Shown in pieces: positions 1 through 64,000 of a DNA stretch of 64,000 bases (its first letter is position 1; each line of letters begins with the position of its first letter). A model generated the notes under the pieces. It searched no databases and had not been told where the DNA came from. It worked only from the letters and a program-made list of their open reading frames with translations. The stretch comes from the human T2T-CHM13v2.0 reference genome, Homo sapiens, in the NCBI RefSeq assembly GCF_009914755.1, contig NC_060932.1; one strand, given 5' to 3'. A program made the position numbers and the translations under genes.

Positions 1-66
1 CAACAACTACTACTACTACTACAAAACTACTACTACTACTACAACTACTACTACTACTACTACTAT
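1..66. repeat. (CTA/CAA)n trinucleotide microsatellite
   Basis: Direct reading: caacaactactactact... Confidence 0.95.
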
Positions 67-254
67 CAGCTTAATAATTGGGTTTTTACTATGTACCAGG
101 CACTGTATGCATTATCTTAACAAACTCTCACAACAACCTGTGGCAGTAGATATAATTACCTACATTTCCCAAATAAGGAAATTAAAGTTTTAGTTAGATT
201 CAATGTACAGCAAAGATTGAGAATCAATGACTAGATTAAGTCATTGATTACCTG

Positions 255-438
255 GTAACATTGGAATTACCTGGTAAACCTTTTAAAGTATTGGTACACA
301 GGTTCCAATCTCAGAGTTCTGATTTAAGTGCAATTCCCAACAATAATGCAATTAAATTAAAACATCTAGGGATGGGAACAGGATATCAGTATTTTTAAAA
401 ACTCATTGTTCTAAAGTACAGCCACCATTGAGAACCAC
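255..438. mobile_element. MER5A-type hAT-Charlie MITE between MIR fragments
   Basis: Contains cattggaattacctgg...tttaaa, ctgatttaa and the terminal ttgagaaccact. The flanks (about 70-200 and 445-530) are MIR-like. Confidence 0.6.
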
Positions 439-1293
439 TCACTGGCTTAGATAAAGTAACTAACTTCCTCCAGGTCACTTGGTCAGGAAGTGGTGGAGCA
501 GAGATTTAATCCCTGTTTCTCTGACTTCTTCCCAATCCTTCCTCCATATTTTGCATATTCTCTGAGGCAGACTCTCTGGTATTTGAGTGCCTTACCAACT
601 GCAATATTGCTAACTGTGACTTTGAGATAATACGGTTTTATTTCTAATAGTGTGATTTTAAATTTTGTGTTCTTCTTACATTCAGTTTAGTTTCCTTACA
701 TGCAAGAACCTGATGGTAATTATTGCTTTCTGTTCCTGTGTACTGTACAAGTACAAGTACAAGTGGGTTTACAAAGTAATATACAGAAAGAACAGTATAC
801 TCTTCCAATGGATATGAAAGGTCAAGGCCTGAAAACAATTTTGTAACTATCATAATAATTTTTAAAGGAGCAGAAATGGGCTACAAAGGCACTGTGTTGT
901 AACTTGATAAAATAAATAAGAGAGACTCCCAGGGTAAAATACATTGGATTTAAAGCCAAGTCTAAATCCTAAAAACCAAACAAACAAACAAACAAGAAAC
1001 ACAACAAAGGGTTTCTGTAATATCAAACTTGGGTTTGTTTTGAAAATAGATGATTTCAGAAATTTTTACTTACCACTTCAAGTTCCAAGAGATCATCATA
1101 CCTCCAAATGTAAAAAATGCTTTTCAGGATTATAGCCTCAACTGTGAGAGATTCATTTGTATCAGCATATAGACCCAGATGGCATTGAAATGGTGCATTA
1201 CAAAGTGGTAAATGATGCAAGCTCTGAAGTGAAGAAGAGTGGAATGTGAAACCCATCTTGTCACGTTTAGTTGTGTGTCACAGGGTGAGCACT

Positions 1294-1577
1294 CTAAATT
1301 CCTTGAGACTGTGGCAATTAATAATTGCCACAACAGATTAGTATAAAAATAAAAGATAATATAGACAAAAATATTAGTATAATATCTGATTTATAGTACT
1401 CAATATTTCATTGCTGGAGATTTGAGACTAAATTCCTTGAGACTTATATGTTTAAGTCTCATCTCAATAGAAAATGAAATTAATAATTGACACAACAGAG
1501 TACTGTGAAAATAAGAGATAATATAGACAGAAATATTAGTATAATATCTGATATATATAATTCAATATTTTGTTGCT
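1294..1577 (+). repeat. Tandemly duplicated MIR core fragment (two diverged ~100-nt copies)
   Basis: aattaataattg(c/a)cacaacaga...gataatatagaca.aaatattagtataatatctgat...caatattt occurs at about 1317-1413 and 1478-1577. ctaaattccttgagact occurs at 1294 and 1428. Confidence 0.8.
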
Positions 1578-1984
1578 ATTTTTAGTAATCAAATACGCAA
1601 CCTTCTAAAATTAAGACGGATTTAGATGCATGGAATGAATTTATGTAGCATAAGTCCATACAGGTATGTCTATTCATGTTACTTGCTACTACTAATGTAT
1701 TAATTGCTTGGAAAATAACCAGTAATTTGAGGAGTTTATAATTTAGCTGGAAAATTAAAAGACATAAAGAGAATTGAAAAAAAAACACACACACAAGATA
1801 TCACATTGATAGTATTTATCATAGATAAGCAATCACTAACACTGGAATGGATAATAAATGCCAGTGGAGTTTGGAAGAGGAAGTAATCACTTTTTGCTAG
1901 AATGGAAAAGAAAGGCTCATGGATGAGAGTTTGACTTAGAAGGCTATAAGGCTAAGTAATGTCTACACATTCCTCTTATTTGTC

Positions 1985-2800
1985 CCTTCATTTATTCAGT
2001 AACTTTTTATTGAATGCTTACTGCCTTTCACTCCCTCTTTTTGAGACAGTCTGGTGATATAACAGTCAACAAAACTCATGCCATGTCTGACCACGCAGAG
2101 TTTATATACTAATGAGAGATATCAGCAAACAAATGGTATATAAGCTATATATATATTATAAAAGCATAATTATTTTAAAAAATAATGTGTTGCAGAAATT
2201 TTTTAAAGGGCAAAACGAATAATTAGAATAGGTAGATATTTCAGCAATGACGGTAAGTGGAGCCTGAATAGATAAATTAATGAATTATAGGAACCTGATA
2301 TGTAAATATTTCTGGGAAAATTGTTCCAGAAAGAGGAAAGCCCAAAGCAAAATTCTGAGAAAAAATATAAGCTGATTTATTCTAGGAAAAACAAGAAAAA
2401 TGATCACATGTGCAGAATATTCTGAGTAAGGCTGAAAAATAATTTTAAAATACACATAAAGGAAAGAAAATGAATAGGTGGATGTAAGATGGCTGCCAAA
2501 GTGGACTTGGTTATACCTGGCAATTGAATGGGATTGGTGCTGAGCGAGGGGAATCAAAGACAAATCCAAGAGACTGAACAGAAAAGATTTTTCCCGAAAT
2601 ATTTCAAGAAAAGGAGCAACTTTGAGGAAAAATAAAGTGTTAATGTTAAACAACTTAAATTGAAGATGATGGTGAGACATCCTAGAGACAACAAGCAGCT
2701 GGAGATACTAATACTTAGAAGAGCGGTCAAGGTTAGATGGGTTTTAGGAGTCAATAGTTTGCAAGTGATAAAGTCCTGAAAAAGGAGATAATGCAAAACA
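1985..2800 (-). mobile_element. Old LINE-2 fragment
   Basis: Starts with ttcatttattcagtaactttttattgaatgcttact (L2 3' end, antisense) followed by a purine-rich L2-like body. Confidence 0.55.
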
Positions 2801-2927
2801 GATGCTAAGAGAGTAAGAAAAAGCAGAAGAAGAAAAAGTAGGTTTTGTTTGTTTGTTTGTTTTTTCCAAATCTAGTCTTTTTATTGTTTCCTTTCTCAAT
2901 AATGAAATCATCTTTCAGTGAGTTATC

Positions 2928-3403
2928 TGTACTGGTTTTAAACATGTCCACATATTCTTTGACACTCCTTCCATTGATTTCAGGCTAACTTTATCAATTT
3001 GTTCCCAGTGAATGTGATGTGGTGAAGTGATGCTGAATAATTTCCAAGGTGAAGTCATAAAAGGCTCCAGAGCTTTTACTTGGAGTTTGCCTTTGAATCT
3101 AGCCACTGTCTTATAAAGAAGTCTAACACCTACATAGAAAGTCCACATGTGGGTGTTCTGGCCACAACTCTAACATATCCCAGCATCAGCCAGCATCAAC
3201 TCCAGGCCTGAGAATAAGAGAAACTTGAGACGATTCCAGCTCCCAGCTTTGGAGCTGCCCGATAGATATGAAGTGATAAAAAGATGAGCAATTTCTGCCC
3301 AGCCTTGACCAAATCACAGATATCTGAGAAAAATAAATATTGTTGATGCTTAGACTACCAAGTTTTGAGATGATTTGTTACATAGCCATAGATAATTGGA
3401 ACA
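2928..3403 (+). mobile_element. MaLR solo LTR, MLT1G-like
   Basis: TG..ggttttaaacatgtccacatattctttgacactcc start, aaataaa signal, and tttgttacatagccatagataattggaaCA end. Confidence 0.75.
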
Positions 3404-3459
3404 TGGTGTAAGCAAGAAATTCAGAAGTAATTTATGATACCAAATTTTCTTTTACCCAG

Positions 3460-4292
3460 TACCACCTTATTTAATCCATCACCAAATCTTATAGATTCTT
3501 TTCCTACTATAGAGTCTCTGAAATTCATTTAGTTTTCTCCATTTCCACCACCACTACAACAATACAAGTTATCACAATTTCTTGTCTGGACAATGTTTGG
3601 TTTCATTCTTTATATTCCATCCATGTATTTTGTTTCCATTTATATTTATTCCATTACACTTTCCACTTATATTTGGTTCCATTCCTCATACTACATCCAG
3701 TTATATTTTGAAAATGCAAATCTGAATATATATATCCATAGCCTCTATAAAAAACAATGACTTCTCATTGCTCTTAGAATAAAAACAAGCTTCCATACCT
3801 TGGCCTATAAAAACCTGCCTCATCTGTCTCTTCTTGCCTCTACAGGCTATTCCAAAGAAATTATTTAATCTTTACCCTCTACCTCCTCTGGCTTTCTAAT
3901 TTCTTCACCCCTGTTCCTCCAGCTGCAGATTTTGCACATACTACTTTCTCTGTCTGAAAGTTTTTCTCTCCTTTCTTTGCATACCTTTTAGTCATCTTTG
4001 AACTGTCACTTTAGTCATTGTTTGATCAGATAAATCTTCCCATTTCAAACAAATCCCCCATGTAATATTTTTATAGAGCCAAACGCTGCTGCTCCTTAGG
4101 ACTTCATTATTTTTATAAAACTGCACTTACGTATGCATGCATGTGTGTGCTTGTCTTTTCACCCTTCTCATTCAGTAGGTTCAATGAGAACAGAGACCAT
4201 GTCCATTATTTGTCAATGTTTTATTCCCAGAACATACTCTAGTGCCAGACACAGAATGCACTCAATATATATTTGTGGAATAAATTAATTAA
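3460..4292 (+). mobile_element. Old LINE-2 3' fragment
   Basis: Ends gtgccagacacagaatgcactcaatatatatttgtggaataaatt (L2 tail). Confidence 0.6.
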
Positions 4293-4586
4293 GAACATAT
4301 AAAGACATTTTATTCATCATTATAGGAGGAAATCATTACTCTAAGAGTGAAGGAAGTGAAGGGAGAAGGGAAATAGTCTAGATATCTACCTGTATGATTC
4401 TATTTGTTCCTGCCCTATTGATTACATTCCCTTACTGATTAATCTTGAGCCTCAGCTGATAAAGAACTCAGAAAACTGGGCAATATAGTAAATAATCTCC
4501 CAGATTAATTTTAACCTAAGTATCAACAGGTTAAAATGTTACTCTTTAGGAAAAGTGGTATTTCTATCGAGAACTCCCTAAAATAC

Positions 4587-4590
<4 letters not shown>

Positions 4591-4655
<65 letters not shown>
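4591..4655. repeat. Compound microsatellite (TC)15(TG)17
   Basis: Direct reading. Confidence 0.97.
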
Positions 4656-4657
<2 letters not shown>

Positions 4658-6427
4658 GGGAAGTCGTGGTAAGAAGAGATAAAAGAGTGAAAAAAATAGG
4701 CATAAAGCGGGAGGAAAAAGTGAAAGACAAAATACTCTCTAACTTTAAATACAATATAAAAGGACTACTAAGTAAATGCAGTAGGAAATATTATTTTTGT
4801 TATAATCTAACCTTCAGGTTTTATTATTATTGTTGTTATTAGAAGGCTAACAGACTGGTCTCCTTTTTAATGATTTATTCACAAATAACAAAATGGAGGT
4901 TTCAAGTTAAAAGAAAAGTATGTCCCGCTGTCTTTATATTTGCCAACCAGATTATTTGTTATACGTATAGAAATACTTCCATAAGTATAAATTATTATTT
5001 CCTTACTGCTGTGCCCAAATGACATTACACTAATATTTTAAGCAAGCTTCCAATGTTAAATAGCTTCATAAATTTACAATGTCTAATAAAAACCAACAGG
5101 AGAAAAGTATTAAGGATACTAGTCACATCCTTTCTAGTGCTTGAAGATAGTGATATTGGTGGACTGATTTCAAAGAATGTCCTTCTTATGCCTGAATAAT
5201 TCAGTTTCTCTACCAGTAATATAATTATGCTTAGCTTGCTGATTAGATTGTATTTCTGTTGCTTTTGCATTCATAAAATTTATCACATAATATGCATTAT
5301 GGTTTTCATTTGTATTCACGGTTCTCAAGCCCAATTTTTATGTTACTTGGGCATAAAAGACTTTTGTTAGATATTAGTACTCTAGTAAATTATTTTGCTT
5401 TTTAGTAAATGGACGCTATATTTAACTTCATTTACTTCTTATTTTGTATAATTTGAATGATAGAGTTTAAAAGTAATGCAATAACAATAAAATGTATAAA
5501 CTTAATAGTAGTGCTTATTTTCACATAGTAAACAAATTTGACATTGGGTTTCAATATTAAAATAAAATAAAATTCAAAACATAACAAATATATATATGCA
5601 TGTATATACATATATGTTTGTGCATGCACACCAACATGTATTTTCATACAAAATTACAGAAAAATTTTATTTTTAAAATCACAGTATGTTTTATCTTTTT
5701 ATCACACATAAAATTATAAGATGATCATTATAAGAAGATATGCTGCATTTTTTTCTTTGTCACAAATCCCCAAATCTTTGTTGGACAACACCAAGGGAAA
5801 CTGCAGAAGACATAAAATTGAAACTTTGGTTTTACTAATTTATACTGCTCTTATTGTGTAACCTGCAAAGTTTACATTACTAACTCTTCAAATAATTCAT
5901 CTTGGTAAAGTGAATAGAACTTGCTCTTGAAAATGAGTGACACAAATGCATAAGATCAATGAGCTTAATTTCAATTTCTTATACAAATAAGCCACAACTC
6001 GGACATGTACACCATGAAATGTTTAAAATATTATAGAATTGCCAAAGTTTTAAATCCTTAATTTTAATGCATTGTGTGCCTTAAGTCTATTCCTACTTCA
6101 GTACTTTCATATAACCTCTAATAACCTGAACACTAATCTTACAATTGTCCCAGACTATGCAGAAACTAATAGAATTTTTGATTCTTCATTTACTAGTTAG
6201 TGGGGCAGAAAAAAGGCATTCATGGCTCTACCCTTATAGAAATCTAAGTATCCAGAACTAAACTGTGAAATTATCATATTGGTCTATATCTTTTGAAAAA
6301 ATAATAATCAGATTGGCCTAAAATATGTGCATATAGGCACATTTTCACATTGATATTTTCAAAAGTTATTTTCATTCTAAGCATTTTAGTTTTTAATATT
6401 CTAAAGCATTCACTAAAGACTTCTTAC

Positions 6428-6518
6428 TATATATTTTCTATATATATATATATAGAAATATACTATATATATTTTGGGTTAGGTATCTATACCAACCTAA
6501 CCCAAAATTTTGCTTGTC

Positions 6519-6565
<47 letters not shown>

Positions 6566-6584
6566 CATATATGTGTACGCAAAT

Positions 6585-6616
<32 letters not shown>

Positions 6617-6800
6617 GTATATAGCCATCATAACAGGTATGCTACAGGTATGCTCATTCTCCTTCAGGTAGGGACATTTCTCAACAATCTGGCAGTCAAT
6701 CTCAAGTGCACAATGTACGAACAACCAGTGTCATATATATATATATGTATATATATGGAGAGAGAGAGAGAGAGTCAGAGAGAGAGAGACTTATATATAT
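6428..6800. repeat. Complex (TA)n/(CA)n/(GA)n microsatellite cluster with embedded non-repeat segments
   Basis: Direct reading; see findings for the embedded segments. Confidence 0.9.
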
Positions 6801-7135
6801 CTTCTGATTAGTTTTGTCGCTTAACAGGATTATTGTATGACATTATTTTTATTTGTTAGAATAAAGTACCTTCAATTTGGAAAGTTGTAATGTTTACTAA
6901 AGTAAAGTATACTGATTTCTTATTTGTAATTCCTTTTCTCTCTATTTTCTCTGACTTGCTACAAGTGGACACATTTTTTCCAATCATTCTATTAGTAACA
7001 CTTTCTCTGTGCTCATGGGCAGGAAATAGGTAAATTGCCTTCTAGAGCCATCAGGGCAGTCCTGACCCATGGAATCATAGCAGGCTGCTGAGGAGGAATT
7101 TAGTGCCCTTGGGATTCAGTAGGCTATTTGCAAGC

Positions 7136-7607
7136 TCTTGGGAGACAATTCTCCATTGGTCTCTTGTGTGTATATATTTCCACATGCAAAGCCATTTGTT
7201 CTGGACTAGTTTTTCAAGAATGTTTGTATAGAAAACATCCTTAGTAGAGAAAATGACAGAGGCATTTAAATTTTGGAAGATGAGATGTGTCTCTCTCTAG
7301 AGTCTGGAGCAATAGGACAGGCATAATATAGTGCCTGCCCTTTATAAAATATTTGAGTCCTCTAAGCTCAGTCCTCTCTTGTAATTCATAGTATGTGCAA
7401 CTGATACCTTGTTCTCTTCATGTGATACTGTGGAAGTTGGGGGTCAAGGAAGTGGCACTGAGGCTAATACTGTGGCTATCTTTAGTGCTGGGAGTAAACT
7501 GTGACCCAGGCACCTTTTGACTACCACTGGCATCCATAAAACTGTGGCAGTCTAAATTGTTAACTTGCAAGTATGGTAAAATATCAGACACTTTATAGTC
7601 CATAACA
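7136..7607 (+). mobile_element. 5' LTR of class III provirus (LTR40-like)
   Basis: Starts t(c)ttgggagacaattctccat and ends ggtaaaatatcagacactttatagtccataaCA. Similar to 12313-13177. Followed by a degenerate PBS (..gaagatgggat, tRNA-Leu-like). Confidence 0.85.
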
Positions 7608-8689
7608 AATTTGTTTATGAAGATGGGATGCTGACAGAGAAAAAGCTCTTTAAAAGAAGAAGAATGAGGGTCTCACAGGCCAACTAATGGGATTTTAGAA
7701 ATGTCTCTGGAAATCAGTGGCAACTACATGGACCAAATTTAATGGTCAACCAGGCAATAAATGGTCCTCCACTTTATTGCTGTTAATGAGGAGATATTAG
7801 GTAGAGGCTTCTGGCTGAGTATTATAAGGTAGAATCAGAGATAGCCATCCTAACAGGTACATTAATTCTCCTTAAGATAGGGATACTTCTCAACAGTCTG
7901 GCAGTCAGTCTCAGGTGCACACTGTAGTAATAACCAGTATTAACATTTTTACTGGAGAGAGGTGGCAGAAGTTTCTACTTGGTTTCAGACAAGTTATGGT
8001 GAAGGTTATGTATACTAAGAATATAAGAAATATATTTCATAAAGAAAAATAATGGCCACTATGGTAAGAAGCCAGGCAAATTGTGAGAATTTTGACTTTT
8101 GCTTCAGATATGAGGGGCAGTGAGATTAATACTTGATAAGGAAACATGACAATTGCAGGACCATCTTATGACTCAAACTCTTTTGCAGTGTGTTATGGCA
8201 ATCATAGGTCCATTTAAATACAACATTAAAAGATCTTACAATTTTGTCAGTGGGTCCAGGCTGCTACAGTGGTGCTTTGGCCCTTTTTGGAAGATTTCAC
8301 TGAACAATCTCCCATGAGAAACTAGAAATGAAACATTTTCTAATAGTTAGGCTTTTACTACCCCAGACTGAGTTTACAATTCTGACAAAGTTGACCTACT
8401 ACTGGAGGATGAGAAACTGACTGAAGTACCTAGAAAAATTCTTGAAATCCGCCATTGTACTGCTCAAAACTGAAAGTAAATACACATGGCTCTGTCCCTC
8501 CATAAACGGAGAATAAAACCATTCTCTCCTTCCATATTTCCTGATTCCTTCCTTCTCCCACTTAAATGATCTCATCTACTTTAAAGACAAGGATGATCAG
8601 GGATGGGACTGAAGTCTTTCTGATCCCCAGTGGAGACCAAAGACCATTCTCAGCTGTCTTTGCTGGAAATATCCTGGGAAATTTAGTAG

Positions 8690-8787
8690 ACAGGATAGTT
8701 CAAACTTTTATGACTCTATTAGATACAGGCACCTCAGTTACCATTCTACCCAATCTTGTGGGACACTGGATTCTCAAATCAAATTGA
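8690..8787 (+). pseudogene. Retroviral aspartic protease remnant (FMTLLDTGTSVTILP)
   Basis: DTG catalytic motif at 8722-8730 within ORF 8566..8787. Confidence 0.85.
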
Positions 8788-10507
8788 TGGGGTTCGGGTA
8801 AAGTTCAAAATGGGGAAGAGGAGTTAATGAGGCCTTGTAGGAAGAGCCTTTCAGCAAATTCCATGTAACATTGTTGAAGATTCTACTTTTCAATAATAAT
8901 TAGTAGTCATATATTACATGCTTGTATTGTGAATGCCCATATAATGTCAAAGAAATTCTCCCAAGTGAGAAGATCATCCAGTAGAAAAGTACTATTACCT
9001 TTTCAACCCCATGACCTTGATGACTTTTTTGAGCTATAAGTGTCTGTGACTAATGGTTTTACCCACTGGGCTTCTGGCAAAAGGAGACAGCCTTTATCTA
9101 GGTGTCCCAAACTTGTCAGTGGCAAGACTACCAAGCACACTGTTTTTCAAAAGCAGCTATGTTTAACACAGCTCTTGTTAAATCCCAGTGTCTGACCCAT
9201 AGTTATTGTGACTCCCTAGCTTGATATGATCAAAGGGTAGGTCAACTTGGATTTATTGATTAATAAGGGGAGGAGGGTTCAAGGCCGTGCTTGTCAAATG
9301 GAAATGGCATTTTCAAAATGCATCCAGCCCAGTCCCAAGGGCATCTCAGCTTTACGTTTTAAAAAATGGCAGCTTTTCCTTTGAGGAGAAAATTTATCTT
9401 CTACTCTGCTATCTGGTGCAGTGGCCCCTCAGTTCATAGAGATACTTCTAAATATATGAACCTGGTTTGATGAAGGTACCCAATGGTCTGCTGTGGCTGT
9501 TCAAGCTCAGCGTTAGTCATGTTAAAACTAACATGAACCTGGTCACTATACGCACTGGGCAGAATTCATTCTTATATCTCTGGTCAATACCCCTCTTGAT
9601 GAGCCTTATGGATTTACTGACTCTTGGATTGTTGTCAATAATCTAGCAGTTTAGTCTGCCACGTGAAAACTACGGATTTAATACAGTCCAAAAGTGATTG
9701 ACCTATTGTCACAAAAAGCATTCAAAAATGGGTTGATAGTCAAAGCATTCTATGAACCTCTATGTTCTCTACCATGCATAAGCATTGAGAGTTGTTGAGA
9801 GTTGGAATGAACTCAAGAATTTCTAAATCTACTTCACCCACTTCTTCTGACCCACAAAGCTTTGTAAGGTAGTTTGGTCATTGAATGAGACTATCTCCAG
9901 AAGGGAATCATTGCTTCTCAGCTACTTTCCAGGTAATGATGAAATGGTTGAGGCATATATCAGCCTATTTTGCAAATTTAAGATGTCTTTGACCGTTTCT
10001 GAGCATTATGTGTCTTTCTTTCCCTAACGGCAACCACAGTCATTCTTGATACAACATCTGGGTGGCAGTCTTGGCAAAAAAAAAAAAAAAAAAAAAAAAG
10101 AAAAGAAAACATGGCCTAGGAGATTCAAATTTAATTCTTCTTTAGTGATCTAATATTTTTGTTATTGTTGTTGGACTCAAATATTGCTAGATTCTAAAGA
10201 TAATTATCATTTGGTTGAGATTCCTGAGACCCTTTATAGCAGCTAACATGGGCTAAAGTAAAGGACATAATAAGTCATTGTAAGTTTTACAAAAATTCCC
10301 TTGTTCCCTAAAACATTTGAATAAAATGTTCCGAAAAGAGTATAAGATGACTGGAGACAAGGTGGAGTTATTATTATTAGAATGGGACACACTAATTTCA
10401 TGGTGGCGAAGGGGGATCAACAACCCTGGCATGAGGGGATAGAGGTTACCATAAGACCTCAGGGAGTATGGGGAAGGGAGAAATGTTAATAATTTTTGTT
10501 TTTTCAG

Positions 10508-11990
10508 AATTACCCCTGGAGCCTTTTTTTTAAGAAGAAAAAACTCTGGTGTGGGATTCCTAAACTTTTACAAACACTGTAAATTTAACTTATTGATAGG
10601 TCTCTCATCACCTGCTGGATGTCTCTGACTGATTTGAACACAATCGTCCTTATTCTTACTAATAAGCTTACGGGAAACAGTAGGAAATGACTCAAACTTC
10701 TACATTTCCAAAGTAAAACACTTGTTCACACCTCTAGATATTTTTTCTACCTTTATTCCGAAAGCTGTCACTCTGTCATTCCACGAGGTAAACAAATGCC
10801 AACTTTCTAGTTGGATGTACAAATAAGACAGAGTCCCTTCCCAAACAAAGACCAGATTCAATCATTAAAACTGAATTGGGAAACTCACAGTTTTCTAGCC
10901 ATTTGGGAGGCACTTTGAAGGCACTGTAAACTTGAGTGCCCTGGCTGATGTAGGTCCTTCTTAAGAATAGGGGTCCATAATTTTAAACATTTAAACAATG
11001 CTTTTTCCCCCCCAGAGACATGATGTTTAGCTGGGAACTGTCCTTATGTGGAAAATAGATATTAACTAGGCTGTCTTCCCAAAATATGGTGACATTCACC
11101 TTAGATGTATCAATAAAAGACATTCAAGATCTATTGTACAGCGCGGTGACTATGGTTAATGATGATATATTGTATTCTTGGAAAATACTAAGACAGTGAA
11201 TGTTAAAAGTTCTTATCACAAAATAATGTTAGATAATACATTTTATAAATAGCTAGATTTAACCATTCCACAGTGTATACTTACTTTAAAACATCATCTT
11301 GTACATGACAAATACATACAATTTTGTCTGTTGATTTAAAATAAATAAATACATTTGAAAAAAGGTTTAAGATAACAATACCTATAGGTCATAAAGCCTT
11401 TAGATGACTAAGGAGATCTTGCCAATATGAGGCTACCATGCTTACTTAGGAGAGCTACTGGGAGGGAAGCTGATTCATTATTTATGAGGACCCTGAAGGT
11501 GGTTATCCTATGATAATAAGAGCAATTGGATTAGAAAAGATGTTATAAAGTTAGTCTCTGATTTATTAGCTGAAGTGATCAATGATGCCACCTCGGTTCT
11601 GGAAGGCACTGATGCCACCTCAGTTCTGACCTTAAGGTCAGCCTCAACTTACTGGCCAGGGTTGTTTTAGATGATAGAATTGCCCTAGATTTTCATCTTG
11701 TGAGCCAAGGCAATAGTTAATGCATCCTAAAGTATCTACATTAAAGATTTGGGACAAGTGCAAAGAACAATATAAAAACCAAAGGAAAAAGCCACCTGCC
11801 TCTCTAAAGTAGACACTGATGTTGATGTAATTTGTTCTGCAAGTTGAGTCTGGATGCCTGGTGATTGGCCTCATTCTGCAGTTAGGATTCCTGTTGATAA
11901 TGATCTTAATTAAATGTTGTATGATAAAAATGGAATGGATTTGGTTCCAGCCTATGACATTCAGATTAATCAAAGTATCTGATTAATGGG
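10508..11990 (+). pseudogene. Degenerate retroviral env (SU + TM), interrupted by L1
   Basis: Splice-acceptor-like tttttgttttttcag ending near 10507; decayed NLT-CWVCH at 10582-10608; basic furin-like site near 11400-11416; SLNLLARVVLDDRIALDFHLVSQG (immunosuppressive domain) at 11640-11711. Confidence 0.8.
11110..11363 (+). mobile_element. L1MA-type 3' end inserted in env
   Basis: agatctattgtacagc..ggtgactat..tagctagatttaaccattccaca..aaacatca..A-rich tail. Confidence 0.8.
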
Positions 11991-12230
11991 AATTCTCATA
12001 AGAAAATACATCAGAAAGTTTAGATTGATGAGAAATAGCAAAATAAAGATATATGGTAGACAGTGCCCTTAGCTTATGATGTTTTGGGAAAGGCTACAGT
12101 GTGAATAACATTTTAGTTTCAATTACCTCTATCATAGTTCTTAACATAGTCGGCCTTATGTTCATTTTGTTTAATTGGTCACAAATCAATTTATTAGACA
12201 AACAGATTTTTATTAAACATATACTATGTG

Positions 12231-12268
<38 letters not shown>

Positions 12269-12312
12269 TATATATCAAAAGTCAATATGTTATGGATGTT
12301 AGGGGTGGGTAT

Positions 12313-13177
12313 TGTTAGGAGGCAATCCTCCATGTGTTTCTTGTGGTTGTGCACATCTTTCAAGCAAAGACATTGACTGCTTTTGTTCTGGAATATCTTT
12401 TTAAGGTTGTTCTTACATCAAACAGCACTGGAATTCAGGGACAGTTGTTCTTTCCAAAGCAAAACACAAATTTATTTTACAATTTTGGAAGATGGAGATA
12501 GTGTCTCCCTCCAGAGCAAAGATGTGGGCAATGCTTACCATCAATTATAAAAGATTTCAACTCTTTATGGCCAAGGTTTCTTTCCTATAATGCAACTTAC
12601 TATATATGAGAATCCGATACTTGGTCCTATCCCTTTGGGAACTGGGGCTCAGCAAAGTGGCACCAATGCTTATATTCTGGCTACTACTTTTGTTGTGAGT
12701 AGTAAAGTATGCTTCGTCTCTGACCTACGAGTCTTTGGACTTCTGCTAGCATCTGTGAAAATGTGGCAAGCTGTATGGACTGAATGTTTGCATTCCTCCT
12801 AAATTCATATGTTGATGTCAAATACCCAATGTGATAGCATGAATGGCGCGAGTCTTTGGGAGGTAATTAGATCATATGGGTGAGTTCACATGAATGAGAT
12901 TCATGCTTTTAAAAGGCCAGAGAGCTAGCTCTTCCTCTTTTTACTATGTGAATATATAAAAAGAAGTCAGCTGTCTGCAACTTAGAAAAGGGCCCTCAAT
13001 GCAATCCAACCATGCTGGCATTCTGATCTCAAACTTCCAGCCTCCAGAACTGTGAGAAAGAAACATTTCTTCTTTAAGACACCGAATCTATGGCTATTTA
13101 GTATAGAATTCCAACTAAGACACTGTGAGTCTTAGTTGCAAGTCTGGTAAAATCTCAGACCCTCACAGTTCTAGATA
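12313..13177 (+). mobile_element. 3' LTR (LTR40-like), split by an MLT1A insertion
   Basis: Starts TGttaggaggcaatcctccat and resumes after 13122 with ttgcaagtctggtaaaatctcagaccctcacagttctagata. Confidence 0.85.
12772..13122 (+). mobile_element. MaLR solo LTR MLT1A/MLT1A0
   Basis: tgtatggactgaatgtttg..aaattcatatgttga...cttccagcctccagaactgtgaga...actaagaCA. Confidence 0.88.
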
Positions 13178-16100
13178 CGTACCTCTAACAATCCTATGAA
13201 GTATTCATGGGAGTTCACAAGGCTGCAACAGAATGACTACTGTTTACATCATTAGAACCCCCATCAGGCAGTGCATCAAAAACTTCACCCCAAAAAACAA
13301 CCCATATAACTTTTCATGTTTTCATGAAATTAAACCTCTATAAAAGCTGAGAACCCTCAACTTCTTCAAAAAAGCAAGCAAGCAACCAACCAACCAAAAA
13401 AACGTCTCTAATAATTGGAAAAGGAGACAACTGCCCTTTGTATTTCTTACCTATTTTTTTCTAGCCACTGTCAACAACTAGGGATAAGCATCACTTAAGG
13501 TTTGGGCCAGTGCAATAAGGTAGGAAAATTACACGGCAGCAACACAGTTTAAGATTAAATATTAGATCTTCCTTTTCTCATAAATCTTTTTTTCACCTCA
13601 CCTAAGGATTCCTCACTAGCTATCATCTCCCAAGGTTTCAGCCTCTTTCCATATTGCTCAATATTCCAATAACTTTAAAAAGTTTTCCACTGCTCCTCAT
13701 CCCCTAAATTCAAATTCTTTCACTGATCAACCTTTTTGTTTGTCTTTAATCTTCCATATTACAACCATAGGGTTTGCACATTCAGATGTAAAACTGCCTT
13801 TTTCAAAGCTAGTTAATGTGTGAATGAATTGTAACCTCAAACCATCTAGGGTACGCTGCTGAATTATAACGAAGTATGTCAATGTGTATCATAATGTTTG
13901 ACTATAAAGAAAATAAAAGATGAAACTGTGAATACTTACCTACCAAATAGTTATTTTTTAAATTTGTGGAGAAACTACTGGTTTTAAAAAGGAAGGAAGA
14001 ACTTTTCAAAGGAATGACTCAGAAAAGACAAATCAGAAAAGGGAAAAGTTAATTCAGGAAAATTCTTTAGACAAAATCCATAAGTACTGCTGAGTTAGGG
14101 TTTAGGTGGCACAGAAAAGAATAGTCCCTATCTAAGAAGGCCAAACATCTTATGTATGCTGGGACTGACAGTCTTATTTCCAAGTAATTTTATAAGAGCC
14201 ATAAACTTCACGTGAACTTTTGAAAAGCTGAACTGAAATTCATCATATTCGTAGTTTGTATATACTGCACTCTTCAGTGTTTTGTGCTCTTTAATTCAGT
14301 ACGGTATAGTGAAAATAACATAGAGCTGGAAATCACACACATTTTGGGTTGAATCCCAGTTCCAGCACATATAAAAGCTGTGTTCTCTTGGGCAATTTAC
14401 TTGACGTGTTTTCTCATCTATAAAATTATAGCATTAATTACTTGTAGTCAGTACAATTACTACTACAGAAAAGAAATTAAAGAAAAATTTAATATATATT
14501 ATAAATAAACAGTAAAGGAGACTGAACTCAGGTCCTCTTAAGTCTGGGCTTCTTTTCACTAAAGGGGCATGTTGGGAGGAAATATTAACCATGGTCATAT
14601 CTACCTATTTAGAACAGTGTTTATGATTGGAACTAAGAAGAAATAAAGTTATAAAAAAAGTTCAGAGTCAATTTTTAGAGGCTCCAAAATGCCAGGTTAA
14701 CAATTTTTGAGTTGAATGATATAGCAATGAATTATCTGCAGAATAGAAAAAGTAATGTTTTAAAGTAAGCATATTCTATGATACTAGTGATATGTAAATC
14801 AAATGTGAGAAGGAATGAACTGGAGATGAGAATAGTTACATGATTATTGAAACAACACAGCCCACACCAGCATCATTCAAAATTTTCAGCTAGATGAGAT
14901 TTTTTTGGTAGCTATGTTACATACTACATTTCTACTTTTAATGATAAACAAAAAACATGATAATATTAGAGATTCTGCCAAGTTCTGTAGTTAAAGTAAT
15001 ACAGCAAATCATCTATTTGTCTGACTACCATTGAATACCTTTTCTACCAAATTTATTCATTATTAATATTCAAATAGAACTTTAGGAAATACTAGCTTAA
15101 CGTATTTCATATTCCTAAATCTTTTAGGCTTTAGACAGCCTGGCAATGTTATTAGAAGGGTATATCCTGTATTTAATATTCAATCTGGGTCATATGTGTA
15201 TACATACATGTCTTTAAAATCATAGACCCTCAGTAAAGTCTCTATATTACAACTTCAGTTTCCTTAAATGTCTTTCTTTAAATAAGTTCTTTATGACTCT
15301 AGTCATTTAGCACTTGAAAGTAAGAGTGGCTTATATCTTTATAACTTTGTAGCTGCAATTCAATATCTGTTCTATAATTTGTTTGAAACTGCTCTCTTAA
15401 AATTCTAAATACACTCTCTGGCAATGTTCACTATTGTCTTTCTTAGTTATTGTAATTCTAAAATGAGCTGATCACATTCCTCCCAGGTTTTAACTTCATC
15501 AGACAATTTTGCCTTAATGAGGAAAAAAATAGGTTCACAATAGCCAGTATTGTTATTACTTCCTGTGACAGAAAATAGTAAACAGGGTAAACTTTTTGAA
15601 AAGTCAAATGTGGTCTTTGGTATTCATAGCCCAGAATAAATGCTAATATGTATTATTAATAAATATTTTTATGGTCATGAAAATGAAGAAAATTGGAGTC
15701 ATTTAATAAAGATTTCACAAAAGTTTTTCTCAGCATGGTCTTTATGATGTTTTATTGTTCTTTTTAAAATACTCTTAAACAGGCAGGAAAAATAACCTGT
15801 GTCCTCCTTGCATAATTTAGAAATAAACTTTAGCTAGAAGACAACAAAGTAAATACAAATAATGGTAAGTGAGAAGATTTTCAGAAGTCATTTCTATAGT
15901 CTTAATGGAAAGCCATTTTTGCTTTATGTTTTTTATATCTAAAGGTTTTCTTGTCTTTTTTTTTCCCTCAGAATTTAGTAGAAATATCTAGGAGATGTGA
16001 GACATATTAATGGTTAAAGTAACAATATTAGAACATCCAAAGTGTTTATTTTCAGAATAAATATATACTTGTAAATCCTACTAAATATGAATATTTATCA

Positions 16101-16342
16101 TTCAAACACTGAAATAAAAGTTTACCCAAAATCAAGCACATAAACATAAACTTATATTAACTCCAAATTGGTTCAGAGCATCGTTTTTTCAGATGAGAAA
16201 CACAAGAAGTCATCCAAGATGTCTCCTTTTTCCTTGCCCCAAACTAAAAAAATATGTACTAGTAAAATAACACTTAAAAATCTGTCATAAATATTGGCCT
16301 TAACAATGTAACAGAAGTGTAAAATTTTAAACACATATTTTT

Positions 16343-16536
16343 TTAAAAAAATCAAATAATCGAAATAAGCCACTAAAGCAAATATTGCATAAGTTACATT
16401 ATCAGTAGATAATAACATACAAAAGGAAAGGGATGTATAAAAGCAACGAATATGTTGAAATGTTGATACTTTTGACAAACTTTAAAAAAAATTCATGCTT
16501 CATAAAGGCATATTTGGTTATTTAATTTTCTTCTCA
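16343..16536 (+). repeat. Arm A (presumed donor) of a ~190-bp inverted duplication
   Basis: Reverse complement matches 18804-18993 at roughly 90% by eye. The ORF track shows the twin peptides MSKVSTFQHI.CFYT on opposite strands. Confidence 0.95.
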
Positions 16537-17039
16537 AAATTATTTCGATGCTGCAAACCTACATTTGTCGTGTCTTATTTCCTTGGAATAAATAAGCTAA
16601 AGATGGCTGAAAAGGGACAGTGGGAGTGCAAATGAAGTGCAGTTCATTTAGTTCTGACCTCATTTCATTTCTTCCCAAGAAACACTTATCTCAGAAGTAA
16701 ATCGGTGCCATTTCCAGCTCGTAATACATGATAAGTATGAAAATGAGTTCATCTTTGAAATTTAACATGCAAATTTATATTACTTTCAGTATCTGGATTA
16801 AGTCCGGTTAGAAGAGGAAATCATGAGCTGCTGCTTCAACTCAGTGACCTCACTGCATCAAACTTCCACTTTGCCACTCTGTAGAACAAGGATATGATAT
16901 GTGTAATTAAATGTCCCAATCAGCCTGCCAGTGAGTACGTTACGGTTCATGAATAAGGGAGAGACTCCCTAAGAAAACAGAGTGTCATTTTAAGTTGTTT
17001 TCGGGATCCTCAGTGCAGTTAAATTGACCAATTTATCAC

Positions 17040-17173
17040 AGAGAGAAATATATTAACTGAATTATCCTCCAGAGACTTTGATTTAATTAACCTAGGATGG
17101 GAGTTAGGCATGGATTTTTCTTTTAAAAGCTCTCCAGGTGATTTTCACGTGCAGCCAGGGATGGGGATCACTG
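17040..17173. mobile_element. MER5A-type MITE
   Basis: ttttaaaagctctccaggtgattttcacgtgcagccagg...cactg terminus. Confidence 0.7.
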
Positions 17174-18189
17174 AGCTAAATGAAACCCTCAGGATAAGAT
17201 CCTGTTTCTCAGTGGCTGCTTGGTGACTTCCCTGACCTCCCTATTCATAAAAATTTCAGTTTCATCCAATTTCATCACAGAACTGCTGGGTTTCTTCCTT
17301 CCTCAGATAACTGTACCTACTTTACAGAAAAAAATAGGGGTAGAGGGTTCTGCCATTTGAGAATGATGCCTTCTTCCATTTCCCCCTACAAAAACATTAT
17401 ACCTTCATCGGCTCCTTCCTCAGGGTCTTTCACCTCAAGGGAGAGTATGTGTCAATTTTTATCCAAGGGCAATGCTATCCCCTCTATTCTGAATCTCAGA
17501 TTCTTAACCTCCTAGGACTGTAATGTTACAATTGGCTCAGATCTCACCTGTATTTTCAACTTCTCTCAAGCATTGTATCTTTGTCCTCATTACTTCAGTC
17601 TCTCACATCTTAAAAACAATCTTTCCTCATTGCATGTCCTTTTCCGTCTACAAACCTAGCTAGCTCTTGCCTTTGCTTCAGAGGCAAGCTTCCACTTTTC
17701 ACATAAAGCCTCAGTTTTTTCACCTCATTATTTCTCAATTATTAGCCATGTGGCTTATACATCACTAATTCCAGTGAAAACGATTTTACCCAGGTCACTG
17801 GTGGCCTCTTGGTTGTTGAATTTAATTTATTTTCCTGACCATTTTGCAGCATTTCACAATGTTGATCACATCTGATTTATAAAATATCTCCTTGCTGTGG
17901 TATCATGACACCATTCTCTCTGGTTATGAATCTTTGCTTCTAGCTGCTCCTATTTTAGTCTTTCACAGGCTCAACTTCATCCTCCTATTCCTCATATTGT
18001 TGTTCCCTCAATTCACTTCTGTTTCAACTCTTCTCTACATTTTCTTATCATTCACTTAATCTAAAGTCATATTACTTTTTACCTAAATTACTGAACTAGT
18101 CTTCAAACTGGATACAATTCTTAGTCTTGTCTCTCTCAAACCATATGACATCTTCCTTCTTTTATATTTTATTTCATTCATTTACTTTT

Positions 18190-19890
18190 AAATATCTCCA
18201 GCCTTATTAAGATACAATTGACAAATAAAAAATGTATATATGATATTTTGATATTTGTCTACTTGTGAAAAATTAAATCAAGCTAATTAATATACCCATC
18301 ACCTCACATACTTTTGTGTGGCGAAAACATTTAAAATTTACTCTCTTAGTAAATGCCAAGCATGCAGTATATTATTACTAGTTATAGTCATCAGGCTCAA
18401 CTTTTTAGATTCCACATGTAAGTGAGATCATACAATGTTTGTCTTTGTGCCTGGCTTATCTCACTTAGCAGACTCTCCTCCGGGTTCATCTATGTTGTCA
18501 CATATAATAACATTTCCTTCTTTTTTAAGGCTGAATTGTATTCCATTGTGTGTGTGTGTGTACATATATATGTGTGTGTGTGTGTGTGTGTATTTATGTG
18601 TAATGTATATATTTAGTTAATTGTTATGTATGTATTATGTTATATATAATTATGTATTATATTATGTATATATTATAATATATTTAGTTAATTGTTATGT
18701 ATATAAAATATAATTATGTTATATATTATATATGTTATGTAATATAACATATATACATTATATATAAAATAAATATAAGATATATCCATTATGTATAACA
18801 TTATGAGAAGAATATTAAATAACCAAATATATCTTTATGAGGCATGAATTTTTTCAAGTTTGTCAAAAGTATCAACATTTCAACATATTTATTGCTTTTA
18901 TACCTTCCTTTCCTGTCATATGTTATCATCTACTGATAATCTAATATGCAATATTTGCTTTAGTGGCTTATTTCAATTATTTGATTTTTTTAAGATCAAG
19001 GAGTTTTATATATATATATATAACATAACATATATCCATTATATATAAAACAATGGATGATTCTTCATTCGGTCATCCATTAATGGATGACACTTAGGTT
19101 GATTACATATCTTGGCTACTGTGAATAATTCAGCAATGAATATGGGAATGTAGATATGTCTTGGACATACTGCTTTCATTTTTTTTTGGATAAATATCTA
19201 GTAGCGGGATTGCTGGATCATATGGTAATTCTATTTTTATTTTTTTCAGGAATCTGCATACTATTTTTCATAATGGCTGTACTAATTTACATTCTTACTA
19301 ACAGTATATACAGATTCTCTTTTCTCCATATCCTCACCAATACTTAACTCTTATATTTTTGATGATAGGCAACCTAACAGATGTGAGGTGATACCGTTTC
19401 AATTAATGGTACTGGGAAAACTGCATATCCACATGTAGAAGAAGAAAATTGGACCTTTATTTCACATCTCATACAGGAATGAATTTCAAATGGATTAAAT
19501 AGTTAAATAAAGACCTGAAAGTATAAAACTATTTAAAAAACATAGAGAAAACTAATGTCTCTCTGACATTAGTGTGGCAGCGATTTCCTGTATATGACCC
19601 CAAAAGCATAGGCAACAAAAGCAAAAACAGACAAATGGCATTGCATCAAACTAAAGAGCTTCTGCACGGCAAAGGAAGCAATCAACAGGGTGAAGAGACA
19701 ACATATGAAGTGAGAGAAATTATTTGTAAACCATATACCTGATAAAGGCCTTATGTCCAAAATATATGAGGAATTAAAACATCTTAATGGCAAGAAAACA
19801 ACTCAATTAAGAATGGACAAATGATTGAGTAGACATTTCTCAAAAGAAGACATACAAATGGCCAACAGGTATATGGAAAAAAAATGTTCA
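18190..19890 (-). mobile_element. L1MA-type element with inverted 5' segment (minus 18190-19393, plus about 19395-19890)
   Basis: Antisense 3'UTR/ORF2 end runs up to ctaacagatgtgaggtgata, then sense ORF2 runs from ttcaattaatggtactgggaaaactg to aaatggccaacaggtatatg. Confidence 0.8.
18804..18993 (-). repeat. Arm B (inserted copy) of the inverted duplication, inside AT-rich low-complexity DNA within the L1
   Basis: Matches the reverse complement of 16343-16536. Flanked by atatatccattat(g/a)tataa at 18780 and 19030. Confidence 0.95.
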
Positions 19891-20078
19891 TACTCCATTT
19901 TCTAAAACATAATGGTCCCTAATATTTTAAGCCTTTGCCCACGGGGCTCCCTCAATCTGGTGTAATCTGCACATCCACCATTGTTCTCATCATTAGCCTT
20001 GTTTACTGCATCTTCAGGGTTCAACTCAGGTACTTTTTTCTGTGGACGCCTTCCTTAACAATCCCTAGTACCCTAGAG

Positions 20079-20400
20079 CAGTGGTCCCCAACCTTTTAGG
20101 CACCAGGGACTGGTTTGGTGGAAGATAATTATTCCATGGACTCGGGGGAGGAGTGGTATGGTTTCAGGATGATTCAAGCACATTATATTTATCATTAGAT
20201 TCTCATAAGGAGCATGCAAACTAGATCCCTCACATGCACAGTTCACAATAGGGTTCACGCTCCTATGACAATCTAATGCTGCTGCTCATCTGACAGGAGG
20301 TGGAGCTCAAGTGGTAATGCCCACTTGCCCGCTGTTCACCTCCTGCTGTGTGAGCCTGGTTCCTTACAGTCCACAGACCACAACAGGTCTGTGCTGGGAG
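20079..20400 (+). mobile_element. MER1B hAT-Charlie DNA transposon
   Basis: cagtggtccccaaccttttaggcaccagggactggttt...attagattctcataaggagc. Degenerate 8-bp TSD ccctagag/gcttagag. Confidence 0.9.
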
Positions 20401-23400
20401 GCTTAGAGGAGCACTCCTTTTTTGTATAGCTCTTAGCATAGAATTTACAATAAACTATTGTAATTATATACTAACTTTTAAAACTCTTGGCGCCCACCCT
20501 TGAGAGTAAATTCATTGCAGGTAGAGATTTTTCCCATCCTCAATAAGTTTATGCTCCTCCACATTTCACTCACCCCTCTCCCTCTGTTTTTCTTTTTTTT
20601 TCTCCTCTCTCTCTCTCCTTCTTTCTCTCTCCCTCTACGGTTCCTTTCATCACCCTGTGGCTTTATACTTAGTTGTCTCTATCTTTAATGTCTTACATTT
20701 TTCAATCTCTATGTCTGTCTTTCTTTCTGTCCTTTTTGAATCCCTGCTTATCCTTTTCTATAAAAATTTTTGTACTCTTCTAGGCAGAGTGGTTCCTTAA
20801 TCGTCTTTGAACGGAATGCACCATATTCATTTTTCTGCAGTAGCTCTTATTGTGATATATAGTAATGCATACTTTTTCGTTGCTGTTTTTCCCACTGGAG
20901 TAGCCCATTGATCTCTTTGAGGAGAAAAATTCATCTTTTCCCTCCCCTTACCTAATAATTACCACAAAATATCAATGTTATTAAATAAACAAAAGAATGA
21001 TTTCCAAAATAAGGGAATAATATATAATAATAATAACCTCAGAGATAAAATGACCAAGTGGTATTTTCATGTCCAATGAAATTTATTTCCCAAAGGGTAA
21101 TACTATCATTTCTGTCTTCTGTCTTTCCTTTGTTTTGAATTGTCTTTATGACAAATATTGACTGTGCAACCATGCCTCTGTTGCTTTAGGGATGTTCTCT
21201 GGTTGTTTTATTTTGAATGTACTGTGTTTTCAATGAGATAATACATTTCTTAACGGCATAATTTGTTCAGTTCTGCTCTGTGCTTCTTACATTGTGTCTA
21301 GCATAGTGGTAAACAAAACATCCATTCATTCAAATATTAGTGAGTATCTGCCATGTGCCAGGCATTGCTATTTGTTTGGGATGTTGACACTATTTACCTA
21401 GCTCCACAAAAATTACTGTAAGACAAAGTAAGCAGAAGAACATACTTCATGCCTTAATATGAGGAAAGGTCTGCCAAAATGTCATAAATTCTGAAGATTC
21501 ATATCAAGCAGAAGACCAGTGACTTTTACAACTTCAAATAAATTCAATTTAAAGGATAAAAGTTTATCTCTTTCTCATCAATAATGTCTGTATATATTCT
21601 GCCTATGCCTTTTGTTTCCTCTTTGGTTCCCAGGTTTCATCATTTTTCCCTTTCCTATTGTTTCTTTCACTTTGCGTGGTACAATTATACATTTTGAGTG
21701 CATATACATAGCAACAGACATTCTAAAGGTTACAGTGTGATCACTGTTATCTATAAACCCTCCTTCCCAGAGCTAGCCCAGCTATTATTTTGAAACAAAG
21801 TGAGATTTTACTGTGGAGAAGCTAAATAAGGGAATCCTAACTGTAGTATATTTAAGTTTTCCAACTTTTTATGTGATCAGAATTAGTGGAAAGGCTATTA
21901 AGTCATCACAGATCTTCAAGATGCTTTTTGCTAGTAGCACATATTTTCAGCAAATATAGGAAATAAGTTTTTCTACATCACAGGGGAATTTTAAGAGATT
22001 TCATAAGTTTACTATGAACACAAAAAGTTATTCTATTTTAATAATTTTTCAACATTTCCTTTTATATAGGTAGCTTCTCCTCCAAAATTGCAATCACTGT
22101 GCTGATTTTATTAGCTTTTCATTTGTTCATCCTTGCATTAAGACATTACATTTCAGATTTTTTTCAGTGCTTGGTTTTTTAGTTTAGCGAAAGCGTTCAT
22201 TACTAATATGGTTATTGCAGTCTTTTTTTCCTTGGTTAGTTGTTGTTTGGGCATGATGTAGCTCATTTTATCCCCATTAAATTTCAAATTTTTAGGCTTT
22301 TAAAATTATATTAGCTAAAAGTTAAAGAGTTGTTTTCTTTTGTATTTTTCTCTCCCAAAATTTAGAATTGTTACTAATACATTTTAAGAATTAAAATATT
22401 TATTTCCCATTTGAAAACTCTCAAAAATATCTTAGTGTATAGCATTTTCAACAATGACATTATAATCACCTTTATTTTTCTAAAGATACATTGTTTAAAC
22501 TCAACATATTACAAGGGTGCACTTCATAATAAAAATGCATGAAGACAAATAATCTTTTACCTATATACAAAGGTAGATTTTAATGGTAAATAAAGCATAA
22601 GAGATCTGCAGAATCTAAATTACTTTGAAGCAGTTTTACAATCAATAACCATCATTCTGGCACTGAACAAATTTGAAACCTGTCTTTTTTAAATATCCAA
22701 AACATAATGCAATAAAAATAATATTTCATTAGCAAGAGTTTATTAAAATTTTTAAAAATTATTATTGCTTGTGTGTTTCAGGAACTGAGGCAAATTCTCA
22801 GCATTCAAAGGTAAAGAAGAATATTGAACTAAAAATATCCTTAACAAGTTTCAATACAGAAGCAGTCAATATACTTCAGAATATTTAGAATTTGCAACTG
22901 AAAGGAGACCATACAATCCCTTATCAACTTACAAATAATCCCTCATCAACTTACAAATAAGTAAACTGATGTTCAGAAGATATTAAGCAAATGAGCAAGG
23001 TTATACTCCTAGAAAATGATGAGTTGGAAAGAAAATGTTCTCTTTGATATCTGTGGAGATTTTCCTGCTATGTACCAAAACTGAATCAAGAATTTGTTCA
23101 TTATATGCATATTTTTGTAATAATCTGAGAGCTAGGCAAAATGTATAGAATGTATTTCTAAACAATTGTTGGAAGGGCACCCTTGAAATGCAAAATTTCT
23201 AATTGTTCAGGGAGTTTTGAATTTAAGTGATCTATCTTCTACTAAGTTGTCTATAAATGCATCACTATTAATCTCCATCAAATAACATGTAAGTGATATC
23301 ATTAAAACCTGTTAATTGTTAGAGCTTAGTAAGGCTTGTTTCCTAATCAAAATGGTTTAATAAAGCTTCACACTATGGCTTTTAGAAAAAAAAACCACTA

Positions 23401-25891
23401 AGAAATATGAATGTGTGATAAACTTCCATATCTACACCATCTGCCTATCTCCTTCACCATATGTCACTCTATTAATTGCTAATATCATCCTTATTATGCA
23501 TCATTTCATCTGTAAGAATGTTCCACAAAACTAAGAAGGCATCAACAACTACAGAAAAACACCTGCTATATGCATTTCTGGCTGATAAATTTCAGCAGGT
23601 TCTGATATGTTCTTGGGCAAAATTTTCTAATTCCCTTTGCATAACAGGAAGCCTACTAGAGCAACTTTCTGTAGTTGCAATGATCTTATTACTACCTTCT
23701 CAAACTGTTGGTTACAATTAATTAAATCTTCCTATAATATTTCTTAAACTATTATAGCAGCTACTGTATGTATAAAAATATGGGTGCAGTGGGTCACTGA
23801 GCTAAACACTGAGAAGAGGAATAATATATAAGAGGGAATTTGTAACATATGTAAAATAATTTTGAAAAAGTTAAGACCCTGAGCTTTTAATAAATATGAG
23901 TTAGTGAGGGTCGCAGCTCTTACGTTTGACCAGTAGTTGTCTATCATATAACCTGTACACCCATTTTTCCATTGTTTATAAAGAAAGGAATTGAACCTCA
24001 TTTAGATTGTTTTATTCTATCAACAGTAATGGATGGGTAGACCATATTGATAACTGTCCTCTTTGGCAACAGCTGGAACAGATCCATTCAAAATTCGAAC
24101 ACTTTAGAGGCATTGATTATTTTGTTCTTTTTGAGGTGGCTTTTGTTGAAGAAGCAAGTCTACTGTCCATGAAATGATTAGGGAGCATTGCCAAACAAAA
24201 TAAAATTAAATGCTATATTGTGTGGCAAAGACAGTAATTGTAAAGTAATTTTGAAGATGAGGAAATAAGGGAATATTGAAATAGGAAAGAATTTTTGTAG
24301 GAGGTGAAAACTGAACAAGACCTGGAGAGGTTGGCTTGGTCATTCAGGAACAGGCTAGACATATATGAATATCTAGGTGGCAATTCTGTTTATTATTGAG
24401 ACATTGGGATAAACTTTTGGTACAAGTTAAAAAAAAAGTTGCATAAAGGCAAATCATGGGTGATTTTGGAAATCAAAAGAGTTAACAATCGGCAACATCA
24501 GCAACTGCTGCAGCAACACCACACCCACCACCAACACATTGTCTCCATCCATAAAGCGAGACTTTAATGGGATTAATCTGTCAGTAACAGGTGGGATAAA
24601 TTGTACTCTAAATGAAAATAAAAGTGATAGTTGCCGTATTGGAATTGTAGAATAGTGACAATGGGAATGGAAGTTTAGGAGTGCTTCTAGACATATTTCA
24701 AACCAGGAGATACATAAGATAACCTCTCCAATTTTATCTCACTCTACATCCTTTCATATAACTGACCAAACTGATTCCCCAGATGTGTCAATTCACATTG
24801 TGATTGCCCATGATACATTCTCTACATTTGAAATGACTTTCACATCCATCTTCCTCTGCCTATATCCACAATAATTTCCAAGTTCTGCCCACATATTATT
24901 TTCTCCAACTCAACGGCCATTTCCAAACATGGAAATAATCTTCCTCATCTGAATTTTGCAGAGGCTTGCACTAACTTGTAAACAAGTCTATTATATATTA
25001 TCTAGTTTTGTGTTTACGCCTTATAAATCAATACAAAATAATAAAAATAATTTTATACTCTATATCACATATGGTACATAATCTAGAATACCTACTCATG
25101 TTCATAAGTGTTGAATGAATAAAAATAAATTGATCAGTACAACAATAAATGAATAATAACAATTTCATGCTTTTTGAATAAAGAAATTAAAAGGTGATGT
25201 CATGATTTTTATGGTTGTTTTTAGTATTTTCCCATTTCATTGTCTTCTTTTCTCATCCTCCCTTAATTACCCATTTCATTAATCCCATGAGTGGTTTTTG
25301 CCCTTGTAACTTAACGGACTTTGATTACTTGGTACCATCCTAATAAACAGATTAAAATTTGCCATTTTTTTCTTCAGTCTATTATTATTAACTATTTTAA
25401 ATGTTTCCGCATTATCAAAATTATCAATGCTCAACCACATACTGTTTCTTTAAGTATCAGGAAGGTCTAAAATGAACATTCTACACATCTTCAACACATA
25501 AGGCTACTTTTTGCAAAAGCTCCAGCTTTTGGATATCTACTGCATATCCAACAAGGGAATAATTGTTTTCACCACTGTAAACTGGCAAATACTTTGTATA
25601 CATAACCCATCTATGGAATAAGAATTGTCTCTGTTTGTGTAAAAAATATTAATATTAATTTATAAACTGCTCTTTTAATTCATAATTTGCTGTCTGTGTG
25701 AACTTTTAATCCCTTTAAAAATCACCATTTCTTGATTGCTCAACCATGCAATACACAGACAGAAGCTATGTTAATAATCTCTCAAAGGTGCAGTGCACTG
25801 ATACTGCAATTTATGCTGTTGTCTGGAAAAAGCATATTTATTCTGTCCAAGAACCCATGAGACATGAGAACTACTCTTTGTCCAGACTCAC

Positions 25892-25969
25892 AGTAGTCAT
25901 TTTAAAACTTCAATTACTATTTCAGCATGTTCCCTCCATTACTGTTTCCACTACCACCGCCAGTAATTT
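25892..25969 (-). other. Candidate unannotated cassette (poison) exon in the intron after exon 10
   Basis: Minus strand reads ccattttgttgctag|AAATTACTGGCGG...GACTACT|gtgagt (78 nt). In the CSMD3 frame it encodes EITGGGSGNSNGGNMLK then stop. TGCATG lies on both sides. No expression evidence is available. Confidence 0.4.
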
Positions 25970-27825
25970 CTAGCAACAAAATGGACTTTGTAAACCATAC
26001 ACATACGTGCCTTGCATGCAATGAGCAAATGCAGCTATGTCTAATATCTGCAAAATAAAATGTAAATTTAAATGAAATAATATCAACATATGAATCTTGA
26101 ACATGTGCTTTTTTTATACTTCCTATATAATAATTGTTGAATATGAATACATATGTTATATATATAACATAATGTATCTTGCAATCTAAAAAGTCCAATC
26201 ATACATTAATATTCAACAAATAGTTCTTGAAATTCAAGTCAGTAGAGAGCTGCTCTTTGTGCCATGGGGTTTATAAAAAAATAACAATGTAATATAACAC
26301 CTTATTTTTGCCTTTGAACAATTTACTATCATAAGTATGATTCATCTTTTTAATCAAAATGAGAGTCTTGAATGAACAAAGATGCTATGTAGTCTCAATC
26401 TTACTTTATGTAGATCTTAAATTCCATGATCTGGCTATAACTTCTGGTGTGAGATTTTGTTCCTACATTAACATTAATCTCCTTTTCTCTGTCATCTATT
26501 TTCACATCCATTTTTGCTAACAAAAATGCACATATCTAATTTATGTGACATTGAAGTAGGATATTTGAAACATATCAGTTTGAAGCCATGATGTTCACTA
26601 TATTGCTCTTTATGGCTATAATTTCATCTTGAGTGAAGGACACAAGAAATCAGCCTTGTGTAATCAGTAAAATAGAACATTTTACTGTTCTATTTACTGC
26701 CATGACATTCATGAAAGTAACCCTTACAAAATGTATTATTCATTATTCACTTTATAAGAAAATATGAGATACTGTATGCTTCTTTCTAAGCTATAAAAAA
26801 GTGTGCCTTTCTCGTATCATAGGAATACTTGAATTTTATAGACAATGTTTTTTGGGTGTAAACTGGTCAAGTTTCTTTATATGTTTGGCAGCTATACTAT
26901 TTAAAGAGAAGAAGAGCTAGAGAGAACTCGAGTACAGAGACACAGAAAAATGCAGAAACACCATTATTAAAAATAATAACCACCAGAACAGCAAACAAGC
27001 CATCAGAAATGCCAGTACGACATGATGAGGTATTCATTTTCAAACACAGTTTTATAAAGTTTAGAAAGAAGGAGGCTTATTTAATTTATGTGGAAATAGT
27101 TCATCTGAGGAAAGGTGATGCATGTGCTAGCTAGGATAAAGGAGGGGGGAAAGATTAGTTTTCATGATTAACAGTTAAATTGACACAACAGTTTAATGAA
27201 TTAAAAAAGTTGATGTTTGTTCCTACAAGTGGTCACAAGCAGTTAAAGAAAAGAAAAAGGTAAGCAAGTGGAATAGATGGCAAAGAAACAGTCAGAAGGT
27301 GAAGAAGGAGTATAATAATATAGATATAACATCATTTAATTATATTCATATTTTTAAACATTTATCTCAATGAGATAATAGTTCTTTCTATACTCTGTCA
27401 CAAGTCAGTGACAGATATTTAAATTTGAGGTGTAGATTTTAATTCTACTGGGAGGAATTATTTGAAATCAGACTGACCTCAATGATATGGTTCTTGCAAA
27501 CCTTGATGTTTATGTCTAATGATATTGGCATATCTGTTAGTTTTTTTAGTATTTAAAGATGATGATATTTACACTATGGGTAGTCAAATTGACTTATAAT
27601 CAGGTGTTTTGCACTGTGAATTACTTATTAAAACTCAACTACAAAGTCAGATGATTTTAATACATTTGAACTCCCATGTTAAAAATAAAAAGGTACCCCA
27701 GTTGGTTGTGTTAGTGCCTTTCTTTATTTTCTAAGTAGCTGTACAAAATGTCACTTGCCTTTCATAATATTTTCTTCTATATTTAAAATTGTCCCCAATG
27801 AGTTTTGTCCAGTCAATATTTTGCC

Positions 27826-27868
<43 letters not shown>

Positions 27869-27912
27869 TATACACATACTGGTATTTATATATATATATG
27901 TACACACATACG

Positions 27913-27966
<54 letters not shown>

Positions 27967-28060
27967 CCTCCAGTAATTCCAGATAAGATATATATACATA
28001 TGTATATCTTACATATATATACACACATGCAGATAATATAAGATATATATTTATATCTTA
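27826..28060. repeat. Compound (TA)n(CA)n(CG)5(CA)19 microsatellite
   Basis: Direct reading; source of the HTHTH/CVCV ORFs. Confidence 0.95.
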
Positions 28061-28549
28061 TTTGGAATTATTGATAATGTGACATATAAAGCCAGAGAAC
28101 TAACTGGTTTGTTCTAGATTAAATTAACTAACTGTAGAACCTGTGCTCTACCTTGACTGCTACCAAGTATTGTAGACACGGACACATAAGCAATTCAAAT
28201 GGCAAACTATGCAAGTGGAGAAGAAATTACGGCTTTAAAATATCTGTATCATTGCCTATACAGACAGGGTAATTGTGATTTTCAAAAAATGCCGACAATG
28301 TTTCCAGAGTCTTGTATTACATACTTTATTCTTCAGTCTATGTTGTATGATTATTAATTGGAAATTCCTTGGGAACCTAATAGATTGATTCACATTTTGC
28401 AGATTTTCTATAAATATCAATAAATATATGAGCACAATCTTTCCTTAAAGATTATATTACAATTCAAAGACTTAATTGCAACTTAATTACAATGAAATAA
28501 AGGTTAAACTATTAAAATGTGTTCAGAGGGCATTATTATAAAACATTAC

Positions 28550-28674
28550 CTTTACACACAGGCCTGTGATCACTCCAAGCAGCAAAAACTTCAGCTATCC
28601 GTTGACAGGTGATGCTCTTTGCGCCCTGTAGGACATAATCTTCATCACAAGAGAACTGCACAGTTGATCCAAGG
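28550..28674 (-). CDS. CSMD3: CSMD3 coding exon (probably exon 10), 125 nt, phase 2-1: LGSTVQFSCDEDYVLQGAKSITCQRIAEVFAAWSDHRPVCK, rest of Sushi 2
   Basis: Minus strand reads tttaactttag|CCTTGGATCA...TGTAAAG|gtaatg. AG+C gives Ser across the junction. The Sushi C..G..Y...G...C...W...P.C pattern is present. Overlaps ORF 28536..28721. Confidence 0.97.
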
Positions 28675-29144
28675 CTAAAGTTAAATAAAAGAGAAAAAAT
28701 ATGATAAGAAAGATGCAACATAATAACTAGGCTTCACTTCTGCTGGCAATATCCAATAGGTCAAATATGTACTATAGTGACAAAAAGTATTTTGGAAAAC
28801 AAAATGTGAAAGTATGACTTGTAGAAATGTAAAGCTATCATCAAATTTAATCATCTTGTTAATAGATGTAGAACGAAGGTCAAATAATTCACTAAGTTTA
28901 CCATGCTAAGTAGATGGTAAATGTGAATCAAAATGTGGCTATTCTGACTTGAATTCCAGTACAGTGCTTGTGTTCATACCATATTACGGTGTTTTTCTGG
29001 CATGTATTTACATGTGTATGTTTGCAGATGTGTCTCTACATGTGTATGCATTTACACATGCATTTGTGTCTATAAACATGCATTTAATGTATTTAGAGAT
29101 GCAAAATTGTACTGATTGATTTTCATAAGGTGTTTTTTTCTAAA

Positions 29145-29650
29145 AATATTTTAAATTTTTGTGGGTATATAGTGGGTGTATATATTTATGGGGTACCTAA
29201 GATGTTTTCATGAAGTCATGCAATACGAAATAATCAGGGAGAATGAGGTATTTATCCCCCTCATGAATTTATCCTTTGTGTTACAAAAAATACCATTACA
29301 TTCTTTTGGTTATTTTGAACTATATGATTAAGTTATTATTGACTATAGCTATCTTGTTATGCTATCAAATAGTAGGTCTTTTTCATTCTTTCTATTTCTT
29401 TTTTTACCCATTAACCATACCCCTCTCCCTCCTAGCCGCCCCCACATCCCCCACTAACCTTCCCAGCCTCTGGTAACCATTATTCTAATCTCTATATCCA
29501 TGTTTAATTGTTTTGATTTTTAGATCCCTCAGATAAGTGAGAACATGTGATATTTGTCTTTCTGTGCCTGGCTCAATTCGCATAACAATCTCCAGTTCCA
29601 CCCACGTTGTTGCAAATGACAGGGCTCCATACATTTTATGGCTAAATAGT
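29145..29650 (-). mobile_element. L1MA (L1MA2-4-like) 3' end
   Basis: tttttgtgggtatatagtgggtgtatatatttatggggtac...ttcccagcctctggtaacc...ataagtgagaacatg. Confidence 0.85.
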
Positions 29651-29809
29651 CCCTTAACATGGCATAAAAAGTCCTACATGTCATCTCTCACTCATTGTGA
29701 CACCTGATCAACATCTCTAGAAGTTAATCCGTATAACCAAAGAGAGATTATATTTACAGTCTTCTTAGACCTCGTCATGACTCCAAGTTTTATTTAGACT
29801 ACTCTTAGA

Positions 29810-30640
29810 GCTTGAGCAACCTTAAAAGTTTACATAACGGTCAATTATCTGCCTTTTCCTTCTTTCTCATCTCAATAAACGAAAACTCCATTCTTCAAGT
29901 TGCTAAGGCCAAAAACCTTACAGTTATTCTTAACTCATCTTTCTGTCTTGCATTTCACAAGCACTCCATCAGGAAAATCCTGTCAGCAACACATTAGAAA
30001 TCCAGAATCTAACATTTTTCAGCCCTACAGTGTTAATAGGAATCTGAGCCACAATTTCTCATTCATATGATTGCAATAGTCCTTCTTGCTATGTTGTTAG
30101 TTTTTCCTCTTTCTGTTCTTGCCTCCCTGCAATCTGTTCTTAAATAGTATCCAGAGCAAACTTTTCAAAGGTTAGTTCAAATTATATCACTTTTGTACTT
30201 TCAAATTTCCCATCCCTGTTTCACTCAGAATAAAGGATCACCTGTTTCACTCATACTAAAGAGATTGCCCTTAAAATTGCCGATGTGATTTGGTCTCTGC
30301 TAATTTGCAGGATTAATTTCCTATGCTTTCTCCTTCCATGTCTGTTCTTTAGATTTATCGACTTCCTTGCTCTGGCTTGAAGATATTAAGCATGTGCCTC
30401 CCTCAGGGTCTTTACACTTGCTGTTATATCAATCTGGAAAACCATTTCTTCAGAAGTCCTGTATCTCCCATTCTCAATTGTTCTGGTTTCTCCTCGCATG
30501 ATATTTTATCCATAAGGCCCTCCCTTACTGCTCTGTGTAAAACAGCTACGCCTATTCCATTATCTTCTTCCATGTTATTTCCTATATACTATCTAATACA
30601 CTGTTTATTTGTCTCCCTGCTTCCACTAAGAAAACCTCAA
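29810..30640 (+). mobile_element. Old LINE-2 fragment
   Basis: ccattcttcaagttgctaaggccaaaaacctt..., cctcagggtctttacacttgctgtt. Confidence 0.6.
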
Positions 30641-32235
30641 GTCTCTTATCTATTTTGTTTCCCAACATGTCAAACATTTCCAAAAGTATTGTAAGTTTAT
30701 GTATAGATTTTAAACAGTGATTAAAGCTATCTTTTGCAGATTTATTGGTTGCTATCATATAAGACTGTCTAATGCACTCAGATATGTCCTTATCCCTATA
30801 ACTGGAAAAATATTCTTTGTCAGGATACTCTCTCAAGGTTAATTAAATTTTTATAATCCATGGCACCCACTATTTCCCATTGCCTGCTGCATTTGCTGTG
30901 TTCAAGAAAGAGCAAGAAAAATACTAATGTGATTGGAGCACAGAAAATAAAGAGAGGGGTATGTGAAATTAAGTCAAGGAAGCAATTAGGGGTTGTGGTT
31001 AGATTGGTTACAACTTTCTAGGCCATGATAAGGATTTTGACCCTCATTCTGAGAGAATTGGGCAGTTGTTACAGGGGTTTAAGACAAGTGAATACTATGC
31101 TTTAAAATGAACTCATTGGTTTCTGAGTGAAGGATACAATTTAAGCGGCCAAAGATAGAAGCAAAGAGTTTAGTTAACAAGCTGTCACGGAAATCCGAGT
31201 TTTCATGGAGATGTTATGATGGCAACAAGTATTAGAAAAGTAGTAGCTACAAGCTAATGATGGTAAAAACTTTAGGGGATGGAGGAAGAAGGCCCAGTAT
31301 AGGGCCTGGCCCATAGGATTCATTTAATTACTATTTTCTCACTAACATAATAAATTAATGATCTATCATGGTTACCATATTTGTCACAGATGATTATGAT
31401 ATTCTAGTTCTAACCAGGCTCTTCTTGCTAAAAGTAATAAATGACATCTTGTTTAAGTGATAGGAGTTTGAGCATGTTTCTTTTGATTATAGAAAATTAA
31501 TTCACTTAGCGTGGAGACAGGAAATTGATAATAATAATAATTATAATTATTATAAAATAATAAATAACTGTTTTGCTACTATACTAAAGATTACCAGTAA
31601 TGGTCTCTGAAGCTTCTATACTTATTTTTCCCCTACAGATTAGCCATCTCAACATGTTCTTCTCCCCTTAATACACTGGGAAAAGTAGTTTAGAGTAGTG
31701 GTGAACAGTTTAAGCTACAGAATCACAGGTATCTCCTTTCAAATACTAACTTTGCCCTAAACTTCAGCTTTCTCGTCTGTTGTGATAAAGTAATGAAATA
31801 TTATTTATAAACTACACAGTGTCTATCACATATCAAGCACTCAGTTATTTCCCTCAGTTAGATTAAAATGAAGTCCTCATAGTCTAGGGGTTCTTGTCTT
31901 TTAAAGTCATTTTGAGTATCTCTGTATTCCTCCATTTGTCCCAACTTTAAAATTTCATGTCATAATTATATTTAAGTTCTGGTGGGGGAAATTTATTTTT
32001 GTCCATTTATAAAGTTTATATTCTCACATCCCATATCTCCCTAACATGAACCTTATGTTCCAAATACCATTAACAGTAATTTACTTTTTCTCATACCTTT
32101 GGTCTTTCTACAATGTCTACTCTGCCAGGAATTCTCATTTTCCTCATTTAGCTTAATCATTATTAAGATTTGATTTTAATTTTAGGTTACACATGAAGCT
32201 CTTATTAATTTATCCATTAAGAATTAAATATTTTC

Positions 32236-32487
<252 letters not shown>

Positions 32488-33163
32488 TTAAATATTTTCA
32501 TCTCTTTGTGCATTGCTTTCCCATACCTCAGTAGAACAATTGCTACAATGATTTAGGGGCTTAAGTTAAGATGGAGCAGTAAGAGAGAGAAATAGTGTAA
32601 AGATAAAGAAGGTAGGAAGAAAGGAGCCTTCTCACCTAGATGAGAGGACCATTTTCTACCTTACTATTTTATCTTAAGTTAGCTTATAAGATGCCATCTA
32701 AATGCATCATATATGACATTTTGGCCACATGGCCCATGGATGTCCTCTGATTTAGATTTTCTAGGTCTGCTCCTGTTTATGCTGCAGGAGGAGAGGGAAT
32801 GGGATATTTTAAAATGCAGATTTAGAATCCAAACTGCCAAGATGGCAAATATTTCTAATTACTCATTTGTATTGTATAAGCCATTAATTTCTTCCCCACT
32901 AATGAAGAAAAGCATCTATATTGGGCATTTGCAAACATCTCCATCCAGGATCACAGCTACACTTCAACATATTCTAGACCAAAAATATAAAAGTGCAAAA
33001 CAACACAGAGAGGACAGAAGTCAATGAAATAAGTAGCCTTTCCAGTAAAATCCAGGCTCAATCATCAGGAAATGGATATCTTAAACAAATGCACTGTGCT
33101 TTCACTGTATTAACTGTTTTAATATTTGAGTCAAACTTAAGAAAAACTTACACTCATTAAATA

Positions 33164-33210
33164 TGTGTGTGTGTGTGTGTGTGTGAGCGTGTGTGTGTTT
33201 GTGTGTGTGT
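33164..33210. repeat. Interrupted (TG)n microsatellite
   Basis: Direct reading. Confidence 0.9.
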
Positions 33211-35393
33211 ATGCATTCCTAGGAAAGTATTCAGTTACCATGAAATGACAAGGAGGACAAGCTGTATCCACTGAAATTCATCTGTCACCACAGAAGAGAT
33301 GTCTGCCCTACCCAGCCAAATAAAACTTTCCACTTTAATAAGTTATTCATTCTGATACAACATTTCAAAACAAATGGCTGAGCACATTTTTAATTTGAAA
33401 GTACCAAGTCATAAGGCAAATGATATATAATGATATTGTTTGAAAAACTAGAGTTGACCTTCTCATGATTATGCTGGTCAATGTTTAAGTGCTGTCATCT
33501 TTTTAAAAATGATACTTATTTTGCAAAAACACCCTATAATATCAAAGCTGTCAGTAAGAGAAGATATGAGGTTTTTCAAAATACACAAATTTTACCTGTG
33601 TTGGCCCAAGATAGTGAATCTATAATTTTATTTACAATCAAATAGACAGGATATGAACAAATACAGAAATATGGAAGGACAGATAATAGTGCTTGGGTCA
33701 TAGAAGAGGATCTAAAAAAAAAGCAGAGGAGGAATGAATCTTGACAGCATTACATCAAGAGTAAATTTGTCTGCACTTTTGTTGTTATTATTTTTTGGTC
33801 TATTTAAAAAGGTCTAGACAATTTCCTGACAGATGCAGAAATTTAACCCTAAGTAGCAGATGCATATTTTTCAAAATTATCACTGTACAAATAGAAATTG
33901 TCCAGGCATGACAGATGATCTAAAAATTAAAGTATCTGCAAACCATTTCTGTAGCAAAAAAATCAAAACACTAAACGTCAAGAAAATAACTATTACCAAA
34001 ATGACCACAATAATGCTGATTTAATATCTTTAAAAGTCTAATTATTCTCTAAATGTCTTTAAACTAGCAATTTCAAAAATGAGTAATTGCACATTAGAAT
34101 ATCTAAGGTTATTTTACAATATGAGATTTTCTGTTTTAAAATTGTACAAGTACGTATTGCAGAAATTTTGAAAATTAAGATTAGCAAAAAAAAAGTGAAA
34201 ACCACTTAAGCTCTACACTGTTAAAGGTACTTTTGAGTCTAATTCCAAAATTCTAGTTCTTCTCAAATTTGAATTATTTCTTTCTTATTTCCTTCTTGTA
34301 AAATTGGAGCAAGTGAAGCTCCTTACAGAGGGGTCATTCCTCCAACTAGTTTGGGATTCAATCCACCCCGCCTTGTCATTACTTGTACTATTAATTATTC
34401 CTTCTTTCTCTTGAATATTCAACTCTCATTTTAAGCTGGTAGTAAAAGTGATGGTATTAATCTGTTTATTTGTAAGTCATAAAAATTAAATGTTAATAAA
34501 CTCTATCCAAAGGGATGATAAATTACTTTACTTTCAAAATATTTTGTTTCTGACTCTAAGTTACATTGATAAGCTTTGTTAGATATTACAAAGTATTTCA
34601 TCTCATACCAAAACTTTTCTTCAAAACATAATGAATACCATGTTTTTTTATACCTATTGCCTATTTCCTTGACCTTATAAAATTAATGTCATTCTTTTGC
34701 AGAAATAATGTCATCCAAACCAAGACTATGTCCGATACAAAGAGAATTCAATTCAGCATTCACACACTTTCATATTTCTTTACACTGTTGGTTATAATCA
34801 GTCTGGATATTGTTACTGGGTATCTTGCTTTGTGGAATGCTTAAGGTCACTCACTACCTCATTCAATATTTATGCCAACTACTGCCCTATTTAATAACCC
34901 CAAGCTTGGTCATTTGTGTACAATTTCAAGTATACTAGAAAGATAATAATGCTACCTGTCTTTGCCCCTCCAATACTCAGCTTCAGATAAATTCTATCAC
35001 TAGGAGTACATCCTTCTTCTTGTAGATTTACTTCCTCTACTTATATACTTCTATGAAACATAAAACAGTATACTCAAAAATAGTGTAATTCCAAAAGAAG
35101 CAATATTCTGGAAAAAGGAAAAATCCCAAAAGAAATACATTGTTCAGAGAGAAACGCAAAAGCCCTAGGCAAGTGCATTAGTTAATATAGATTTTCATAT
35201 GACAACAGCTAGTTAAATAGCTAACCAAGCTAAAAGCAAATGTCACAGAAAAAGTTATAATTTCAAACCTTCAAGAGAAAGCATACTGATTATTATCATA
35301 GAGTCCTTTTCGTTAACCTCCAAAATTAACTGTGGTGAACTCCTCAGAATCCTCAAAAATCCTTGCTATAATACCCAATAAGATTTCAAGATT

Positions 35394-36323
<930 letters not shown>

Positions 36324-38280
36324 AAGATTTCAAGATTTTAAATTTAGTACAACTATTAAAAATGTGAGAGCTGAAGATTTTATTTTTATTTTGATAATTC
36401 TTTTTATGGAGACTAAGAGATAAATACTTGTCACTATATGATGTTTTTATTCTGCTTTGCTTTATCTCTTATATATAACACTCAATAGGTCAGATTTTGT
36501 GTCTTAATTAAACAATTTTTAATAGATCTTCAATTCTACATAAGCACAATATTTTTATATAACAAGTGAAGTATGGTACAGATCCATAACTGTGTTATAA
36601 AGTAAGAAAAGGCACATAGTAGGATAATGATATACTTTGATAGATAAAAGGCAATAAAATAAAGTGCTTTTGAAGGTTACTAGTAGAATGCGTTAGAAAG
36701 TAACATGAAAATGTTCAGAAAAATTACAATATACATACACTTAAGTGGCAAAATATAATCTAATTAAAAGCTTAAATAATTTTTTTTCTGTGACAGAAAT
36801 GTTTTTAAGACATGAGTTAAAATCATTTGAATATAATAAAGCTTTCAAATAGTATTAAATGAAGATCTATGTTTGGGATCATTTTTGTTGGTATGATCAT
36901 AGGAAAGAAAGTGGTTAAGATTATAAAGTAGAACTTGGTTATACAATCCCTTCAAATAAAAAAGTAAAATAAAATTAGTGTGAGAGCTAATAAATGAAAT
37001 AATTTAATGCTATATTGTTTAGGTTGGTAAGCTTCCTAATGATTTCCACAACATGCTATTTTGAAGTTCACATGTAGGCATATTCATACAATACGCCTCT
37101 TTAAGCCATAAGGCAAGGTTAACATCTCATTCTTGTGACATTAACTTTAACTGTTCCCATTGCTATATCACTCCCTGTGTTCTCATCCCTATACTACTAT
37201 CAGACAGCAATAAACTAAATAATGTAATGAAGATAAACCTATTTGTATCTAATTTTTCCAGGCTTATATTATATTAAACTTTGATCTCTTAATAGTGGCA
37301 ACACATTAATTGTATTTTAAAAAGCCCCAGAAGACTGTGGCTCTATATTTAAGAACAGCTGTCAGAGAGAAATAAACCAGTTGAAGTAGAGGTTTAAATA
37401 GTTAAAGTCAAATCCACCTCAGAGTAGGGAAACATTATAGAGGCATAGATGAACTGAGCTTTGTGATGCACAATGTTATAAATTATCCAAAATGATCAAG
37501 TTTATTTTTAATCCTAATATAAATTATTAAAAGAATATTAAAAATTTATATTTGAATAGAGCATTCTAGTTTACAAAGTACTTTCCTCTATAAAATCCCA
37601 TTTGATCTACTCTTGACGTTTTTACCAGTTAATGTCATAGAAATTTGCAAGAGTAACCCACAAGGCACTTTGTGAATGATATTTAAAGTGCAAAGACCGA
37701 TGTGCATAGCAACTACCTCATTGTCTGTGAACTGTTCAATCTTTTATACACTGGAAGGACCAGTTAGATTAAACACTGACTACCTATGTTTAATATTTAC
37801 CCCTTGAATCCTATATGGAGGTGCTGACAAGGAATAATAAATTATTGCATATGTCAGTAATGTAAATTTAGAATATTAAGTTGCTATTGCCATATTAAGC
37901 CTATAATATAAAATCAACTTTTCCACATTCAATTTATCAGTATTATAGTCCACTGAGAAAAATTTTGAGTAGAATAAATTAGGTTACCTTTAGATGAGTT
38001 ACAGCTGTCATATTCCATGAATCAATTAGCTTTTTATTAAAATAAATCTGCCAAAGCAAACATACCTTAAATACTTCATCATTTTTTTTATGTTGCTATG
38101 CCTCTTTCATGAATAAAATGTGAACTTAGAAGGTGGGGTACTTTGTTTTTAAATCATTTTCATTTAACATAATGACTATGCTATAAAGCACTTCCTCTAA
38201 TCATAAAGATTAAACTATCCTGATTTAAACAACTTTGGAATTAATGTCTCTTCTTGCATTAGAAATGCCTTTCCAACACT

Positions 38281-39915
38281 CTCTTCAATAAATGGTGCTG
38301 GGAAAACTGGATATCCATTACAGAGGAATGAAACTAGACCTTTATTTCTCACCATATAAAAAATCAACTCAAAATGGATTAAAGACTTAAATGTAAAATC
38401 CGAAACTATAAAACTACTAAAAAAAAAAAAACTTAGGGAAAATGTTCTAGGGAACTTGTCTAGGAAAAGATTGTATGGTTAAAACTTCAAAATCACAGGC
38501 AACAAAAAGAAAAATAGACAAATGGGACTACAGTAAACCAGAAAGCTTTCACACAGCAAAGGAAAAATCAACAAAGTAAAAAGACAACCTGTTGAATAGA
38601 AGAAAATATTTACAAATTACTCCTCTGACAAGGGAGTAATATTCTGAATTTAAAAGGAAATCAAACAACTCAATAGCAATAATATAAATAATCCCATAAA
38701 AGTGGACAAAGGGTCTGAACTGACATTTCTTAAAGGAAGACATACAAATGGCAAACACGTATATGAAAAATGTTCAACATCACTAATCATCAGAGAAATG
38801 CAAATCAAAACCACAATCAGATATCATCTTACCACAGTTAGAAGGGCTATTACCATAAAGACCTAAAGTAACAAATGCTGGTGAGGATGCGGAGGAAAGG
38901 TAACTCTTACACACTGTTGGTGGAGATGTAAATTAGTACAGTCATTATGGGGGGCAGTATGAAGAGTTCTCAAAAAACTAAAAGTAGAACTACCATAAGA
39001 ACCAGCAATCCCACCACTGGGTATTCATCCAAAGGAAAGGAAATCAGTCCTTTGGAATATCTGCATTCCCATGTTTATTGCAACACTATTCACAATAGCT
39101 GAGATATGAAATCAATCTAAGTGTCTATCAGCAGATGAATGGACAAATGTAGTGTGTATACACAATGGAATACTATTCAATCACAAAATGAATGAAATCC
39201 TATCATATGCAGCAACATGGACGGAACTTCAGATCACATTATTAAGTAAAATAAACCAGGCGCAGAAAGACAAAATATCACAAATTTTTATGCATATGTG
39301 CAAGCTAAAAATGTTCATCTCATAGACATAGAAAGTAGAAAGATAGTATTTTTAGTAGAGATGGGGTTTCACCATGTTAGCCAGGGTGGTCTCAGTCTCC
39401 TGACCTCATGATCCGCCTGCCTTGGCCTCCCAAAGTGCTGGGATTGCAGGCTACTTGGGAGGCTGAGGCAGAAGAATGGCATGAACCCAGAAGGCGGAGC
39501 TCGCAGTGAGGCGAGATTGTGCCACTGCACTCCAGCCTGGGAGACAGAGCGAGAAAAAAAAAAGAAAAAAGAAAAATAGTTACCAGAGGCTGGGAAGGGT
39601 GTGCAGTGTGTGTGTGCGTGGGAGGGGGTACAAAGAGAGGTTGGTTAATGGATACCTACAGTTAGATAGAAGGAATAATTTCAGTATTTGATAGCACAGT
39701 AGGGTGACTATAGTTAACAAGATATTGTATATTTGCATTTCAAAATAGCTATAAAAGAAGATTTTAAATGTTTCTAAGAGAAAGAAATGGTAAATGTTCA
39801 AGGTGATGGCTATCCAAAATACCCTGATTTGATCATTACACATTCTATGCATGTATCAAAATATCATGTGTTCCCCATAAACATGTACAAATATTACACA
39901 TCAATAAAATATATA
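38281..39915 (+). mobile_element. L1MA-type 3' 1.4 kb (ORF2 end + 3'UTR), interrupted by Alu
   Basis: ctcttcaataaatggtgctgggaaaactgg...aaataccctgatttgatcattacacatt...tcaataaaa. Confidence 0.9.
39346..39569 (+). mobile_element. AluY-like insertion with inverted left arm (minus 39346-39451, plus 39450-39569)
   Basis: An antisense left monomer is joined at GC to a sense right monomer and A-tail. TSD agaaagatagt/agaaaaatagt at 39337 and 39570. Confidence 0.88.
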
Positions 39916-41263
39916 AAAGTATTTCTGGTAAAAACAAAAACAAAAATAAGAAATAGTGCTCTACTAAATGTTAGGCAAATTTAGTATCAGTTTTATAAAA
40001 TCAAATCGTGGATTGGGGAGTTGGGAGTAACTGCAAGATGACCTCTGAGATTTTTTTTTCCAGCTATAAAATTCAAGAAGTCTCTAAGAATAGATATGGT
40101 GCTAAAATACAAATAGATAGCTGTATAAGATGTTATCAAGTGGTGTATAATGATAAAAATATCTCTATTATTCAGAATTGGGCTATAGATTCTCTTAACT
40201 CTAAAAGAAAATTAAGCCCCAAGCGTTCTATAATGGTATGAAATAGAATAGTTCAAATTTTTTACCAGTTTGTAATATGAGCTGGTTTAAAATGTTACAA
40301 ATTTTACACCGAATTGTAATATCAGTTCTGCAAAGTATTACAATATACCTTACCATGATTGTTAGAAAAGACATGGTCTTATATTTGCTGTCTTTCCACC
40401 ATCTCTTCACCATCTCTCCACCAAGTCCTAGGCCAGCTGGAGCCCATAATGCATTAAACAGTGGAAATAGCAATGGAGTGCATCACACTCTGATACTCTG
40501 AATCATAGATCAGAGAAGGGTTCTATATAACGATTTCTGAATAAGTCACAGTGAATGTGTAAACTGCTACCTTAAAGTTACTATTTATATTTGAGGAGTT
40601 AAAATTAGAATGACAAGAACTCTCATTATTTTACATTAAAAATAATTCGACATTTTTTTTATGGTCAAATTAGAACCCAGTAGGTTAGACTTAGCAAGTT
40701 CCAAAAGCCTGAGCTAGTGAGGGGGTAAAGACAGTTTTGCCGTGGGAATAGAAAGTTTACAAACTTTCTATTTCTAAGGGGAATCTAAAAAATACCACTA
40801 GCATCTAGTTGAGGAGAGCAGGCCCCACAGGTTGCAGACAGGCATACAGAAGTACACTAAAGGTCTGGGAAGATCAGCAACAACCTTTTATGAGTCACTG
40901 GGATATGAGCTAAGACTGTAAACTCTTGAAGGGAAAAATTACATCATATTCGTCCTTTTATCTAGGGTTTAGCCCAATGTCTGCAGTGGGTACACAGTGG
41001 GTATTGGCTGAGTACATGAGTGGAAGGAAGAACACACTAGGATAAGGCATACTAGTTTAAATGCAGTCATGATGCAGAGCCTGGAAAGCTTTGTGGATGT
41101 TACACATTGTAATTACAAATATCATGTTGTTTTCCTGGACTCTGACAGTGGTTGGAGAAGTAGCTAGTTCCTGCAACAAGTCTTAATAAAATTCAAAATA
41201 ACAGTACCAGCATCTATTTTTTTATGGCATATTTTGCCCTCTATTCCTTACTGGCTAAAATTA

Positions 41264-41716
41264 CAGTTCCCAAAGTATGTTGAGCTTTTTGGGTTGCTGA
41301 ATAGAACACATAGGTTGCTACAGTATACTTTAAATTTTTGAAGGAAACACAGATATCCATCATGAATTGTGCAAACTACTAGCTTGAAGTAATTCAGTTT
41401 CAATATTATACAACTATTAATATATTCCTTTCAATGACATTGATGATGCTGGATTTTCAGTGGCTGCTCTGATGAAAAGCAAATATCATACCATTTTGCT
41501 GTGGAGCATAAAATGAGGGTGGTAACATAAAATCTGAGTCCAAGGTTTGAGAAATTGTGCAGTGCACAATGCTAAGTTTTTAGAACATAAATTCATAAGT
41601 TGCTTAGCCACAGCTACTAAACAGAAGTGTTAGGTATTTCTTTGGGCCTGGGAGCCTGGAAAAAAAAATTACTAAGACACTCGGGACACTGTGATGCAAA
41701 AATATTTGGGAACTTC
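41264..41716. mobile_element. hAT-Charlie type DNA transposon remnant
   Basis: Inverted termini agttcccaaa / tttgggaact; subfamily not determined. Confidence 0.5.
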
Positions 41717-41749
41717 TTGTGCTAAAACTTTGCACGTCACTCTGTGAAT

Positions 41750-42545
41750 CTAGATGTATAGTGTGCAAATGTTTTCTTCCATTCTGTAGGCTGTCCCTTC
41801 ATTATTGTTTCCTTTTCTGTGCAAAAGTTTTTATCTTGTGTAACCCTTTTTCTGATTTTGTTTTTTTGCCTGTGCTTTTGGGGTCATATCAAAAAATCAT
41901 TGCCCAGACCAATGTCAGGAAGCTTATTTTCTAGGTTGTTTATAGTAGTTACATAGCTTTGGGCCTTATGTTAAATACCTAAATTTATTTTGAGTTGATT
42001 TTTGATGTGAGATAAGGGTCTAGTTTCATTCTTCCACACATGAATATCCAATTTTTCTGACACCATTTATTGAAGAAAGTGTCCTTTTCTTACGGCGTGT
42101 TCTTGGCACATTTGGTGAAAATCAATCGGCTTTAAATGCATGAGTTTTTGCTGGCTTCTCTATTCTGTTCCATTGGTCTCTCCTTGTTTTAATGCCAATA
42201 CTATGCTGTTTTGGATACTATAGTTTTGTAGTATATTCTGAAGTCAGACTGTATGATAGTTCCAGATTTGTTCTTTTGCTAAAAATTGCTTTGGCTATTT
42301 GAAATCTATTGTGCTTTCATGTGAATTTTAAGGTTTTTATTTTATTTTATTTTTGTATTTCTGTAGAGAATGTCATTGGTATTTTGTTTGAGAATGCACT
42401 GAATCTGTAGATTGCTATGGTTAGTATAGACACTTTTTTCATGAGCATGGGATATCTTTCTATTTATTTGTAACTTATTTAGTTTCTTTCATCAATATTT
42501 TATAGTTTTCAGTGTAGAAATCTCTCACCTTTTTTGTTAAATTTA
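41750..42545 (-). mobile_element. L1M ORF2 fragment
   Basis: aaatcattgcccagaccaatgtc, caccatttattgaaga, gcactgaatctgtagattgct. Confidence 0.85.
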
Positions 42546-43615
42546 GATATGTTTCAAAAACAGAAAAGATGCTATAATGACTGGATTAGAGTGGGAAATA
42601 AGAAGAATGATCCAAAATGAGCTCAATTATGAAAAAAAAAACAGGTTGTATGGGGATTTTTTTTAAGTATCAATTTATTCTAACTGCAAGGGGGAAGTCA
42701 CTGAAGAATTTTAAGCAGAAAAGTGACGTGATTTGATATAGTTTTTAAAATATTGCTCTGTTTTGTGGTGAATGTATTACAGATGACAACAGCAGTAGAA
42801 GAGAGATGGTTTAGGATGTTTGAATGGTCTAAGTGAGAGATGATAGTGGCTTGCATTAGGAAGGTTTCAGTTGAAATGGAGAATATTGGATATTTTTAGA
42901 ATATGCCTTGGAATAAAATCTCAAGTATGGGTAGAACTTCTTGATGGATTCAATATGGAGAGGTGCAACTAAGAGTAGTTACTAGTTTTACAAAGACTTT
43001 TATGAAAAAAATGCTAATATAGTCTGTTGTCACAGACTTCCTCGCTTCTGCTATTTCCACATTTAGTTTAACAGTGACTTTATATTTCCCTTCTTTCTTC
43101 TACCCCAAGTCTCTTGCCTCTGTCTTATTTTTTCTATCTTGCTTACCCTCAAAATATTCTCATTACTTGGACATCTCTTCTCCTTGTGTCTCATTCCCTA
43201 ATTTCCTTCTCTTATTCCCATTTTACTTCTGTACCTATGATCCATGTCATTATATTAAATAATTAAAATCATATTGCTTCTTCACTTTGTCCAAGTCACA
43301 GCATTTACAACATAATAAGGATATTTTCTTTCACAAAATTTACATATACATAATAAAGCTGAAGGTCACTCCTATGGAAACTTAAGAATATTAAACAGAC
43401 TAATAATTCAAATTTTGCAAGGAAGGGTCTGACTAATTTGACTTTTTGAATTTGCATATAGGTTTTCTTTATCTTTAATCGTGACACTAGAAGGAAGCCT
43501 TAGTATTCCTTTTTCCTATAACTTTTTTTCAAAAACACCCTTGTAATTAAAAATGTGTGGCATAAAATGTATTCAATGATCTCACTTTTATAGAACTGAA
43601 ATTACTCTTGGTATA

Positions 43616-43772
43616 CCCAAAATATTCTAACACTACTCAGGCAGAAATACTCAGTTTATCTAGAAATACTTTAATTCATCAAAATTATTCCCAAAATATA
43701 CTCACACTACCCAGCCAGAAATAATTGGCTTATCTATAAATATTTGTATTGATCAAAATTATTTCCTAAATA
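43616..43772. repeat. Diverged tandem duplication, period 74 bp
   Basis: cccaaaatat.ct.acactac.cag.cagaaata...ttatcta.aaata...atcaaaattatt starts at 43616 and 43690. Confidence 0.85.
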
Positions 43773-44269
43773 CGTCAATATATTTCTAAATATGTACATT
43801 TAAACTTTACTTCAATAAAATATTACCATAATTTAAACTACCTGTAGCCTCAATTGTCTTTTTATTTTTATTATTTTTTACATTAACATTGCAATTACAG
43901 CTTGTTTTCTCCCTCCAGCAATGAGGAGACCATGAAGGTAAAGTAGACAATCTATAGAGTGTAGAAAATGTGATAAGGTGTGCACAGGGTATTAGGCTTT
44001 GTTATTCATGTTATCTTCTTTTAAGTTTGCCTACCCAACTTGAGTATTTTTATAAGCCATATATTTTAAATGTCCTATCAGTTTGGATAACATAGCTGGA
44101 GGAGATTTCAAAAATCTAGTCCTATTCTTTCTTCTATATATTTATACAACTTGAAATATATTTTTTTTGTAAGAGCTAGTTTTTATATGGTAATAATGTA
44201 CTGACAGTTTTGAGTCACAAGAATCAAAAGAACAGTTATGCTTTTATTACTCTTTGTTTTTGGACCTAG

Positions 44270-44641
<372 letters not shown>

Positions 44642-44902
44642 TAGGATAAATAGTAATTGCAAAGACCAATGCAATTACTACTTATCTTACTGTTACTGTT
44701 TCTGTATTGTCTGTATAACACAAGAAGAAGATGACAGTGCAAGTTTACTCAAATTCAATGCAGCAAGTGATTCTTAAGCATCTAAACATTTTTTGGAGAT
44801 TGATGATTAAAAAAAGATAGCATCAGCATTCAAAAATAGAATAAATACTGAGCAGAAAGATAAAAGAAGCACACAAGTAAATTTTATTCAAGTCAAATGA
44901 GT

Positions 44903-45357
44903 TGTGAAAGTTGATCGTATGAATTGGTTCATTCTTGCCATACCCAACTAAAACAGTCGAGAAGCCAGGGGGGAAAAGCACTCAGAATATATAACATTGC
45001 TCTAGAAATGTAATTCTCTGCAAGTCAGGCTGCTGGAACTGCCTGTTGTAATCTGAGACCAGTTTTATCTATAAGTGCTGAAATAAGTTGCTGCAACATA
45101 AGGATGAATTTTGCCAACCACCATCACTCACCAATGGGAGCTTGCCAGCTCCCCAGAACTTTATTAATGCCCATGAACTTTCTCAAAGAACAATATGTAA
45201 CATTTCTCCTTTAATGAAACCTGCAACTTTCTCTTTATTCTTCCAACATACCAAAGACCACCTGGTCTGACTGTATACCTCGAATTGTGATTCTTTCTTC
45301 TCAAATAAAATGTTACATTTAGAGATTTGTCTCTACATTTTTATTTTGACTTTAACA
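44903..45357 (+). mobile_element. Solo LTR (LTR47-like)
   Basis: TG...CA ends, aataaa at about 45304, flanks gagt/gagc. Family name is from memory. Confidence 0.7.
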
Positions 45358-48300
45358 GAGCCAAGAGAGCATTGATAAAAGTTATAAGAAACCAAGGCAG
45401 ATGAAGGAAATTCATTTGAAGGATAGGTTTCTTATAGGTAAAGATTGGCAGAATCTTATTTTAGGAAGCAAGAGTAGCATGTGCAATATTACACAGCTGA
45501 TTAAGGGTGGAGGCATTTGGAAGGACAATTTGTATTAAGCAACTAGTAAGTTAGAGGAAATGGTAGTTTTTACTTTTACATTGATTTTTTAAAATACACA
45601 CCACACGACTGAAGTGAAATATTTTTCGGTAAGAGGCAAGTGTGGCATTCTGTAATGAAATATGACAAAAGTGGAAAGATAATGCCAGAAAGTTAGATTT
45701 CCACTACATTGAGGAAGAATTTAAATGCTAGAATGCAAATATATAAGCAAGGGGGAAAAAGGATCAAATTGCAAGCCATACTCCCTGGGTACAAGGCCTG
45801 TCTTTATTACTGCTAAGTATAGGAACTTCTGGTATGTGAGTTTACTCATTAGTAAAATAGAAATATTGAAACCTACAGTGTGTTAATACATTTAAAAAAT
45901 AATGGTGTGAAAGTGCTTTTGAGTTAAAATATGATATATGTATGTACGTGATAACTGATATTATATCACCTCTTAATTCAATAGGTATGGGAAAAAACAA
46001 GTTTTTGATCAAGGAGTATTATTGCAATATTTAAAAGTGAGGAATCCTTTCCTGAAAGCCAAGTGTAATACTTCTTGTAACAGAATAAATAGAAGATAAT
46101 TGCTTTTGTGCAGTTGGGAAGTTTTAAGTGAGTAAAGTAAAAGAGAGGGAACTGAAGATTACTAATGAATGAGATAGAAGTGGCATCAGTGTTGGAATGG
46201 ATGTTGGAAAACAATGAAGACTTTTAAATCTTCATTCATTGGGAAAACGACAGGAAAATAGCAAAGACAAGGCAAAGACAGGTAACCAAGCATTTATTAG
46301 CCCCTCTTTGTTCTGGGTACTTCACTAGGCAAGTTCATGAGTCTGAGATAATCTAGTCCTTCACTGTGGCATTTCAGTTTGGTGCCACCCTTTCCATTTT
46401 TATTTAAAAGGAAAGACAACTTTGTGTAGAATAAATAACTTCCCCAAGTCAAGTAAAAAGAGCAATAGAACTTAAAAGTAAGTTCATCTGATTCCAAATC
46501 CCACGCTTTTACAGATGCAATGACATACTTGTTTTGTAAAAAATACTAATTCAATTGTTATAAAAAGTTGAAAATAAATATTCAACTCTCAGAAGAATAA
46601 AAATGATAAAGACCTGAGGGAAACATGGAAAGTCATGATTACAAACCCTTGAAAGGAGATCAGATTCTTGAAGAAAAAGTGAGTTTTGAAGTGTAACTGT
46701 GAAAAATTTTTATTTTTAGGAAGTGAGAAGGTAAAGTAGATTCAATAAAAGAGTGAAAAATGGGTAGTCAATGGCTACACTCAAGGAAACCAAGCTATTT
46801 CTCAGCCATTACATTCAAGAGAGCTTATAATAATTACAAATACTTATAGCAGTATGGTAAGGAAAGAACTGCCACAGATGTAGGCCATTCTTTAGGAAAG
46901 TTTACTTGTGAAGTGGGGAGAGACAGAACACCTTTGGAAGCTTCTATATACTAACGGTCTCTTTGTAATTACCAAAATAAGATTTATAACTAATATACTA
47001 GCATATTTAGAAAGTTCATGTAAGAAGAATGAGTGAAAATGACTTTATATTCAAAAGTATGGTTGATTTACATTATGATAATAAACTTTTCCTGAATATA
47101 CATTATACAGTAGTGTTTTAATAGTACCAAATGAGTAGCATGTTCCCTGCTGTTTCACTGCTGAGATATACCAGCATTTTAATAATCCAGATACAAATCC
47201 AAAATTTGGAGTCCAAATTGTTATTTGCTCTCAAGAGAAGCCCAAATTTATGTTCACATCTAGTGTGACATAAGAGATTTCAATATCTCTTTTAAAATCT
47301 TCAAAATTCTCCTTTTCCTTTATATCTTCCTATTCAGTCAGAAAAGGCATCAATTAAGGCCTTTCCCACAGAAAGAAAGTCTATGAATATAAGGATCCCA
47401 CAAGCTGAGCTTTCCCAAAAAGTTGGTTATAATTTTAAGGGCATTTAAATTTTTAATTTATTTTTCAGCATAGAAAATGCTGCCAACTTTATATCTCTTT
47501 GGCAGCATTTCTCCCTTTAAAAACTTGTTATATTCTATAGGTATTTCAAATTAGAAACAAAGCTTTTAAGATTTCAAAACACACCTGCTGGGACTATCAC
47601 CTAGGAGAGTAGAGCACAAATGGTAACCAAAATATAACAAGTAAGATACCTTACTTCTCCAAGGATTTTCTCATAGATTTCCTCAGTGATTATAAAAATA
47701 TTGATTACGTGCAAACAAGACTGTTTCTGTTTCATCAACTGGTATCTATAAGCCATTTACTAATACGATGAATTTGAGGTCCTGCTACAGTCATGTGATT
47801 AGAAAATTAATGGAAAATGCTAAACTGCAGTTTTGCTGTTTTAATCAATTCAATTAATTACATTTATTGAGCTCTCTTTGTCACACATACAGAAACATGA
47901 ATACTCATATCTGATTACAAGGATCTTGCACTTAGAAAAGTTTCTAAGAGACAAGAAAAAAAAATTGGGTACTATAATGAAGGAAAACATGAGCTAAGAA
48001 GTTAAGAACCAGATAGTAACTGATTGGAAAAGTAAGAAAAGCTTTATAAAAGAGGATTTTGAGTGAGCACTTGAAGAATATGTAAGATAACACAGGCAAA
48101 AACGCTAAGATATAACATTCTAGGAGGAAGAAACAACAGAACTAAGTAGTCCCAGAAAATCAGATATATTTGAAGCCAACTATGTGGGACAATTTGTTAC
48201 CACACAAAATATGAATGGAAGATTGGGAATATTTTGAAGCATTTTGAATGCCAACACTGAGTACTTTTTGTATAAGTAGGCGACAGGAAAGCTCTGCTGG

Positions 48301-48689
48301 TGTTGAAGTTAGAAAAACACATTATTGTAGATGTTATGGATGGAAACTGTGGACGAGAAGGAGAAAAATCGGCAGCTTGTAAAACTGACATCACAATTTT
48401 CTAAAAATGTGTAAATAAACGATTAACTAAGATAATATCCATGGAAATGCAGATCAGAGAACTATTCTTATCTCTTCTACATCTCTTCATAATTGAAATA
48501 TCTCTTTTATCCCTAAAGTTTTCATTCAAAGAGATTACTGCAATGTTAGGAAAATCATGAAACAGTAAATATCTGAGGTTGTAACAAACATGCTAGAGAA
48601 AGATTTTAGTAACATATTATCATTAAAATAACATGTGTATATGTGGATATATATCACTTAGTTCAAATATAATATGAAATCACGTGTAT

Positions 48690-50305
48690 GTCTTTATTTT
48701 TAATTTTAATAGAATTTATTTTCTAGAGAATTTTCAGGTTTATAAAATAATCACAGAGAGTACAGAGGGTTCCCAAACACTACCCCTCTCTCCCCAACAT
48801 AATACAGTTTCTCCCATTATTAATATTTTTTATTAGCATGGTAAATTTTTTTGCAATGAATGAATCAACATTAAAATATTTTATTAATTAAAGTTCATAA
48901 TTACATTAGGGTTCACTCTTTGTGTTCTATGGGTTTTGACAAACACATAGTGTCATTATTCACTATTACAATATCCGACAGAATAGATTCACTGCCCTTA
49001 TATGTCCCCTGTGCACCCTCTCTTCATCCCTCACTTCATCCCCCTGAACTCCTGACAACCAGTGTTTTTTTTTACTGTCTCTGTAGTTTTGTCTTTTCCA
49101 GAATGTCTTATAGTTGAAATTTTACCTAGGAGTGTAATTGTTGGTAAACCCATGTTTAGTTTAAAAAAAAAAAAAAAACTGTCAACGGCTGGCATGAGTG
49201 TAAATTAGTTCAGCCACTGTGAAAAGCAGTTTTGCAATTTCTCAAAGAACTTAGAACTACCATTCAACCCAGTAATACCATTATTGCGTATATACCCAAA
49301 GGAAAATAAATTGTTCTACCATAAAGGCACATGCACAGGTATGTTCACTGCAGAACTACTCACAATAGCAAAGACATGGAATCAACCAAAATGATCATTA
49401 GTGATAGACTGGATAAAGAAAATATGGTACATATATACTGCGAAATACTATGCAGCCATAAAAAAATGAGTTCATGTCCTTTGCAGCAATATGTATGAAG
49501 CTGGAGGCGATGGTCCTAAGCAAACTAACACAGGAATAGAAAACCAAATACCAAGTGTTCTCACTTACAAGTAAGAACTAAACATTGAGTACACGTGGAC
49601 ACAAAGAAGGGAAAAACAGTCACTGGGGCCTACTTGAGGTTGGAGGGTGAGAGGAGGGTGAGGATCAGAAAACTACTTATTGGGCATTATGCATATTACC
49701 TGGGTGACAAAAAATAATCTGTACACCTTTTAAATCCCTGTGACATACAATTTACCTATGTAACAACCTGTATGTATAGCCCTGAAACTAAAAGTTTAAA
49801 AATAATAAATTAAATTAAAAAACTGTCAGAATGTCTTCCAAAGTGGCTTTATTATTTTGCATTCCCACCAGCAGTACATGAGCATTCCTGTCGTTTTACT
49901 TTCTCGGCAGCATTTTGTGTTGTCAGAGCTTTAGACTTTAGCTATTTTAATAGCTATGTAATCGTATCTGGTAGTTATATTAATTTGAAGTTCCCTAATT
50001 ACATATGATAATGAGCTTTATTTATATGTCTATTTGCTGTCTCATATATCTTCTTTGGTGACAATTCTGTTTTGATGTTTTGCCTATTGTGTAATTGAGT
50101 TGTTTTCTTATTGTTAAATTTTAAGCAATTTTTCCATATTTAATATACAGAATGTATTTTTATTAGATATGTAATTTGCAAATTTTTTTCCAATCTGTGG
50201 AATGTTCTTTCTTTGTCTTCACAGTGCTTTTTATAGAGCAGATATTTTAATTTTAATGAAGTATGACATCAATTTTTTTATCGATTATACTTTTGGTGTT
50301 TTATG
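48690..50305 (-). mobile_element. Old L1MB/L1MC fragment hosting a younger L1
   Basis: tacagagggttccca...acattagggttcactctttgtg...ttttgcattcccaccagca. Confidence 0.75.
49185..49816 (+). mobile_element. L1PA(old)/L1PB 3' end
   Basis: gtaaattagttcagccactgtgaaaagcag...ggggcctacttgaggttggaggg; TSD aaaaaactgtca at 49173-49184 and 49817-49828. Confidence 0.88.
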
Positions 50306-52510
50306 AAATAACTGAACTTTCACTTGGATGGGGCACCAGGAGAACATGCCACGAGTTCTTTTGAATTTTCAGGGGCAGAGACTGGTAATTCTATCCAAAA
50401 ACCAGTGTGACTTTCATAGTTGGAGACAGTAATTCACTGAGTAATCACAATCTAATGTTCCTTTGAGATAAAAAGGGCCCAAGAAAAGATATAACTTTTA
50501 ATTTAAGTCCTGACTAAAAGTACATTACTTCATAACAATTTGATTTATCTTTTGTCGGTGATTTTTATTCCTTTACAACCTTTCCATTTTTTATTCTTCT
50601 GGGTGATTTCCATATCTTATATGAGAATAATTTTTGTATTACATTTTTGAAATACATACAAAGTTCTTTTTCCCCCTTTGAAACAGATGAGTCTACAAAT
50701 ACTTCAACTTCTGCTTCTGAAACTGACCTTGACCTGAAACTGATCCACTCTCCTTTTAAAAGTCCCCCAATTTATATCGCTACTTGAAGATTTCTTTGCT
50801 CCCAATCCATGTTTCTAATCTGTATGCCTGAAAGAATTACTAGCAAGTTCCCAAATGCACTGAGTTTATCATACTTTTGCACAATCCTTTTTATGTTTGT
50901 AGCTAGGAAGCTCAGTAATGCTAGGTAGAAATTATAAAACCAAGCAGATTCATTATCATCAATCTCAAAAGGGCACTCAAATTTACTTAGCAAGGCAACA
51001 TTTCTACATCAAGCTTGCTCTCCCACTCTTGGTAAAAAACTATTTTTCATTTTTCTCTCAGTCTTAAACTTTCTCTCCCATCCATCCTCATCTCCTTATA
51101 CACACATTTTCATTTGATGGCCTTCCTAGATGCGGCGTTACTAACGTAAAAGTATTAAACATGAGCTTTCTCATCTTCCAATCACAAAATATGTAGGCCT
51201 AGCAGCATCTCTTCTCCACTTCTCTGTCTTCCTTTCTATTAGATTGAAAATAATTCCCCACTACCTGTCCTTGGGATCCCATTTATTTTCTCCTACAAAA
51301 TTATGTTTCTTTACCTCTACCCTCTCTTTCCAATGCCACCAATAGATTTCTCTCTATAGAATTATTTGTACCAACCAATAAACATGCTTTGGTCTCTTGA
51401 ATCTCTAAAAAGAAACTCTCTCTTGATTTCCTAATGACTACATAAATGCCTCATTATTTCAGTAGTTTATATAACTTGAAGTCACCAAGCTGTAAACTAT
51501 CTGAACTGTCTTTATTCACTCTTCAGCATATTTAAGTTGGTTTTCAACCTCTGTCATTCCACTGAAATCACTCTTGTCAACAACCTTCATGTTGTCAAAT
51601 TCAAAACACAGTCTTCTGTCCTCCGTGCTCATTTTTTCAACAGTCCCTGCTTGCCCTTTAAAGGACTTCTTTTGCTTCAGTTACCCTTTTAGGTATTGTC
51701 ATAGTCCTCTGGTCTCTCATGAGCAGGATTTGGCAGCTCCTTGTATTCTATCAGTTCGTCAAATAGATATTTGAGATGACATCACAAGTTCTCTTGTCTT
51801 TCTACTTATTTTAAATGATGTTATCTACACATAATTTTTTAAAGAAAATGATGTTTAACATTTTTATAATATGTATATATGCCTATGGTTCCCTGATATC
51901 TCTGAATTTCAATTATGTTCAACTAATCACTTAACATATCTGCCTAGAAATCTCTAAATCTTCTAAAATGTACAACTTCAAAACTGAACTCTCAATTATT
52001 CTCCAGAAATCTCTGGATGTTCACACTTTATTAAACATTATAATTCACTCCATCCTCATGTTGTTCAAGCCTTGAAAATTGAGCCTCATCCTTAATTCTT
52101 TCCTTTTTCTTACTCTCCACATCAAATTTTCATGGGATATTAAGGCTTTTATCTTCAAAAGATATCTTGAATCTGTCTCGTTCCCTGCCAACACCATAGT
52201 CCAAATCTCCACTGTCTTTCACTCAGACTACTGAAGAAACCTAACTAAAATTTAAGTTTTCTTCAATCACTGAGCTAAAATAGAAAGCATGATCTACTGA
52301 ATATATAAATTGGATCAGGTCACTTACAAATCTTTACAACTTCCCATCATAGGCAGGTGAGCTAAATGAGTAAAGTAGCCTATGGGTACACATGGTGAGC
52401 CAGGGAGATCCTGCCCAGCCTAGAGAGACAAATTGTTAACTGGTTCTGAGCAGATGTTACCCTAAAAGTGTGTAGGTTTAAGTTGCCAAATATAATAAGA
52501 GAATACAGAA

Positions 52511-52513
<3 letters not shown>

Positions 52514-52552
<39 letters not shown>
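52514..52552. repeat. (TG)19 microsatellite
   Basis: Direct reading. Confidence 0.95.
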
Positions 52553-52555
<3 letters not shown>

Positions 52556-54716
52556 ATATTCTGAGTTTTAAATGTTGTCTCCATTAAAAAAAACAATGTA
52601 TTTAAAACAAAACATATCTTCAGTCCATATTAGGCTGAATGGCTGCCTGCTTACTTTCTCTGATGCAAATATTTGGTTTCTCCTTATTTCCTCTACTTCA
52701 TTCTATTATTTTCTCCTATTTACGCTCTATAATTGAGTTTCACTGAACTCTATTTTCTGGAACAGGTAATCAAGCACTTTCTTTTCAGGCTATTCCTTCC
52801 CTGCCGGTGGGACACATATACTTCTTCCAATATCCACGGGAGTAGGACCTTCTTAAATTATGTAGGTACCCACCTTGAGACATGTTTATTCTCTGTCATA
52901 GAATCTTATTATTTTCTTTTTGACTTCTGAGTAATTTTCTACATTTGTGATTACAACTGAATGGCTTGAAATCTACTGCACTTGAAGGTAATTTTGCTCA
53001 TTATATTACTATCACATTATATTATTTTTAGGTTGATTTCCAATAAATCATTAATCTAATTTGCAAATCATTGGACCAAGTAAATATTAATGTCATCAGT
53101 AATATTGTACATGTTACTTTGTAATAGCAGTTTGTATTAATAGAGTACTTAATTTGTCAAAAGCTGTATGGTTACTACGAGGCATAAGTTATCTCATGTG
53201 ATCTTCTCCTCAACCGAATAAGATATACATTATTATTCTCAATTTTAGAACTGAGGAAACTAACTCTTGCAGAAGACAAGATAATTTATTTCAGGGATAT
53301 AATCTGAATGAAATTTGTTTGACTTTAAAGTGCAATATATTATAATATAGTGATTAAAACGTCAGGTTTTGGAGTCTGCAAGTCAAGAGTTCAAATCCCA
53401 GTTCCATCAAATTATTAGCCAGGTAAATAAACTTCAGTTTTCTCATTTAAAATGTAGGGATAAAATAGTAAGTGCTTATAAGATTGTATAAGAAATAAAA
53501 AATACTTGGAAAAAATAATTATTTAATTGCTTATCACTTTGTGGTCTGTAAGATATAACCATTAGTCATTAAGGCTGAAAGATTTAGTTGATTTTAATAA
53601 AATCAGTATAACATGTCAAAGTCTTACTAGTCCCCAAATCTTTTGAATTTCTCTTTAGTGTGTTCCTTCAAATATTATTATCTGTATTAAGTTTCGAGCG
53701 TGGTTAAAGTTATGTAAACATTTTAGAAAATTACAATTGTGTTTGTGTGGAAATTGTATTATTGTTTTTCACTCCAAGTATAGCAAAATGTAACTTTAAG
53801 TCATTCTGAAAGATCCATGGGGGAAATTTATTATAGGTCTATATTCTAAGAACTATTTTTTTCTTCATAGAGATATTCTTTAGAGAATCACTTGTGCTTT
53901 ATATAAATAAAATGAATAAGTAAAAATAAAAAATATGTGGTATCTGTAACTATAAACATTAGCATAAATAATTGAAAAATAAAATTTACCATGGACACTG
54001 TAAAAATAGGTATTTGTGAGTTTTCGTGAGATTATTATCTAATATTTTGATAGGCTTTTTGTAATCTTTTGTTTGTAATAGATTCTAGAGGACTAAGAAA
54101 AATTCAAGTTTATTAAAAAGCATTATTTGATAGTTATGTAAATTAATGGCTGCCACAGTATACTATGTAAATTCTCTAGGTTGTTTAACTTAATTTTAAA
54201 TTGATAAAATTAATACTAATTTGTGATGGATATAAAACTTCTACTGAAGTTATAATTACACAATACAAATAAGATGTTTATAGAACATTTGCTGGAAGGT
54301 TTTACAGGAATTGCCTCATTTGAAACTCACCATTATATGTGGTAAATGTGATTTACATGTTGCAGAAGAAGAAACTCAGGCAAACAGGATAGAGCAACTT
54401 ACCCAAGATCAGACAACTAATAAGTAGCAAAACTGGAACTCAAAGTTATGTCTTTAAAATCTAAATCCCATGATTTTTCACTTACTATATGATGAGAAAT
54501 TAATCATTTAAACTAAAAAAAAAGTGTTCTAATAAAGTTAATGCATTACTTAACTAATCCCTTTAAAATAATTAGATATTATTAATAACAATACATTGAT
54601 AAAATGCAGTTTGATGCCACTAAGACTTCATCTTTATATTATTAGCTACTTTAAAGATTTAAATTAAAATAAACCTTGACAAGATAAATAATGAAGTCAA
54701 TATTTTAAAATATTAC

Positions 54717-54804
54717 CTAAAATCTGATCCGATTCTCTTCCCATTTTCTGGTTCTCCTGGATCTGGGCATAAATTGGAAGCTGTTTTAATACCTCCCTCA
54801 TTTA
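54717..54804 (-). CDS. CSMD3: CSMD3 coding exon (probably exon 9), 88 nt, phase 1-2: (L)NEGGIKTASNLCPDPGEPENGKRIGSDF(S), start of Sushi 2
   Basis: Minus strand reads ttttttccctgctgttgcag|TAAATGAG...GATTTTAG|gtaata. CPDPGEPENG is a Sushi/CCP N-terminal motif. Overlaps ORF 54713..54925. Confidence 0.97.
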
Positions 54805-55825
54805 CTGCAACAGCAGGGAAAAAAGAAAAAAGAAACAAAATATATGTGATTAGAAAATCGATGATATTAATTTTAAAATATACATAAAATGTATTATTGT
54901 ATTTTGTCACTATAATCACTGTCATTTAAGCATTTGTTAAACTATAATTTTATAAAACAATAAAGAAAGCAAAAGCATTTTATGAACTAATGAGAAAATA
55001 AATTTGCTGTTCATATTCAATGACTTGTATTAGTCTTGCCTATTAACACATTAATATTTATCACTTTTGTTTTTAGTTTCCATCAAATTGGAAAATCTCT
55101 GGAAACACATTCTCAGGGTATCAGTGTCCAGAGTTTCCATTAATCACTGGCAACAAAGAAGTCAACCACCAGTTATGATAGTTTTATTTGGATCCTTATT
55201 ATTTTTGAAGGTGTAATAAAAAATACGACTTTATGAAAAAAGTTCAAAGTTCTAACACTTCTTATCTGGTATATGATAAAGCAATTTGATCTGCCAGCAT
55301 TAAAATACAGCAGTGGTGCAAATTACTAGGTATGCCTTTAAATTATTACATAATGGTGTAAACCAAAACAATGGCTTTACCCTCAAGCAACTTCCATGAA
55401 TATGATTTATTTAGCTTTTGTGCACATTTTCAGCAGTTTCTTCAAAGCAGAAAGTCAAAGATGTATTAATTTTTTCAGTGAATGTGACCACATTGGATAT
55501 CTAAATCCCCAAGTTAGATTTTTATTATTCAGTCAGATAGTACTGAAATATCTGAGTGATATTGTTTAATAAATTCAATCTTAAAGTGAACTGGAGGATA
55601 AATTCTATTATTTTACTTTTTATCAATTTACCTGCTTTTTTTTTAGAAAAAATAGTGCCTAAGTAGAGATTCCAGAGAGAAAAAAAATCTAAACCATCCA
55701 ATGCTTGTTGTCCTCCACTGTGAACTGAAAACACAGGTAGATCTTTCTTGAAAGAATAAAGATGACTACTTCTACCTCTAGATATTCTAATGCAATAAAT
55801 CTATGGTAGGACTCTGGCATCAGTT

Positions 55826-55998
55826 TTTTGGGAGTTTTTGGTTTTTATTTTAAAGAGACAGGGTCTTGCTTTGCCATCCATGCTGGTGTGCAGCAGCACA
55901 ATCATAGTTCACTGTAGCTTTGGAATCCTGGACTCAAGCCATCCTCTTGCCTTGGCCATCCAAGGTGCCAAAGTGTTGCGGTTGTAGGTGTGAGCCAT
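55826..55998 (-). mobile_element. FLAM/AluJ monomer inside a MER5A-like MITE
   Basis: agagacagggtcttgct...ctcaagccatcctc...ggtgtgagcca, followed by ttgagaaccactg at about 56048. Confidence 0.75.
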
Positions 55999-58668
55999 TT
56001 TAAAAATAATAATGACTCTCAAGGTAATTCTAATATAAAGTCAAAATTGAGAACCACTGGACTGCTGAATATAGTAATTTAATTCAAATTGATTCATCAG
56101 ATAAGAAGATAGCTATCAGACGACTGCCCAACAGTTATAGTTGTGGTAAAGTTGTCGTTTTCTAAATTAAACATCGGATTTTGCATGTTTTTACAGCATT
56201 CTAAAAAAATAATTTTCTTAGTATTACCAACCATATCCTTCTTGCCAACTGTATTACAGCTCACTAATTCAAATCATAGGATATTTATGTTTTTCTTATT
56301 CTCTAACTTGCTATACAATCTCTCTTTACCTTTCTAGGTTTTTTGGCCACTCTTACTTTTGCCGATTCTACTACAGCGGACAAATTGAAAGGCATTGGCT
56401 CACAACTCTCTATATTTGAATTTCCCTCATGCCTTGACAGAATGACCTATATGCTAATGACTTCTAATTCTTTTGAAGTTCCTTTCTCAATCTTTCAATG
56501 GCCTATTTGATTATCTACCAAACTTTCCATTGTCATCTAATCTATCTACTTAAATTCAACCTAATCACTTTGATGCTTTTATGATTCCATTTTCATCCAC
56601 CTACAATACATCTTGAATACCAGAGGAGGACTAAACTTTCTAAAACACAGTTCTTATTACTGCTCAAATCTCCAATTATTCTAGATTTTCTACTGTATCA
56701 ATTTTATTTCTCACTAGTCACCAACATGCATCCATCACCCAAGTCCCGTTGTCTGTTCGCTGTTCTGCAATTTGCTGAACATACTGACTCCACACATTTG
56801 TGTTTTCTCCATGTCTCCATGTTTTCCTTTCCTTCCCCTTTAGCTATCAAAATCCTATCTAATATTCAAGACTTAGCTCAAGTCCCACTTCTTCCAAAAG
56901 ATAATCACTCATTTTTTCCATGTTATTCTAATTTATCTTTTTAAATAGCTTGGAGTATTTCATTTGGACAATTTTTTATTTAATTTAAAATTATCTTAAT
57001 ACAGTATAAATTAATAGTTTCACATACCTTTAGTTATCTATAGAAAAAGATTATATACTTGATAAAAATAGAGAAAAAACATTATTTTAATATACCTATT
57101 TAATATATTTTCAACAAATATGTCCTAGTTGTTTGATTGACAATACCACCTTATATTTGTTATCAAAGAACTGAACATTTTCTGTGAAAAAATATCCTCT
57201 TTCCAATCTTTACAAGGCTTTTGGAAATATTGTAGTATATGTTTATTAAAATGTGACTTTTTAAAATGTGGCATGAAAATGAGGAAAAGAGGTGGCATGA
57301 CTTAAGCCTAACTACTTTTTTGTATTATGACATATAACACAGATTATAGGGTAATGGACAAGCAGTTTGTGAATACATTATTAGAAAATAGAAATAAGAA
57401 AAATCCCATTTTTTACATTTCACTGTCATTTTGTGTTAAACTAAAATTTTGTTAAATATTTTATATAAATTTAAATGATAGTTAACACTTACATAATACT
57501 ATAGGTCCAGAACTATTCTACATACTTTATGTGTATTACCCCATTTAGTTCTCACAACCATCTTAGGAGTAGCTACTATTATTTTACACCTCCTACAGGT
57601 GAGAAAACTGAGTCATGGAGAGGTTAAGAAATGTGTCCAAAGTCATACTGCTAGTTAATGGGAATCTATATTTAAACTCAGGCAGTCTGATTTGAGAAAT
57701 TCTACTATTAACCCGGAGCTCTATAGCTGTTCAGAAAGCTCGGCAAGGCAGAAACTATGTCATTAACTACAATTCAAAACACTTTTCCAAGCATTTTACC
57801 TTAAAATGCAGAGCATGTGTATAATTTCACCACTTTCACCTAATTAATCCCAGTTCTTATTATTTTGATTGTCAAGTTATTTCTGTCTGCTTGAAAGTGT
57901 CATTTAAACCACCATTTCTGGACATCTGCAAGAGGAAAAACTTTCCAATTTAAAATGTAAGGATAATGAGAGAGCTTCTGTGTGGTACGTGTATTTAATG
58001 TTAACTGTAAATATTTAAAATTTTTTAAATTAAGAAAAAAAGTGCAATCTATCTTTCATTTCTTTTGATATTTATGTATTTCAGAATTGCCCATAGCTAA
58101 GTGATGCCAAGACAATTAAATGAAGTTAGTATTCATTCAGTCATCTGCTTTCATTTCACAGTGCCATTGATGCAATTGGACAGATTTATCACTTTTACTT
58201 CTTTTAATTTGCATAGCAACTTGCAGCATTTTAAGAATATGAGTGCTCTCTAAAAGTTTAATTACATGAATAGTGTAAGTATGATTTCTTATGGCTTCTG
58301 ATTTTATATAGCACATAATATACCCTAAAGATAAAAATAAGTGGACTCTGACTAAAATTCACCTCCACATTACCTCTTCCAGCTGCTTACATTGTCACTT
58401 TTCTCAGATTTTTAAAAATTAATTTAAATTTTTATTTCAACTTATAATATCAAGTGCTTTGGATCTTTTTCTGAACTCAAACAACACTGATATCAACATT
58501 GTATTGTTGTTTTTTATACTAAAACCCTTCACATTCTACAAAGAGTTATCTCTTAACTAATTTAGCTTCCCTATAAAATATTGAATCCTTAAGGGTTGAA
58601 AATATATTTTATTCACTCTTTTACCTTCTTAGTCTAGCATAGTGCTGCCATGGAGGAACTGTGGAATA

Positions 58669-58923
58669 AGTGGATAATATGAATGAATAAAAGTATGGAT
58701 TTGAAGAATAAGAAAGAAAACACAATCATTTATGGCAGGCTCACAGTTTCCTCATAATTCCACAATAATATTCTAGAGGAGCCTACTAAAGAATTGAGTG
58801 GATAATATGAATGAATAAAAGTATGGATTTGAAGAAAAAGAAAGAAAACACAATCATTTATGGCAGGCTCACAGTTTCCTCATAATTCCACAAAAATATT
58901 CTAGAGGAGCCTACTAAAGAATT
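58669..58923. repeat. Recent tandem duplication, period 128 bp, 2 copies
   Basis: 58669-58795 versus 58797-58923 differ at two positions by my reading. Confidence 0.97.
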
Positions 58924-61610
58924 TGGAAAGACTACTAGTTCATTAATTTTAACATTTTAAAAATATAAAACCTGTTTACTTAATTTTTTTTAAATCTATA
59001 GTTTCTTTTCTTGGTGAAATCAATTTTTGAAAAAGAACACGGGGTAGATAGGGGCAATTCAGAGTTCAGGTATAAAAGCTGAAAAAAAAAAAATCTGAAT
59101 GAGCCTTTTAACAGCCAAACTCTGCCCATGAACACTACTGGAGCTTCTTTAATCTCTTGTTAATTCATTTCTTACTTAAAATCTAAAGGTGCCATTATGA
59201 GACCTTTAAATACACACATACTTTGGCAGTTTGGGAATTTGATGTCCTCCATGCTTATACTGACTTTGGGCCGTGCCCATCATAGAATTGATCTTTTTTT
59301 CAAAGAACATGAGCTTTATTATTTTTTCTTATTTGAAAGACGAATGTCAGATAAAAACTTTCTTTTTAATTATTTTGTCCTAGGTTGAATAAATAATATT
59401 AAAGAGATCAATATCTGAATGTGTATTTGAAATAGATATATAATAATGATACAAATTAAAACAATATAACTCTACTGCAAACAACCATGAAAGAATATGT
59501 TTTTGAAATGAGTTATTAAATACTTTAGAAACAAATTATAGTAAAATGAAATTTAAAATAATGTTGGCTTGCTATTTTATGACAGGAAATTTGCAAAAAA
59601 TATTTTGACTGAAGTGAGAATTACTTATCTTCAAAAAAATGAAAAACCAAGAGTATTTAAAAAGATTTTTATAGAAAATACAATGAATAAATGCAAAATT
59701 TATTTTAAAATTATGGAGCAAATTAACATTTTTGCCTCATATTAGCTTTTTGCCTATTTTAAAGCAAATATTTCTTAAACAAGATATTTTTATTAGAATT
59801 TTTTTTCCTAGATATACACCCATGTCTAAATTCCCTTTTTGTTCACCTTCACAACCCATGTACAAGAAAAGTGGAAATAATATATATTTCCACTAAGGCA
59901 ATATACCAACAGGGATATAGAGTTACATACATCTTACAATGCCTTGATAAATCCTAGATCTCTTAGTACAAATAGCCTGAATTTCCCTGAACATTTGGAA
60001 GTTTGAACCATGCAACATGTCAAATAACATACGTGTAGACAAATTGAGAAGAGGGTAAGCCATTCTAATACGCTGTAATTCTACTTAGAATTCAGAAATA
60101 AATATATTGGCTACACAAAATATTAGAAAAAAATGTAGTAAACATAACATTTAATTTTGCTAACATTTAAGTTTTATTTCATGATGACCTGAAGAAATTT
60201 GATATGTAAGAGTCATCTCACCTGGTGATTTTTTAAATTTGTCTTTTTTTATCATAGAAAATACATCTTTCTCTCAAAAATGTGTTGAATAATTTCTATA
60301 AAAGTCATATTGTAGCATTGCTTATTTTCCTTAAAAACTAACAGTATCAATCTTGAAAATGATTTTAGCCCCCAAAATACATGAAGAAATATTAATTATA
60401 CAACCAAACCCTTTGAAATTAGCTGTTTAGTGCTTTTGAAACAGGTAACCCTACCAGATCAATGGTTTCCTAGTGATATCTCTTCTGGTTTTGGATTAAT
60501 ATTCTCAAGTCTAACTAATAAAATGTAAAAATCACATTTGAAAATTATGACACCATTAATATTTGATATAAGACTCCAAGTTTGTTTCTCGATAATTGAT
60601 ATAACTGCTCAATTTTTGTCAATTACTGTTTATATGTACAAGTCAATAAACATATAGATAAAGTCCTTTTTGATATAGCTATAATAAATGATTTTTGTTA
60701 AAGAAATAATTATAAACTTATTTCATGAGGTCATTTGGAACTGAAGAAAAATAAAGTTAAAAAATATACTCTTGTTGAAGAATAAAAGTAACAACATGTA
60801 TGAAATTTGAAATAACTACTTATATATTAGCAATGTTATTTTGGAAGTCAAGTATTGTGTCATAAATGGCTTGCTTCAAAGTTTCTAATATGCAACAGTA
60901 TTGTTGACAATTTCCTAATTTTGACTACAAAAATACATAGCTCTACTAAAAAAATTTCGTGTTTGGTTATGGTAATTTAAATGAATGCTCTAATTCAGTG
61001 ATTCTTAATCTGAGATTTTGGGATGAACTTCAGAGCCCTGATTTTGTAAGTGAAATTGTGTACTTCAGGCCATTTTTAAAGATTTTCAAGAAGTGAATAG
61101 CAATAATTAATCAATCATTTTATAAAATATTTGATTTCATAGGTTTATCTAAATTACCTCAAATTAAGACTTGTTTTTTCTGAAATGAAAATTGCTATCT
61201 TAAAAGTAATATTTCTTAGAAAAGCACTTATGTTGAAATTAAGATATAGTCAATCAAGAATTCCTACAAGAAACCACCAATTTTAGAAATGTTACTCATT
61301 TTCGCCTCACCTTCTAGAACTAAACTTGAGTGTCCTCAAGACTTAAGATCAAAAGAATATTTTTACATCTTGAAATATAAAATAAACTTTATCAAAAATA
61401 ATCTGAGGCTGGGAGTTTGCCACGTTAATCCATTAAATCAATATACATTAAAATATAAAATATTGAATAATCATCATGCATGTTACACAGATATTAATGC
61501 AGTTAATTTGGTAAATACACAAATATTTTGGTAAAACACATACAAACAACACAGACACCACAAACTTCACTCTTGCACTAGAGAAAGTAACAAAAAAGAA
61601 GTACACTCAC

Positions 61611-61688
61611 AGATAGAAAACTTGTTGCTGTTGTCTTTCCCTGGAAACAATTTAAATCCTCTAGATTTAAAATCTATGGCCTTTTTCA
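61611..61688 (-). CDS. CSMD3: CSMD3 coding exon (probably exon 8), 78 nt, phase 1-1: (V)[25 protein letters not shown](L)
   Basis: Minus strand reads ttttgtttgttttcttaactag|TGAAAAAGGCC...TTTTCTATCT|gtgagt. The frame is open and the final T joins TA of the next exon to give Leu. Not in the supplied ORF track. Confidence 0.95.
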
Positions 61689-62309
61689 CTAGTTAAGAAA
61701 ACAAACAAAAACATGTATCAGGAAATACAATTTTAAAATGAAATTCAAGTTAACAAATTTTGTTAGCATGGACTTATGCAAGATAAAGAAACCACTTTCT
61801 TAAGCCTGATATAGTACCCAGAAGAATTTTTTTTAAAGCAATATAATCACTTAGTAGTAAAATACTAAGCAGTGTAGAATGATTTTAAATATTCTACAGG
61901 GAAAATCCTGCATATACATAGTTTTTTAAGCTGTGCTTTTTTAAACTGTCCAGATTTTTATATAAAAGTGAAATCTTAGCAGTTTATGATAAACCACTTG
62001 AAATCATCAACTTTTACGGAATAAATTAAACTAGCAAAGTAAAAATGCTGGAGTATTAGAATAGTGGGAAGGATTTAATAGGTTTGTTCTTTAAAATAAA
62101 TTTCCTAAAAATTTAGTCTATTTGAAATGTTAGAACACATTTAAGAAAATGACTTAATTAGAAAAGTTTAAAATTTATTTTAATAGCTCTGTCAATCATT
62201 TCCATTCATTATCATTGCTTTTGACACTACAATTGCTGTTAGTCCATATTGCACAAAATGTATGAAAGTGAACTACAGCTATTTTGAGCCCATCTAAAAT
62301 ATCTTACTA

Positions 62310-62612
62310 CAATTTTTAGATATAGTAGTTGTACATATTTATGGCGTACATAGGATATTTTGATATAAGCATACAATGTGTAATGATCAAATCTGAGTAA
62401 TTGGCACATTCATCACTGCAAATATCTATTATGTCTTTGTGTTGAAAATATTCCAAATCTTCTAGCTATTTTGAAATATAAGATACTGTTAAATATAGTT
62501 GCCCTATTGTGCTATCAAATGCTAGAACTTATGTCTTCTTATCCTTCTATCTTACTGTATGTAATTTTGTCCCCATTGACCAATCACTCCTCATCACCCT
62601 TCCCTACTTCAA
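62310..62612 (-). mobile_element. L1MA-type 3' end
   Basis: tagttgtacatatttatgg.gtaca...catacaatgtgtaatgatcaaatc...ttctagctattttgaaatata. Confidence 0.8.
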
Positions 62613-64000
62613 TTATTTTCTTTTACAAAACATGGTATATACAGGAAATAACTTGCTCAGTTACAGTGTGGAAATCTTTACATATTACTTTTTATCAGGT
62701 TTATAGTGAAGGATGACAGCCTTAAATGTTATGCAATTAGGTTTTCTTCATGCTATAAATTTAAAAAAAAGCAAAAATGATTTTTTGTTAGATGGCTTAA
62801 AATTACCACTTCACTATTTCTGAACGTCATTCTAAGCAATTAGTTCAAATTATGGATATTTATTGGTTTATGAAACATTTTAAGGTAATTTTTTTCTTGT
62901 TAATAACTTCAAAAGTAGGATAGTAGAGAAAGGGCCTGATGGTTTATGTGAATATAAGATATGAACTATCTATACACACAGCATATATTTTAAAAAAAGA
63001 GGAATATTATCGTTGGAGCAGGATTTATAAGGCTGATTCTTAGTTATTATTAGTTGTGGGATTTTGGACAAGAATCTGCCTTTTTACCTGCTTTTTTCTC
63101 TTAAATAAGCAGCTAAGACTAGATGGCTTCTCTCTTTATAGTTTAAGATTCTTTAACTGTGAATCCTTATTCATGGTGAAAAAATGACTACATCCCTCCC
63201 AAGTGACGCTTTTTGTTGTGATTCTCTTCTACCCTCATCCCCACCCCGATGGTAACCTAAAGTTTAATTCTTCTGAAGTGTTCAACTGCTCTAAGTTTAG
63301 TTTTGTCACATGTGAATTTTCTGCTGTCTCAAAATACTTTTTAACAAAATCTGCATTTTGTATTTTCTGGCATAATTCTAGATTTTTCCATTGGAAACAT
63401 GAATTATAAGTAGGAATCTACCTCTACTTTTCTCTGCATTATAAGATTTGACTTTATAAGTATTAAAAATAGGTCTGAAGATTTCATGGTGATTTTAACA
63501 CGTCTGGATTTCAAAAAGAATAAAGAAAACTAAAGGAAAAGATTATCAGACCAAAGGAGAAAATGCAAAAGAATAAAATCCTACGGATCAAAGAGTTCAA
63601 TGTTGTAAATAATAAGTTACTAATATTGGGGGGCAGTGGCAGTGTGTGTAAAAGGGGACAGATTAGCATGCCTACTTACAAGTATCTTGATTTAATTATT
63701 TGGTTGGGTAAGGTTTTCCTGCTTCTAAAAGCACCTTAGTTTTCTCTTTTATAAGCATCTATATGTCAATTTATCTTTAATAATGATACATCTATACTTT
63801 TTAAATAAAAACTATAATAATTGTAATACAGATGCAGAAGATGAAAGGTCAGGAGAATATCCATTTTTGGACATGACAAAGTGTGAATTAACAACATAAA
63901 ATTTAAATTCACAAAAAATTTAAAATATGTTAAACAGAAGACAAATATTTTAGCTGTTTATATTTTTAACGGAAAGAATAATGTATATCTCCTAATAAAT

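What the first reader, a model, noticed from the sequence alone, without database searches (positions are those of the whole stretch)
16343..19048. 190-bp unique segment copied in inverted orientation into a (TA)-rich tract 2.3 kb away
Seen: 18804-18993 is the reverse complement of 16343-16536 (about 90% by eye). The copy interrupts an L1MA inside its expanded AT low-complexity tract, so it is the derived copy. It is bracketed by a 19-nt near-direct repeat (18780-18798 and 19030-19048) and has no poly-A tail or TIRs. Fold-back atggatga/tcatccat motifs follow at about 19053-19090. Inference: a fixed germline templated insertion (template switching, MMBIR or polymerase-theta-type repair) at a cruciform-prone (TA)n site. 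It also gives the CSMD3 pre-mRNA a non-Alu ~190-bp potential duplex.
Basis: partly seen in the sequence, partly recalled or inferred. Interest (0 to 1): 0.7.

Follow-up and report, generated by a model that had tools for sequence, protein, structure and literature searches.

The report
Nearby DNA captured inside TA repeats
A 194-base piece of nearby intron DNA sits copied backwards inside an AT-rich repeat of the human CSMD3 gene, likely an old harmless scar of DNA break repair, and several other TA repeats in the genome hold similar local copies, which suggests such repeats may be recurrent traps for neighbouring DNA.

Summary
Confirmed. Window 18800-18993 is an inverted copy of 16343-16540 (178/194 identical, two 2-nt gaps), found at only these two sites genome-wide. 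It lies in an expanded AT tract inside an old L1 piece whose flanks are 47 nt or less apart in 30 of 47 other copies but 541 nt apart here, so it is the derived copy. It fits the known class of repair-mediated duplications (Pace 2009; 824 in human), although it is absent from their table. The flanking 'TSD' is one of three copies of a 31-nt AT unit, and nothing supports a functional RNA duplex.

The wider pattern is the more interesting result. A second local copy sits in a microsatellite 10 kb away in this window, and a third at the same L1 site on chr14. Of 6 complex TA-bracketed inserts picked elsewhere (from 15 listed loci), 4 are copies of unique DNA 0.9-2.1 kb away, against 0 of 285 off-site control stretches. 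TA repeats therefore look like recurrent germline acceptor sites for local templated capture, a link I did not find in print for human. The sample is small and partly hand-picked, and no primate empty alleles could be checked.

The parts
16343..16540 (+). Donor arm: unique intronic DNA, 24% GC, keeps 2 CpG
   Evidence: (unique apart from the copy)
16337..16352 (.). Perfect 16-nt T7/A7 palindrome; the copied stretch ends 2 nt past its centre (noted after the fact)
   Evidence: the only palindrome with arms of 6 nt or more in 15500-17100
18800..18993 (-). Acceptor: inverted 194-nt copy of the donor, 178/194 identical, no CpG left
18994..19007 (.). 14-nt filler of uncertain origin; 13/14 match at 46007-46020, with 0.08 expected by chance
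18200..18548 (-). Left piece of the host high-copy repeat (L1 3' UTR by recall; strand by recall)
   Evidence: (5,465 candidates; best 82-84% over 18397-18548)
18549..18799 (.). Expanded TG then AT-rich tract with 26-, 71- and 31-nt internal duplications
   Evidence: other copies have a short TG/TA seed here
19007..19053 (.).
   Evidence: (D1)
19052..19091 (.). Two short fold-backs: 9-bp stem (19052-19081) and perfect palindrome with 10-bp arms (19072-19091)
   Evidence: longest stem in 47 other copies is 3-9 bp
19090..19395 (-). Right piece of the host repeat
   Evidence: (5,402 candidates; best 78-82%)
6621..6732 (+). Second case: copy of 7841-7941 inside a TA/CA microsatellite, with a short internal duplication
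   Evidence: (92/108 identical)
7841..7941 (+). Likely donor of the second case, about 1.1 kb away, direct orientation

Best explanation
An inverted 194-nt copy of unique DNA from 2.3 kb away interrupts an expanded AT tract inside an old repeat; it is likely a neutral germline repair scar, made when a broken or stalled DNA end in the tract would have switched template to the nearby donor, copied it and returned. Shown: two-site uniqueness, direction (donor to tract), filler, flanking unit duplication, fold-backs. Inferred steps: (1) the native TG/TA seed of the L1 3' UTR expanded and became break- or stall-prone; (2) a 3' end invaded the donor on the opposite strand and copied 194 nt, stopping at the T7/A7 palindrome (SDSA-like or MMBIR-like synthesis); (3) it picked up 14 nt of filler and TA, and rejoined about one 31-nt unit upstream, which left the direct repeat; (4) short fold-back synthesis gave the 9-10 bp palindromes, in the same event or another; (5) both arms then drifted for roughly 40 million years (22-59, using the 2.2e-9 rate of Pace et al.). 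The same process likely recurs at TA microsatellites across the genome.
For: Only two sites genome-wide. Host flanks are 47 nt or less apart in 30 of 47 other copies and 541 nt apart here. Size 194 nt, distance 2,260 nt, 14-nt filler and no tail lie inside the ranges of repair-mediated duplications: mean 162 bp, donor within 5 kb, filler 1-68 nt (PMC2671141). Divergence 16/194, K2P 0.088, 11 transitions, both CpG lost in the copy. Recurrence: in 124 kb of CSMD3 intron DNA both dispersed unique local pairs have one arm in a purine-pyrimidine microsatellite, and both tract-bracketed stretches are such copies (background 7 of 29,619). One of 47 other L1 copies holds a 147-nt local copy at the same site, and the local copy is its best non-self hit, 147 vs 137 bits. 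4 of 6 complex TA-bracketed inserts are 91-98% copies of DNA 0.9-2.1 kb away, each at two sites only, vs 0 of 285 off-site controls (Fisher 5e-8; 4e-6 counting all 15 listed loci). TA repeats break and give short duplications in ecDNA (PMC13645644); Csmd3 is named as a recurrent-break gene in mouse neural progenitors (PMC9352722).
Against: No orthologous empty allele could be examined. No clear junction microhomology at the focal site. The tract is degenerate (longest pure TA run 16 nt), and whether it was long before the insertion or grew afterwards is unknown. The six test loci were picked by eye from 15 listed, 34 match rows were not shown, and the tool scores only best candidates; 2 of the 6 gave no clear distant donor. 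Against any local hit in controls (19 of 289) the 4 of 15 is only p 0.02. In 174 kb of L1-selected loci none of 4 (strict) or 15 (loose) weak-tract brackets held a unique local copy, and one local copy (L022) has no microsatellite. The focal case is the only clearly inverted one of seven. Polymorphic human NUMTs show no microsatellite enrichment (PMC4227756).
Confidence: 0.82

Rival explanations
1. Polymerase-theta end joining alone made the whole structure by repeated rounds of copying at a cut TA cruciform.
For: Filler, short fold-backs and a duplicated flank unit resemble foldback and expansion insertions described for POLQ (PMC11541566); short duplications under 5 kb at TA-rich fragile regions were near absent with Pol-theta inhibition (PMC13645644).
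Against: POLQ templates at fragile sites peak within about 20 bp of the junction and are typically under 10 bp in net size; this insert is 194 nt from 2.3 kb away with no clear microhomology.
Confidence: 0.08
2. RNA-templated insertion: a piece of CSMD3 intron RNA was reverse transcribed (L1 ORF2 or RNA-templated repair) into a break in the AT tract.
For: The donor is inside a transcribed gene; a TSD-like 19-nt repeat is present; RNA origin is proposed for templated sequence insertions (PMC5110952).
Against: No added poly-A; the direct repeat is offset by 36 nt and is one of three units; an RNA intermediate does not explain donors that are always within about 2.3 kb in 7 of 7 cases; none of 39 proximal duplications in Pace et al. 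had a tail.
Confidence: 0.04
3. The pair is kept because it forms a functional double-stranded RNA in the CSMD3 pre-mRNA (editing or splicing).
For: Both arms lie in one intron of the selected transcript; predicted duplex -241 kcal/mol with a 51-bp unbroken paired run.
Against: 8% divergence is in the range seen for old repair duplications (5.5-17% in the 15 chr8 'All primates' rows seen); wobble-keeping changes 7 vs 4, p 0.55; the opposite strand pairs about as well (-233); 3 of 5 other inverted pairs in the window are stronger; no exon between the arms; no Rfam family at gathering score.
Confidence: 0.04
4. Both arms are independent copies of an unrecognised low-copy transposon.
For: The genome search tool misses copies near 85% identity.
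Against: Two sites only, 2.3 kb apart; no TIR; the donor runs on into unique DNA on both sides.
Confidence: 0.02

Closest known systems
Repair-mediated duplications (RDs), Pace, Sen, Batzer and Feschotte 2009, PMC2671141
   Same: A transposon piece interrupted by a copy of unique DNA from under 5 kb away; size, distance, filler, lack of tail and divergence all within their ranges; an inverted example is described (ACSBG2).
   Different: The acceptor is wrapped in an expanded microsatellite, so the donor explains only 194 of about 498 extra nt and their 80% match filter would likely drop it; no CSMD3 row in their Table S1; the paper never uses 'microsatellite', 'simple repeat' or 'low complexity'.
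Doublets, Thomas et al. 2004 (known only through the discussion in Pace et al.; paper not held)
   Same: Short, local, two-copy duplications thought to come from break repair.
   Different: Surveys of that kind covered near-identical pairs under 100 bp; whether they noted a TA-tract link I could not check.
Filler-DNA capture at (TA)n repeats in plants (endogenous florendoviruses, PMC4241990)
   Same: Inserts flanked by (TA)n on both sides, repeat shown to pre-exist from empty orthologs, break repair proposed.
   Different: There the filler is viral DNA from elsewhere; here it is chromosomal DNA 0.9-2.3 kb away, in a primate germline.
MMEJ repair of TA-repeat breaks on ecDNA (PMC13645644)
   Same: TA repeats break; loss of FANCM gives duplications under 5 kb in TA-rich fragile regions.
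   Different: Somatic, circular cancer DNA; the authors saw no raised TA breakage on the linear amplification; inserts inside the tract are not described in the parts I read.
Short-range template switches (Walker et al. 2021, PMC7954356)
   Same: Reverse-complement copying that makes perfect inverted repeats, enriched in AT-rich DNA; fits the 9-10 bp fold-backs.
   Different: Median copied length 12 nt, maximum 128, from the immediate vicinity; the 194-nt, 2.3-kb jump is outside this.

Membership tests
Repair-mediated duplication (Pace 2009) | Insert of 50 bp or more interrupts a transposon whose two pieces are otherwise contiguous | tested here: met
   Flanks 47 nt or less apart in 30 of 47 paralogous copies vs 541 here; tested with paralogs, not RepeatMasker
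Repair-mediated duplication (Pace 2009) | Insert found at one other place only | tested here: met
   tool can miss copies near 85% identity
Repair-mediated duplication (Pace 2009) | Donor between 50 bp and 5 kb away | tested here: met
   2,260 nt
Repair-mediated duplication (Pace 2009) | No poly-A/T tail; filler, deletion or microhomology at the junctions | tested here: met
   14-nt filler, terminal T7 is donor-templated; microhomology unclear
Repair-mediated duplication (Pace 2009) | Pipeline filter: donor matches at least 80% of the interrupting sequence | tested here: not met
   194 of about 498 extra nt; the rest is microsatellite, hence filed as a variant
Repair-mediated duplication (Pace 2009) | Empty orthologous site in an outgroup | not testable with these tools
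   No primate genomes held (no relatives)
Class 1 TSIP / L1-mediated insertion (PMC5110952) | Poly-A tail after a polyadenylation signal and a clean target-site duplication | tested here: not met
   No added tail; direct repeat offset by 36 nt and three-copy
Class 2 TSIP (PMC5110952) | Patch from a distant genomic region | tested here: not met
   Donor is 2.3 kb away
Class 2 TSIP (PMC5110952) | Polymorphic in people | not testable with these tools
   One genome; 8% divergence makes it unlikely (inference)
POLQ (TMEJ) templated insertion | Short insert templated within about 20 bp of the junction with 2-3 bp microhomology | tested here: not met
   194 nt from 2.3 kb; the 9-10 bp fold-backs do fit
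Non-autonomous DNA transposon (MITE) | Terminal inverted repeats and many copies | tested here: not met
   6/20 end matches; two sites
Functional intronic dsRNA (ADAR substrate) | Editing or duplex reads on both arms | not testable with these tools
   No RNA data
Functional intronic dsRNA (ADAR substrate) | Changes that keep pairing on the transcribed strand | tested here: inconclusive
   7 G-U-keeping vs 4 A-C transitions, p 0.55

The most novel reading that the evidence does not exclude
(TA)n microsatellites are germline hot spots that capture 70-200 bp of unique DNA from within about 2.5 kb, leaving a genome-wide, datable fossil record of repair at TA repeats on linear chromosomes; repeat-filtering pipelines have discarded this class, and this inverted CSMD3 case is one member.
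Probability: 0.55. Interest if true: 0.65.

Novelty: new variant of a known kind. Interest (0 to 1): 0.45.

Why it matters
The single locus is an ordinary old repair duplication with no sign of function. The pattern matters more. TA-repeat fragility is studied mainly in cancer cells, yeast reporters and circular DNA; if TA tracts in the reference genome commonly hold copies of neighbouring DNA, each is a datable germline repair event with known donor, distance and orientation. That would make testable, from assemblies alone, whether TA repeats break in the normal primate germline, which pathway repairs them, and how far a broken end searches. It would also mean some 'interrupted' TA repeats are insertions, not slippage products.

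Tried and rejected
Filler origin: a 13/14 match 27 kb away (46007-46020) has 0.08 expected by chance and the flanks do not extend convincingly; left open. Clean TSD reading: rejected. Wobble or strand bias for an RNA duplex: not significant. Rfam: only sub-threshold matches, mir-6130 family 40 vs 117 bits inside the host repeat. Searches had a bug (the window's self-match counted as a distant hit beyond 20 and 15 kb); one search corrects it, and the locus pairs and the background are not affected. A 1-2 Mb unbiased census was planned; only 60 kb beyond the window plus six 4.8-kb loci were read, so base rates rest on 124 kb. L058 (72 nt, 76%) and L073 (42 nt, 76%, E 0.001) were judged too weak to count; L072 is a roughly 35-nt copy of its own adjacent flank, counted as a miss. 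Weak purine-pyrimidine brackets in L1-selected loci held no unique local copy. Thomas 2004 and Abyzov 2015 are not held. Table S1 of Pace et al. was searched by gene name and by hg18 prefixes estimated from recalled offsets; 30 of 151 'chr8' occurrences were seen; its other three supplements were not read.

Full report
Observation. Window 18800-18993 is the reverse complement of 16343-16540: 178 of 194 aligned bases identical, 16 mismatches, two 2-nt gaps, 2,260 nt between the arms. It is the best-scoring non-transposon pair in a self-comparison of the window. A search of the whole genome with the arm, and with 15500-17100, returns only these two places. That tool has a limit: it did not return an 85%-identical 108-nt copy that exists in this window (against 18), so older copies could be missed.

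Direction. The DNA on both sides of the AT tract belongs to a high-copy repeat (L1 3' UTR by recall, subfamily not tested). Of 58 fetched copies, 47 gave both flanks. In 30 of 47 the flanks are 47 nt or less apart (most often 43), in 8 they are 48-149 apart and in 9 they are 150 or more; in the window they are 541 apart. The other copies carry a short TG/TA seed at this spot, expanded in several. So the arm in the tract is the insert and the arm in unique DNA is the donor.

Junctions. On the left the insert abuts the tract with no clear microhomology. On the right come a 14-nt filler, a 16-nt TA run and a third copy of a 31-nt unit that is present twice on the left. The filler has a 13/14 match 27 kb away, with 0.08 expected by chance: unresolved. 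There is no terminal inverted repeat and no added tail. The copy stops 2 nt past the centre of a perfect T7/A7 palindrome in the donor (noticed after the fact). Two fold-backs follow at 19052-19091; the 10-bp-arm palindrome is longer than the longest stem in any of 47 other copies (3-9 bp).

Age. p-distance 8.2% (95% interval 4.8-13.0), K2P 8.8%, 11 of 16 changes transitions, both CpG of the donor absent in the copy. With the 2.2e-9 rate used by Pace et al. this is about 40 million years (22-59). Fixation is inferred from that age; only one genome was seen.

RNA duplex. Both arms lie in one intron of the selected CSMD3 transcript with no exon between them (hub annotation). The predicted duplex is -241 kcal/mol on the transcribed strand and -233 on the other; five other inverted pairs from the window give -191 to -562, three of them stronger. 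Transitions that keep a G-U pair number 7 against 4 (p 0.55). Rfam gives nothing at gathering score. A duplex may form, but nothing points to function.

Known class. Pace et al. 2009 (PMC2671141; read parts 1-5 of 8 and the methods section on identification) found 824 human repair-mediated duplications: transposons interrupted by a copy of unique DNA within 5 kb, mean 162 bp, with filler of 1-68 nt, no tail, assigned to SDSA. This locus meets those features. It has no row under CSMD3 in their Table S1. Their filter needs the donor to match 80% of the interruption; here it covers 194 of about 498 nt, so microsatellite-wrapped cases would likely be lost. The paper does not use the words microsatellite, simple repeat or low complexity.

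Recurrence at microsatellites. (a) Window 6621-6732 lies inside a TA/CA microsatellite and is a direct copy of 7841-7941 (92/108). In 124 kb of CSMD3 intron DNA (window plus 60 kb), 17 local pairs were found, 13 of them common repeats, 2 tandem or near-tandem and 2 dispersed and unique; both dispersed pairs have one arm in a purine-pyrimidine tract, and both of the 2 tract-bracketed stretches among 27 tracts are these copies. One of the two is the finding itself. Random stretches have such flanks 7 times in 29,619. (b) One of the 47 L1 copies (L008, chr14) holds a 147-nt insert at the same site, in a TG/CA tract; a copy 1.4 kb away is 87% identical and is the best non-self hit among 40 scored of 1,108 candidates, 147 against 137 bits. 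(c) A pattern for complex DNA between two (AT)6 runs listed 15 distinct places in the rows shown, with 34 rows unseen. By eye 6 were minisatellite or pure dinucleotide, 3 looked like Alu or L1 pieces (recalled) and 6 were complex; only these 6 were fetched. Four are direct copies of DNA 891-2,149 nt away at 96, 98, 91 and 93% identity, each found at exactly two sites genome-wide. One repeats about 35 nt of its own flank and one has only a weak 42-nt match. Of 289 random control stretches 19 had any local hit and 4 a unique one, all 4 being draws that landed on the test inserts: 4 of 6 against 0 of 285, p 5e-8; 4 of 15 against 0 of 285, p 4e-6; 4 of 15 against 19 of 289, p 0.02. Runs of (AT)6 or more cover 0.10-0.16% of the sampled DNA, so this many acceptors in tracts is well above a random share (inference from a small sample).

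Against the general claim. The loci were few and hand-picked. In 174 kb of L1-selected loci, 0 of 4 strict and 0 of 15 loose brackets held a unique local copy, so weak tracts do not show the effect. L022 is a local copy with no microsatellite. No (CA)n or poly-A control was run. Without empty alleles the tract may have grown with or after the insert. Polymorphic NUMTs show no microsatellite enrichment (PMC4227756, passages).

Mechanism. Best reading: a broken or stalled end in the tract switched to a template 2.3 kb away on the opposite strand, copied 194 nt, added filler and TA, and rejoined one unit upstream; short fold-backs record further local copying. The long jump fits SDSA-like or MMBIR-like synthesis better than POLQ alone, whose templates lie within about 20 bp (PMC11541566, passages). 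The fold-backs fit POLQ foldback or short-range template switching (PMC7954356, passages). Breakage at TA repeats with short duplications is reported for ecDNA (PMC13645644, passages and section 10), capture of filler DNA at pre-existing (TA)n is reported in plants (PMC4241990, passages), and Csmd3 is named among recurrent-break genes in mouse neural progenitors (PMC9352722, passages). The focal tract is degenerate (longest pure TA run 16 nt), so cruciform cutting there is inferred.

Novelty. The locus is an unlisted example of a known kind. A link between human germline local duplications and TA-tract acceptors did not turn up in nine full-text searches, judged from listings and abstract starts. 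The library lacks most subscription papers, and Thomas 2004 and Abyzov 2015 could not be read, so prior description is quite possible. One long-read study states that it removed indels in short repeats (PMC8082928, passages), which shows how the class could be overlooked. PMC5110952 was read in part 1 of 4. Verdict: new variant of a known kind, interest 0.45; most of that comes from the general pattern, not from this locus.

Noticed in passing
window 6621-6732 and 7841-7941: Second local copy (92/108 identical, direct, about 1.1 kb) sitting inside a TA/CA microsatellite, with a short internal duplication.
   Followed up: yes
L008 1304-1450 vs 2869-3016 (G000:C14 near 88.56 Mb): 147-nt copy of sequence 1.4 kb away inserted at the same L1 site as the finding, in a TG/CA tract; the local copy is the best non-self hit.
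   Followed up: yes
L071 2341-2439, L074 2364-2445, L075 2341-2455, L076 2374-2445 (C2, C5, C12, C15): TA-bracketed inserts that are 91-98% copies of unique DNA 0.9-2.1 kb away. L071 copies the same donor twice (72 nt, then a 24-nt restart), which suggests repeated template switching.
   Followed up: yes
window 58669-58923: Young tandem duplication of 127 bp, 98% identical.
   Followed up: no
window 1316-1415 and 1478-1577: Near-tandem 100-bp duplication, 87% identical, 63 nt apart, with a short repeated motif before each copy.
   Followed up: partly
L022 867-991 vs 1955-2082: Local 125-nt copy, 88% identical, about 1 kb apart, with no microsatellite at either arm.
   Followed up: partly
window 6428-6551: AT-rich imperfect palindrome (about 124 nt, 79% self-complementary) directly left of the microsatellite that holds the second insert.
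   Followed up: no
L004-L063, L1 site matching window 18549-19089: This one site of the repeat is often altered: 17 of 47 copies are longer than 47 nt there, through microsatellite growth or inserted elements (a few gaps may be alignment artefacts).
   Followed up: partly
window 46007-46020: 13/14 match to the filler at the right junction, 27 kb away; 0.08 expected by chance.
   Followed up: partly
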